Assembly (NCBI GenBank): GCA_010909165.1
Contig: VJWM01000103.1
Location: forward strand, 992,001 to 1,056,000
Direction of reading: 5' to 3'
Origin: Anthoceros angustus
Lineage: Eukaryota; Plantae; Anthocerotophyta
Length of the DNA stretch: 64,000 nt
How positions within the stretch are numbered: the first letter of the stretch is position 1; the number at the start of each line of letters is the position of its first letter. Position numbers and translations under genes: made by a program. Shown piece by piece: positions 1 through 64,000 of this stretch. The notes beneath the pieces were generated by a model. The model ran no database searches. It was given only the letters and a program-made list of their open reading frames with translations, and was not told the origin of the DNA.

Positions 1-349
1 TACCGGGAGGTGTGCGAGCCGGACGGAGAGGCCGGCGGAGCAACGTGGAGGTCCGATGTAACCACTTGCGTTCTTTTCCAAGGTTGATAAGCGTAGAGGC
101 GATGAGGAGCGGATGAAGAAGCAGTGGAGCGGACGCACGGGTCCTTAAGCGTTTGGCCACAGGGCTGTTCGGTGAAGCGTTATAAATAGCTGGTGTAAGC
201 GAAGATTGAGTGTGTTAAGGTGAAGTGGACCAAGAAAGGTGAGAATCGGTGGCAAAGCCGCAACGGAGCTATCATTCTCTTGGGAGCGGACTCCATACCA
301 CAACGACAGGATTGTGCGCGCGGCATCCATCGGTGAAAGTCGCGCCACA
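1..349 (+). repeat. 5' LTR (3' portion), ends ...CGCGCCACA
   Basis: Homologous to 7086-7439 (shared ACCACTTGCGTTCTTTT, TATAAATAGCTG, GAAGATTGAGTGTGTTAAGGTGAAGTGGACCAAGAAAGGTGAGAATCGGT, GAAAGTCGCGCC); TATA-like TATAAATA at 181-188. Confidence 0.88.
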
Positions 350-352
350 TTT

Positions 353-369
353 TGGCGCCGTTGCGGGGA
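353..369 (+). promoter_or_regulatory. Primer-binding site complementary to the tRNA-Asp(GTC) 3' end
   Basis: TGGCGCCGTTGCGGGGA 3 nt after the LTR end; one base short of TGGCGCCGTTGCCGGGGA, the complement of the plant tRNA-Asp 3' end (Athila-type PBS). Confidence 0.85.
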
Positions 370-559
370 AATCGTTCCGTAGCAAGCGTGGATGCGTGGA
401 GGCGTGAGGTAGTTAAGGACGGTGCTAAGAGAGCGGACGTTGTGGCCCCGCGTGCTCCGAGCGAGAGAGGAGCTCGAGGCGAGACACCGGCCGCGGGAGC
501 GGTGGACTTGCCGGACCAAAGCGTAAGCGCCGGGAAGTAAGGAGCGGTTCCTCAAACTT

Positions 560-1750
560 TGCGGCGCATGGCAACAACGTCGACCAAACAGCGTACTCCA
601 TCTTTGGAGGTAAGAAGGAGAGAGACCTTTGTGGAGGATTTCGTGTCGCCAACTTCAATGGGAGGATCGGATGCCGCGGCTCATCCGGTCAAGGGGTTCT
701 CAGGACAGCTCGGTGTCGAAGAGTATCGGCCACCCGGAATGCCCCACCCTCGTTGAAGGATGCCTTCTTAGAGCGATTCGTGGAATTGACCAAGAATGTG
801 TCCAAACTCGAGAACACAGGCGAGGCAAGAGGAGAAGTTGGGATCGTACATCGAGCGGTTCTGCCGAGGATCGACACCACCCACCACCATGCGGTGATGC
901 GTTGGGCGGGCTTACCAAAGCCAATGGCTAAACACGCGTCCGTTGGCGAAGATGTGAGCAAGGCGGTCCGGGGCGGTGAAGAATCGATGCACCAGCGGAG
1001 CGCTCTAGGAGGAAGAAGAAGAAGAAGCGGGGTTGGACTCAAGATGAAGAGTCTTGGAGGAGGATGATGAGACCGAGGTGGCATCGGAGGAGGAGGAAGA
1101 GGACTCGAGGAAGAATGAGGATGCCATGGAAGAAGAAGAACCTCGTCAAGAAATAAGAAGAAGCCCGTGAGAAGCGGAGGGTGGAAGAAGGAGGTTATGA
1201 TACACCGCCGGAGAGGTTGCGACCCAACTCCTCAAAGTAGCGGGCGAGGAAGATTTGGAAAAGTGATGAAGAGGGTGGAGGTTGACGATCAACCAAGTGA
1301 AGGACAAAGAGCGGCGGGCGGCCACCACCCGAACCCATCTGGTGTGCGGTGCACCACGGCATGGGCACTCAAAGTGCCCCTCCGGACCTGAAGTGGAGTC
1401 GATTATGGGAGGAGTCCGAGGAATGGGAGGATGCTTACAGTGCAAGAAGCCCCCGGCGCGATCCGATGTATCCAGCGGAGGTCCATCCATACACCGCCCC
1501 CGATGCAACCCCGAATGGGAGGACCACCGAATCCTTGCGGCGTGGTCATTTGGCTGTGGGAACCCGGGCACTACTCCAACGTGTCCCATATCCCAGCAGG
1601 TAATGGAGATTTTGAACGGTTGTGTGGGGATTATGGCGGGCATGGCGGCGATGCCTTGTGTCCAACCTCGTCAAGCAGTGCTGCCACTCCAGAGCGGCCG
1701 ACCACGACGCCTCCCTTCCTAAAGGCCCGTGCTACAAATTGAGGATGCAG
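560..1750 (+). pseudogene. gag: gag (frameshifted) with CCHC zinc-knuckle remnants
   Basis: Acidic/basic low-complexity tract followed by LVCGAPRHGHSKCP, CLQCKKP and LCGDYGGHGGDALCP in shifting frames. Confidence 0.7.
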
Positions 1751-2135
1751 TGGCGGAGTTGCAAGAGGGAGTCCAAGAGCTAATGTGGTCCGTGGTCCCG
1801 GATCTTTGTTTGGTGATTGTGATGCCATCCAGTTGGAGTTGCACGAGATGATGCCTCGCGCACATCCGCAAAAGGTGAGGATCTGTGCTGCAGCGTTGCC
1901 AGCGTAAAGTACCTCCGGCGAGCTAGAATGGATTTGGTCTTAGAAGCATTGTTCGAGGCCAAGTTGTGCGCCCGATTTAAAGCGGCATTGTTGTGACAAA
2001 AATGTTTAGGCGTGTTGGCCATTCAAATTGAAGGTGATTCTGTAGCATTCTTCCGCATGACAAAAGGAGGCAACTCCAGCTAAGGAAGGAGAGTTAAATC
2101 GAGACTACTGAGGGAGGGGTCAAGCCTCCGGAACG

Positions 2136-5100
2136 TTGGGAGAAACGGACCCACCCAAAGCAACACCTCGGCCGGATGTGGGGGTGGCGGAGATGTCGAC
2201 CCGGGGAGTGGTCCCCACCACCAGTGTGGAGAGGATGAGGCGGATCCTCGTGGGAGCCACCACACCTTTCAAGGTAGCCGACGATGATGGATCAACAACA
2301 TTTGGTAACAGGTTGTTAAAGACAACCCGGTATCGGCAGAAGTCCGGAGGGCCATCGAGGAGACACAACCACGGAAACCCCTTGAGTCGAAAGGACAAGA
2401 ATGTGGAGGTAAGGGTAGTGTCTCATACGGACCGGGCGATGGTTCGTAGAAATTGCGGGTGTGTGATCAAGAAGGATACCTCGGATACGGGGTCGAGTGA
2501 ACCTCATCACGGAAGCCACCGCAAGACGGTTGGGGTTCACGCTTTGAGCCACCAAAACCCCTTCGAGATGGCGGATATGTCACAGGCCCGGGAGTTGTCC
2601 GAGTCCAAGCCACCATAGCGAGCCCCTATACATTGGACTTTTGTCATCGACCGCCGGACCTGTAGGTGCTTGGGACGTCCATGGCTGGGCTTGCTCGGAC
2701 AAAGTTACACTGGAAGGAAATCCACTTCAAACCCGTGGATTGGGATCCAAGGTCGAGAGGGAAGGGTGGCTCTCACTTGGAGTAAGGATACATCTGTGGG
2801 AAGCTGAGCACCACGGAGGTACACCTCCGCCGAGGATAGTACGGATGATGAAAGGGAAGACAACCCTTTCCCCAAAATCACATGGTCGAGGAGGAGATGG
2901 ATTCTGAGGATGCCTTTGGAGCGGAGGTGGACGGAGGTCGCCGATTGCTTGTGGCGAAAGGAGAGGAGGCGGCAGTGAGAGGGTCCAGAAAAGATGAAGA
3001 GGTGGGGGAAGGAAGTAACCCGCTTCACCTGACGAACTCTTGAGAATGGGGATGCGAGAGGGCGATCCCGAGTGGAGGACGAGGGTTTGGACGCGAGGCA
3101 GCGAGAACAGGAGACGTGAACCCGGACGGCGTGGAAGAAGTGGAGGTCCGGCCGGGCAAATTCACAAGTTTAAAAAGGCATGCCTCCGGACTGAAGGACT
3201 AAAGCACTGGGGAGTTTTGCGGTGTTCGCCTTCAAGGTCACGGACATGAAGGGCATTAGAAGAAGTGGGAGAGCATAAGATCGATTTGAAGCCGGAGGCG
3301 GTGCCGGTCAGAATCCGACAATACAAGCTCAACCCCAAGTATTCGATCAAGGTGAAGGAGGTCCTTGATAAGTACAGAGACATCATTTTCCCCATCAAAT
3401 CCGTGAGTGGGTTCGATTGTGGTGGTCCCAAGAAAAGCAGCCGGGACAAATTCGGGTATGCCAAGATTGGAGGAAGCTCAACGCCGCAGAAGGACCACTT
3501 CCGATGCCATTCGTGACGACATTTTGGACAAGGTGGACGGACTACTTACTCCTTCTGGATGGCTACTCGGATACAACCAATTGCACCTAAGGGTGATGGG
3601 ACAAGGCGACCTTCACTGAGTGAAATGCGTTTGCCTACAAGAGAAGTGCCTTTGGGATGACCGGGCCCGGGGTCGTTCATGCGTATGGTGACCAACGTCT
3701 TGGTGACTTCACGAGGGACTTCATGGAGATATTCTGGATGATTTTGTGTGCATGGGGAGCGGGACAAACACCTTGGACATCTAAGAAAGTGCTTGGGCCT
3801 GGGAGACTCAATTGAGCCTACACCGAGAAATGCTACTTTGGAATGACGGAGGGAATCTTCTTTGGGACATCGGGTGTCGGCGCGGGGAATCGAGGTGGAC
3901 CAGGACAAGGTCCGGGTCATCCAGTCTCTCCAGCCGCCGACGAACCTAAAGGAGCTGAGAGGTTTCCTGGGAATGGTGGGATACTACCGCCGGTTTATTA
4001 AGGACTTTGCGAAGAGGGCGGCTAAGTTGACAGAACTACTGCGGAAGGAGGAGGTTTGGACCTGGTCTCAGGAGAGAGAGGAGGCCTTCCGGGATTTACA
4101 GAACACCTTGGTAAGCGCACCGGTTCTAAGAGGACCGGACTGGAGCAAGAAATTTCATGTGTACGTAGATGTGTCCGCTTTTGCTATCGGAGTAGTGCTG
4201 AGCCAGAAGGACGACAAGCGAAGGGATTATCCCGTATACTACGACAGCTCACCGGGCACACCTTCACCCACGAAACCTTTGGGTATGGTATATCTTTGTC
4301 AAGAAATTCCACTACACACTACCCGGTGAGTTTGTGTTCTATGTAGACCACTTTGCTTGTCGGTGAATAAGGCGGACTGTCGGACGGATAGCAAGGTGGA
4401 TATTGTTGCGGAGTTCACGTTTGAAGTGGAAACAAGACAAGGGAGGCGCAAAATGCGATTTCTGTCACGATTGAAAACCAGGTGTTGAGAGATCGGGAAG
4501 ATGCGTTCCGGATGAGACATTGGTTGCCGCATAAAAGTACAACCGGAGGAGCCCAGACCGAACCCCAAGCTACGAGGCCTTAGCGAGCGGAGAAGGGAGG
4601 GTCCGCGCGTCCGACCTACGAAGAAATGGGCGGTACTGGGAATGGAGCTTCCAAATCGACTCGTGGGCGAGGAGGCATTCGTGCACTATGCTCGACCCTT
4701 GATGTACAACGGTGTGTGTTCAAATTAGGGCGGACGGAGTAGAGGAAGGTACTTGGCCGGCGAGGCAGGAGGCGTCGCGAAGGATTGGGGGAGGACACTA
4801 CGCACAGTCACCACCAAAAGATTTTAGGCAGGATCTTGGTGGCCAACAATGTATGGGGACACCCACCGGTTTGTGAAGAAGTGTGATGCGTGTCGGCGGA
4901 TCGGAAGCCGACTCACAATGGCCGTTGGTGCCCATCGGCACTAGCGCCTTTTGAGAAGTGGGGCATCGACCGTCGGACCTATCTGACCAGCACACGGCAC
5001 ACACAAAGCGGTACATTTTGGTGGCAACGGACTCTTGCAGTGGGTAGAGGCGGTGCGAAGCGGACTCTGCAAGCACGGTGGCAAAGTTCCTTTATGAGAA

Positions 5101-5728
5101 CATCATCACGGTATGGGTGTCCGCTGCGGTGAGCGATAGAGGGACTCATTTCCTCAATGATGTGATCACCGTGACGGACTATTTTGGCATCACACATGAG
5201 ACAGCCTACAACCCAAGGCTAATGGGTTGTGGAGAAGACCAATGGACTCATCTGCATTATCATAAACTTAACTATGCACCGGCGATACCAAGTTGCCATC
5301 GGCCTCAGCTTCGGGGCGGCGAGAAGGTAACCTGTGAACTCATTACCTAACCTATGGGCATTGCGTTATGCGGTGGAGTTTGCGGTACCGCTTCTGGATT
5401 ATGATGGAGAAGCGGTTAGCGGATGAGAGAGCCAAGCTGGCGCTTCTTTTGTCCAACACACGGAGGGTCGGGAAGAGGCTGACGGATGCAACTACGGAAT
5501 CAAGCAGGCATGTGACGCCGAATCGGAGTATGTGAAGGCGGAGATTTGGCCTCCTTTATGACCGCATATGCACTTTCGGGCAAACTTCACTTGAGGTGGA
5601 TGGGTCCTTACCGTGGTGCAGTGTGCAAATGGGTCCGTTCAACTCGGCGGTTGGATGGGGAGGCTGTTGCCAACCGGGTGAGCGGGTGGCGTGTAAAAGT
5701 ACCATGCCTAGTGTTGGCGGAGGCGTAG
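2136..5728 (+). pseudogene. pol: pol (protease-RT-RNaseH-integrase), multiply frameshifted
   Basis: EHKIDLKPEAVPVRIRQYKLNP and GYNQL (RT); VDQDKVRVIQSLQPPTNLKELRGFLGMVGYYRRFIKDFAK...VYVDVSAFAIGVVLSQ (RT-RH); PFEKWGID, SDRGTHFLNDVI and GKLHLRWMGPY (integrase, GPY/F). Confidence 0.9.
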
Positions 5729-7085
5729 CAGATGAGAAGGGAGTATGGGCTACGGACTTCCCTTGGGGTTAGGAAATAAGTGGGGTTTTGTTTTTTGTAG
5801 GTTGGAATAGTAAAATAAGGCGGAAAAGGAGGAATAAGCACGGATGGCGCTTGGACGGACTTGAGTAAGCAACGGACCACTCCGGACTAAGCAACGGACC
5901 ACTCCGGGTAAAGCGGACCCGGACCACTGGAAACTCCGGACTACACTCGGGAGCAAGTCCCGAGCTCCGGATACCCCTTGAGTCTGAGTCCGTCCGACCC
6001 CACTCCGGGTGAGCAGATAAGTACGCCGGGAAAGCAACTTTGAATTGAGTCGAGAGGACTGGAGGCACCACGTCACCCTCGGCAGGAGGACGGACTTCCA
6101 GACGGGTCCGAAGGAGAGGCGAGGGAAGAAGGCCCCGGGGATAGTGCGGCCACGGGGACCTTGGGGGCGTTGTTCGACGACGAGGGTAGCAGCGGTGAGA
6201 GGGAGCAGCCGGAGGAGCGGAACGAGGGAGCGGCGAATGTGGCGGAGGTAAGCACCCTGCACCTCACCATGGAAGAAGGGGCCAACGAGGGAGTCGCCTT
6301 GAGGAGCAGCGGAAGGACTCAGGAGAGCCACGAGGAGTCCCGTGAGGGAAGAAACCCGGGCGCGAGTTCGGACCACGAGGTCCGGACTCAAGGAAGACGG
6401 ACCACGAGGTCCGGACTCAAGGAAGACGGACCACGAGGTCCGGACCCCGTGAGACAAGGTCGGACCCTGGCCGGACTCAGTGGCCGGACTCCACAAGTTC
6501 AGTGAGGGCAGGACCTCGAGGTCCGCTTGGCAGAAGGGAGCCCCTTCGACTTACGCTGGGAAGATAGTCGGTGGCCCCACCGGCGAGGACCAGACCCGAG
6601 GAGGATGACGTCGTAGGCGGTTGTCGAGACGCCGCCGAGCCCAACAGCGAGATTCCGGAGAGAGGAGGGCCCGCCTCACGGATCATCCGATTGGGAGCGC
6701 CACAACCGGGCGGAGATTGGACCACCCATCCCGAGGCGAGAATCTTCCCAGCCACCGCCGGAGATAGGGAGGAAATAGGATGGTACGATTAGGGCATCTT
6801 GTGGCCATCGGAATAGGGGGTAATAAAGACGCCGACCTTGGGCGTAGTATAAGAGGGCCGAGGCCGCTCTAGTAAAGTATCTTTCTCTTGGTGTTGATGC
6901 CGCTTCTTGCACCCTTGGGGCGTCTTCTTGCGAGTCCCGAGTCAGGCGGGCACGACGACTCCCGGAGGCGAGTCAAGGTCCCGTGACGGACTTAACGTGT
7001 GGTGGTGTGTGCGAGGGAAGGGGCCGAGGACCTTGTTCGTCGAGAGCGGTCCAACGTCGAGGCCGGGCCGGCAGTGTGAGGGAGG

Positions 7086-7439
7086 TACTTGGGAGGTGTC
7101 TGCGAGCCCCGGAGAGGCCCGTGAGCAACGAGAGGTCTGACGTAGCAGCCACTTGCGTTCTTTTTCCAAGGTGGATAAGCGAGAGGCGATGAGGCAATTT
7201 GAAGAAGCAGTGACGCAACGGGCCTGCAGGTCATACGTTTGGCCACACGGGCTGTTCGTGAAGCGTTATAAATAGCTGGGTGTAAGCGAAGATTGAGTGT
7301 GTTAAGGTGAAGTGGACCAAGAAAGGTGAGAATCGGTCAGCGCGGCAAGCAGCTATCATTCTCTTGGGAAGCGGACTCCATACCACAACGACACGATTGC
7401 AGGTTATGCGGCTGTCCATCCATCGAAAGTCGCGCCTAC
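7086..7439 (+). repeat. 3' LTR, portion matching the 5' LTR (true start further upstream, possibly near 5750)
   Basis: Direct homology to 1-349; a purine-rich PPT candidate AGATGAGAAGGGAG lies at ~5730-5743, just after integrase. Confidence 0.85.
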
Positions 7440-7570
7440 GGCACCTCGACTTCATTACCCGGCATTTAGTGCGAAGGCTCTTTTGACGAGCCGCATTGTA
7501 TCGAGTCTTGCGATCCACTTCTCATCCACCTTGCGCATCTCCTCCTCCTCCCATTACGCGCCCCAGAGCA

Positions 7571-10500
7571 ATGGCCAACTACGATGACGGCCAAGGCGTG
7601 TTCGATTTTAATTTCGGGCGGCGGGTCGGATGCATGTCATTACCGAACGGGTGGCCATGAGTCGGCGACTCAATTGTTGATCTCAGATGATGCACAACTC
7701 CGCGTCGTAGTTTTAGAGGATGATTCACGAGGCTATGGCGGCGTCGGCGGGCATAGTCCTTGAAGAGACTGGTGGCGGACTTCTAGCGGTGGAGGCGATG
7801 GCGATGTGCGTGTTCGAGATATGGAGGGAGCGGAGGATATGGTTGCCGGTGATGGCGACCTTTTTTACATGCGATCCGTGCGATGCGGGCGGAGAGGATC
7901 GCACAAGAAGAACTCGTGCAGACGTTTAACCGGATGTCCGTGCTCGGCCTTGACCGCAGCGGCGAGGCCCGGCCGTGTGCCACCACGAGGCGGCACACAG
8001 CACCATCCATCCGGACTTCTTGATCACCCGGTGGCGGCGCATCGCGAAGATGTACCTCGGCGCATTTTGAACCGCGGATAACACCGGACGCCTGCCGGCG
8101 ACAAGGTCGGCCCTCCGGCGGATCTTTGTGGCGGGTCAGAATACTATCGAGAATGTGCTACACCTGGGAACAGGCAAGACTACGATGTGGAGTGTTGCGA
8201 GTCTCCGGACTTTGGTGAGAAGATCCACATTGTTGATTTTGGGCTTGGCTTGGAAACAATATCGCAGGTGATGGCGGAGTTGCAACGAGTCAAGAGCTAA
8301 TGTGGTCCGTGGTCCCGGATCTTTGTTTGGTGATTGTGATGCCATCCAGTTGGAGTTGCTCGAGATGATGCCTCGCGCACATCCGGCCAAAAGGTGAGGA
8401 TTTGCAGCGAGCTGGCGTTAAGCGTAAAGTACCTCGGCGAGCTAGAATGGATTTGGTCTTAGAGAAGCATTGTTCCAAGGCCAAGTTGTGCGCCGATTTA
8501 AAGCGGCATTGTTGTGACAAAAAATGTTTAGAGCGTGTTGGCCATTCAAATTGAAGGTGATTCGTGTAGCATTCTTCCGCATGACAAAAGGAGAGCAGGA
8601 ACAGCATTTGCAAGACCATCTGGATCTGATCGAAGACGAAGAGGAGTTGTTGCCCATAGTATGGATAAACCGGATTCCACATGGGAAGAAACAGGTGTGT
8701 GTGAGGGCTTTACGGGTTTTGCATTGGGTCACTAAGATACAAGAATGCGCAAACCGGGTAGTGAAAAATGTTAGATGGACCGTAGGCTACGGTCTCATAA
8801 AGCAACGCCATATGGATTACACGTCATGTGGATGGACGTTTTCTTCAAAGGTCGGAAAGATCGCGAATCGGAAGTCTTCAACTTGCCGACTCATTACACA
8901 AGAGGAGATCTTCATTGAGTATGCCAGCGTGAGCAGGTCGTGCTCCCACGTTTATTCTGACTACTTTTGCAAGCTTTGGATGAAGTATTTCCGGTTAAAA
9001 TACCAGTGCAATGGTTTCGATCTGTCGCGATGACCTAAAGAGGAAAATAAAAGACAGTCGGACCACGACAAGGTGAGATGGCGGTCCTTATTCCAGCGGT
9101 CACCGGATGTCCCGAACTTTGGCGCAACCCCATGGCCTCATACCCTTTTCTTGCGAATGAAGGCGGGGCTTGAAACAAACCGTGTGCACATTCTTGGCGC
9201 CCTTATTGTTGCGTGTGCGGACAAGAATGTGGGTACTCGAGACTCCACAGAGAACAACAAGGAGCGCGCGAAAATGGCGCGCACACAAGTGCTTTGGGCG
9301 GCTAAGTTCATTGGTATTGCCATAGATGGTATGGACCAAAAAAGCGAGTTGCCCCATTATGATTGCCAAAGACGGTTGATTCGGAGCCCTTGTCGGGCTT
9401 CACGTTCTAGGTGTCTTGGTGTTCAACTACTTGGTGCGCACAGTGTATTTGAGTTTCCGAATGTGAGAAATGATCCGAATGGGCTGTAGTGATTGATGTT
9501 ATCAATACACAGGCCGCTCCCCTATTCTATACTTGCGATGGACAACACTGCTCAAAACAAGAATCGGAGGTATTGGCATATCATCCATGCTTGTGGCGAA
9601 GGTATCTTCAAAAATCAAGGTGGGGTTTCTTCTTGTTGGCCATACCCACGATCGATTGACCAAATGTTTTCGAGGTTCTCGGTTGTGCTAGGGTTGAAGG
9701 ATGCTTTCACATTGCCCGAAATGATAGGGTTCTTTGAGCGGGCGTACACCCCATCACCGCAGATTCACATCTTGAAGGAGGTGCGGACTTCAAGACCTAT
9801 CTATGGCCGAAGGGGATTGCGCAACGTATGACTTGCATAATCACGATTTTCAACACCAGTTCAAAATAACAAGGAGAGAAGCGCTATCGAGAGGACGTGA
9901 GCTAAGATGCAAGGAGTTTTCAAGTTCGATCCGGTCACCGGAGGGTGGTGTGCGGCTATTACGTTCGGTGCCACCACGGGTGATTGGCGGCTCCATTGTT
10001 GCCGTTGGTCCCATCACATGCCCAAGGTAAAGGAAAGGGACATGCAAAGCGGAAGGATGCCCCGATGTCCGTGTCGATGACGATAGTCTCAAGGCGATGG
10101 CGTGTAGTGGCGTGTAGTGGCGGAGTCCATGAAGTAAGCGGGCCTAGAACGCACCGGCGACATATGAATGTGGAGCAACTATCATGGTGGGATACGTTAG
10201 GGATGAGCAGTAGCAATAGCCGAGAGACTAGCGGTGGCATTCCATTCCGTTGGAGAATGAATGGTCTTGGTACACTCGCGATGAAGAAAAGCGAGGTACC
10301 ACTGTAGACCCTCCGGACTCAACTTTGGTTGATCCCGCAATGGCAGACGGATTTTTGGACATGGTGGAGGTGTACGGGCACATCAGTGCGGAGGGAGGGC
10401 AAGGCGAGGCTCAGTCGAGGTTGTGTGAAGGAGATTGAGGAGGGAATGATGGTTCTGTCAAGGGGATGATCCGGAGGAGACCATTCGCTCGCAAAAGTGG

Positions 10501-10960
10501 TGGAGGTGGACCATGATCTTGGGTCCCTTTCATGATAGTTCATTGGTGGCGGACGAGAACAATGATGCATTCGAGGGAAGGTACATGGAGGAGTTTGTGA
10601 TCTGAGCGCCCACCGGTCGAGGGAAAAAGTGCGGCGATCAAAGAATGGAGGCGAGGGCGTCGGGAGAAGCATTTGCAAAGCCTCAACTTCCGAGACAAAT
10701 GTGCTGGCCTATGATTTTGTGACAAGGAACAAGGCGTTGCAGACGACAATGAAGCGATAAAGACCAAAGTCTTTGAGTTGCGTCGAGCCGGTGATGAACC
10801 GGCGAGACTTCCGCCACCGACACGAATGTCATGCCCCGAAGACATGATTGACTCGGAAGACCTCGACAATGTGGAATCAACGGATGAGTCCACGACGTGG
10901 TGGTGGACCACCGGATGGTCCGGACTCGGAGAGGAGCCGGACGAGGCAACCTAATATTGT
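7571..10960 (+). mobile_element. Degenerate DDD-type DNA transposase, Sola1-like (DUF7869-type)
   Basis: Frame-shifting motifs CDKKCL..AFFRMTKGEQEQHL, YSDYFCKLWMKYF, IGIAIDGMDQKSELPHY, MDNTAQNKN and IDQMFSRFS...AFTLPEMI; these match the D-GMDQxK / DNxxxxNKN / GHT..D pattern of Sola1-type transposases as I recall it. Confidence 0.6.
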
Positions 10961-12130
10961 CAACTTTCCGGTTCCTTGTACCAGTTATGTCCCTCGGGCT
11001 TGAATGCGCGGATTGTTTTCGTCTTTTCGTGGAAAGGTTTAACTTGCCATCGGCATCATCTCTGTTGTAGGAAGTTGACGGTGTGATAATGTCCGAGAGT
11101 AACGGCGACTATGTCGAAACCCGGCAATGTGGTGCTCTAATTTTTTCAATGTTCTGGTTTTGGGGACCGACCATAATGACTATGGGGTGGAGCAGGGCCG
11201 GTCAGACGCTGGTGGCGATGTCGGTGAGCAGGGGCGCACACAGGCGTAAAACGGTGAGTACCTGAAGACGGGGCTCAAAAAACGGCGTCTTCCTCCTCGG
11301 CCCTTCCTTGCCCAGCCTTGTCTTCCTCCTCCTTTGTGGTTTGTGCACGCCGCGCTCATCCCGTCCTCTGGCAGAGAGCCGTCCTCACGCCATGCTCCTC
11401 CACCTCCTTCCGACCTCACGTTGTCCGGTTTTGCCTTTGTTCGCCCCTCCTCCTTACGTCCCATCCATCCAACCTTGCCTTCAACTAACCTTCGCTGTTT
11501 GCAGCCCTTCTGGATGAGGACTCGCAGAGGTGGCTACGAGTCACCACCTCGTATCACAAGGGAGGATGTGGAGGCAGCAAGAGGCGGAGAAGGATGGAAG
11601 TTGCCCATCCAGGACTTGTGTGGAGGCCATTTGGGTCTCCGGTGTGCGGCGTGGGAGGGGAAAGAGCAGTATGGGCTGTGGCCATCTCCTTCCATGCGAG
11701 GGTGGCGGTGGCATCGTAGATTTTCCGGATCTTTGCGGTGAGGTAGGAAAAAGCCAAGGGGGCTGGAAGAGGACTATAGGATAGCGAAGGAGGGGTTCCT
11801 GGAGGCGAAACAAAGGGTGCAGCAACTCCAGCACAGCGTCGCAGAGGAAGGAGGGGTGAAGGAAGAGCACGAGGACTGTCCGGTCCCAGCAATTGTTTAG
11901 AGCTTCCCGTGACCTTGCTGCCGTGAGTCCATGCAACGACTTACGAATGAAGGTTCTTTGCGGAGGAGGCTGTCGCCGGGAGAGGCTGGGTGGAAGTGAA
12001 GGAGGAGGCAGGTGGAGCACTTACCTCTGTTACCTTTTCGCTTGAGAGTTGAGCATGGTTGTCATTGCATGCACTAACGGGCTGTTCATTGTATGGAGCA
12101 GTGATGGGGACACCCTTGGCGGAGAGCACT
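10960..12130 (-). pseudogene. Possible second, spliced gene remnant convergent with the transposase
   Basis: Minus strand shows a CAG|GTACTC donor at ~11258 after an acidic/low-complexity segment, and a protein-like stretch LPGFDIVAVTLGHYHTVNFL*...WQVKPFHEKTKTIRAFKPEGHNWYKE at ~10965-11130; no family recognised. Confidence 0.3.
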
Positions 12131-14919
12131 GGAGATAGGAGGCGTGAAGTGGGTTACCTAGGTTTTTTGCAAGCGATCCAGACTAGAAGCGGGGCGGGAG
12201 GGGAAGAAAGGGAGGAGAGGGGAGGATGCGTAGCTTTCTCGTGGCTTCACCGGGTCGAGTTGGGGACGCAATCACATGATTTTGTGTATGTCAAGTTTTA
12301 GCGTCGATGTGCAAGCCATAGTCTTGTGAAGTGTGAAGCACGGGGTTTGAGTTTGGGGAATGCCGATTCGGAATGTTTTGTCAAATCACCGGACGCTATG
12401 AGCCAACGGTCAATGTCACATGGCATGGACTAGAGGCGGTTATATGTGAACTACACCATATCGGTTTTCCAATACTTTATTAGCGAAATGTATTCATCGG
12501 CATATACTTTGTACCTTGGGGATGTATATTTGAATAATATTATTCCATGTATTTTACATGAATAACACTAAGGCCCACAAGCAGTGAGCCGCTAGTGATG
12601 CATTACATCCAATTGTGTAACATGACGGTCTACACTTTTCCATATGCGGTTTGTAAAGGTAGCTTTGGTCGTCATGTATCCCAAAAAGTGACAGATTGAA
12701 ATAAAGCCTAAATAAATGTTCTAGTCTGCGCCATAAATTTATAAGGATCTCTACTTTTCTCCCGAATGCCTCTTTTGTTTAACCATGAGACATCGAGGTG
12801 TGGAAATATTGCCAATAAATTTCAAGTTTTGATGAAGTGGAATGGGTTTGGGTGTCTTGTGCTTGTATTTTTAGCGTTTCCCACAAACCCTCAAAATCAA
12901 CGTTTCGAGTTTTCTTAAGTGCAAATTTTGATAACATATTTGGCCCGTCTCCGGAAAGTGGAGTGTGTCACTAGCCCTAAGGAGACCTTGTTCTCTGTCC
13001 TTCTGGTTACAAGACCAAAACAACCCACATATTGTTCTTCCAGATAGCCCATTGGTTGACCCTGTGCCCAAATCAAGGTTTGAAGCTACAAGAGAAATAC
13101 GGTTGAGAACATATTTTTACAGGATGCAAGGAGATCTTAGATGCTGCTTATGAGCACAAAGAGTTGGCTTTTGATATTGCTGTTATTGTGGAACAAGCCA
13201 TGCATTAGGTGAGGACGTTGGTAGCTCAACACCTTGAAAAAGGCCAGACAAGAAAGTCGTTGCAACCATTCTCAGAGAACGAAGGACCTAACACATTGAA
13301 GCGATTGAAGTCATTTGACAAGAGGCCGAGGAAAAGCAATAAGAAGACTGTATCTTGGAATCTTAAGTTACGGGGGAGTCAACAAGAGAATTGAGTACAC
13401 ACGAAAGTAGCTGTGAGCATTTTGTAAGGGCAATAGCTGTGACAATTTTGTGTAGACAGTCTCAAGATCTGAAAATTCTGCTTAGCAGAGTACTCGGTGC
13501 TGGTCTTCAAACTTGTGACTTATGCAGCCCAGCATATAGGTAGTTGCTCTTCTTCGTTATGAGCCAAAGCCCTTTGTGTTTCTGAGCACACAGCTCTTCA
13601 TGTTTATGTTCATATGTCTCCCACTTCCCCTCACTCACAACCTTCGCGCCCCAGACTTTGCTCATCTTGTACTCTACCGCAGCGGGTCTAAGACTTTGCT
13701 CATCTTTGCTCATCTTGTACTGCCTGGTCTCGGACTTTGCTCATCTTGTACTCACCGGGTCTCCACCGTATAACTCGCACCTCACAAAACACGCTAACGG
13801 GACATCTCCTCAGAACGGGTCCCCGTTCACGTAAAACCCTTCAAACACGGCATCGCCGCTAACGGCAACATACCTAAGCATATCCTTAAGATCTCCTAAC
13901 TGGGATCTCTTACTCGTGACTAACCGTGATTATGTAACCCGGCCAGATACTCGACCGTCCCATGGGACTTCTTAGTCCCGCGGCCGGTACATCTTAGGGC
14001 ATGGTCACATGATGTTCATTTGATGTGCATGGAAATAGGGAGGGCATGGGCACCTATGGCCCTGCGGTATGGCGAGTGGCAGGCCTTAATGGCCTTCGGG
14101 TATTGATAGGCATGCATCTCTATATCCTTTTCAGCAACAAAGTACTGTAGAATGAAACATTATCAATACAATACAATTCTGAAACATACAACTTCTAATG
14201 CCCAGCTTCAACTCCTCAGATCTGTGACACGTACTCCAACACCGTGACAGCTCCAACACCGTGACAGCTTACGTGCTGTGACTACAAGCTACTTCCCGCT
14301 CTCAGCTTCGCTTGCAATGAGCCACACGCAGACTGTTACCCGCCTCGGCGTGAGAGACCGGAGGGTACCCATCGGTTGCTGATAATTCACCAGTAACATC
14401 GAATTTATTTCCCAGTAGACAACAGTGAATGTTCAGCGAAACAGGAGAGGAGTTACATCTACACCTGACATGTCCGGTGCGGTGGGCAACAGGATTTCAC
14501 CTCCCACGCTGATTCAGCTGACACTCACGTCAGACATCACCATCAGCCACTGCGCTACAACTCAATGAAAGATGGATTCTAGAGCGCAGTGTCATGCCTT
14601 TGCCTGAGGCACACCCTAAGGGTTTCACGGTGCGCTGACACTTAAGCTTTCATACAGTACACCTAAACCGCCGGCGAGTGGTGCGTTCATAAACAGATGG
14701 TGACACCGGACCTGTCCTCCTGCACAAACACACAACCAACAGTCAGGTGAGAAAAAGGATACCATCCCCACAACACCCACACAGATGCACGGGGACAGAC
14801 AATGCACCGTTGCCTATGTGCAACTTTCTGAGAACTAGGTGACCGTCCATACCTTGAAAGAATTCTTCGGTACAAGAATCCGCAGCTATTAAAGAAAAAA
14901 AACAAGCGCCAGTGCCGTC

Positions 14920-17790
14920 TCATGAACTCGAATCCACTGTCCATCTCTCTAGAGGCTTCAGATGCTGCATAATATTCGCAAATGAAGGCCTTTGCTTGGG
15001 ATCACTACGGCACAACCACATTTCAGTGTGAGATCAGGGGCATTTTGACGATCTGCAGTCCTTCTCTGTGTGAAAGATCAGCCGAAAAACGTATCATCCT
15101 CTATATGCAACCGACACTAGGGGTCCATAAACCTGCACTACAAACAACAAAAGAAGTACCTGAGCCAACATGACTCAATAATTGACACAATTTCAGGAGT
15201 TATGTCGCTCGGAATTTGAAGTCGTCTGCCCTGAAAACCAACTGCACCTACAACCTGCATTCACTGTTCACACCAAGCTTAACCCCTCCTTGCACAGCAT
15301 CGTAGAAATGCAGACCACCCCTCAGGTCGGATTCAGGAGCAGCAGAAACTGACCTGTGGAGGACTCAATCCATTCCAAGGCACTTGTACTGTCACTAGCT
15401 CCCACAAAACCACCCCAAAGCTATAATCATCACATTTTTCATTTGATTGTTCATCCCGAAGAACTTCAGGTGGCATCCACTCAGGCTGAATCAGATCGCC
15501 CAACAGTGATGTGAGCAGGAAGTAGGAAGAACCAAGTTTAGGCGCAGTAAGTTGAAAGAACCAAGTCCAGCACAAACAGCCAGGTTCCCACAAAGTAAAC
15601 AGCATCATCAATTCTCACCGTGCCAGCTCCTGATCGGGATGAGAGGAAAGTGCTCCCTTCGAATCGTGACAGACCAAAATCGCAAACCTGAAAATACAAA
15701 GCTATCAGATGCAAAGGGAAAAGCTACTGCCTACCAATGCATAAACCAAACTTCAAGCGTCAAACCAGCAATGGCACCAGATAAGCCTAAGGCCCCATCC
15801 AGGACAACACTTGAATCGAGGTATGTACCTTGAATGTCCAATTTTTGTCTACAAGCAGATTTGGAGTCTTCAGATAGCGATGCGCGAGAACAACATTTGG
15901 ATGGCGCAACCGCTTCAATATGGCAACCTGGACATCCAAAAAGCGAGAAAAGGGTTTATACCAATGAACAAATAGAGTATGCAAGACTGAGCAACACTGC
16001 ACAGGGTAGTAAGACATTGCATCTTGAAGTCCACACCTCCCTCAAAAACTCCTTCAGCCACTCCTCCCCTAAATCTTGCTCATTCAAAATCTTGACAGCT
16101 ACATCCTGTAAAACAAAAGCAGCATTGTTAAACTTCACACCCTGTAGAGGTGAGACTGGAACCAGCTGAAGACTTCAGCATCGCGTACGCCAATAGACAG
16201 CACCATTGAGAAGTAACCACCACTGAATTGAACGCACATGCATGATGGACCCAACACTATTTCCCAAAGACATTAGTAAGACTAAAAAATAAACTACTCA
16301 CCGAACCCTGCCAGTCTGCCCTGAGCACAGTTCCAAATGATCCTGCACATTTTGTGTGCAAAAAGCTATAGATCAGGGACAAACAAAAGAAATGCATTGA
16401 AGATGCACTCACCAACCCCAAACCAGTCGGTAGAGAAAGTACAGCATACAGCACACAATATACTCTGCACACCAAAGTAGCAAACGTAAAAACCTGACCT
16501 TATTGAGCAACAACTCACCGTGTCCAACGCGCTCACCCATCTTCAGATCCTCCCATGATATTTTATATTCCCCATGGAGAGCTTTGCCTTCAACCACTGC
16601 TAATGAGATTTCAGTACCCGTGGTGTTGAAATGCTCATCATTGGTCTTCATTACCTGAATCCTCTCCAGAAAATCCCTTTGAGCATCTTTGAGGTTATCT
16701 TTCTCATGAGTGGATGGGCGCTTGCCCTCATCGACGGAATTTCCTAGTGGAGAACCACTGGGCTCAGGGCCAGGTTCATTTCCGCAAAGGCCATCTACTC
16801 CTTCTCCATGCACTATCCCTACACCTACTTCAAGCCATTGCTGTAGATGCTGGCAACATCAATATCTACCTTGGATTATAACATCCTCAGCACTGGAAAC
16901 AGCTACAGAAGATCGCACTGGCCACAAGCTGCCAGGAGAAAGCCGATAATTTTCAAACTGCTTCATTCTGGCTGCTCGTCGTTTTACACCTGTGCACAGA
17001 AGTTGTAGTTAGACAAAAGGGCAATCTTTAAAGAAGCAACAGGTTTTGCTCAACTCGAGCACATTACTCTATACCTACGGGGCAAAACGCTTGGAGACCC
17101 AAACCCGACCACTCTCCTCAGACCTTTGGCAAACATCATTTACTAATGCAAGCAGAGCCACCCTCCATTAGGTCCCTGGCTTACCTTCTTCAGCAGCTTG
17201 TGAGCTAGAGTCTGAGGACGAGCTGCCACGACAGCCGTTAAATCTGCTCATAGATTTCTCATTTTGAGAGTCTTTGGAATCAGCCACGCATAACGGTGAA
17301 GCAACTGTGTTTGATGAAAAACCAAGCAAGGACGAGTCCAGCTGGCCAGGCCTTGCAATCAGATCAACGTGGAATTCTCTGCACACATCAATCTCAAGAG
17401 TGAGTTCAGTTATCTGTGAGCAACGCTAAAAACACGTGGCACAAACCAGGTCAGGAGCAGCACAGACCTGTCAACCCCACCCAGTATATTGCACGACAGC
17501 CCTTCCTCCAAGCAGCAATATTTCCACCCACAGACTATCCGGCAAGGCAATTTGATCTTATCTGCTAACCTCTGCAGACAGAACACATTCGCTCAGGAAC
17601 AAATATAAGGAAACAATTGTAGCAGTTCACCAAACGGGAAGATACTGAGAAAGCAAGTTTGCATTATTTTGCCTTCCAACCTCAGGGTAAACATCTGCCC
17701 AGGAAACAGGATAGGTGTTCAAAGTTAGAAGAGATTGAAAGGGAGTATATCCTGCACACAGCCTGCTAACATCCGACGCTCAGAGAATCG
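14920..17790 (-). pseudogene. CTR1/EDR1-type (group B3) Raf-like kinase, 5'-truncated, with an internal deletion
   Basis: GT-AG exons encode LADKIKLPCRIVCGWKYC (EDR1 domain), [109 protein letters not shown] and DPKQRPSFANIMQHLKPL-stop (14920-14922). Confidence 0.8.
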
Positions 17791-18570
17791 CAAGAACCTG
17801 AGGATGTGATGTGTAGTATTTGAGCACGTTCACTAGGCCAAAGCCTTGCATGAATTCCATAATTTGATCAATCTTGTTCAAGCCGATACTTGCAAGACTC
17901 GGGTGCTTTGAGTAGGCCTTAACAATGTCCTCAGGGTGCGGGAAACGGAAAAAACAGAAACACATCCTGTGGGCTCTACTAACACAGCTTTTTCCTTCAA
18001 CCAGTCTCCATCAACAGCCAATAGGTCCAGAACACGGTCACCATGCTCAACGACTGCATCTAAATTTTTGAGCTTGGCCAACGATATCCGCAAAACGGCG
18101 GATCGCACAGACGACCCTAAATGCGATTGAAGCTTGGCGAGGTTAGCTTCACTCAGCCCCCATTCCCTCAAAACTGCACCCTCGTCTGCACATTGGTAGT
18201 GAGCATGAACTTGGAGTCCACCATGTCGAATCCCAGCGGTTCCGTAATACTTTCCAGCATCTCGTCATCTGAACCCAGCTCAGGAGCGACTAAGCTCTCC
18301 CCCATTGCAGCCAGCTTCCAAGCCCTGCCCGGCTCCCCCACCTCCCGACCAGGGCTCGCCTCCACATCCACCATGGCCGCTGCCGATGAATACCTACCAC
18401 CTCCATGCGAATTCGGCAGCAACGCCAGGACTCGAGGACGGCTCGCAGAAGGCACCGCGTCCTCCTCTGACGCTCTCTCTTGTCCCCCACAAGCCCCCCG
18501 GAACCGCCTCACCGCACGCCATCCTTACCCCAGCCCCGCAGATCCGCGCAGTCTCTGGACGAGGCATCGC
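17790..18570 (-). pseudogene. mTERF-like fragment (frameshift at ~18170), abutting the kinase remnant
   Basis: VQTRVQF/LREWGLSEANLAKL and DIVKAYSKHPSLASIGLNKIDQIMEFMQGFGLVNVLKYYTSHPQVL resemble mTERF repeats, preceded by a transit-peptide-like N-terminus. Confidence 0.5.
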
Positions 18571-18948
18571 AGCCCCGCTCCTGCGTTCTTCATCACATAG
18601 TCCCTGCGCCCAACACGCATTCACAGTTCGCTGCGCTCGACAAGCATTTACAGTACCTGACGAGGTTCGCTTCACCCGGACCCGGGACTGACGCTACCAT
18701 CAACTTAGGGTTTGGAGAGAATCCCTCAGGTAAATATGTACATATGTACATCCATAGACGTCGTTCACATATGTACAGAGTAGCAGATCTCACCTACCAT
18801 TCTCAAGCTCATCTTACCTTCCATTCTCAAGCTCGACCGCTCGACCAAGGCTTTTTCGGCAAGCATTAAATGGAGCGGAGTCTGCACCGTCTGCTTGATT
18901 CCACCGGCCCGTGCAATCTTTGATAGCGGGAGGCTGGGAGCAGGCGCC

Positions 18949-20412
18949 ATGTTGCCTCATGGGCTAGAGGCAGTGGTGGTGGCGGGAGATGTGTTAGAGA
19001 TGGCGTGGGAGGCAGTGGAGCGACGACGTCTTAAAAAACCAAGTTGTGCGTTTCAGGAAGCTGCCTCTGTTTCTCAAGAGGGTTTAGAAGTGGAAGGGGC
19101 GCTGGCGCAAGAGCGTGCTGAAAATGAGCGACTGCGCGCTATTGTGGAGTCCTATCAGACTGCTTTGGCGGAAAACCGCAATCCCGAGGCTGGGGACCTT
19201 CCCTTGGAGGGCCAAGGGAATGAGGCCGCAGCTGTAAGATTTCGGTTCAGCCCTTGTTGGTTGAGCTCGTCAGTATGGCGCAATTCCCCTCTTGTTGGTT
19301 GAGCTCGTCAGTATGGCGCTCAGGGGAATTGCGGATTTCAGTTAAAGCCTTGTTGGTTGAGCTCGTTCGGATCGGATGGCGTTTAGGAGGATTGTGGAGG
19401 CTGACTTGGTCGGTTCGTTGGTTTCCAGGTCTGGACTCGATTGCGGAGGAGAGTGGAGTCGCCGGAGTTTCTTGTCACGCTTGAAGCAACGAGGAACGGC
19501 AGCTCTGGTTTGGCCGCGAGTGGTGGACACGGAGGTGGACACGGAGGTATTCTTTAATCTCTGCTGCAGGAATGATAGTCTTGTTATTCGGAGCATCAGG
19601 ATGGACATGGTTTTGAGATAGCCTGGGGCGATGAGTACAGGCTCCAAGCCGAGATCGGAAGGGGGAGACGGGTGGGTCGTTATATCCGACGAGGACGTCA
19701 TCGGTGAACCAAAGTTGGTGGAAGACTGTCTGAATTCCAGCGGGTATAGTGTCGTCACTCCGGATGAAGTTGTTGATGGTATTGCCCACTGTGTTGCCAC
19801 ATACATAACCTCGGTTCCTCAGGCGAAGGTGCGTGAAAGTTTTGTCTTGCAAGATGCCGGGATGTTGTTTGCATTTTTTTCCTTTTCTATGTTCGAATTG
19901 GTGGCAGCTTCCTGTCACTCATGTCCCATGTTTTGCTGCAGAGCATGTCGCCTAAGGACTTGCAGGCCGGTAAGCTCTGACCTAATCGGAGTGCTAAGCT
20001 GTTGTCGTCACGTCGATCATTAGCTTGAGGGCTTTAGGGCTTGATTGGGTCACAGCTGTCACGTCCTCGTTGGTTTTGATGCTTTTTTTTTGTTCTGTGC
20101 TGCTCTCAGCTCTTGCCAAAGCCTTTACCATCCGCCAGAAGAAAGGAAAATTGAAAAGGGTTTGGGATGCTAGTAAAGTTTGCTATAAATTCGTATCTTG
20201 GGGTGCAACTATTGTGGGGTAAGCTTTTGCATTGTTGCTTACCTTGCGCAGCCGTTTGTGCGCTTATCGGATCCGACGATTTCCCCTGGTCTTCCCATCC
20301 AAGAGGCGTTTGCTTGCTCTGCTGCAGAGTTTACCAACATCCGGTGGTCATCAGGGCTGCCGCCGTGGCTGCTTGGACTTCATGCAAGGTGATTGCACGC
20401 GTGGTCAAATAG
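18949..20412 (+). CDS. Conserved plant protein of unknown function (coiled-coil N-terminus), multi-exon
   Basis: VLEMAWEAVERR, DGWVVISDEDV...YSVVTPDEVVDGIAHCVATYITSVPQAK, SMSPKDLQA, KKGKLKRVWDASKVCYKFVSWGATIVG and VYQHPVVIRAAAVAAWTSCKVI-stop, with canonical splice sites; the exon 2-3 junction is uncertain. Confidence 0.7.
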
Positions 20413-20679
20413 GATCAGCATCGCTAAGGTAGTCATAGTGTGATTTTTTCTTCCAACCCTATGTACAGGAATGTGCCCATTTCGTTGCGTGTAAGACGGT
20501 CTTGGAGTTGAAGACCTAGTGCCATACACTTACTTGAACAGTGTCACACATTTTGTTTTTGAACTTTAATTGCCAAGTTTTCCAGTGCACACGTGCGAAC
20601 TTGCCGCTCCTGATGGTTACATACACCAAGTACGTGTTGGGTCAATGGTAAGCTTCCTTTTGAAACGGCGTCAAGGTCC

Positions 20680-21650
20680 GCCATGGAGATATGCCACTGT
20701 GACTGTTTGTAAGACTGTGTGCTGCCATCGCAGCGCCGCTGTGATGTGTCACCTTCACGGCTCGTTTTTGCAGTACAATATTGTACTAAAAATTTTGTAC
20801 AGTGCGCTTTGTCTTCTGTATAATGCGCTTTGTCGATTGATCAGTTGTGAGATAATCTGTAGACATACAGTCCCATCATGAAATTATCTCAAGACATATG
20901 GTCCCATCATGAACTATTACCGGAGTGCCAAGGGAGTATCAAAAGGTTTCCCCAAGTGCATTATCTCAAACAAAACCCTAGAGTGGCAGCAAAAAGTTTT
21001 TGAAGCACGCAAACAATTCGAGTGCACGCAATTCAGCGCACTTGAACCACAAGAAGAGAACTTTTCGAGTGCACGCAATTCAGCGCACTTGAACCACAAG
21101 AAGAGAACTTTTGGCTTTGAATACCTGCGGAAGCGTATGTATGATTAAGATTCGTTTGTATTTGATGCCATGTGGATGAAAATATTTATGAATACAATAT
21201 TTTATATCATCATAGAGAGAGAGTGAAAAAAAACTTTTCTCAGGAACTGCAAAGGGTGTGCAACCAGTATACCATAATCCCATGCAAGTGGCTCTATCAA
21301 GATGTATGTGAAAGGCATGTAGCAAAGTGGAGGCCAAGCCACGTGTCTAATTAGGACAAGAGCCAGCATCAAGCCTACATTATTGAGTAACATAAATATG
21401 GTGTACCAAATGCACACCAAGCCTACATTATTGAATAACATAAATATGGTGTACCAAATGCACACCCTTCGTTCGGAGAAAAGTTTTTTTCCAAGAAGTA
21501 GAGAAGAGAAGTAGCTTAGGAAAGTTTTCTGAAGCATGCAAACGATTCAAGTGCACGTTCGATATCATGAGCCGTATCAAAGAACTTTGGGCTTTAAATA
21601 CCATCGGCGGCATATATATGATAAAATACATATCTCTTCAAGGCACTATT
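20680..21650. repeat. Dispersed non-coding repeat, copy 1 (probable non-autonomous TE), with internal 47-bp and ~49-bp tandem duplications
   Basis: GTACAATATTGTAC, CCCATGCAAGTGGCTCT and GGCAT.TAGCAAAGTGGAGGC.AAGCCAC...CAAGCCTACATTATTG recur at 24690-25060. Confidence 0.55.
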
Positions 21651-22549
21651 CGTAAGGGGCACCTATAAATCCCTAGAATTAATGATTAATTAATTCTTAG
21701 GGTTAGATGTAGTTTTCTAATGGTAGTTACTCAAATAATTAGTTGTTATATTGGTTACTATAACAGCCTATGCTATGTAAAAACTTGCTTTCTTAATCTA
21801 ATCAATGATAGAAGCACCTTGAGCAAGCTATGATTTTCATCATGATATCATCTTGCTTTCAATGTTCATCATTATATCATAGCATCTTGCTCTCATATTA
21901 GAGCATCTTGCTCTTTGAACATATCATTTGCTATTTGCCAAGGCACAGTCTCCCTATGCATAATCTATTTTGAATTATCTAGCTACATGCATGGAGAGGA
22001 TGCTGCTTTTAGCGGCAATCAAATTATCTTAAATTAAATAAATATATTGCAACAAGGAGGAAGCAAGGATGTTAGAATATCAGGCTTATACACGAAAAGT
22101 CAGTCCCGTCAGGGTGTCAGTGATGTGAATATTATTAATGAGAGAAGAAAGGTGGTGAAACACATGCATGCTACGAACTTCTACTTGTGGGGAAATGCTC
22201 AGCTCACAACAATAGGTATGACTCGGAGGATTCACTCTCGTGCATGCGTGGTCATGTCGTACTTGCAAACCCCTCATACACACTTGCCCTATGCATCCTA
22301 AGTGGAATGGAGCTTCGTACAACAATATCATGGGATGATAGTATCATGGGATGATAGAAAGCGGCTCTTCTTGCTTTCACTAGGAGAAGTTGGAACACAC
22401 TAGAAGAATAGCATTCACACGATGATAGAAAGCGGCTCTTCTTGCTTTCACTAGAAGAAGTTGGAATAGACTAGAAGAATAGCATTCACACGGCACAGTA
22501 GAGAAGAAATCATTAGTCATCGACTATAGCTAGAGCAACGTGAGATGAT

Positions 22550-24617
22550 GGTGAATCCTCCTCAATCATCAGACTGGTCATACTCAACAACGAAGCCAAA
22601 GAGGACTATGGTGCACAATACTCATGGTAATAGAAAAGCGCCTAGTAGTAAGGCTCCATTATGTCTCCTTTATATAATTCATTTCGAACCCCTCCTTATA
22701 CTCATAGAGGCACAAGATTCGAGGTGCAGTTTTTAGTGTACCAAGGGGCACTCGCACTTAGGGCTTCTCGTTCCTTATCAACTGCCCTTATATACCCTTG
22801 TCGTTCCTTATCAACTGCCCTTATATATTCTGGAATGCATGCTCCCCTACACTCCCTTTTGACATGCTATTGGGATCCTCCATGAAAAGGTGAAGGCCAG
22901 GATCCGCACCCCCTATGCCGCCTTTGACCTTTTGGATTTGCTTTGCAATATAGGAGTGAGCAGGGAGATCCATCTTCTCCTAACTTATTTGGCTTCTACA
23001 TTCAGATGAGGTGGAGTCTTGGGTTGCGGAGTTTGGGGACCCTGGTTGCCTTCTCTCCTTGGTATACATAGCTATCTTCTTGTATGCAGATGACATTGCC
23101 CTTTTGTCTCACTCTCATGAGGACCTCCAACGATAATTGGACATATTGTCCCGCTTCTGCGAGGCAAGAGATTTGGAAGTGAACTTGAAGAAGACCAAGA
23201 TCATGTGTTTCAATCGGCGGGACCCAATTCATCACAACTTGAAGTTCTTCTATAATGGTCAGCCTGTGGAGACTGTTCGATCTTATGTCTACCTGGGTGG
23301 CACTCTCTATGGCGCGACACTTCGGTGGAAGCTCTCTGCCTCTGCTCGCATTGCTAAAGGGGCACTCTCTATGGCCCGACACTCCGGTGGAAGCTCTCTG
23401 CCTCTGCTCGCATTGCTAAAGAGGCACTCTCTATGGCCCGACACTTCGGTGGAAGCTCTCTGCCTCTGCTGGCATTGCTTAAGGGGTGCCATCGGCGTGT
23501 GAGGTTTGGAGACAGTGCTCTAGGATGCACATCAAGGACATCCCCACTCAGCAATGGCAATTTAACATAGTTGTCGTTCTTTCGTTTATGTATGCGGCCT
23601 AGTTTTGGGAACCTTGTCTCTCGTTGGACGACTAGTACAAGGTGGAAGAGGTCCTGACATCCTTTCTTTGGCCCCACATTGCATGTGAGAAGTCCGTCCC
23701 CCTTGCCATCTTTCTTGCAGAATTTGCCACCTTCCCCCTTGAACTTGAGGGTCTATTTCGCCTAACCAACTTTCTATACCGCCTCTATTCTTTAGAAGAA
23801 GCTCAGTCCACTCCCTCATACCTCCTCCTTGCCTTTCAGTCCTCCCGAAAGTTAGCCTCTTCAGGTAACAAGACTTGTTGGTATGCCCAGTCTTCGTCGT
23901 GGCTCTAGAAGTTTGGATTTTGTCATGAGAGTCTTCCAGCCCACCCCCTCTTCCAGTTTTTATCCCCTCCCCCGAATATGTCCATCCGCCTTGAGTTGCA
24001 AACTATTTATTTGTCCTATACTTGGTCTCCTATCTCTCCCTTACCCACTAAGTTCGATACCTATAAACAACTTTTTCGCATCCTTTCCAACTTTGGAAAA
24101 CCAGTGCTTCCTCTCTATCTTCGCACCCATGTGTCTTTCAAGCTAAGGATGATTACGGGTCATCTTCGTGTCGGGTCTCACCGCCTCAGGATTGAGACTG
24201 CCAATAGATGGCTACGTCCAAAGCCACCAAAAGAGTCCAGAATTTGCAGGTTATGCAACAGGGGTGTTGAGACAGAAGAACTCTTCGTGTTCCTCTGTCC
24301 ATTTATGAAGATATTAGGCGTACTTTTATCAATCTATTTACGACAGCTCGATCTTTACTCAGGGATTTTCTCTCTTTTCCTAATCCCATTATTGCAGGAG
24401 CTTGCTTTAAACAAATGTGGGATGTGAGAACACAATATATTCAACTTTTCAACCTGCCGGATATTTGATTATGTTTCACAGCTATAGTTTCAAGACCAGA
24501 CTCAGAATAACAGTTAATTCTCATTATACCCTATGTAACTCTGCTATCAATTGAGTCCCATAATAGAAATCCGTCCTTAGTAGACTTAAATAAAAGTCGT
24601 CTTCTTCTTCTTCTTCT
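22550..24617 (+). mobile_element. 5'-truncated non-LTR retrotransposon (LINE), RTE-X/RTE-like
   Basis: RT motifs QGDPSSPNLFGFYI, ADDIALL and LEVNLKKTKIMCF..YVYLG; C-terminal HLRVGSHRLRIET..W..RICRLCNRGVETEELFVFLCP; AATAAA at 24589-24594 then a (CTT)n tail at 24601-24617. Confidence 0.85.
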
Positions 24618-24689
24618 ATGCAGCTTATCTTATCTGATGTACAAAACACTCTGGCTTTGCTTATCGCGTAACGGGAGGCTATTAGGAAG

Positions 24690-25060
24690 CCATGGACATC
24701 ACATGCCACGGAGGACGTCAGACGCGCGAAGCATTTATCAATTCGGAGGTTGACACGCATGCTCGCGCTCACCTTTACGGCACGTTTTTGTTGTACAATA
24801 TTGTACAAATTCTGCAGTATGCGCGTGCTGCTGTACTGTCAGTGTCCCATGCAAGTGGCTCTGTGAGAGGCAGAGCAAAATCCTGATTCTTGTTTCTTTG
24901 CTACCTAGCTCAACGACACGCGAGAGAGGTATGTAAGAGGCATATAGCAAAGTGGAGGCGAAGCCACCTGCCTAACGAGGACAGGAAGCAGCACCAAGCC
25001 TACATTATTGTGAAGCCTCCTCTCTCACTCGGACAGGAAGCATACATTATTGAGTAACGT
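24690..25060. repeat. Dispersed non-coding repeat, copy 2
   Basis: Shares blocks with 20680-21470. Confidence 0.55.
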
Positions 25061-25624
25061 AAGTAACGTAGATGGCTAGGCTAATATAGCTAACATTTCG
25101 AATAGATTAGTCTAGGTGGTGTTTTGGTTAGACCTGGACTGGGTTGTATCGTTGTATCCTGGTAGCCTCGTGGTTGTTCCATCAAGTTTGGTGCTTCAGG
25201 AATGAAAAGACAGAAAGAAATGCCTGGGAACAGGTCGTGCCCAGACAAGGGACAGAAGCCCAGGATAGTCATTCCGTGTTTTCGTAGGTTGTGGATTTGT
25301 AGTGGCACCACCTGCCAGGGCCTGGGCCTCACTGATTTTTGTTGTATGCAACTTTGTGCAAGGAGTATGGTGTGCAATGGTATGACCACAACAGCTCAGA
25401 GGCAACTGATGAATTCCCTCGTAGTCCAGCAGAATGAGATCGATTGGCAATCACGTAAGTCAGCACCCATTCTGGATGGGATCCTCGCCTTCGTTTGCGG
25501 TGGAATGTTTCATGTGTGCAGCTCCAGGAGGGAACTTGGGAAATCCACTCAGCGACACCTGCATGTCGCTGCAAAAGCTGTTGTGCGGATTAGAAACGCA
25601 ATGTAATGCAACTAGTGCCCAGCC

Positions 25625-28600
25625 ATGGCTCGGTCCTTCTTGAGAGCCATGGGTGGGTGGAGGCTGACAGGTGTTCACGGAAGAGCCCCCGCTTACCTGA
25701 CTTCACGGAACAAGTCAATGGCAAACAATGAACCCGCGAGGTGCAGCACTTTCGGAAGCAAGCAAGCCCGTCCAAGAGGACAACAGATGGGTCCTCGTGC
25801 CCCTGACCCTCGCGGATTTGCAGGATATGAAAGGAGTGTGACGGCTGAAACCGTGAGCAAACTGTGTCAGCAGGGGCAACTCACTGAGGCCGTTGATGCT
25901 CTAGAAGAGTTGGTGAACGCTGACGGTCGTACATCCACATCTCTCTTTTACACGGTCCTAAAAGAGTGTGTGGCTCAGAAGGATTTGCCTCTGGGTCGCC
26001 GTGTTCATGTTCTCACCGTGAAGAAGGGGTATGAGTGGGACACGTTCTTGTGCAACCACATTCTGCGAATGTATGCTTCCCATAAAAGGTTGCAGGAAGC
26101 TATGGATGTGTTCAGTACGGTCGCCAAACCAGATGCCTTCATGTGGTCTTCTATAATTTCTGCGCATGTTAAACACGGACAAGCTAAGCAGGCCATACAA
26201 CTTTATCATCAGATGCGCAGGACAAGTGTGAAACCAGATGCCCATGTGTATGCAGCAGCCCTTCAGGCTTGTGCAAAGGGAGCAGACCTGAAATCTGGGC
26301 AGGAGGTGCACGCTGATGTGCTGGCTAGTGGCATCGAGCATAGTTTGTTTGTTTCTAGTTGTTTAGTGGATATGTATGTGAAATGCGGCAGCTTGCAAGA
26401 TGCTCGAAGAGTGTTTGATGGGATGGGGGAAAAAAACGTGGTGACTTGGAGTGCCATGATATCAGGATATTCCCAGCAGGCCATGGGGCAGGAAGCGCTT
26501 AGTCTCTACAGGGCTATGCAAGAAGAATGCATGGTTGCACCTGATTATGTGACGTTTGTGTGCCTCTTGCAGGCATGTGCAAGTGTGGGCACTCCGGCTT
26601 TGGAGAATGGGAGGCAGTTTCATACGCAGATCAGAAACCGAAAACTTCAGGCTGATGTGGTTGTAGCCAACAGCTTAATAAACATGTATGCAAAGTGCGG
26701 CAGCGTACAGGATGCTCGGCATGTGTTTGATGGACTTCGTGAAAAGGACGTGGTGACATGGAGTACCATGATAGCTGGATATTCCCAGCAGGGCATGGGG
26801 CAGGACGCCCTGTCCGTCTACAGGGCTATGCAAGAAGAAGGCATCGTGGCACCCAATTCTGTGACCTTTGTGTGCCTCCTTCAGGCATGCGCAAGTTTGG
26901 GAACCTTGGCTCTTGAGAAGGGGAGGCAGGTTCATGCACAGATAAGAGAACGAGGGCTTCAATCTGATGTGTTTATAGCTAGCGGTTTGGTAGACATGTA
27001 TGCAAAGTGTGGCAGCCTAGAGGAGGCTCGGGGTGTGTTTGATGCACTTGATCAAAAGAATGTGGTGACTTGGAGTGCTATGATAGCTGCATATTCCCAG
27101 CAGAGCATGGGTCGGGAAGCCCTTGCTCTTTACAGAGCTATGCAAGAAGGAGGCTTGGCAGCACCCAACTCTGTAACATTTGTGTGCCTCCTGCAGGCAT
27201 GTGGAAGTGTAGGCACCTGTGCATTGGAGCAGGGGAAGGAGCTTCATGCACAGATTAGGGGACGAAGGCTTCAGGATGATGTGTTTGTAGCCAATAGTTT
27301 GATAAACATGTATGCCAAGTGTGGCAGCATAGAGGATGCTGAGAATGTGTTTGATGGACTTTGTCAGAAGGATGTTGTCACTTGGAATGTAATGATAGCA
27401 GGATATTCCCAGATGGGCATGGGACTGGAAGCCCTTCAACTTCTCATGACAATGCAACAGACAGGCATGGCTGCACCAAATGCTGTGACATTTGTGTCCC
27501 TCCTGCAGGCGTGTTCAAGAGCGGGCAGTGCGGCTTTGGAGAAGGGGAGGCAGCTTCATGCACAAATTAGAGAAAGAGGACTTCAGGGTGATGCAGCTGT
27601 TGGTGGGAGTCTGGTAAACATGTATGCGAAGTGTGGCAGCCTAGAGGATGCTCAGGTCGTGTTTGACGGGCTTGTTCAAAAAAATGTGGGGACATGGAGT
27701 GCCATGATAGCAGGGCATTCCCAGCGGGGCATGTGCGTGGAGGCCCTTCGTCTCTACAGGGCTATGCAAGAAGAAGGCATCGTGGCACCCAATTCTGTGA
27801 CCTTTGTGTGCCTCCTGCAGGCATGTGCAAGTGTGGGCACCCTGGCTTTAGAGGAAGGTAGGCAGCTTCATGCACACATTAGAGAACGAGGGCTTCAATC
27901 TGATGTGTTTATAGCTAGCGGTTTGGTAGACATGTATGCAAAGTGTGTGGCAGCCTAGAGGACGCTCGTGGTGTGTTTGATGCACTTGATCAAAAGAATG
28001 TGGTGACTTGGAGTGCTATGATAGCTGCATATTCCCAGCAGAGCATGGGTCAGGAAGCCCTTGCTCTTTACAGAGCTATGCAAGAAGGAGGCTTGGCAGC
28101 ACCCAACTCTGTAACATTTGTGTGCCTCCTGCAGGCATGTGGAAGTGTAGGCACCTGTGCATTGGAGCAGGGAAGGAGCTTCATGCACAAATTAGAGAAC
28201 AGGGACATGAGGCTAATAACTCCATAGCCAACAGTTTGGTAAACATGTATGCAAAGTGCAGCAGCCTAGAGGATGCTGAGAATGTGTTTGATGGACTCGG
28301 TGAAAAAATGTGGTGACTTGGAGTGCTATGATAGCTGCATATTCCCAGCGGGGCATGTGCGTGGAGGCCCTTCGTCTCTACAGGGCTATGCAGGAAGAAG
28401 GCAGCAGTGTGCCCGATTCCTTGACATTCGTGTCCCTCCTGCAGGCATGTGCAAGTGTTGGAAGCCCAGCGCTAGAAAAGGGAAGGCAGCTTCATGCACA
28501 AATTACAGAGCAAGGTCTTCAAGGTGATGTGATTGTAGCCAACAGCCTTGTGAACATGTATGCAAAGTGTGGCAGCCTAGAGGATGCTGAGAATGTGTTT

Positions 28601-30265
28601 GATGGACTTTGTCAGAAGGATGTTGTCACTTGGAATGTAATGATAGCAGGGTATTCCCAGCAGGGTATGGGACGGGAAGCCCTTCGTCTTTACAGGAGTA
28701 TGCATGAAGAAGGCGTGGATGCACCTGATTCTGTGGCGTTTGTGTGCCTCTTGCAGGCATGTGCAAGTGTGGGCACCCTGGCTTTAGAGGAAGGTAGGCA
28801 GCTTCATGCACAAATTACAGAGCAAGGTCTTCAAGGTGATGTGATTGTAGCCAACAGCCTTGTGAACATGTATGCAAAGTGCAGCAGCCTAGAGGATGCT
28901 CAGAATGTGTTTGATGGACTTTGTCAGAAGGATGTTGTCACTTGGAATGTAATGATAGCAGGATATTCCCAGCAGGGTATGGGACAGGAAGCCCTTCGTC
29001 TTTACAGGAGTATGCATGAAGAAGGCGTGGATGCACCTGATTCTGTGGCGTTTGTGTGCCTCTTGCAGGCATGTGCAAGTGTGGGCACCCTGGCTTTAGA
29101 GGAAGGTAGGCAGCTTCATGCACAAATTACAGAGCAAGGTCTTCAAGGTGATGTGATTGTAGCCAACAGCCTTGTGAACATGTATGCAAAGTGCAGCAGC
29201 CTAGAGGATGCTCAGGGCGTGTTTGACGGACTCACTCACAAAGACGTGGTGACGTGGAGTGCGATGATAGCAGGATATTCTCAGCAGGGTATGGGACAGG
29301 ATGCCCTTCATCTTTACAGTGTTATGCAAGAAGAGGGCCTTGTTGCTCCCAATTCCGTGACATTTGTGTGCCTCCTTCAGGCATGTGCGAGTGTGGCAGC
29401 GTTGCATCTGGGGAGGCAGCTTCATGTACAGATCAAGCACCAGAGGCTTGAAACTGATGTGCTTGTAGCAGGCAGTTTGATAAACATGTATGGAAAGTGT
29501 GGTAGCATGGATGAGGCACAGCAGGTGTTTGAGGGATTGCCTGAAAGAGATACTATCACCTGGAATGCAGTAATTGCAGGATACATCCGTCAAGGAGACA
29601 GTGACAAGGTCTTTAGCTTGCTTCTGAGAATGAGAGAGGATGGCATACAGCCAAATGGCATCACGTTCCTTAGCATATTAACAGTATGCAGTCATGCAGG
29701 TCTAGTGCACAAGGGGCGAGAGTACTTTGAGTCCATGAGCAGACAGCATGGCATCACTCCCAAGGTGGACCACTACACATGCATGGTGGATCTGCTGGGT
29801 CGTGCAGGATATCTGGACGAGGCACTAGCTTTAGTACGGGCAATGCCTGTAACGCCTAATGCTGCAGTTTGGCATACGCTTTTGGGTGCATGTCGAAAGT
29901 GGAGCAACGTGGAGGTCGGTCGCCATGCTTTCGATGAAGCTGTAAAGCTAGACGAGAAAGATGCGGCCGCATATGTGTTGATGTGCAGCATATACACTGA
30001 TGCTGAGATGTGGGAGCAGGCTCACGACATGCAGGTGAGAAGAATAATGACCAGGGCATGGAAGCAGCCCGGCCAGAGCTGGTGGACAGACTTGGACGGA
30101 ATGGTGCATAGTTTTGTCGTTGGGAATGAGAAGCATCCGGGTAGGATAAAGCTCTTGCCAAAAATGAAGGAAGGTCATGGGGTCGATCTGAGACAATTAT
30201 CTGATGTTTGGAAGGAACATCATGTGTGTAGGAACGGCGAGGAGCTGGCTACAGCACGTGCCTGA
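25625..30265 (+). CDS. PLS-class PPR protein (organellar RNA-editing factor type), ~13 PLS triplets + E1/E2 + decayed DYW; three indels at 27943-28308
   Basis: 12 recurrences of the MY(A/V/G)KC(G/S)S-type motif at ~312-bp spacing, P2-L2-S2 (YTCMVDLLGRAG), E domain (WHTLLGACRKWSNVEVG..AAYVLMCSIY), PG box KQPGQSWWTDLDGMVHSF; Arg-rich, acid-free N-terminus suggests an organellar presequence. Confidence 0.9.
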
Positions 30266-30374
30266 AGAAGACACCCTAAAGGACCTCCACACTCGCTGTG
30301 ACAAGTCTGCGGGTCTCGGTCCACTTTCACGCTGCCATGGTTTATCTATCGGAAGGAGGAAAGCGAACTATGTT

Positions 30375-30500
30375 ATGCGTGGAATGCCATGATAGGAGGC
30401 CTCCGTATTCCCTGCAGGGCATGGGGCAGGAGGCCCTCGATCAGGGCCATGCGAAACGAAGGAATCGTTGCTCCTGACTCTGTGACACATGTATGCCTTT
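30375..30500 (+). pseudogene. Short PPR motif remnant
   Basis: AWNAMIGG..YSLQGMGQEAL..RAMRNEGIVAPDSVTHVCL read across indels. Confidence 0.6.
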
Positions 30501-31329
30501 CACACCAATGGGCATGATAGCAGGAAGCGCATCTCATCCCAGGCTCGATGTTCCATCTCTTCGGCGACCAGCTCGTTGGTCTGAAAATGTTTGCATAGTG
30601 GTGAATTCTCTTCCCTGGTTTGTCATTTGCCCTAGTAAGACAGTGCCAGACATATTCCCAACACACATCCAGTTTGTACTGTATGTGCCCTAGCATTGAG
30701 CGACACCGCCAGATGAAGGAGCGTGTTTGAATTTCCAAGAAGTCCGGCTGGCGGCTGGCAACGTATGCTCCCGGATCCCAGTCGCAATTGGAGTCCCGAG
30801 ACTCCAGAGCGATCCTGGGGCTCTGCAGCGCGGGCCCGAGATTAGTAGTGTACATATGTATGTAGACCGGATGATCGAACTGAAAATGTCATTGGCATAC
30901 CTGATTGGGCTGTTGCTTTATCACATACCAGCGATTTGGAGCAGTTGTATTCTTGCTTCTTCATCATCATCATCATCATCTTCTTCTTCCTCTCCTATTC
31001 AGACATTCGGGGAAAGGCGTCTCTTGCATATTTATGTAAATATGCCTATATATGCCTCTATATGTACAGAAGGTGGGAGGTGCGGGTCACTTGTACCTTG
31101 TAAGGCAAGGCGGCTGTGTCGTCGTCTCACTGGGTCCTTGAGCGTCCACCAAATTAAAAGTTGGAAGGTGAAGATTCCGTGCCCAGGGTAGTCTATATCA
31201 ATCAGCCCAGGCGGACCGGGTGAGCAAATAATTCACTGTACAGGAACTGGATGTTGAGCTGAGCTCAGGAGTATGGCGCATTTGAGAATGTAATTGCGGG
31301 GATGTGGAATCAGGTATATAAATGGGAAG

Positions 31330-33330
31330 ATGAAGGTGCGGCGTGCAGGCCTGGGGTGCAGGATCCGGATCCGGATCCGTTGCTGGATCACAGTAGTAGT
31401 AGTAGTACTAGTAGTGGTGCTGTGGCTGTGTGTGGTTCCGGGATCGGGAGCCTGCAGTAGGGTCGGGCCCGAGGTGGTGGAGGTGCAGGAGCCGGCGTGG
31501 ACGGCGTGGGCATGGCAGGAGGTGAGCGACGGGGTGGGCAAGGTGTTCCAGGTACAGATTGGGCAGGAGAAGTCTGTGTGGCCGGCGCTGGACTTGAGGG
31601 GGCCCAGGCTGGTGGCGGCGCTGGTGCTAAGCGCGGTGGGCGCCTGCCTGGCCGGCGCCGGAGGGGTTGGCGGGACCGGGCTCTACGTTCCGCTCTTGCA
31701 CCTGCTGGTGGGATTCGACGCCAAGACGGCGACGGCGCTGTCCAGTGTCATGACTCTAGGAGGCAGCGTGTCCAACGTTTTGCTGACTCTGGGGCGGCCG
31801 CACCCGGACCCGGATCTGGACGGGGAGCCGCTCATAGATTTCAACGCGGCATTGCTGCTGCAGCCCAACATGTTGCTGGGGATCAGTCTGGGAGTGATTG
31901 CGAATGTCATGCTTCCCGCCTGGATGATCGTCGCGCTCGTGGCCTCCACGTTGGCCTACACGATGCACAGAAGCCTGCGGGAAGCCATGAGGTGCTGGGC
32001 GCAGGAGACGCTGTTGAAGCTGGGGCCTGGTTTAAATTTGTCGGAGTCCGTTAGCGTTGCCGGCCAGTCTGGCAGCAAGCTTAAGGATTCGGATCCAGAG
32101 GGCGGGGACCTGGACACGCCTTTGCTGGTGCCCTCGGGTGGCGAGGAAGAGGATCGCAATCGTACGGCTGGGCTCCCCTGGATTCCTGCAGAGCTTACTC
32201 GCGATCGCCCGATTCCCAAATTGTGTCCTGTGAAGAAGTTGGGGATGCTCGCTCTCGTGTGGTTCGTCTTCTTTGGCATTCAAGCGCTTCGAGGTCGCAG
32301 TTCTGGCCAGGTTAGATGTTCTTGTCCACACCTCCACTCGTACGTATGTACGTTGTGTGCATCCATGGTATAGCATGATGGCCAGCTGAGGACATGCAAT
32401 ATTAATCTGCTGCATATATTCATATGCAGTGTGGCCCGGGATACTGGCTTTCCACAGCCTGTCTGCTGCCTGTCTCTTTGGGATTCACATCCTGGATTGG
32501 AAGTGCTGGCAGACAGGCCCCAGACACTAGTTCTAGTGACGCCGTGCACGTGGGTGATCAGGTACTACTGCTTTCCTTCGTTCTTGCTTGCAACTGCTCC
32601 GCTCGTTTGCACTACCACCTCTATTTCCTTACACTTTCCCTTAAAGTATACATCTGCTTTCGAATTTGGGCTCAAGTGTTTCACCCCTCCTTGCGGAAGG
32701 TACGACAGGGTGGGATTCTGGTGACAGGGATGGCATTCCTTGGAGGACTGCTTGGAAGCATGTTGGGCTTTGGCGGAGGCATGATTGTCATTCCTCTTTT
32801 CCTGGAGATGGGGATGCCCCCGCAGGTGATTTTCCTCTCGCACTCTCGGATCTGGAGTGAACAATATTATGATCGGATGATTCACACTCTCATCACTTCT
32901 TCATTTCATATAGACCTATTTGATTTCACAAAGTTTTCCCTATACCGTCATAAGCTTACCGTGCACTCTTTTGTGTTGCCATGTTGAACAGGTGACTGGC
33001 GCCACGTGGTGTTTCATCACCTTCTTTTCCTCCTCCTTGTCCGTTGTCCAGTATTGGATGCTGGGCCGTATCCCAGTGGAGCATGCTCTTGTGTTTGCTG
33101 CCACTAGCTTTGTGGCTTCGGCGGTGCGGCAGATAGTTATAGAGCGTGTCGTCGTGCGATGTGGGAGGCCTTCTATTATCGCCTTCACCGTCTCGGCTGC
33201 TATGGGCCTGAGTGCCTTAACAATGGCAGGTTTTGGGGGCTATGATGTTGTCCAGCAATATCTTCGAGGCGAGTATATGGGCTTTCATCGACCTCGTTGC
33301 ACCGTGGGCGTCACGACCTTGGCTGGCTGA
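31330..33330 (+). CDS. Sulfite exporter TauE/SafE family membrane protein, copy 1 (4 exons)
   Basis: AGGVGGTGLYVPLLHLLVGFDAKTATALSSVMTLGGS, PLIDFNAALLLQPNMLLGISLGV, GSMLGFGGGMIVIPLFLEMGMPPQ|VTGATWCFITFFSSSLSVVQYWMLGRIP and GEYMGFHRP. Confidence 0.88.
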
Positions 33331-33457
33331 GCAGGTGCTGGGGGAGCTGCGACTTGAGGAGCTTATGGGTAACGTCACCGATCTTACGGCCCTGGGTCGT
33401 GGTCTTTCCTTTGAGCAGGTGATTATCATGGTAACGCAACCCCGAGACGTCCAAAGC

Positions 33458-33600
33458 GCTGGTGCACAAAGCTGTCAGAGAAAACAACGGGCGCGCATTG
33501 GGTTGTCGAAGCTGGTGCACAAAGCTGTATGAGAGAACAACGGACTCTGGGTTGTCGAAGCTGGTGCACAAAGCTGTCAGAAAGAAAGGACAACGGGCAT
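33458..33600. repeat. ~50-bp tandem repeat x3
   Basis: GCTGGTGCACAAAGCTGT at 33458, 33511 and 33560. Confidence 0.8.
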
Positions 33601-33619
33601 GCTTTTACTCTATATCAAA

Positions 33620-34610
33620 TATCATATGTGTGTGTAGGATAAGACATCCTTTGTGTATACAGAGCTATTATTATTGAGGTATATATAGAGTTATTATTAT
33701 TTAATAAAAAAAATAATGACAAGAAGCCCATCCACCAGGAGACAACCCAGGAGGACGGAGGGTCAAGATGAAAAGGAGCGACTAATAGCACTTTTAAATA
33801 ATCAACATTAGAATGCAGAGAGGACACTAAGGGAGCATTAAAATATTGTATAGATATATATTTTTTAGAATAACAGTATTCATCATTAAAAATAGAGGTT
33901 TTTCCCATGCACTCTTTTGGCATATGTCAAATTATACTATTAAATAAATATTATATGTCAAATAAAAATAAATTAATAAAGTATCATTATAAACATATAT
34001 TTGGTTGAAACTATAGATTAGTAAATATTGTATGGACTATGCTGTATAATGATTTGGTTGAAACAATATGAATTAGTAAATTAACGTATAAATATGTGGT
34101 GTGCACCATTATGTTGTATTTATAAACATTTGGTTGAAACGAGATGGATGAGTAAAATGTCCTACGAACATGTCGTATAGTAAAATATAGTATGAATATC
34201 TCGTATGTACTACAACATATTGGTCCATACGATATGTTCATACGATAATTCTTTCAACCAAATGATTATACAGTATAAATCATTTGATTGAAACGACATG
34301 GATGAGTAAAATGTCCTATGAACATGTCGTATAGTAAAATATAGTATGAATATCTAGTATGCACTATTATAACATATAATCATTTGGTTGAAAGAATTGT
34401 CGTATGAACATATCGTATGGACCAATATGTTGTATAATCATTTGATTGAAACTACATGGATGAGTAAATTGTTGTATGGACATATTATTTAGACCATTAT
34501 GTTATATAGATTAGTAAAGTGACGTATGATAGACCAATATGTTATATAATATTTGGTTGAGACTATAAAGATTAGGTAGCAAATATATTTGGTTGAGACT
34601 ACAAACAACG
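33620..34610. repeat. Very AT-rich tract with degenerate tandem subrepeats
   Basis: Recurrent TTTGGTTGAAAC / GAGTAAA / GACCAATATGTT blocks; GAGTAAAATGTCCTA.GAACATGTCGTATAGTAAAATATAGTATGAATATCT is duplicated. Confidence 0.7.
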
Positions 34611-35450
34611 TCTGTGTAGAAAGGGGTTTCTCCTGTTAAAAGGGGTTTTGGTAAAAATCCCAACCCTATTTCGCTGAAAACTCAAATTGGTTTAGTTTTT
34701 GTTGTTTTTTGAAGGTGTTCATCCATCGGTTTCAGGGATTGACAGCTTCGGTGCCACTTCCTGTCAAAGTCATTTACACCGAGCTAGCGGCTTCTAATTT
34801 GGTTCACGGCGATTTATTAGGCATGATGAAGGGTCAGTGACCTCTTTATTCCATTATTTCTGCATGTCCGTAGTTCCCTAATTTTGTGTGATTCTTTAAG
34901 ATTTTGTATTCCAAGGGGAGCGGCGCAAGACGATACACAAGCAAACTTGCGACCGTGCAAAAAGAACGGGAAAAATGATCTTCTAATGGGAAAACATGTA
35001 CCATCCACTCATTTTAAATGTATTAAAAAGATCAAACATATCTTGGTTGCGACCAGATTGATACGCTGTTGACGGTGCTTCGTCAACACGAAGTGTTGCA
35101 TTGCGGGGGTATCCGAGTCTTGGAAACCCGACTATCGTTCACGTGTCTCTAGATGTCAATTGCAAGTGGGATATCGATGGAGAGCTCTGGCATTATGATT
35201 GGCGGATTTCAAGAAACATGGCGACGAAAAATGACTCCACGCAGCACTATATCTCCAAATATTGGGTTGCTCAAGATTTCCTCCTCCATGCTACAACTTA
35301 TGGTGCCCACATCTTGAGGGCAGGACCTTGAAACATAGGCATCAAGCATGCAGCCTTTACGAGGGATAGCTTATTGGTGACAGTTTGCTACTAGTGACAC
35401 CTATTGTCTGTGAGTGCAGCTGCCTAACCTTCAATAAGGCACCAGTGCTT

Positions 35451-36104
35451 GCACAGGCCTTCACAAGGCAAGCAAAAGTAACATGGCAAGCTAAAATCAC
35501 CCCAACCTGCTCCATTTGTCCACATCACAACAAGCACAGGCCTTCACAAGGCAAGCAAAAGTAACATGGCTAGCTAAAATCACCCCAACCTACTCCATTT
35601 GTCCACATCACAACAAGCACCTCATGTTCGAGCCCTTGCTATGGATACCCAACGCTCAGGGCAATATTCCATGTCACCACATCCTTTGCGTTCATGCTTT
35701 CAAAATCCTGTAAAAAACCTGGCGTGCATCCTCCAGTTCATACATGGTTTTAGTTGTGTGTTGGTTGTGCATATGGCAAGGCCTCCTCGAGTTTGTAACA
35801 AGGAGAGCAGTAGAAGTTGGAAACCAAAGAAAGATGCTTCTCCTTCGTGTCAGCCTTCGCAGCCATGGTTTTAGTTGTGTGTTGGTTGTGCATTTGGCAA
35901 GGCCTCCTCGAGTTTGCTTAACAAGGAGAGCAGTAGAAGTTGGAAACCAAAGAAAGATGCTTCTCCTTCGTCACTGCAGCCATGGTTTTAGTTGTGTGTT
36001 GGTTGTGCATTTGGCAAGGCCTCCTCGAGTTTGCTTAACAAGGAGAGCAGTAGAAGTTGGAAACCAAAGAAAGATGCTTCTCCTTCGTGTCAGCCTTCGC
36101 AGCC
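35451..36104. repeat. 83-bp x2 (35451-35621) and ~117-121-bp x3 (35743-36104) tandem repeats
   Basis: Units start GCACAGGCCTTCACAAGG (35451, 35534) and CATGGTTTTAGTTGTGTG (35743, 35864, 35981). Confidence 0.85.
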
Positions 36105-36419
36105 ATAGGAAAAGCTGCTTCGAAATTGGTGATCGAGAGATGAAGTGGGTTTCTATTTTTCTCTCTGACTATAGGAGGAATGTAGAACCAAGTGCGTTGG
36201 TATTTGTGAGTGCAAGAACAAAGCGAACCCACAAATAAATATTATTTTCATATTTTATTTTAATTTTTAATAAAAATAAATTATAATATAAAATATAGAT
36301 ATTATTTTATTTATTACTATATGCAGAAGTGGTAACAAGCCTAAACCCTCGTACCCTATGTTTGCGGTGTAGGGTTTGGGCAGTGGGTAGAAGGTCAAGT
36401 CACTCCTTCTGCGCAGGTC

Positions 36420-37050
36420 CGTGGGGCGCTGGCATAATCGCATTTACCAGGATATTCCCAGAAGGGGATTTGTAGCTGTGCAAGACGGAGGCATGGCTGC
36501 ACCGAATTCTGCGACATTTTGCCTCCTGAAGGCGTGTGCAAGTGCAGGCACCTCGGCTTTGGGAATGGGAAGCAGGTTTATGCGCAAATTAGAGAAAAGG
36601 GCTTCAGACTGATTTGTTTGTAGCCAATAGCTTAGTGAACATGTTTGCACAGTGTGGCAGCATAGAGGATGCTCAGGATGTGTTTGACAGACTTCCCCGC
36701 AAAGGTGTGGTGACGTGGAATGCCATGACAGCAGGGTATTCCCGGCAAGGCATGGGGCTGGCAGCCCTCCATCTTTTTGACTGCTTTGCAACAAGACGGT
36801 TGGGCTGCACCAAATTCAATGGAGGCATTTGGGAGTGTAGGTACTGCAGCTTTGGGGTAGGGGAGGCAACTTCAAGCACAAATTAGAGAACAGGGCGCGC
36901 TTCGTCTTTACAGGGCTATATGCAAGGAGAAGACCTAATTGCACCCAATGCCGGGATATTTGTGTGCCTCCTTCACGTTTGCTCAAGTGTAGCAGGTATG
37001 CATATTGGAAGACAGCCTTATGCACTAACCAGGGAACAATGACTTGCCGC
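36420..37050 (+). pseudogene. PLS-PPR pseudogene fragment
   Basis: AAPNSATFCLLKACASAGTSAL and FVANSLVNMFAQCGSIEDAQDVFDRLPRKGVVTWNAMTAGYSRQGMG, with stops and frameshifts; closely related to the 25625-30265 repeats. Confidence 0.8.
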
Positions 37051-37941
37051 TGATGCACTTTTGAGGCAGTCTCTGGGAGAGGGTTTGAGGCACTCCCTGT
37101 GTTTTATTTGATGTTGGATAATAGTAAAAAGAACTTCCCATCCCGGGCCCGAACGTGTCGTCTCATCCATCATGGCTCCTTGGCTTGGTCTGAACATGTT
37201 GGCTACACAGTAAACCCTAGTCTGGCTGCTGGCTGGGCTCGAGGTGAATTCCCGGGTTTGTCATTTGCCCTACGACAGACCAGCGCAGGACCATGTTTCC
37301 AAAGAATCTGATGTCTCTACACAGGTTTGTGGACCTGTCAGTGTTGCACGGCTACTTAGGAGAGCGTGTGCATGGGATTTCCAAGAGGCCCGCGACTGGC
37401 TTTGGCAGCTTGTGCTGCCAGAGTCCCGTTCCCAACTCGAGCCCCAAGGGACATACATACCGTAAAAGGTAGTACGTACTGTAATAGGACTGGATATGCA
37501 TAGCGGCATTTGGTTCAAATTTTGTTTTCAGGCATCCACGGACCAGGAGCCGGGCGTCAGTCTGTGGGCGGACGTCAGCCAGCAACTGCGAGTTGCACAA
37601 GCATGCAGAAGGCGACAATCACGCTCGGTTGCCATTGTGCCTCGGGCGCTGCGAGTCAGAGTGACAGGTAGGCAGATCTCGGGAGCACTCGGTATTCATC
37701 ATCAAGCTGGCGGGCTCTATAGAGCTCGCAGCGAGGCTGTAAATTAGGAGCTCGTCAACCACTCTAGTCGGTTCTTGGACCAAGCCGGTGTTTCCGGTCG
37801 CGCCTGCTCGGGATCGCACAGCCTGCATACGCCGGGCGGGGTGTGCAAATTTCACAGGAAGTGGATGAGTTCAGAGGCTCAGGAGACAAATTTCCGCATC
37901 TGCGAGTTCGAATATAACTGGGTACGGAGGCAGATGTGAGG

Positions 37942-39804
37942 ATGAAGGTGCGCCGTGCAGGCCCAGGGTGCAGGGCGTGCTGGATTGCAGCACAGCTGCT
38001 TTGTTTGTGTGTGGGATTGGGAGTTTGCAGCCGGGTTGGGCACGGGGATGAGGAGGCGGGGGAGGCGGCGTCGGCGGGGTGGCAGGAGGTGAGCAACGTG
38101 GTGGGCAAGGTGTTGCAGGTGCGGAATGGGCAGGAGAAGTATGTGTGGCCGGCGCTGGAGATGGGGACCCCAGGCTGGTGGCGGCGCTCGTGTTGGCGCG
38201 GTGGGCGCCTGCCTGTCCAGCGCCGGGGGGGTAGGCGGGGGCGGGCTCTACGTGCCGCTCTTCGACCTGCTGGTGGGATTCGACGCCAAGACGGCGACGG
38301 CGCTGTCCAATGTCATGATTCTGGGGGGCAGCGTGTCCAATTTGGGGCTGAATTTGGGGCGGCTGCACCCGGATCCGGAGCTGGACGGGCAGCCGCTCAT
38401 CGATTTCGACGCGGCATTGCTGCTGTTGCCCAGCATGCTGCTGGGGATCAGTCTGGGAGTGATTGCCAATGTCATGCTGCCCGGCTGGATGATCATCGCC
38501 CTCTTGGCCTCCACTTTGGGGTACATGACGTCCAGGAGCGTGCGGGCAGCCATGAGGCGCTGGGCGAACGAGTCGCTGTTGAAGCAGGGGCCTGGTTTGT
38601 CGGAGTGCGTCCAGTCTGACAGCAAGGATTCGGAGAGCGGGGACCTGCACACGCCGTTGTTGCTGTCCACGCAGCCGTCGGGTACCTTGGGCGAGTTCGG
38701 GGGAGAGGGTGCAGAGGATCATGGGCTCCACTGCACTCCTGCCGCGGTTGCTCGTGATCGCGCGATTCACAAACTGTGGCCTGTGGAGAAGTTGGGGATG
38801 CTCGCTCTCGTGTGGTTCGTCTTCTTTGCCATTCAAGCGGTTCGAGGTGGCAACTCCGGCCAGGTTAGATTTTAAACTTGTCCAGAGCTGTATGCATCAA
38901 TGGCGGCATGCTGGCAACCTGACGACATGCCATATCAATCTGCTGCAGAGCTTGTTCAATGTCAAACCATGTGGCCTGGCATACTGGCTATTGACAGCCT
39001 GTCTGATGCCTGTCTCTTTAGGATTCACATCCTGGACTGCTGCCATACAGGCCCGAGACAAGGCCAGCGACGAGGGCACCGTGGGTGAGCAGGTACTACT
39101 GCTTGAAAGTCCTTCATTCTGCTTGCAACTGCTCCACTCGTTTGAACGAACTCTACTGTGCACTACTAGGTCTATCTTCTTTGAAGTATCTGCTTTAGGC
39201 TGAAGTGTGTTTTGCACCTCCTTTTGGAAGGTACACAAGGGTGGTGTTCTGGTGCCAGTGATGGCATTCCTTGCAGGACTGCTTGGAGGCATGTTGGGGA
39301 TTGGCGGAGGCATAATTGTCAATCCTCTTTTTCTGGAGATGGGGATGCTCCCACAGGTAACTGTCCACTCGCACTGTCGGAGTAAACAAAGCTTTGCTTA
39401 CTCTCTCATTGCTTCATTTCCATATGATTTGACAAAGTTTTCTCTAAACCGTCATTAGCTTACCGTGCAATCGTTTTTGTTCCCACATTCAACAGGTGAC
39501 TGCTGCCACGTGTTCTTTCATGCTCTTCTTTTCCTCCTCCTCGTCTGTGGTCCAGTATTGGATGCTGGGCCGTATCCCAGGGAAGCATGCTATTCTGTTT
39601 GCTGCCATTAGCTTTGTGTTTTCGGCGGTGGGGCAGATGGTTGTTCAGCGTGTCATCGTGCGATATGGGAGGGCTTCTGTTATCGTCTTCTCTGTCTCGG
39701 CTGTTATGGGCCTGAGTGCCTTAACAATGGCAGGTTTTGGGGGCTATGATGTTGTCCAGCAATATCTTCTAGGTGAATATATGGGCTTCCATCGACCTTG
39801 TTGA
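37942..39804 (+). CDS. TauE/SafE family protein, copy 2 (two 1-bp deletions at ~38165-38200: pseudogene or sequence error)
   Basis: Exon-by-exon paralog of copy 1 (SAGGVGGGGLYVPLFDLLVGFDAK; GGMLGIGGGIIVNPLFLEMG; EYMGFHRPC-stop). Confidence 0.82.
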
Positions 39805-41358
39805 ATCACCCTCCCTTATCAAATCCTGTAAGCAGAGCAGGGACGTGCATCATGGCCTATGATTGCACAAAGAGATGGCAACCTAGGTAGTTTAACTTTC
39901 ACGACGACAATTGTTTGTGTTATGCCAGTATGTACACTGGTAGAGTCAATTGGCATGACAATTCTTTTCCTAGTTTACAGAGCTGGGGATTTCGGTTATG
40001 CACCTGTCGCAACTTACAATTCTTAACCATACTGTTGGGGTAGTATGCTGGCTAGTCCAACTTTAGAAACACACTTGGGGTAGTATGCTGGCTAGTCCAA
40101 CTTTAGAAACACACTCCTGGGATGATGCAGAATCTTTTGAGTTGGCCTCATCCCAGATATGTACATTATAAAGCGTAGCGAGGAGAGTGATTAAAGCTCA
40201 TTCTTGTCATATTCCGGCATGTATTTTTTCCTACATGTTCCATACATATTTGTCTCCATGAAGACGTCGGTCCTTGCGTCCAAGATACCGGACCATGCCG
40301 TTACCGAAGGTCGCTTCATCCCCCCTGAAGTCTATGCCATCCATCAGATTATCCATACCAGTTTAAGAGTACATACTAATAGTACAACCCTGTGGCTGCA
40401 TAACGTGGAGTTTCTTGCCGGGCTGGCAGCGAGTCTATGCCATCCATCAGATTATCCATACTAGTTTAAGAGTACATACTAATATTACAACCCTGTGGCT
40501 GCATAACGTGGAGTTTCTTGCCGGGCTAGTAGCTCGCTGCGATGTCATGTTTGTCATAGCTCGTGAAAGCGGCTATAGCCTGGAGGAAGTGAGGGTACAT
40601 TGTTTGAACAGGCCGCTCAATCAGGGTTGACTTATACTTTGTCCGTGATGACTAGGTGATGTCCGTGATGACGTGGTAGTTAGTGACTCTGTTCGAGGCA
40701 CCATCTCCGCTTAAGTAATCACTAATCGTCCCGGTTGGGCTGTCGTCGGTACTGCAGATCTGAAGGTCGGAAAGTATAGCGGATCTCAAGGTCAGAAAGT
40801 ATAGCGGGATGCAAGCGGCCACTTCTTTATTCCGCTCGCACTCGAAACATATGGGACAATGGCTACGGCCTTCTATCAATTTCTCAAGTCTTGTGCCAGA
40901 TCCTACCACGCCCGCAAGTATGGCGCGAGTTGTCCTTTTCTTATTTTACAACTTACTTCAAACAGCAAGTCTTCATTGCCCTTCAAAGGTTCTCTCGACG
41001 TTAATCCTTCACAAGGCGGCGACAGGTAAGTGACGCTCTTTCCTCTTCCTCTGACGACAGGTAAGTAACGCTCTTTCCTCTTCCTCCATCATTTGCGGAC
41101 TATTTTTTGGCCATTTCTTCTTTTCTCGCGAGAAAACGATCAGATTAGATTAGAAGTAGCAAGCACTGCAGTGGATTACAAGATGAAAACCTCTCATGGG
41201 GAGACCTGATCAAAACGTGCAGCCTGTTAATCGTCTTGCAGGAAAGCACCATCTCCCAAAGGCACCTATGCTAACCTCACATCCCTTGAAGTTTGTTGCT
41301 GTAGCTCCAAGATGATAAAGAATTCTTACAAAGCTCCGGACAAAGTTCTTCTTCTCAC

Positions 41359-41912
41359 GGCCATTTGTTCTTCCTGCATATGACGTTCTAGGAGTAATAG
41401 GCCATTCGTTCTAGGAGTAATAGTAGGCCATTTGTTCTTCCTGCATATGACGTTCTAGGAGTAATAGACAATTTGTTCTTTCTACATATGACGTTCTAGG
41501 AGTAATAGGCCATTTGTTCTTCCTGCATATAACGTTCTAAGAGTAATAGGGTACTTTAGATAAAGAACTTAGTGCCTCTTTTTCACCTTGAAATTCGAGG
41601 TCCATCTTCATTGTAACGAGGCCTGGTTACTTGAGTTTCGAGGCCTGGTTACTTCAGTTTTCCGTCTAGGACCCTTGCAACTCAGCTCTTCTTTTTCACC
41701 TTGAAATTCGAGGTCCATCTTCATTGTAACGAGGCCTGGTTACTAGAGTTTCGACACCTGGTTACTTCAGTTTTCCGTCTAGGACCCTTGCAACTCAGCT
41801 CTTCTTTTTCACCTTGAAATTCGAGGTCCATCTTCATTGTAACGAGGCCTGGTTACTTGAGTTTCGAGGCCTGGTTACTTGAGTTTTCCGTCTAGGACCC
41901 TTGCAACTCAGC
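41359..41912. repeat. Adjacent tandem arrays: ~41-44-bp x4-5 and 113-bp x3
   Basis: GGCCATTTGTTCTTCCTGCATATGACGTTCTAGGAGTAATA units; CTTTTTCACCTTGAAATTCGAGGTCC at 41578, 41691 and 41804. Confidence 0.88.
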
Positions 41913-42908
41913 TATTGATACTTCACTCCAACTTTGTGGGTTAGGTCTCATGCAGCGAGCTTCAGGTCACAAGTCTCTGCTGAGTGTGGGCGCTTATGTA
42001 ATATGTAGGGGGCTGCCTGCCATATGTACTATGTAGGGAGTGGCCTGCCACTGTTGCAGAGGTTCAAACGAATTGAGGAGCATCTATGCCGATCTTTCTT
42101 TCAAATACTGTCTTAACTCTTGTCAAATCTGACCTGTACGAACTAGAAGGAAAAATGTCAACAAAAATATTACAGCTGAGACTCAGAATTTTCGCTCGGA
42201 AGAGCTTTCTTCACATCATGCGGCATTTCCAATCATGCGCTAATTGACATAGTACACAGCTAATGTCCTCCACCGGCTTCAAGCCTTTTCCAACTGTTTT
42301 TGGATGCTTGTAAACTACGAAGCTTGACAGAAAAACCTGACATAGATGGATAGCTGCCTGCAATATGAAGCGTCAAACGCAACCAGTTTCAAGATTGGCG
42401 AAGGTAATATCCGATGACGAGCTTGTTTGCTCCAGCACCGTTTCGTGCGGCAGATGTTTGTACAGGGCATTCGACGAAAATGTCAATGCCCAGGATGACG
42501 ATTCTTCCCCCCTTGCACATGGTGTCCCATCTTCTGGGTCACACCATCTGTGCAATCACAATATTCATGTCAGCGATACCCAAACACACGGTTCAGTTCT
42601 ACTTCTGCTGCATCCTGCTTGGGTCCCAGGTCGTTTCGTGGCATTGCAGAAGTATAGAAATCGACGATCCTTCTGATATAATATACATTCCAGCAGGACT
42701 TCGGAGGGGCAAGTTTGCCAACGGAAAGTCTTCCATCATCAAGACTCCTGTACTGCCAGATGAAAAAACAACCTTCTGCGTCTGTCCCTTGCAGACCAGG
42801 TTATAGCTCTGCAAACGCACAATCCCAATGAAAGATGTTACATATCCGCCAGCGCATATAACCTCGCTGATAGTATGAGGTGCTATACAGACAGGAGATT
42901 ATAAAACA

Positions 42909-44847
42909 CTATCGTTTCATGCTTAACAAGCGCTCGGTAATTGTGCCTGCATGTAAGAAACATACTCGGTTACAGCAAGTACTGGCAACCAGAACCTCCG
43001 TTTGGGGCGTACAGACAAAAGGAAACAAGCAAAGGAAGTAAGGAGTGGATGCTGACCAGTGAGATCATCCTGCATAATGCTGACTGTTCTGCATTTTTCC
43101 AGAAGCTCAGCAATCACCAATCTGGTCAGGAGGAGTCCTGATACCAGGGCTGAAAACATCAACATGTAGAAAACACTGTTCCAGCCCCACTGAGAAATAT
43201 ACCCCGTGAGCAAAGGCCCCATGGCAGCTCCCACAGAACCTGTTCCATCGATGATGGCAGTCACAGTGGAAAGCGCTCTTGCATTTCCCTTCAGTGACTC
43301 ATGTGTACCTAAGTCAGCTGAAACTGCTGTGGTGATGAGGGCATATGGCCCGTTAATGCACATGCCCATGAGCAGCATAAGGAAGATGTTCACGTAGATG
43401 GAAATATAACCATACGATCGAAACATGAACAGTGCTGGGATGGCCAGGTACATAAAACTTGCTGCCGTGACAGCTCGCCCTTTCATTCGATCGGATATGA
43501 ACCCGGCCAAGATACCCCCTATAACACCTCCCACATCGTACATAGTAGAAAGGTTTCCGGAATCCTGTCCATTCAGATATCGACCGCCAATCTCTGCAAT
43601 CAACAGGCCGAATAATCAGCAAGTGCAACTATCACCTCCCACATGTTGAAAAGGACATTTCGGCAAGGTGGCAGACGCAGTTGAGATTGCTCACCAGTAC
43701 TTCTGATGTAGAATGGCAGCCAGTCCGTGAACGTGTAGGCAACCAACTTGGCAAAGAAGAGACAGAAAGCGAACGGAGCCACTCCCGGGATGGTCCACGC
43801 CTCCAAGAAGCTGACTGCTCTCATCTCCTCCGTGTTCCCATCCTTGGGACGCTGCAACAAGCCTGCCTCCTCCTCAGAGGTTGTCCCCCCTTTCTCCAAA
43901 GCATCTGCCGACGCGTCGTCACGAGCAGCCCCAACTACATCGGCCTGCTCGACCTCTGCCTCCTCCTCCTCCTCCTCCTCAGTCGGAGATGTATGTCCCA
44001 CGTCCGAAGGCTGCACAGCCAGGAACAGGAAGACTATACCGCCTCCAACAATCATCATGAGGCCGGAAACCATGAAAGCCCAGCCCCATCCGTACTTGAG
44101 CACCGCAGAGGAAATGAGAGAGCCTGCGATGTTCCCGACAGAGGTGTGCGCGTTCCAGACGCCCATGATGAAACCTCTCTGGCCCTTCCCGAACCAATTG
44201 GCCATCACCGAGACAACAGACGGCCAGCCAGTGGACTGAAACAGCCCCGCCAGCATCTGCATCACCAGGTAGAAGGAGAAAGAATGGATGTCCAACCAGT
44301 ACCCGACGCCAAACAAACACACGAAGAGGCCACTTCCGAGCATCCCGACCGTCAGAAATAGCCTGAGATCGGTGCGATCTCCGATGTGCCCGGCGAAGTA
44401 CATCCCAACTGCGTAGCACGCCAGAAAGCCAAGATCGATCTCTCCAAGCTTCACCTTCCCGTCCGCGGTGTTGAACGGGGCCCATCCCGCGCGCTCCCCA
44501 AACGATCCCGCCACACTCACCGCAGGCCCCGGAGCTGCCGCTCCCGCCACCGCCTCCGACAAACTCCCATGCGGCAACGACCCGTTCAGCCCCCGCCAAT
44601 GAAAAGAGTATCCCACATGGTTGCTCCACGCAGAGTGGGAGAGCGCGTTCAAACCTAGCTCCGCCTCCTCCTCCGGATCCAACACGCTCTTCACAATGCT
44701 AGGGGGCTTCCGCGCCTCGTGGTAAAGAGCGTAGGTGAGGAACGTCACGGCAAGCACAAGCACTCTGTAGGTGTTGAAGCTGAAATTGGACTTGGTAAAC
44801 CTCCTGGCAAACGTCAAGCCGGGGGGAGCGCTGCTCCTCCGCGCCAT
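42909..44847 (-). CDS. Glycerol-3-phosphate transporter (plant G3Pp / SLC37-like MFS), 3 exons
   Basis: [79 protein letters not shown] and [43 protein letters not shown]. Confidence 0.93.
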
Positions 44848-46220
44848 CTTCAGAGCAGAGCGGCTCACCACGTCAGGCACCGCGACTGCCCTGCCCTGGC
44901 CCGGCCCGGCCCCGGCCCCGGCCCCGGCCCCCTCAGAGCGATGGAAACACTCTCAAAATCATGACTACTCTCCGATCTACGCTGCGCCTAGTCCCGCACC
45001 CCGCCCCCCGCAACGATCGATGAAAAACGAAACAGCTACCGAGAAAACACCGCCCCTGCCACAGATCTATGCGCACATGCGAAACGGCAGCGAAAATTTC
45101 ACCAAACTCCCACCGACACGAAGGAAATGGCGACCTCCAGGACGATGCGGCGTCTCAAACACTCTCCCGGTGCTGCATTCCTAGGTGGATTGCAATGCTA
45201 CGACACACCCGCGAGCAAGCACGTATAGACGAAACAAAATTCAAGATGGTCAGTCCTCCACAAAGAGTCCTACCAGCGAGGGCTACCCCCGTGAGCTAAA
45301 TCTGCCTACAGCGAGACGACACGCAGGGAATATGCGTGATCGAACGGGGCGGTGGCAACGGGGATGGAATATGCGGGGAGAGGGGGACGGTGCGGTCGAG
45401 GCGAATGGCAGGGTTGGGTGGGCGAGAAGGAAGGCAGGCGGGGCGGAGGGCAGGACTACGGCAGGCAGGTGACTCCTTAATAAACAAGTGGCGGACAAGA
45501 GGACGGGGAAGTTAGGCAGCAACTGCCGGCCCCAGCACGGCTAGCATATCCTTGGCATCCCGCCGATGTTGCATATTGGGCAGAATGATGAATGATCCCC
45601 GCATCTTGTGTGTGAATATTCTCATCCACCACCCGACTGCCACGTTCTAGGGTTCCCCTGTATATTGTGTAGGCGGAGTGGATATCCGACAGCATCTATC
45701 CCAGGTGCTTGATACTGTATCCTAGTGAGGCGAGGCGGTCGCCAAGCGCTTTCGCACGGCTGAGGGTTGAGCCCGCAGAGCGCAGCCACCAGCGTGTCAG
45801 CATGGCAGGAAGCAACGAGTGGAGGCTGCCGTGCACGCTCCCCCATGAGGATATTGGACTGCCACACTCATTCGCGGAGGTTATATTGTGAGATCCACTT
45901 CTAGTTACGTTTGTTGGTTTTCGACGCCGATTCTCTTGCAGAGGATCAGGTTGGGTGGCGAGACCTGGGCCTGGAGCTCTCCAAGGTTCCGACATTACGT
46001 AGGTAGACGACGCGCACCATGCGACACACGGTGAGACTGGACTAGCCTAGCCTAGACTTCCTTCCCTCCCCTGCCGGCTACTGCTGTCTTGGTCGAACTG
46101 TGAGTCTGGAACACTGTCCGTGTGCATTCCAAACGCGGAGTCCCTGCCACTGACCACTGACCAGGACTGAGAGTTCGACGCATGTCGTCGATTAGGGCAT
46201 GCATCAGAAACCAACAAGCA

Positions 46221-48650
46221 CTACAGTCCGGGGCTGGGTTTTCTGCTCATGAAGCTGACCATCTCGGACAGGCGTGCGCCCTGACAGTCCTTGGTGTAAG
46301 AGCTTTCTATGCCGGCACCGGCAGCCGCGGCTTCGGCTTCGGCTTGCTGACGCCGCTCCCTCCTCAACCTTCGCTTCGCGGCGCGCCGGCTGACATGGCC
46401 GGGCGGAAGTGGAGATCTTGGCTCCGACGGCCGGTAGTGATGCCAGCGGTCATATGGAAGGAGGGAGTTCAGCAGGGGCCGCAGCTTGGCTGAGCCGGCG
46501 CATGTGCTGGAGCAGCATCCCTTCTTTGCGGCCGTGCACTCTGCGCAGGACCTTCATCCATGGCCACAAGACTTGCAAGAATGATGTCCGGCACGCAGAT
46601 GGTTGGGCCACAAAGAAATGCAAGGTGAGGTCTGTACACGTACAGGAAGAGTTCGTTGCACTCCACGTTGGCACAGTTCCGGTGACGAGGCTCCGGGAGG
46701 GGCTTGTCACAGAAGACACATCTTGCACAGGGTTCCGCCTCCCAGGAGCAGGAGTTGGCCTCTTCCTCCGACAGTGATGTGGGGTCTTGGTAGGACTTCG
46801 GGGGGACAGCGAGGCGGGAGTCGAAGACAAACAGATTTCCCAGCCAGTTTGAGGAACCTTCTTCTTTCAAGTACCGGGCCACGCCTCCCTTCAAGGCGTA
46901 CAGGTTCTTAAACCCCTGTTGCCTGCAGGCAGTTGATGTTAAGGCAAGGCGTCCACACTTGTGAGGGACAGGAGACCTTCCAAGCAGTTCACGCACACAA
47001 ACATTACCTGAGCATCGTGGAATAAACATCACAGCGAATCCCTCCTGTACAATACATCATGACATCCACCTTCTCCTTATCCACCCCAGCCAATGGATCA
47101 CTATCCACACTCTGCACAAAAAAAGCACATGATTTAAAACTTGTGTGCACAGTTCCACGCAGTATCTCCGCAATTTAGGCAATTCAGAGCTTTCGCCGTA
47201 AACTGCACCTTAATCTCAGAAAAGCCGAACTCCGTCTCCTTGAAGCAATCTACTTCCGGCCTTTGAGCTCCTTTAAAGTGCCCAACATCCCACTCATACC
47301 CTGGTGAAAGTCGAATCCAGGGCAAAAAAGAGTAGTGAGAAGGGAAATGTCCTACCCAGTGCGGAGCTGTGCAGCAACAAAGGGACAGAAGTTATCATAT
47401 CAAGCGATACCATTTCTAACATCCAACAGGAGAACCTTGTTCAAATTTGTGTGCTCTGAATCCGCTTTCAGGTCAGCTGATGAAGAGGCAGCATCCTCAA
47501 GCCTTTCACGCCACTCAGCTGGTGTGAGCGGGATGGCTCTTGCTGCCACATCTGTGAGTGGTAAACACGCTGTGCCGCCTTCAACCTACAGCAGCGGCCA
47601 GCCAAAGACATGAAGACACGAAGGAAAGAAAGAGAGAAAGAAAGAGAGCTCCTCTTTCCCAAAAGACAGCTGCAACAGGTTCGAATCTAGCACATCCTTA
47701 TGCTTGCAACCACGTCCACAAGAGAAACCATACGTCCTGATGGTTAGGACATGCCTGTACAAGAGAAGGCTTATACCGAAGTTTGAGTCGAGGGAAAGCA
47801 TGCCCCTGAGGTGACGGAGAGATTTGCAGATACATTCCAGCAAACCTGATGTCCTCCTTCACCCAGTTTGCATACGCCAGTGCATCTTCTGACGGCCCAC
47901 TAAGCTGTAACACAAAGTGAAACACTCGTTACCCAGCTGCATGCAAGCACGCCTCAGCTCTCAGGGTAGGTCACGAGAAACCCTCCATGTTCAGAAGAAA
48001 AACAAAACACCAAGACCAAAGGACAACCTGGGCATTGATCCCTTGATGATTGATGTAGATTCGTCCTCTTATCTCTCTGCTCTGCAATCTATGCAAACCC
48101 GTAGAGCGTTAATTACTCCCCTGCCAAACACTACACACATCAAACCACACACCAACAAGCTGCAACCATTATACTTGAAGACAACCTGAACGAAATCCCA
48201 ATGCCGTGCCACCTCGACCTCGGGATCCTCCAGCTCCACGAAGTGATAAAAATTGAGCACCAAAAACCCTTCAGTCCCTCCAACAGCAGCCCCCGCCACC
48301 TCATCGTCGGAGCAGCAGTCCTCATCCGCGGATTCCGAATCACTGCACCCCGCTGGCCCTTCCACGGCCCACGGCTCTGCCAGCTGTTGCGCCCCATAAA
48401 GGCGTGCCTGTATCCCAACCTCTCTCCTGAACCCGGAGTGACCTCCGGAGGAGCACCGCCATGGCCAGCATAAACACCTCACCGACCAGATCCTGCCTCC
48501 GGATGCCGCACCTGGGCGACCGGTCGCCCACGCCCACCGCCGGCCCCCGCCCGCCAACCCCCATCCCGCTGCAGGTAACCGCAGGTGCAGACGGGACTCC
48601 ATCGCCGTCACATTGTGCGACCTGAAGCCGGCGCACCGGAGCATCGACAT
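46221..48650 (-). CDS. STR8: Rhodanese-like protein of the TrhO/YceA (tRNA U34 hydroxylase) family, STR8-like, with transit peptide
   Basis: VLNFYHFVELEDPEVEVARH, HAFPRLKLRYKPSLVQ, LLDVRNGYEWDVGHFKGA, MMYCTGGIRCDVYS, LYALKGGVARYL..WLGNLFVFDSRL and RHRNCANVECNELFL. Confidence 0.88.
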
Positions 48651-49367
48651 CTCGCACTCCTCCGTAAAACAGGCCCGAATGCGTCCGTAGGGCACCTAAT
48701 CGTCATACGAGTCATACAAAGGCATCCAAGAACGGGAACGGAAGTAGTCCAAGTCCGAGCCCTGTTCACACCGGCCGCGTGGCCGTTTTGAGGCAATGCG
48801 TACAAAGCGGGCGTCACGGGCCGAAGCGCGCCCGACCGGGTCACGGGCGGCCCGCTGCCCCGACCCGCGTGTCCAGCTGCTCATGGAAGCTTCACCAGAT
48901 TTGGCGACCTTGTCTCCACCAAATCTGGCGAGGCTGTCTCCCCGAGCTCAGGATAAAACGCGGGATGAGAGCAAGTCTCTGGCCGGCTGCTTGGGTTTTC
49001 GTTTGATGCGCGGTTTGCAACGTTCTCCAATCGTTCGTCGCCTGCCTAGCTACTGCGCCTGCGCGCGCCTCGCAATCAATACACCGCGCTCGGGGTGGGT
49101 AGCATGCGCAGCGTACTGATGGCACTCGTCTAGCCCAGCAAAAAATCTGGAGGCAGCGGACAAGCCGTCGACAGCTCCACGGGGCCATGACCCGCACGAG
49201 GTCCAGAGAGCGTTACAAAGGCAGATAGACAGACACAAGGCTCTGTAGGCTAAGGCGCGCCCTTGTCACCTCCGCCCATCTCCTGAATTCGTGGAAGGGA
49301 AGTCGATCGGCGAGGGAGGGTGGACGCTGGGAAGCGCTTGCGACTGTGAATCCAGTGAGACCGGAAG

Positions 49368-50516
49368 ATGCCGCACCGGCAGCTGGTGGGCACGTTCCAT
49401 CCGTGCGGCACCATCGCGCGGTACACGGGGCGCGACCACGACTTCAAGAAATCGCTGCACCTGAGCGCCTGGGACTCGCCGCTATGGCCGCGGGGAGTGG
49501 TCGCGACCAGCCTGCTGGGGAAGGCGCTGCACTCCAACTTCATCCTGCCCGCCGCATCGTACCAGAAGATACAGGACATCGCCAAGCCCGGGCGATTGGA
49601 TCCGGCCCCGGAGAGTTCCAAGGCGGCGGTGGAGAGCGTGGCCATGGGGAGCGGCGATCGCACTGCCAAGATCGGCTGCAACAGCTCCAAGCGCAGCGGG
49701 AGCGGCGACCTGGCCAAGCTGCTGCACGCGCAGAAGCCGGTGGAGAAGGAGGTGGAACGCGGCGTGAAGTTGGCGGACTCGGGCACGGCATGGATCGGAT
49801 GCCCGGCCCCGACGATTGACCGCCCGCCGCCGGGCTGTGAACCGATTCACCGCACGCCTCACTTTCCGCCTGCAGCAGCTGCGTCGACACGGGGAAAGGT
49901 ATGCACCTCGCATGGGAACGCGGCGTTGCCAAAGCATATCGTCGACATGGAAGAACACCCATCCCCCAAGGTGAGCGATTTCGACTCTAATCGCGCACAC
50001 CCAGCATTCCGCAGCTGTTGATTGCAATCCTAGCCTTTTTCTCACGCACATGCAAATGTCGATGCCGATGCCGATGCCGTTGGTGTGGTGCGCATGCAGA
50101 AAGCGCCCAGGCCCCCAGCCAAGAGGATGCCGGTAAGAGTGTCCATGACACTGTCCATGACTGGAAACACGTCCAATGCCCTCCACGAGGACGACTCCGT
50201 GCTGCTCATGGTGCCACAGACCACGCTGGGGGAGCGTGTCATCGAGCTTGCTCTTGCAGCGGACGAGTTCGATGGACCACACAATGTGAAACATGAGGAT
50301 CCCAGCCATTTCGCTCTTCTGAGCATGAGGAAGATCTCTGACAACAAGTTTCGGATCGGCCCTCGTAAGTACGCTGACAAGTTTCATTTTGCGGCAACCA
50401 CTTCTGCACTCATCCCAACTCTGCTCTGGTGCGCATGTTGTGCAGTGTTTGACAGAAGGAAACCGGTTGGCGATGCGGGAACTGGATATTTTGCTTTGTG
50501 CAAAACTACCGACTGA
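49368..50516 (+). CDS. Hypothetical protein (at least 3 exons; true start uncertain)
   Basis: GC3-rich ORF (ARYTGRDHDFKKSLHLSAWDSPLWPRG), phase-compatible GT-AG junctions at ~49970/50100 and ~50367/50446, stop at 50516; no family recognised. Confidence 0.55.
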
Positions 50517-51003
50517 CTTTTCATTGCCCTACTCTTTGCACTCATTCGTCCAATCTTACACTAGAGACTCTCGTATGGACTTATGTAGAAAATTATGTTC
50601 AATATACATATTTTTTATAATCAGTTATGTATAATAGAATCTCATTCATTCTATACTCCATTCACCCAACAATGGCCCTTTCATATCCCAGACTAGGGCA
50701 AGTTTCGGAGTGGCAAGTAGTTTCAAGATGGGTGACCACGTCAAGTTTCAAAGTACCAGGTAGTATCAAGATGAGCGATTCGGGTAGTCGCCTTGACCTC
50801 GGGTAGATGAGACTTCCCATTTTTTTTTCTTACATAAGTCTTCTTTTTTCCCCCAAGGACTATAATATAAGGTCTTTATTTTTACTATATTTTGATAAAT
50901 ATTTTATCTAATAAATCTAATATTATTTTTATATAATATATATATGATTCTCTTCTAAGATTCACATAGCCATGGGAATGTACTAGCATGAGTGGAGAAT
51001 GTA

Positions 51004-51319
51004 CCGTATCCCGAGGGGTGGTTCAACAAAGATAGTATCGAAATAATTATTTTGAAAAAATAGTTCAACATAAATATTTATATTTTTAAAATTTCAAAAT
51101 TTATAAAAATAATTTTATTAATTTTTAATATTTATTAAAATACATATGTATTGACCTCCCCTAAACATGCCCTAATATTCCACACAAACCCTAGTTTCCT
51201 TGTTTTCGGCATCTTTAACTCATGATTTTTTATATATTCAATATTTTAGTAATAATTTTTAGATTTTCAACTTTTATTAATTTTAATTAATTAACAGCGA
51301 ATTACCCCTCAAGGTACGG
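51004..51319. mobile_element. MITE, Tc1/mariner (Stowaway-like) type
   Basis: TA|CCGTATCCCGAGGGGT ... ACCCCTCAAGGTACGG|TA: 13/16 matching TIRs, TA TSD and an AT-rich interior. Confidence 0.75.
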
Positions 51320-51496
51320 TAGTAGCATGAGTAGTTGCATTCTGTGATGACGAGTGCCACCACTGGATTGATTGCCATCATAAAGGGTTATCCGTGCTTT
51401 GAAAATTTCACAGGACTAATTGATACATCATTAATTTTAATTCGCTAAAAAAAGAAATATGTGACAGTTTTGCCACGAAAACCAATGCGAACTCCA

Positions 51497-52630
51497 GTGA
51501 GTGAAGGAGTTGGAGGAGGCACGAGTCCCTCAGAACACCTGGGGTCTCCAGTAGCGAGGCTCGCACCTCCCATTGAGTGAAGGAGTTTAAGGAGCCACGA
51601 GTCCCTTAGAACACCCAGCTGCTGGGGTCTCCAGTAGCGAAGCTCACCCCTCCCTGCATTGAGTAAGGGAGTTGGAGGAGGCACGACTGCCTTTGAACAC
51701 CTGGGGACTCCAGTGGCGAAGCTCGCACCTCCCATTGGGTGACAGAGTTGGAGGAGGCACGAGTCCCTTAGAACACCCAGCTGGGGTCTCCAATAGCGAA
51801 GCTCGCCCCTCCCTGCATTGAGTGAGGGAGTTGGAGGAGGCACGAGTCCCTTGGAACACCTGGGGTCCATTGGGTGAGGGAGTTGGAGGGGGCACGAGTC
51901 CCTTAGAACACCTGGGGTCTCCAGTAGCGATGCTCGCCCCTCCCATTGAGTGAGGGAGTTGGAGGGGGCACGAGACCCTTAGAATACCCGGGGTCTCCAG
52001 TAGCGATGCTCACCCCTCCCATTGAGTGAAGGAGTTGGAGGAGGCACGAGTCCCTTAGAACAGCTGGGGTCTCCAGTAGCGAAGCTCGCCCCTCCCTGCA
52101 TTGAGTGAGGGAGGAGGCACGAGTGCCTTGGAACACCTGGGGGGTCCAGTAGCGAAGCTCGCCCCTCCCATTGGGTGAGAGAGTTGGAGGAGGCACGAGT
52201 CCCTTAGAACACCTGGGGTCTCCAGTACTGGAGCTCGCCCCTCCCTGCATTGAGTGAGGGAGTTGGAGAAGGCACGCGTCCCTTAGAACACCTGGAGTCT
52301 CCAGTAGCGAAGCTCGCCCCTCCCATTGGGTGAGGGAGTTGGAGGGGGCACGAGACCCTTAGAATACCTGGGGTCTCCAGTAGCGATGCTCACCCCTCCC
52401 ATTGAGTGAGGGAGTTGGAGGAGGCACGAGTCCCTTAGAACCCTTGGGGTCTCTAGTAGTGAAAGCTCGCCCCTCCCATTGAGTGAGGAAGTTGGAGGAG
52501 GCACGAGTCCCTTCGAAGACTCGGGGTCTCCAGTAGTGAAGCTCTCCCTTCCCATTGGGTGAGGGAGTTGGAGGAAGCACGAGTCCTTCGGAAGACTTGG
52601 AAACTCCAGTAGGGAAGCTGTCCCTTCCCT
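51497..52630. repeat. 76-80-bp tandem minisatellite, ~14-15 copies
   Basis: Consensus GAGTGAGGGAGTTGGAGGAGGCACGAGTCCCTTAGAACACCTGGGGTCTCCAGTAGCGAAGCTCGCCCCTCCC(TGC)ATT. Confidence 0.95.
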
Positions 52631-52850
52631 CTACTTGGCCTGCCATGCTGCAAATCCGAGCGTAACCTTAGCTCTCCCCTTCCCGCTCATTGTACTGCCA
52701 TGATGCAAATCGGTGCGTCACAATCATCTTAGCTCTCCCTTTCCTGCAACTTGAGCTGCCATGCTGCTAATCCGTGCATCACAATCTTCTTAGCTCTCCC
52801 CTACCCGCAACTTTGGCTGCCATGCAGCAAATCCGTGCGTTACAATCTCC
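52620..52850 (-). repeat. ~60-bp reiterations of the GRAS final codons plus stop codon (coding copy + 3 downstream copies)
   Basis: Minus strand reads IVTHGFAAWQPKLRVGES*, IVMHGLAAWQLKLQERES*, IVTHRFASWQYNEREGES* and VTLGFAAWQAK*. Confidence 0.85.
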
Positions 52851-54745
52851 TTCCAGGCAAGAAGCAGCCAACCCTGGTCCCTTCGAAGGTTCCAACCCTC
52901 GTGATAGTCGTGCATTATGTCCAAGCTGCGTTCAAAGAGGGTTTCATTCAAGGGAAGGAGGTCGAAGCCAGTATTGGCAATAATGCGGTGCCACTGGGTG
53001 TACAGCTCAGATCGCTCTCTTCTCTCCGCTCCTTCACAAGCAATGACATTCATGATGTCACGTCCCAAGAACGACTCCTCCACAACCTGTCTGTTGTAGT
53101 CGTCCCGAGGAGCTGCAGAGTCCAAGAAGTCAAAAAAACAGTGGGTATGCTGGAACACAGGGGGAAGCCGGGACATGAGGAATGGCGCGTTGCCCGCACG
53201 GCTAAGCACGCCGGTCACAAAAACTTTGGGCTTCATCTTCCGGATCCTCTCCAAAATTAGCTTCCTAGGGTTGGACGGCAGCACGAGCTCGTCCAGCACA
53301 TGACGCAGCCGAAACATGCAGTTGACAGCCAGAACCTCGTTGTCTCGAAGAGGCACGTCGGTGATCTGCACTTCCTCCCACTTCCCTGCAATGGGGTGAA
53401 ACTTGAACGGAATCCCCCATTTCTCGGCGATGCCTCTCAACCTAGTCCCAGTTTCCCGCAGTTGGGAATCTGGATGTTTCCCGGGCTGCGGAAACTCGAT
53501 GCCGGTGATGCGCAGCTCCGGAGGGCCTCCGGGCTGGTAAGCCATCGCCTGCATCAGATTAGGCCACTGGTATCCGTTCAGAATGCCGTAATCGACTATG
53601 TGCACCCTCTCCGCTCCTTGAAACGCCTGCAGCAAAACCCCGTTGGCAAACGTGTTCTCCAGCCCTGCCCTAGGATCCTTGGCCAGGTGCGATCGGTAGC
53701 CTTTCTCGCCACGGAATGAGGATGACCGGTCCTCTCTGACGACGGCAGTGTAAAGCTCCGCGCCTGTGCCGTTCAGCTTGGCCACCAACGCCTCCAGGAA
53801 GTAGTGACAGGTGCGTTGGAGGCCGGAGCCACGAGGAGTGGAGAACTCCTGAATCTTGCTCACCAGGCGGAGAGCATCATCCACATCGTTCGCAACCACT
53901 GCCTTGGCGCATTCCTGCAGCATGCCCATCATCTCTTCCACAGACTTCTCGTCTACCGCCGGGCTCGCGGCTTCCAAACCCTCGTCCTGATCAGGGGGCC
54001 CCGCTGCTTGGAGCACATCCGAACTCTGAGGAGTGGAAACGTTCAGCAGTAATGAAGACACCCACTCCTCATCTACATCGTGGCCCTGACGCCGAGGCTC
54101 CGGAGCAGGAGGAGCAGGAGGAGGAGGAGAAGGAGGAGGAGAAGGAGGAGAAGGAGGAGAAGGAGGAGAAGGAGAAGGAGAAGGAGAAGGAGGAGGAGAA
54201 GCAGGAGAAGGAGTCCAAGCACTGAACAAATCTAAACGCGAAGCCACATCTCCGATGATGTCAGCAAACTCGTTGTGCACAACCTGGTAAGCGAGCACAT
54301 TCCGAAGGATGTCTTCCTTCCCGATCCCCTGGTCCCACAGCGCTGTGACCACACTGCTTAGTTGCAAGCAGGAGGGAGCGACTACACTCCGAGCTGCAGC
54401 ATCCACATGCCCGTTCCCAGATGCAGCATCCACATGCCCGTTCCCGGCTGCAGCGTGCAAATGCCAGTTTCCAACTGCAGCATGCACATGCCCGTCCCCG
54501 GCTGCAGCATCCACATGCCCGTCCCCAGCTGCAGCTGCAGCATCCGCATGCCAGACCCCCTCGGCAGCAGAACCACTAGGACTGGAAATCGGCAAACCCG
54601 GGGAAATCGTGAGACCAGGTTCGTGCTCTCGACCACCCGCCTGTCTTGCCTGCGCCGGAGATGCAGCGGTTGCGGATCGTGGCACCTTGCTGATCTGCAA
54701 CAACGCCTCTCGAAGGCGGCGAGACAGCGGAGACTCATCTGCCAT
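52790..54745 (-). CDS. GRAS transcription factor, LISCL (SCL9/14/33-like) subfamily, intronless
   Basis: ECAKAV..STPRGSGLQRTCHYFLEALVAKLNGTG, VHIVD-type RVHIVDYGILNGYQWP, GGPPELRITGIEFPQPG, NCMFRLRHVLDE, VIACEGAERRERSELYTQW and terminal AAW (SAW). Confidence 0.93.
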   Translation of the reverse strand: MADESPLSRRLREALLQISKVPRSATAASPAQARQAGGREHEPGLTISPGLPISSPSGSAAEGVWHADAAAAAGDGHVDAAAGDGHVHAAVGNWHLHAAAGNGHVDAASGNGHVDAAARSVVAPSCLQLSSVVTALWDQGIGKEDILRNVLAYQVVHNEFADIIGDVASRLDLFSAWTPSPASPPPSPSPSPSPPSPPSPPSPPPSPPPPAPPAPEPRRQGHDVDEEWVSSLLLNVSTPQSSDVLQAAGPPDQDEGLEAASPAVDEKSVEEMMGMLQECAKAVVANDVDDALRLVSKIQEFSTPRGSGLQRTCHYFLEALVAKLNGTGAELYTAVVREDRSSSFRGEKGYRSHLAKDPRAGLENTFANGVLLQAFQGAERVHIVDYGILNGYQWPNLMQAMAYQPGGPPELRITGIEFPQPGKHPDSQLRETGTRLRGIAEKWGIPFKFHPIAGKWEEVQITDVPLRDNEVLAVNCMFRLRHVLDELVLPSNPRKLILERIRKMKPKVFVTGVLSRAGNAPFLMSRLPPVFQHTHCFFDFLDSAAPRDDYNRQVVEESFLGRDIMNVIACEGAERRERSELYTQWHRIIANTGFDLLPLNETLFERSLDIMHDYHEGWNLRRDQGWLLLAWKEIVTHGFAAWQPKLRVGES

Positions 54746-55601
54746 GCCGTCTTTCTGTTGTCGGCTTAGCTTGGGAGGCTGGGTACCGACTTTCCCTGTC
54801 TGCTCCCGTCTTGATCTGACAATTTTGCAACAGAGTCGCGGCTAAAGCCGCAGACTGCTGGACGCATGGCGACGACATCGCAATTGCACCGTCATCGTGC
54901 AATCGCGGTGTTGTCAGAGGCTCAAGGTCCACAGTTGCCGTAGCCAAGGCTGATAGGGCAACAGGGGCGTTGGTGCCCTGCTTGCAAGTGGGAGTGATCC
55001 CGACTCCACCACCATGGACGAAAGTTGAGCGACGCGTATTGGGTTTTTCATACTCGCACGGGACGGCAGTGCAACTGGGAGCTCGATTCCCAAAGGAGAA
55101 AAGAGCCTGACCTGCTGCTGTCTAGACATGATCTGTGGACACCCACCATGGGGTGCGAATTCCGCTGGTGAGGGCAGTGGTGCCCACCACCCAGACGACC
55201 GACATTACGGACTGGTACTCCGAATCTAGGCTGCTGCCGCCACAAGTGGCTGTGGACACCTCACTTGAGTCAGATGATTTTTGATCTTCAAGAGCTTTAG
55301 TGACGTGAGACGAATCACCTGTGGCTCCCACGATCTCCTCGGGGGAGAGGAAGGGGTAAGGTCGCTCGCTTTCTTGCGAGCGCGAGAACGCTTTTAGGGG
55401 TGCAGAGTGCAGACCTTTTTCCCCCGATGCTTAACCAATGTGAAGACATTGAAGCAAGTTTGGGGCCTGAATGTGACTCCTGTCACCAGCTGGCTCTAGA
55501 GCAGGAAACTGATACTGCCAGTCTGCACTGAAGGACATGTGCCACTCCCTTCTTGCTTGCGCCTGTCCTTGAATTATCACCAGGGACGTAGAGCTTGTAT
55601 A

Positions 55602-55748
55602 CCACGCTGGTTAGCATAATTGTGGGAGCAGTCTCTTTGAACAAACGTCGCCACGCTGGTCATCGTATTTGTGAGAGCAGTCTCCTCGAACAAACTTCGG
55701 CACGCTGGTCAGCATAATTGTGAGAACAGTCTATTTGAACAAACTTCT
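55602..55748. repeat. 49-bp tandem repeat x3
   Basis: CCACGCTGGT..C.TA.TTGTG.GA.CAGTCT...GAACAAAC at 55602, 55651 and 55700. Confidence 0.8.
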
Positions 55749-56508
55749 TACAATCTGCTTACCATGGCAACAGCAATGGCAGCTTGCAAGCATTCTGGTG
55801 TGCCCAGTGCTTTCTCTCGCATCAAGGTTCACAGTAGTGCTAGCCCCACAGCATGTCCACAGGACTCAAAGTACATTTTCGATGATGAATTTGGGTAGGG
55901 AGCTAGCCATATCCCGCCATTCCGTGACCCCTTAGCTTTTTCATATATTTTCGTCCTACAGCTGTCAAGGTCAAGGGTCCCAAACCCACTTACTTGCCTA
56001 CGGACTTCACATTCGAGGCTAAAGATCGCCACGCATTTACACCGGTATATACTTGACGATCCTCAGGCTCGGTTGCCGTCCTGCACAAGCCTTCACAGCC
56101 AGATTGGCACTGTGTCGTTCACCTCCTTCTGCTGGCTGTGCTGTTTGAATTAAGGTTTCCATCGTGCATTCAACTGCAACCCTGCCGTAACAGAATCTCT
56201 TCCCAGGTGGAAAACGAAGGCCTGTACGCCAGTGCAGGGATTCAGTTGTTGCTGCGAGGGGAGAGGCAACAAGATGAGGTGATACGGACGCAGCATGTTG
56301 TTGGGGCACTGTAAGCACAGAACTCCTTTGGGGCTCTTAGGGCTGCAAGCTTGGAGTTCTGGTTTTAGAAAAGTCAGTTCCGAAAGCTGTGGCACTGCTG
56401 AGCACTCGAACTTACAACAGCTGGGTGCTGGTTCCAAGTTCGAGCGCCCTGGAGAAGTTACTGTCGGCCTGTTGGACGGGCGCCTCGGATTCAGGGGAGC
56501 TCTTCGGG

Positions 56509-58895
56509 ATGGAGGCTCTGAAAGCTGCAGGCAATGATGCGGTGCGGCAAGGGAATTATCGATCTGCACTGGATTTGTACAGCCAAGCCATAGCAGCTAT
56601 CGATCCGAGTCAAACTGAGGAGCTTTCCATCTTGCACAGCAATCTATCCTTCGCAAACCTCAAGTTGGGCCAATACGAGGAAGTATGCTGCCAGCTCTAA
56701 TGTTACTTCTAGAAACGTGCGGGCTGCAGCAAAAAGTGCCACCTTGTGTGCAGCGGATGTCGTTGCTCTGAGGTAGTATGCAATTGTTTTGTCACCCAGG
56801 CACTCAATCAAGCCAACAAAGCTGTGGCTGGAAGGAGTAACTGGAGCAAGGTGTGCTTCAGCCTTGCCCCTTAAAAAGAACGTGAAGTAGGGTTGAGAGG
56901 AACGTATCTTGCCTCACGACCAGATGGCTGTTGTGTGTAGGGCTACTTTCGACAGGGAGAGGCTCAGTTCGCTCTCAAAGATTATGCTGCTGCTGAACAT
57001 TCTTTCATGAAAGCTTCTGAACTGGTGCGAGATTTTGACTGCGGCTGCTTCTACGCTGTGACTTCTTTCTCTCCACAGTTTCTGTTTGAATACACTTCTT
57101 TGCTTGTGGCCAGTCTCCAGATGACAACGCAATCAAGCGTCGAATTACTCTGTCACGGGAAGCACAAACTGGTTTCTACTTTCGACAGGTCTGTGGTTGT
57201 CCCCAGGATGTTTATGTTGTTGGAGGTCATGTTACCTGTGATTTTGCAGCCGAGGTTACACAAACTGACAACGGCTCATTCCCTGCTCCTCTTGTTCATA
57301 TTTTTCAGTTGCTGCCAGGGAGAGATTTCTGTCTCTCGCCATCTAATATCATTGAAAGGCAGGTAGGTAAGGTGGAGTTTCTTGGTTTACTGGGCAAGGG
57401 ATTCTGCCTGTGCCGCCTTTCGGATCCAGACATTAATTGTTGCATTTCTTGCTTCACAGATTTTCAGCAGTGCAGAGCAGATGAAGAATTTTGTTTATCT
57501 GCTTGGAGATGCTCGGACACGGGAAGCAGTGGTGGTTGATGCTGCTTGGGATGTTAAGGTGACATACATTTGCTATGAAAGCTGTGATCCGCAATTCATG
57601 ATACAGGGTAATACCTTCTGTAGCTGGCTGTAGGACTGCTTCGCTGTGCAAAAAGTCCCCAAAGTGAAGAGTTGGATGTGTCTCTCAGGGTATCCGAGCT
57701 GTTGCTTCTTCTGACAATATAAAGTTGGTAAGCCCAACTTCCAGTTTGATCTCATTGTCCTTTCATGTGAGCTCTTAAAAAGGGATGAGTGTTGACCTAG
57801 TAATTGACATACTGTCAAAGGTTGGAGCAGTGGTGACACACTATCATTTCGACCATACTGGAGGAACACCACCACCACCGTTTGATGCCCTAGGAATCAA
57901 AGTCCCCGGCATACGAGAACTGGCAGTTGAAGATAAAATCCCTGTACGGGATTCACGTGCTCATCAGACAGTATGCATGTAGTCAGTGGTAAGAATCTTT
58001 TTTTCTGAAGTTAATGTGATTTGCCTGCAGGTGTACATCAATAAACATGATGCAAAAACAGTGATCAGCAACAATTCTGTGCCAGGCGAAATTGTGGTCG
58101 AACTTGATGTACGTCACCCTTGTCCCTTGTCTGATGGTGGGCAGCATCACAGAGTTGATGACTAAACATTGTCTTTACTTCACTGCAATTCTAGGGGCTG
58201 GCTAAAGTTTCTGTCGGGAGTGGATGCTTGACAGTCACAACATGTGCTTTGGCTGATGTGCTGCACTTCACCCCAGTTAACTGGTGTGCATTGAAACAGG
58301 ACTCAGCTACCATCGCCGTTGGCTCTGTCAAGCTTCACTTCATACACACTCCAGGTCATACACCTGGCAGTCAATGTATCCACGTTCCAAGGTTGGTGGT
58401 CTAAAAGTTGAGTAATATCCCTACGATCGACGTCGGATTCAACTGACTGGCACTTGGCTGCTCTTGCAGACCCTCAGATGATATTCTTCTAAGTGGCGAC
58501 ACATTGTTCATTTCCAGGTAATCCTTAAAGCTGCGGACTGTTAAGACTCCATCCCTTCAAGGACCGTCTAATTTGCTTTCTGCCTTTTCTGTCAGTTGTG
58601 GGCGATTGGACTTGCCAGATTGCAATCCGAGAGCTATGTATACAAGCTTGCAGAAGAAGCTAGCCAGCTTACCTGACTCTACGAGGTAAGAACGCAAAGT
58701 GACCTTGTTTATTCATGAAAACTGAAGTTAGACTTGAGGAAACGAGGTTAAGAGATGTTAAGGTTCGCCCGTTCTTCTTGCAGGGTTTATCCTGGTCACG
58801 ACTATGGAGGTCCCTACACGACAATTGGAAACGAGAAGAGAACTGGGTTCTTGAAGCCGATGACCGAGGCCGACTGGATGGGAATGTATCATTAG
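56509..58895 (+). CDS. TPR-repeat + metallo-beta-lactamase-fold (glyoxalase II-like) fusion protein, 12 exons
   Basis: TPR: ALKAAGNDAVRQGNYRSALDLYSQAI, LHSNLSFANLKLGQYEEAL, GYFRQGEAQFALKDYAAAEHSF. MBL: QMKNFVYLLGD, THYHFDH, HTPGHTPGS, SGDTLF, CGRLDLP, VYPGHDY. All joins are GT-AG and keep the frame. Confidence 0.88.
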
Positions 58896-59621
58896 TTGAG
58901 CAATTGAAGTTGAAAATGATGGGAATGGAGATTATGGAGCTAAATTCCCTCTACTGTAAAAAGTGATGACAACTATTGTCTCGACACTACGTATTTCATA
59001 GATATTATTTTCGGTGGAAGGCCAAATCACACAGCAACTGGACATAGTTCCCTCTCGATAACATTTTGATGACAAGTGTTTCGCTTGCCACGGTATGCGC
59101 TGGGGATGATGAGATCTTGGCAACTCTCAATATCCCACAGACTGCCAACCTTTCTTTTCCAGGGCTTGTCGGAGAGCCTGCAATACCAAGTAATTAGCAT
59201 ACTTCAAACAAGCCCATTTCCTAGTCAGCATAGAAATCAATCATCCACCTTTATCCTCTTCCGGTTGATATCGAAGTCCACTGGTCCTATCCTCGATGCA
59301 GACCGATACTCACACAGGGAACGTTCTCCGGGAGGAAACCAGAACTCTACATCATGTACAAGCTGCACAACAAGACCATGAATAATAAGACAACAAAACC
59401 CCACTTATTCATCCAAGTAGCAACTTTCCTTAGCGTACTCACCCCAAGGATGGAACTTTCGTATTCGACGTAGATGTACTCATCTGTCCTTTTCACAATC
59501 CTTGGAGTGAAGTTATCAGGCTTGGCTGCTTGAATCTGTCCACATGACCATGGTATTCAACCGCACTGTTCAACTGGTGTTGCAAGCACAAACCGAGTGG
59601 ACTGCTGTCCCCTGTGGAGAG

Positions 59622-60336
59622 GTCTTACAACTTCAACGAGTTCTTGCATGGCCTGCGCCCTCGAGACGGGCTTCTTCCTCCCACGTCCGTCTTCAGGGTT
59701 GTATGTCCTGTCACCCCTCATTTAAACGTCATCTACAAGGAACAGCACAATCCCACCTCAAACTCCACAGAACTCCGGTTTGATTAAGCCTGACGATTTT
59801 ATAGTGCTCACGAAAGACACTTTAGAAAACATCAGAAAAGCTTCAAGCCAGCAAACGAAGCTTGACCCAATCGCAAGCAACGCTCCATTCCGAAATGTGT
59901 GTTCACTTACCAGGGAGGCACATAATGGCTGGGATCGTTGAACTCCTCTGACGTGGAGATGCATGTTGGCGTCGGAGGACAGAGAGCTAGAGCAGGAGGA
60001 TTTTTCTGCACACCCAGGTAACTGGGCCTCTCACCACTAACGACAGAAAAAATGGACAAAATAAGTTAGGCAAGAGACTAGCACAGATAAATGAGGAAAG
60101 TGCGACATGCAATTGTATTTCTCGAGCTTCTACCAGAGCCAAGAATCTGGCAGCGTCCAAGGAGATCGCAAAACCCTAAACGCCGGCTGAACTAAACAAC
60201 CCAAAACATATGTACTGGTGTACCGAATCATCCCAAGCCCCAAGCTACGGATCGAGGAACCGCAGACACATCCAACGTCAATATCCACTCAAACTGCTTG
60301 CCCTAAGAGTCGACACCGCTCAGTACTTCTTAGAGG
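59622..60336. repeat. Duplicated segment, copy 1 (decayed coding-like sequence, unidentified)
   Basis: Colinear with 63163-64000 (e.g. ATGTCCTGTCACCCCTCATT, ACATAATGGCTGGGATCGTTGA, TAAGAGTCGACACCGCTCAGTACTTCTTAGAGG). Confidence 0.85.
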
Positions 60337-61053
60337 TTAAACCCACACGTGGCTGACGCCTTTCGGAGGATTGACAGATAGTTGCTCATCCTCGCGGTTC
60401 TCGAGCTCTCAACCTTGGCCGGGAAATCACACCGACACCAGACAAGACAAAATCTTAAGCATCCAACCTGAAGCTGAATATGGCCGCCAGCATTGCGGCA
60501 CCACTTGACTGAAGACATAACTCCCTGCAACCCACCTCACACGCTTTAGCCCGACCACACTCAGAACGCACAATACTGGCCTCCACCGCCAACCTGACTG
60601 ACCTCCTGCCCCTAGTAACCACAGCCGAGTCATCCACCTCACGAGCTGCGTCCTGCTCACGGCGCTCGCACACGATAGACCGGTGCTCAAAGCCGCCGCC
60701 GCCGTACCAGCCGCACAGCTTAGCTCGAGGGATCTGTAAGAGGGCTGACCTGCAGCGACACGCAGGCCGAAATCGTCACCAAAGAGAACCAAAGCTTCGG
60801 ACACCATGAGGCTGCAAAAATCCGAAGACTCATGCCACAACCAGGCGTGCGATCACCTAGGCAGCAGAAACGAGCTTGAAGCTAAGGCAGCCATAGCGTC
60901 CGACTGCACTTCACCCAGAGGGCGTCAGGTCATCCTGAATGGAAGAGCCAAAACTGAAGCGATTTCTTTCCTGTTTCATACAGTAGTTACATATATGTCT
61001 AGGTACCTGGACAGCGAATCACCGCTCTGGAAGGTTCGAGAACAGAGCCACAA

Positions 61054-62606
<1,553 letters not shown>

Positions 62607-63162
62607 TTAAGGTGTCCCAAGGGCAAGGGCAGGGGGAATGCATATGGCGGGCCGCAACGCAGCATCGCGAAGGCGCACACGAACCTCACCGACCAGCGAA
62701 GCTGTCTCGGGAGCAGTTACGTACCTACTCCGATGCTCGACGAATGCTCGCGTCTCCCTGCGTTTCAGTGCGCGGGGCCCGCAGCAGACGCCCGTACTAT
62801 CAGCCGGCGCCAGCCCCACATAGCACGCCTAACTGCAGCGAGAGGCTGCTGGTCGATGTCTTGCTTCTGAAGAGTCCACCAAGACAACCGCGTCACAATC
62901 TGCAAACCATCGAATTCTGAACCAATCAATATAAAAAGATTTAATGTTCGTTCTTATTTATATAGTACAAATTATAGCCAGTAGAAAAAACCCAGTGATG
63001 TTTCAAGACCGAATGTCATTATGGTAGGAACGATCCCAGGGTTTCCCTGAGAATTGATCCTGCGAGTTTTTGTCAAGAACCCTTCACCACGAGACCATAA
63101 ATAATGCTATTGTATTCCAGACCCCCTCGAAATGAAATCTAAAATGCAAAAAATAATACGAG

Positions 63163-64000
63163 TTCTTACGACTTCCACGAGTTTTTGCATGACCTGCTCC
63201 CTCCGGACGGGCTTTTCCTCCCATACCTGTCTTCAGGATTATATGTCCTGTCACCCCTCATTCAAGCAACAGCGCTGTCAGTAACACCTCAAACCCGAGA
63301 ACTCCCGTTTGATAAAGCAAGACGAGTTTGAAGTGTTCACGAAAGGCACTTTCAAAAATATCAGAGGACTCTTCAGGCTAGCAAGCTGGGCTCGACCCGA
63401 AATTCTTTCTTCTGGGATGTGTGTGATCACTCACCAGGGAGGGACATAATGGCTGGGATCGTTGAGCTCCTCTGAGGTAGAGATGCACGTTGGCATTGGA
63501 GGACAGAGCTAAAGCAGGAGGGTACGTCTGCACCCCCAGGTAACTGGACCTCTCACAGCTGAGAAGAGACAATGGACAGCAAACCTGTCTAACCAGCAGA
63601 GGTAAGTGAGGAAAATGCGACATGCCATTGTAGTTCTCGAGCTTCTACGAGAACCAAGACTTTGGAAGCGTCCCAAGAAAATGCAAACAAGATAGTAAAA
63701 CCGTGAACGCTGGCTGAACTACACACCCTAAAACACATGCACTTTTCAACCCAACCATCCCAAGCCACACATCCAGCAACCGCCAACCCATCCGACGTCA
63801 ACATCCTCGCACACTGTTGCCATGAGAGTCGGCACCGCCAAACCCTGAACGCCGGCTAAACTACACAACCTAAAAAACACATGCACTAGTCTCCCCGATC
63901 ATCCAAGGCTCCAGATCGAGCAACCGCAGACACATCCCACATCAATGTCCACGCAAACTGATTGCCGTAAGAGTCGACACCGCTCAGTACTTCTTAGAGG
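63163..64000. repeat. Duplicated segment, copy 2 (runs off the window; internal ~140-bp duplication)
   Basis: Colinear with 59622-60336. Confidence 0.85.

Follow-up and report, generated by a model that had tools for sequence, protein, structure and literature searches.

Known enzymes that are tethered to Hsp70 or Hsp90 by a TPR clamp include the phosphatase PP5, the ligase CHIP and the FKBP isomerases, and it is through such TPR-tethered enzymes that the range of changes which the chaperone machinery can make to its clients is set. The roles of the clamp residues are known from Hop TPR1, and these residues are necessary, though not sufficient, for EEVD binding. Among enzymes that have a metallo-beta-lactamase (MBL) fold, R163, D165 and Y197 of ETHE1 are conserved across all types of persulfide dioxygenase (PDO) (PMC6060420). 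A family that combines a TPR clamp with an MBL-fold enzyme is already present in databases, unnamed, and no paper describing it was found in the literature searched, probably because the classical model organisms lack it.

The window analysed here is a stretch of 64,000 nucleotides from the hornwort Anthoceros angustus (contig VJWM01000103.1, positions 992,001 to 1,056,000) and carries at 56509-58895, on the + strand, an intact spliced gene of this family. The product of 372 aa (1119 nt, that is 372 codons plus stop) is read from an ATG at 56509 to a TAG at 58893-58895; no in-frame ATG lies upstream, and there is an in-frame stop at 56338-56340. The gene has 13 exons, rather than the 12 counted in the earlier note on this DNA, and each of its 12 introns is GT..AG and 78-191 nt long. 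The same note had described the gene as intact with all binuclear metal ligands present, and indeed the open reading frame is unbroken and every ligand was found in the exons. The peptides that it quoted are all in frame on the + strand when checked on the window's exons: GFYFRQ|LLPGRDF spans exons 4/5, AEQMKNFVYLLGDARTREAVVVDAAWD lies within exon 6, and THYHFDH, HTPGHTPGSQC, SGDTLF, CGRLDLP and VYPGHDY lie in exons 8, 10, 11, 12 and 13, respectively.

The proposed splicing was borne out in public RNA data. A 1496-nt intron-less contig from a run of the same organism (X1) matched with 0 mismatches; its record coordinates cover exons 1-12, and a further 11 letters at its end agree with the start of exon 13 but for one missing T. 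Intron-less contigs of 1.8-1.9 kb from three related organisms covered all 12 intron joints and 13 exons, and the joint 56682/56800 (exon 1/2) was seen in all four runs. Since the contigs span both parts, the TPR and the enzyme are on one spliced RNA. A gene-prediction artefact fusing two genes was rejected. The features are as follows.

56032..56508, + strand: 5' leader, 477 nt or longer (X1 contig unbroken over 56032-56682).
56295-56537, + strand: 80-codon uORF in another frame, overlapping the main ATG (ORF reading of the leader).
56509..56682, + strand: exon 1, aa 1-58, TPR repeat 1 and first helix of repeat 2, with clamp residues K5, N9 and N45 (Pfam TPR_2 1e-6; P0115 aligned to Hop TPR1).
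56800..56850, + strand: exon 2, aa 59-75, completing TPR repeat 2 with its second helix; the exon closes on WSK, whose K75 belongs to the clamp (contigs; Hop alignment).
56941..57024, + strand: exon 3, aa 76-103, TPR repeat 3 with GYFRQ, whose R79 belongs to the clamp (Pfam TPR_1 3e-4; contigs; Hop alignment).
57114..57188, + strand: exon 4, aa 104-128, the helix that caps the TPR, followed by GFYFRQ, which is strand 1 of the enzyme domain (in the proxy model, a helix at 108-122 and a strand at 125-129).
57309..57362, + strand: exon 5, aa 129-146, LLPGRDF...IIERQ, a segment common to the bacterial family (motif comparison).
57460..57558, + strand: exon 6, aa 147-179, core strands AEQMKNFVYLLGD...VVVDAAWD (N156, Y159, D173, W176 and D177 invariant).
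57689..57727, + strand: exon 7, aa 180-192 (contigs).
57821..57943, + strand: exon 8, aa 193-233, with THYHFDHTGG as the metal motif and, after it, the family-specific PPPPFDALGIKVPG insert (Pfam; exon search).
58031..58108, + strand: exon 9, aa 234-259 (contigs).
58300..58391, + strand: exon 10, aa 260-289 and 2 further nt, HTPGHTPGSQC, which includes a metal-ligand His (Pfam; family alignment).
58470..58517, + strand: exon 11, SGDTLF, which contains the Asp that bridges or ligates the metal (family alignment).
58596..58685, + strand: exon 12, CGRLDLPD, whose Arg/Asp pair is equivalent to human ETHE1 R163/D165 (alignment).
58784..58895, + strand: exon 13, VYPGHDYGG (last metal His, and a Tyr corresponding to ETHE1 Y197), C-terminal helix and TAG (alignment).

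The product is laid out as a three-repeat TPR, a FYFRQLLPGRDF linker and an MBL-fold domain with complete metal ligands; Q128, at the end of exon 4, is invariant in the family alignment and is Q in 126 of the 130 eukaryotic domain sequences. Pfam and PDB matches of single exons were marginal (in Pfam, TPR_2 at 1e-6 for exon 1, TPR_1 at 3e-4 for exon 3, Lactamase_B at 2e-3 and 0.02 for exons 8 and 10). Databases yielded no identical copy of the product; the closest proteins there were 70-73% identical, and the orthologue P0115 (372 aa, collinear, 73% identical and without indels against the window's exon pieces) served as a proxy. P0115 passed the Pfam thresholds for both TPR and Lactamase_B (PF00753, 70 bits against a cut-off of 22.7). 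All structural results, both model and superpositions, were computed on this 73%-identical protein and not on the window's own product. In the model (pLDDT 96, pTM 0.90) the TPR and enzyme domains are predicted to form a single rigid unit. The protein has no presequence, the first TPR helix beginning it directly.

In the alignment made via P0115, residues K8, N12, N43, K73 and R77 of Hop TPR1 correspond to K5, N9, N45, K75 and R79, and all five residues of the Hop-type carboxylate clamp (Lys, Asn, Asn, Lys, Arg) are kept in register on the three-repeat TPR. Conservation of N45, K75 and R79 is at least 90% across 49 family members; N9 is lost in a few. The TPR of P0115 superposed on that of human SGT with Z 20.6 and an rmsd of 1.5 A over 118 residues. 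The Hsp70/Hsp90-type partner suggested earlier for the TPR would fit these conserved clamp residues.

The enzyme domain is related to bacterial proteins of the Rv0634c type. Exon pieces were 34-44% identical to these over 246 residues, which is the whole enzyme domain, and the proxy aligned over residues 1-245 with 146-197 BLAST bits, a scoring scale different from that of the phmmer bits given below. Motifs of the bacterial subfamily that recur in the eukaryotic domain are the LYFRQLLxGRDF strand, xQMxNFxYLIGD, HTPGHTPGSQC and an insert after HxHxDH. Mycobacterial copies adjoin tRNA-Thr, tRNA-Met, rpmG and hadA, which is the Rv0634c neighbourhood. The gene found there belongs to the matching family, and the Rv0634c-type signature named in the earlier note was right. 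The label actinobacterial was too narrow, the family being spread over Acidobacteriota, Nitrospinota, Methylomirabilota, Planctomycetota, Pseudomonadota, Myxococcota and Actinomycetota. Around the bacterial relatives no conserved gene neighbourhood hinting at a substrate (sulfur-oxidation or glyoxalase partners) was found. Feature matches in the ESM Atlas pointed to bacterial TPR+MBL clusters, and the same architecture was not confirmed by a shape search.

With THYHFDH, HTPGH, GDT and PGH in the window's exons, the ligand motifs together with the fold place the domain in the metallo-beta-lactamase superfamily. HxHxDH, the His of HTPGH, the Asp of GDT and the His of PGH occur without exception in the 130 eukaryotic sequences and are kept in at least 79 of 80 bacterial ones, and the equivalents of ETHE1 R163, D165 and Y197 (in CGRxD and GHxY) are found in at least 128/130 and at least 79/80, respectively. 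A canonical glyoxalase II (GloB/GLX2) was rejected, since the NCBIfam model TIGR03413 (GloB) gave 86-103 bits for four orthologues against a cut-off of 200.8 and the helical HAGH_C domain is absent by Pfam, which reported no families other than Lactamase_B and TPR. Some 30 residues follow PGHDY before the protein stops, and its exon pieces are 25-27% identical to E. coli GloB and GloC.

The reading that we favour, with moderate confidence, is that of a probably cytosolic TPR-clamp protein that docks Hsp70/Hsp90 and carries an enzyme of the glyoxalase II/ETHE1 branch, its gene having passed down vertically in land plants. A three-repeat carboxylate clamp of the Hop/SGT/PP5/RPAP3 kind takes up the N-terminal 120 residues and, judged from its residues, most likely docks the acidic, EEVD-type tails in which Hsp70 and/or Hsp90 end at the C-terminus. 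An MBL-fold enzyme of that branch takes up the C-terminal 250 residues, with a complete site that presumably holds metal, and the substrate is most likely thiol-linked, either a thioester that is hydrolysed as by glyoxalase II, GloC or YcbL, or a persulfide that is oxidised as by ETHE1. The TPR would thereby carry the chemistry of the enzyme to the chaperone machinery or its clients, probably in the cytosol, as suggested by the TPR helix that stands first in the protein in place of a presequence.

A narrower proposal is that the domain is a mononuclear-iron PDO like ETHE1, cytosolic, which oxidises persulfides of glutathione or of chaperone clients and is no hydrolase at all. The His/His/Asp residues of the iron triad, the Arg-Asp pair and the Tyr were all found by alignment to 4chl and by conservation, the last three being invariant or nearly so, and there is a likeness to type I PDOs in the FRQL strand at the N-terminus and in the motif xYxYLxGD. 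The best phmmer matches among solved structures were PDOs or their close kin (9rhq at 83.5 bits, the Beggiatoa PDO 8zbd at 80.7, human ETHE1 at 73.3), followed by human GLX2 (64.6) and Arabidopsis GLX2-5 (56.8), and Foldseek listed PDOs of types I to III first. However, in VIA-align, where P0115 matched YcbL, PDOs, ETHE1 and GLX2 with Z 24-26, the top match was YcbL (Z 26.0), a glyoxalase II-type hydrolase that ties with the PDOs (25.2-25.7), and GRxD also occurs in YcbL and TTHA1623. The C-terminal tail of type I PDOs with its Pro-Lys contact to GSH is absent, although visual alignment places a basic residue opposite ETHE1 R214 (GxL[RK]P), and sqr, rhodanese and sulfite-exporter genes were absent beside the bacterial relatives in the ten loci checked. 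We therefore regard a PDO as possible but on the unlikely side. Motifs and fold fit PDOs as well as glyoxalase II-type thioesterases, and sequence or fold cannot settle the chemistry. The earlier claim that the signature was not that of angiosperm GLX2 or ETHE1 holds in so far as the domain is nearer to the bacterial subfamily; as a denial of any likeness to ETHE1 it was overstated, and since the family keeps the residues of all PDO types and its fold ties with theirs, the word hydrolase is unproven.

It is very improbable that the metal site is a relic and the protein a non-catalytic TPR adaptor or assembly factor, like mt-SAF20, an MBL-fold protein that serves mitoribosome assembly in trypanosomes as part of the assembly complex. 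A relationship to mt-SAF20 (6sg9) is detectable (62 bits, Z 20.8), and the literature searched yielded no functional study of the fusion or of Rv0634c, no binding or enzyme assay and no known activity for any family member. Against this, the seven metal-site residues and the pocket Arg, Asp and Tyr are retained in at least 128/130 eukaryotic and 79/80 bacterial sequences, as one would expect if selection maintains an active enzyme.

A search with exon 8 (41 aa) recovered the family with 106 relatives. Compared with orthologues of 372-376 aa, the exon pieces showed 70-73% identity as a whole and 78-81% within the enzyme part; these orthologues came from ferns, mosses, liverworts and lycophytes, and the same TPR-enzyme fusion was found in these groups, in streptophyte and chlorophyte algae, and also in early-diverging fungi, ichthyosporeans and haptophytes. 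The TPR is part of an ancient and widespread eukaryotic fusion and not a local acquisition. Two large searches returned no protein of the family from seed plants, and none turned up from animals or Dikarya, in agreement with the absence or loss from seed plants proposed earlier. All 12 introns are shared with Marchantia, 8/9 with Klebsormidium, and two exact phase-0 positions with the chytrid Spizellomyces, the phase-0 intron after exon 2 being common to all three.

In a careful tree, which covered eukaryotic members of the family and bacteria sampled with two search motifs, the eukaryotes formed one clade (support 100/98) on a long stem, lying outside all sampled bacteria as sister to the Rv0634c-type subfamily and not nested within it. 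The branching within this clade followed the groups streptophytes, opisthokonts and haptophyte-like algae. A quick tree gave a bacterial polytomy, and neither the careful tree nor an AU test singled out a donor lineage. That the hornwort lineage recently received a glyoxalase II gene from actinobacteria by horizontal transfer, with TPR and introns gained later, is scarcely credible and was rejected: the mycobacterial-type signature really is shared and the AU test leaves a grouping of eukaryotes with the actinobacterial clade standing (p 0.64), but the fusion spread, the single long-stemmed clade, the intron positions shared with liverwort, streptophyte alga and partly chytrid, and the 70-81% identity to land-plant orthologues as against 34-44% to any bacterium all contradict it, and introns and genomic contexts exclude bacterial contamination of the eukaryotic sequences. 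The hornwort gene is an ordinary, vertically inherited orthologue, neither a hornwort novelty nor a recent arrival.

A bolder extension, which we hold to be improbable, is that the family represents an ancient eukaryotic co-chaperone, possibly dating from near LECA, which tethers a PDO or thioesterase to Hsp70/Hsp90 and clears persulfides or thioesters from client cysteines, a protein-repair arm that would have been lost or replaced in seed plants, animals and Dikarya. More directly, the gene points to a further class of tethered enzyme, of the glyoxalase II/ETHE1 type, which has not yet been studied and whose conservation reaches from algae and bryophytes as far as chytrids and haptophytes, while every classical model organism lacks it. 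It also offers a eukaryotic handle on a bacterial family, still uncharacterised, to which the likely mycobacterial orthologue of Rv0634c belongs.

Hop/Sti1 TPR1, SGT, PP5, RPAP3 and TOM70 likewise have three TPR repeats with a capping helix and the five clamp residues in register; what sets the hornwort protein apart from the TPR-clamp co-chaperones is that its catalytic partner is an MBL-fold enzyme. With the PDOs (ETHE1, types I-III; PDB 4chl, 2gcu, 4ysb, 8zbd, 5ve3) its enzyme domain shares the fold (Z about 25), the FRQL start, HxHxDH, TPGHTPG and the R163/D165/Y197 equivalents, whereas identity is 24-30%, there is an extra helix after strand 1 and an extra insert after HxHxDH, and the protein gains a TPR and lacks the type I C-terminal tail and a mitochondrial presequence. 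GloB, human and plant GLX2 and GloC/YcbL have the MBL fold and the same seven metal-site positions. The bacterial Rv0634c-type proteins, of about 235-245 aa and annotated as 'possible glyoxalase II' or 'MBL fold metallo-hydrolase', correspond to the eukaryotic domain from LYFRQLLxGxD to the C-terminus, including HTPGHTPGS, GDTLF..CGRxD and PGHxY, but have no TPR and carry HxHPDHVGG where the eukaryotes show HYHFDHTGGxPPPPF.

The gene at 56509-58895 (+) is fittingly described as the hornwort orthologue of an ancient, widespread and uncharacterised eukaryotic family, in which a TPR clamp of the chaperone type is joined to a metallo-beta-lactamase-fold (MBL) enzyme that is sister to bacterial Rv0634c-type proteins. 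Reading of the three forward frames of 56400-59000, with splice sites checked, gave a single plus-strand gene of 13 exons. The earlier note had counted 12, but the peptides it quoted were all present in the forward frames.

Exons of the TPR-MBL gene (window coordinates)
56509-56682, +, exon 1
56800-56850, +, exon 2
56941-57024, +, exon 3
57114-57188, +, exon 4
57309-57362, +, exon 5
57460-57558, +, exon 6
57689-57727, +, exon 7
57821-57943, +, exon 8
58031-58108, +, exon 9
58300-58391, +, exon 10
58470-58517, +, exon 11
58596-58685, +, exon 12
58784-58895, +, exon 13

All 12 introns had GT..AG borders and measured 78-191 nt. The coding sequence of 1119 nt comprised 372 codons followed by TAG, and the ATG at 56509 was the earliest in-frame start 3' of an in-frame stop at 56338-56340. 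The gene is real and intact. A contig of 1496 nt from X1, a public run of the same organism, had zero mismatches to the window, ran unbroken through 56032-56682 and joined exons 2-12 at the modelled junctions (from the listed pieces and record coordinates); its final 11 letters were the start of exon 13, save one T absent where the contig stops. Runs of three related organisms (X2, X16 and X20) yielded contigs of 1.8-1.9 kb that, matched to the window at an 88% likeness threshold, made the joints of all 12 introns visible and carried the TPR and enzyme parts together on the same processed transcripts. The RNA label of the runs is an index guess, and the contigs are taken as processed transcripts because they lack the introns that DNA would retain. 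A second X1 contig (169 nt, depth 4, 58106-58274) spanned most of intron 9 and reflects either intron retention or traces of genomic DNA in that run. The X1 contig shows a 5' leader of no less than 477 nt, with an 80-codon uORF (56295-56537, +) that overlaps the main ATG in a different frame and may control translation.

Transcript contigs from X1 and the related organisms extended from the 3' end into a convergent gene at 58900-59500 (-), with introns at ~59177-59247 and ~59363-59442 (CT..AC on the plus strand), which places the two genes end to end or with overlapping 3' ends. Elsewhere in the window were a single-exon GRAS-family gene (52793-54745, -; 651 aa; Pfam GRAS, 9e-89), whose product has His/Ala/Gly-rich repeats (AAGDGHVDAA...) as well as a Pro/Ser run within its N-terminal part, and exons resembling Old Yellow Enzyme/12-oxophytodienoate reductase (61057-62153, -; Pfam Oxidored_FMN, 1e-45 and 4e-11). 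Between 50500 and 52650 an AT-rich stretch (GC 0.29-0.34 at 50.5-51.5 kb) was followed by a tandem-repeat region, whose minus-strand ORFs contain a recurring unit similar to GDPRCSKGLVPPPTPSLNGRGELRYWRPQVF.

The product was searched exon by exon, and whole-protein analyses used database orthologues, mainly P0115 (372 aa), which showed no indels against the window exon pieces and was 73% identical to them over the whole length and 81% across the enzyme part. Single-exon queries matched Pfam TPR models for exons 1 and 3 and, weakly as expected of pieces, Lactamase_B for exons 8 and 10. P0115 itself was above threshold for both Lactamase_B (70 bits) and TPR_1/TPR_2; the Pfam scan found no further domain in it, HAGH_C included. 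A very confident AlphaFold2 model of P0115 (49-sequence alignment; pLDDT 96, pTM 0.90) predicted seven helices at residues 2-122, forming three TPR repeats and a cap that leads directly into MBL-fold strand 1 (residues 125-129, FFFRQ). The closest solved natural relatives of the TPR domain were SPAG1, Hop/STIP1 TPR1, RPAP3, PP5, SGT and TOM70, and the modelled TPR part superposed on human SGT TPR with Z 20.6 and rmsd 1.5 A over 118 residues. Hop residues K8, N12, N43, K73 and R77, which make up the carboxylate clamp gripping the EEVD tail, corresponded in a HMMER alignment to K5, N9, N45, K75 and R79. Since all five are carried by window exons 1-3, with conservation of N45, K75 and R79 reaching 90% or more across the family, the partner is most likely of the Hsp70/Hsp90 type.

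Exon 8 alone retrieved 106 relatives. Two word-indexed searches, with a Closterium and a fern-type member, gave full lists down to 228 and 205 bits. Proteins with both TPR and MBL came from streptophyte algae (Closterium, Klebsormidium, Chara, Chlorokybus and Mesostigma), mosses, liverworts, lycophytes, ferns, chytrids, an aphelid, Zoopagomycota, Mucoromycota, Glomeromycota, ichthyosporeans and haptophytes, and ESM Atlas clusters added chlorophytes. Every named entry was annotated as 'hypothetical' or 'MBL domain-containing'. Neither list, to those scores, held a protein from seed plants, animals or Dikarya, thousands of whose proteomes are in the database; judged by these searches, the family appears to have been lost from seed plants. 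Below the eukaryotes the lists passed straight to single-domain bacterial proteins, and in a search by predicted shape full-length matches were all eukaryotic, bacterial ones starting at residue 93 or 124. Bacterial ESM Atlas clusters with Lactamase_B and TPR repeats do exist (Aminicenantota, Thermodesulfobacteriota; 330-483 aa); being absent from the nearest full-length shape matches and the best sequence hits, they look like independent fusions. Paralogues were found in several lineages, including Sphagnum (P0138 and P0148), Basidiobolus (at least five copies: P0041, P0183, P0194, P0196 and P0201) and the liverwort Calypogeia fissa, whose P0010 has a short repeated acidic N-terminus in place of the TPR part.

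A careful maximum-likelihood tree of 60 eukaryotic domains and 42 bacterial proteins, in which E. coli GloB and GloC served as the outgroup, placed the eukaryotes in a single clade (100/98) on a long stem, containing land plants (99/96), opisthokonts (100/95), a streptophyte grouping and an algal clade including haptophytes. Bacteria formed the sister group with weak support (89/78), and the root is unsure because the outgroup branches are very long. All 12 introns were common to Marchantia paleacea, as were 8 of 9 in Klebsormidium; the chytrid Spizellomyces had two phase-0 introns of the TPR part at identical positions and a third off by one base. Such shared positions agree with a long residence of the gene in eukaryotes. 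The gene is equally distant from ferns, mosses, liverworts and lycophytes, and this, along with its GRAS and OPR-like neighbours, suits a land plant that belongs to none of them.

A bacterial scan (one genome per species; query, an alignment of eukaryotic enzyme domains) matched more than 500 loci, of which 80, aligning from domain residue 1 with 35-47% identity, were retained. The bacterial proteins are ~235-245 aa, and mycobacterial members start ...DRLYFRQLLSGRDFAxGDxIAxQMRNFAYLIGD...; the signature that the earlier note had given was found there as an exact string. The gene adjoins tRNA-Thr and tRNA-Met in six Mycobacterium/Mycolicibacterium loci; in M. gordonae the tRNA genes are followed by an L33 protein of 55 aa and then a HadA-like ORF. 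This order is that of the Rv0634c neighbourhood of M. tuberculosis, and on that gene map the mycobacterial genes are the likely orthologues of Rv0634c. Window exon pieces shared 42-44% identity with proteins of Acidimicrobiales and Thermoanaerobaculia, 34-37% with mycobacterial proteins and 25-27% with E. coli GloB and GloC. A specifically actinobacterial origin, as had been suggested, was not upheld: the family extends to Acidobacteriota, Nitrospinota, Methylomirabilota, Planctomycetota, Pseudomonadota and Myxococcota. An AU test did not reject eukaryotes joined with the actinobacterial clade (p 0.64), so that actinobacteria are a candidate donor among others. Neighbouring genes varied by phylum, with no sulfur-oxidation partner genes among the flanking genes of the loci examined.

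The seven classical metal-site positions (H, H, D and H of HxHxDH, H of HTPGH, D of GDT and H of PGH) were complete. None of them varied among 130 eukaryotic sequences, and each was kept in at least 79/80 bacterial ones. Canonical glyoxalase II was ruled out, as scores for the NCBIfam GloB equivalog (86-103 bits) fell short of its 200.8 cut-off.

Best matches of the enzyme domain in a sequence search against solved structures
9rhq, MBL family protein, 83.5 bits
8zbd, Beggiatoa persulfide dioxygenase, 80.7 bits
2zwr, TTHA1623, 78.7 bits
4chl, human ETHE1, 73.3 bits
2xf4, YcbL, 67.0 bits
1qh3, human GLX2, 64.6 bits
2gcu, Arabidopsis ETHE1, 58.2 bits
1xm8, Arabidopsis GLX2-5, 56.8 bits

Foldseek ranked persulfide dioxygenases (PDOs) first, and VIA-align gave a tie (YcbL Z 26.0, dioxygenases 25.2-25.7, ETHE1 24.9, GLX2 24.2). 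ETHE1 residues R163, D165 and Y197 are conserved across all PDO types (PMC6060420), and their equivalents in CGRxD and GHxY were invariant or nearly so (at least 128/130 eukaryotic and 79/80 bacterial sequences). With these residues kept and the fold tying with ETHE1 and the PDOs, the clear separation from ETHE1 is not supported in the form once proposed. Nor is the label 'hydrolase', as sequence and fold fit dioxygenase as well as hydrolase chemistry. The family lacks the type I C-terminal tail, and it falls between known dioxygenases on one side and hydrolases of the YcbL/GloC type on the other.
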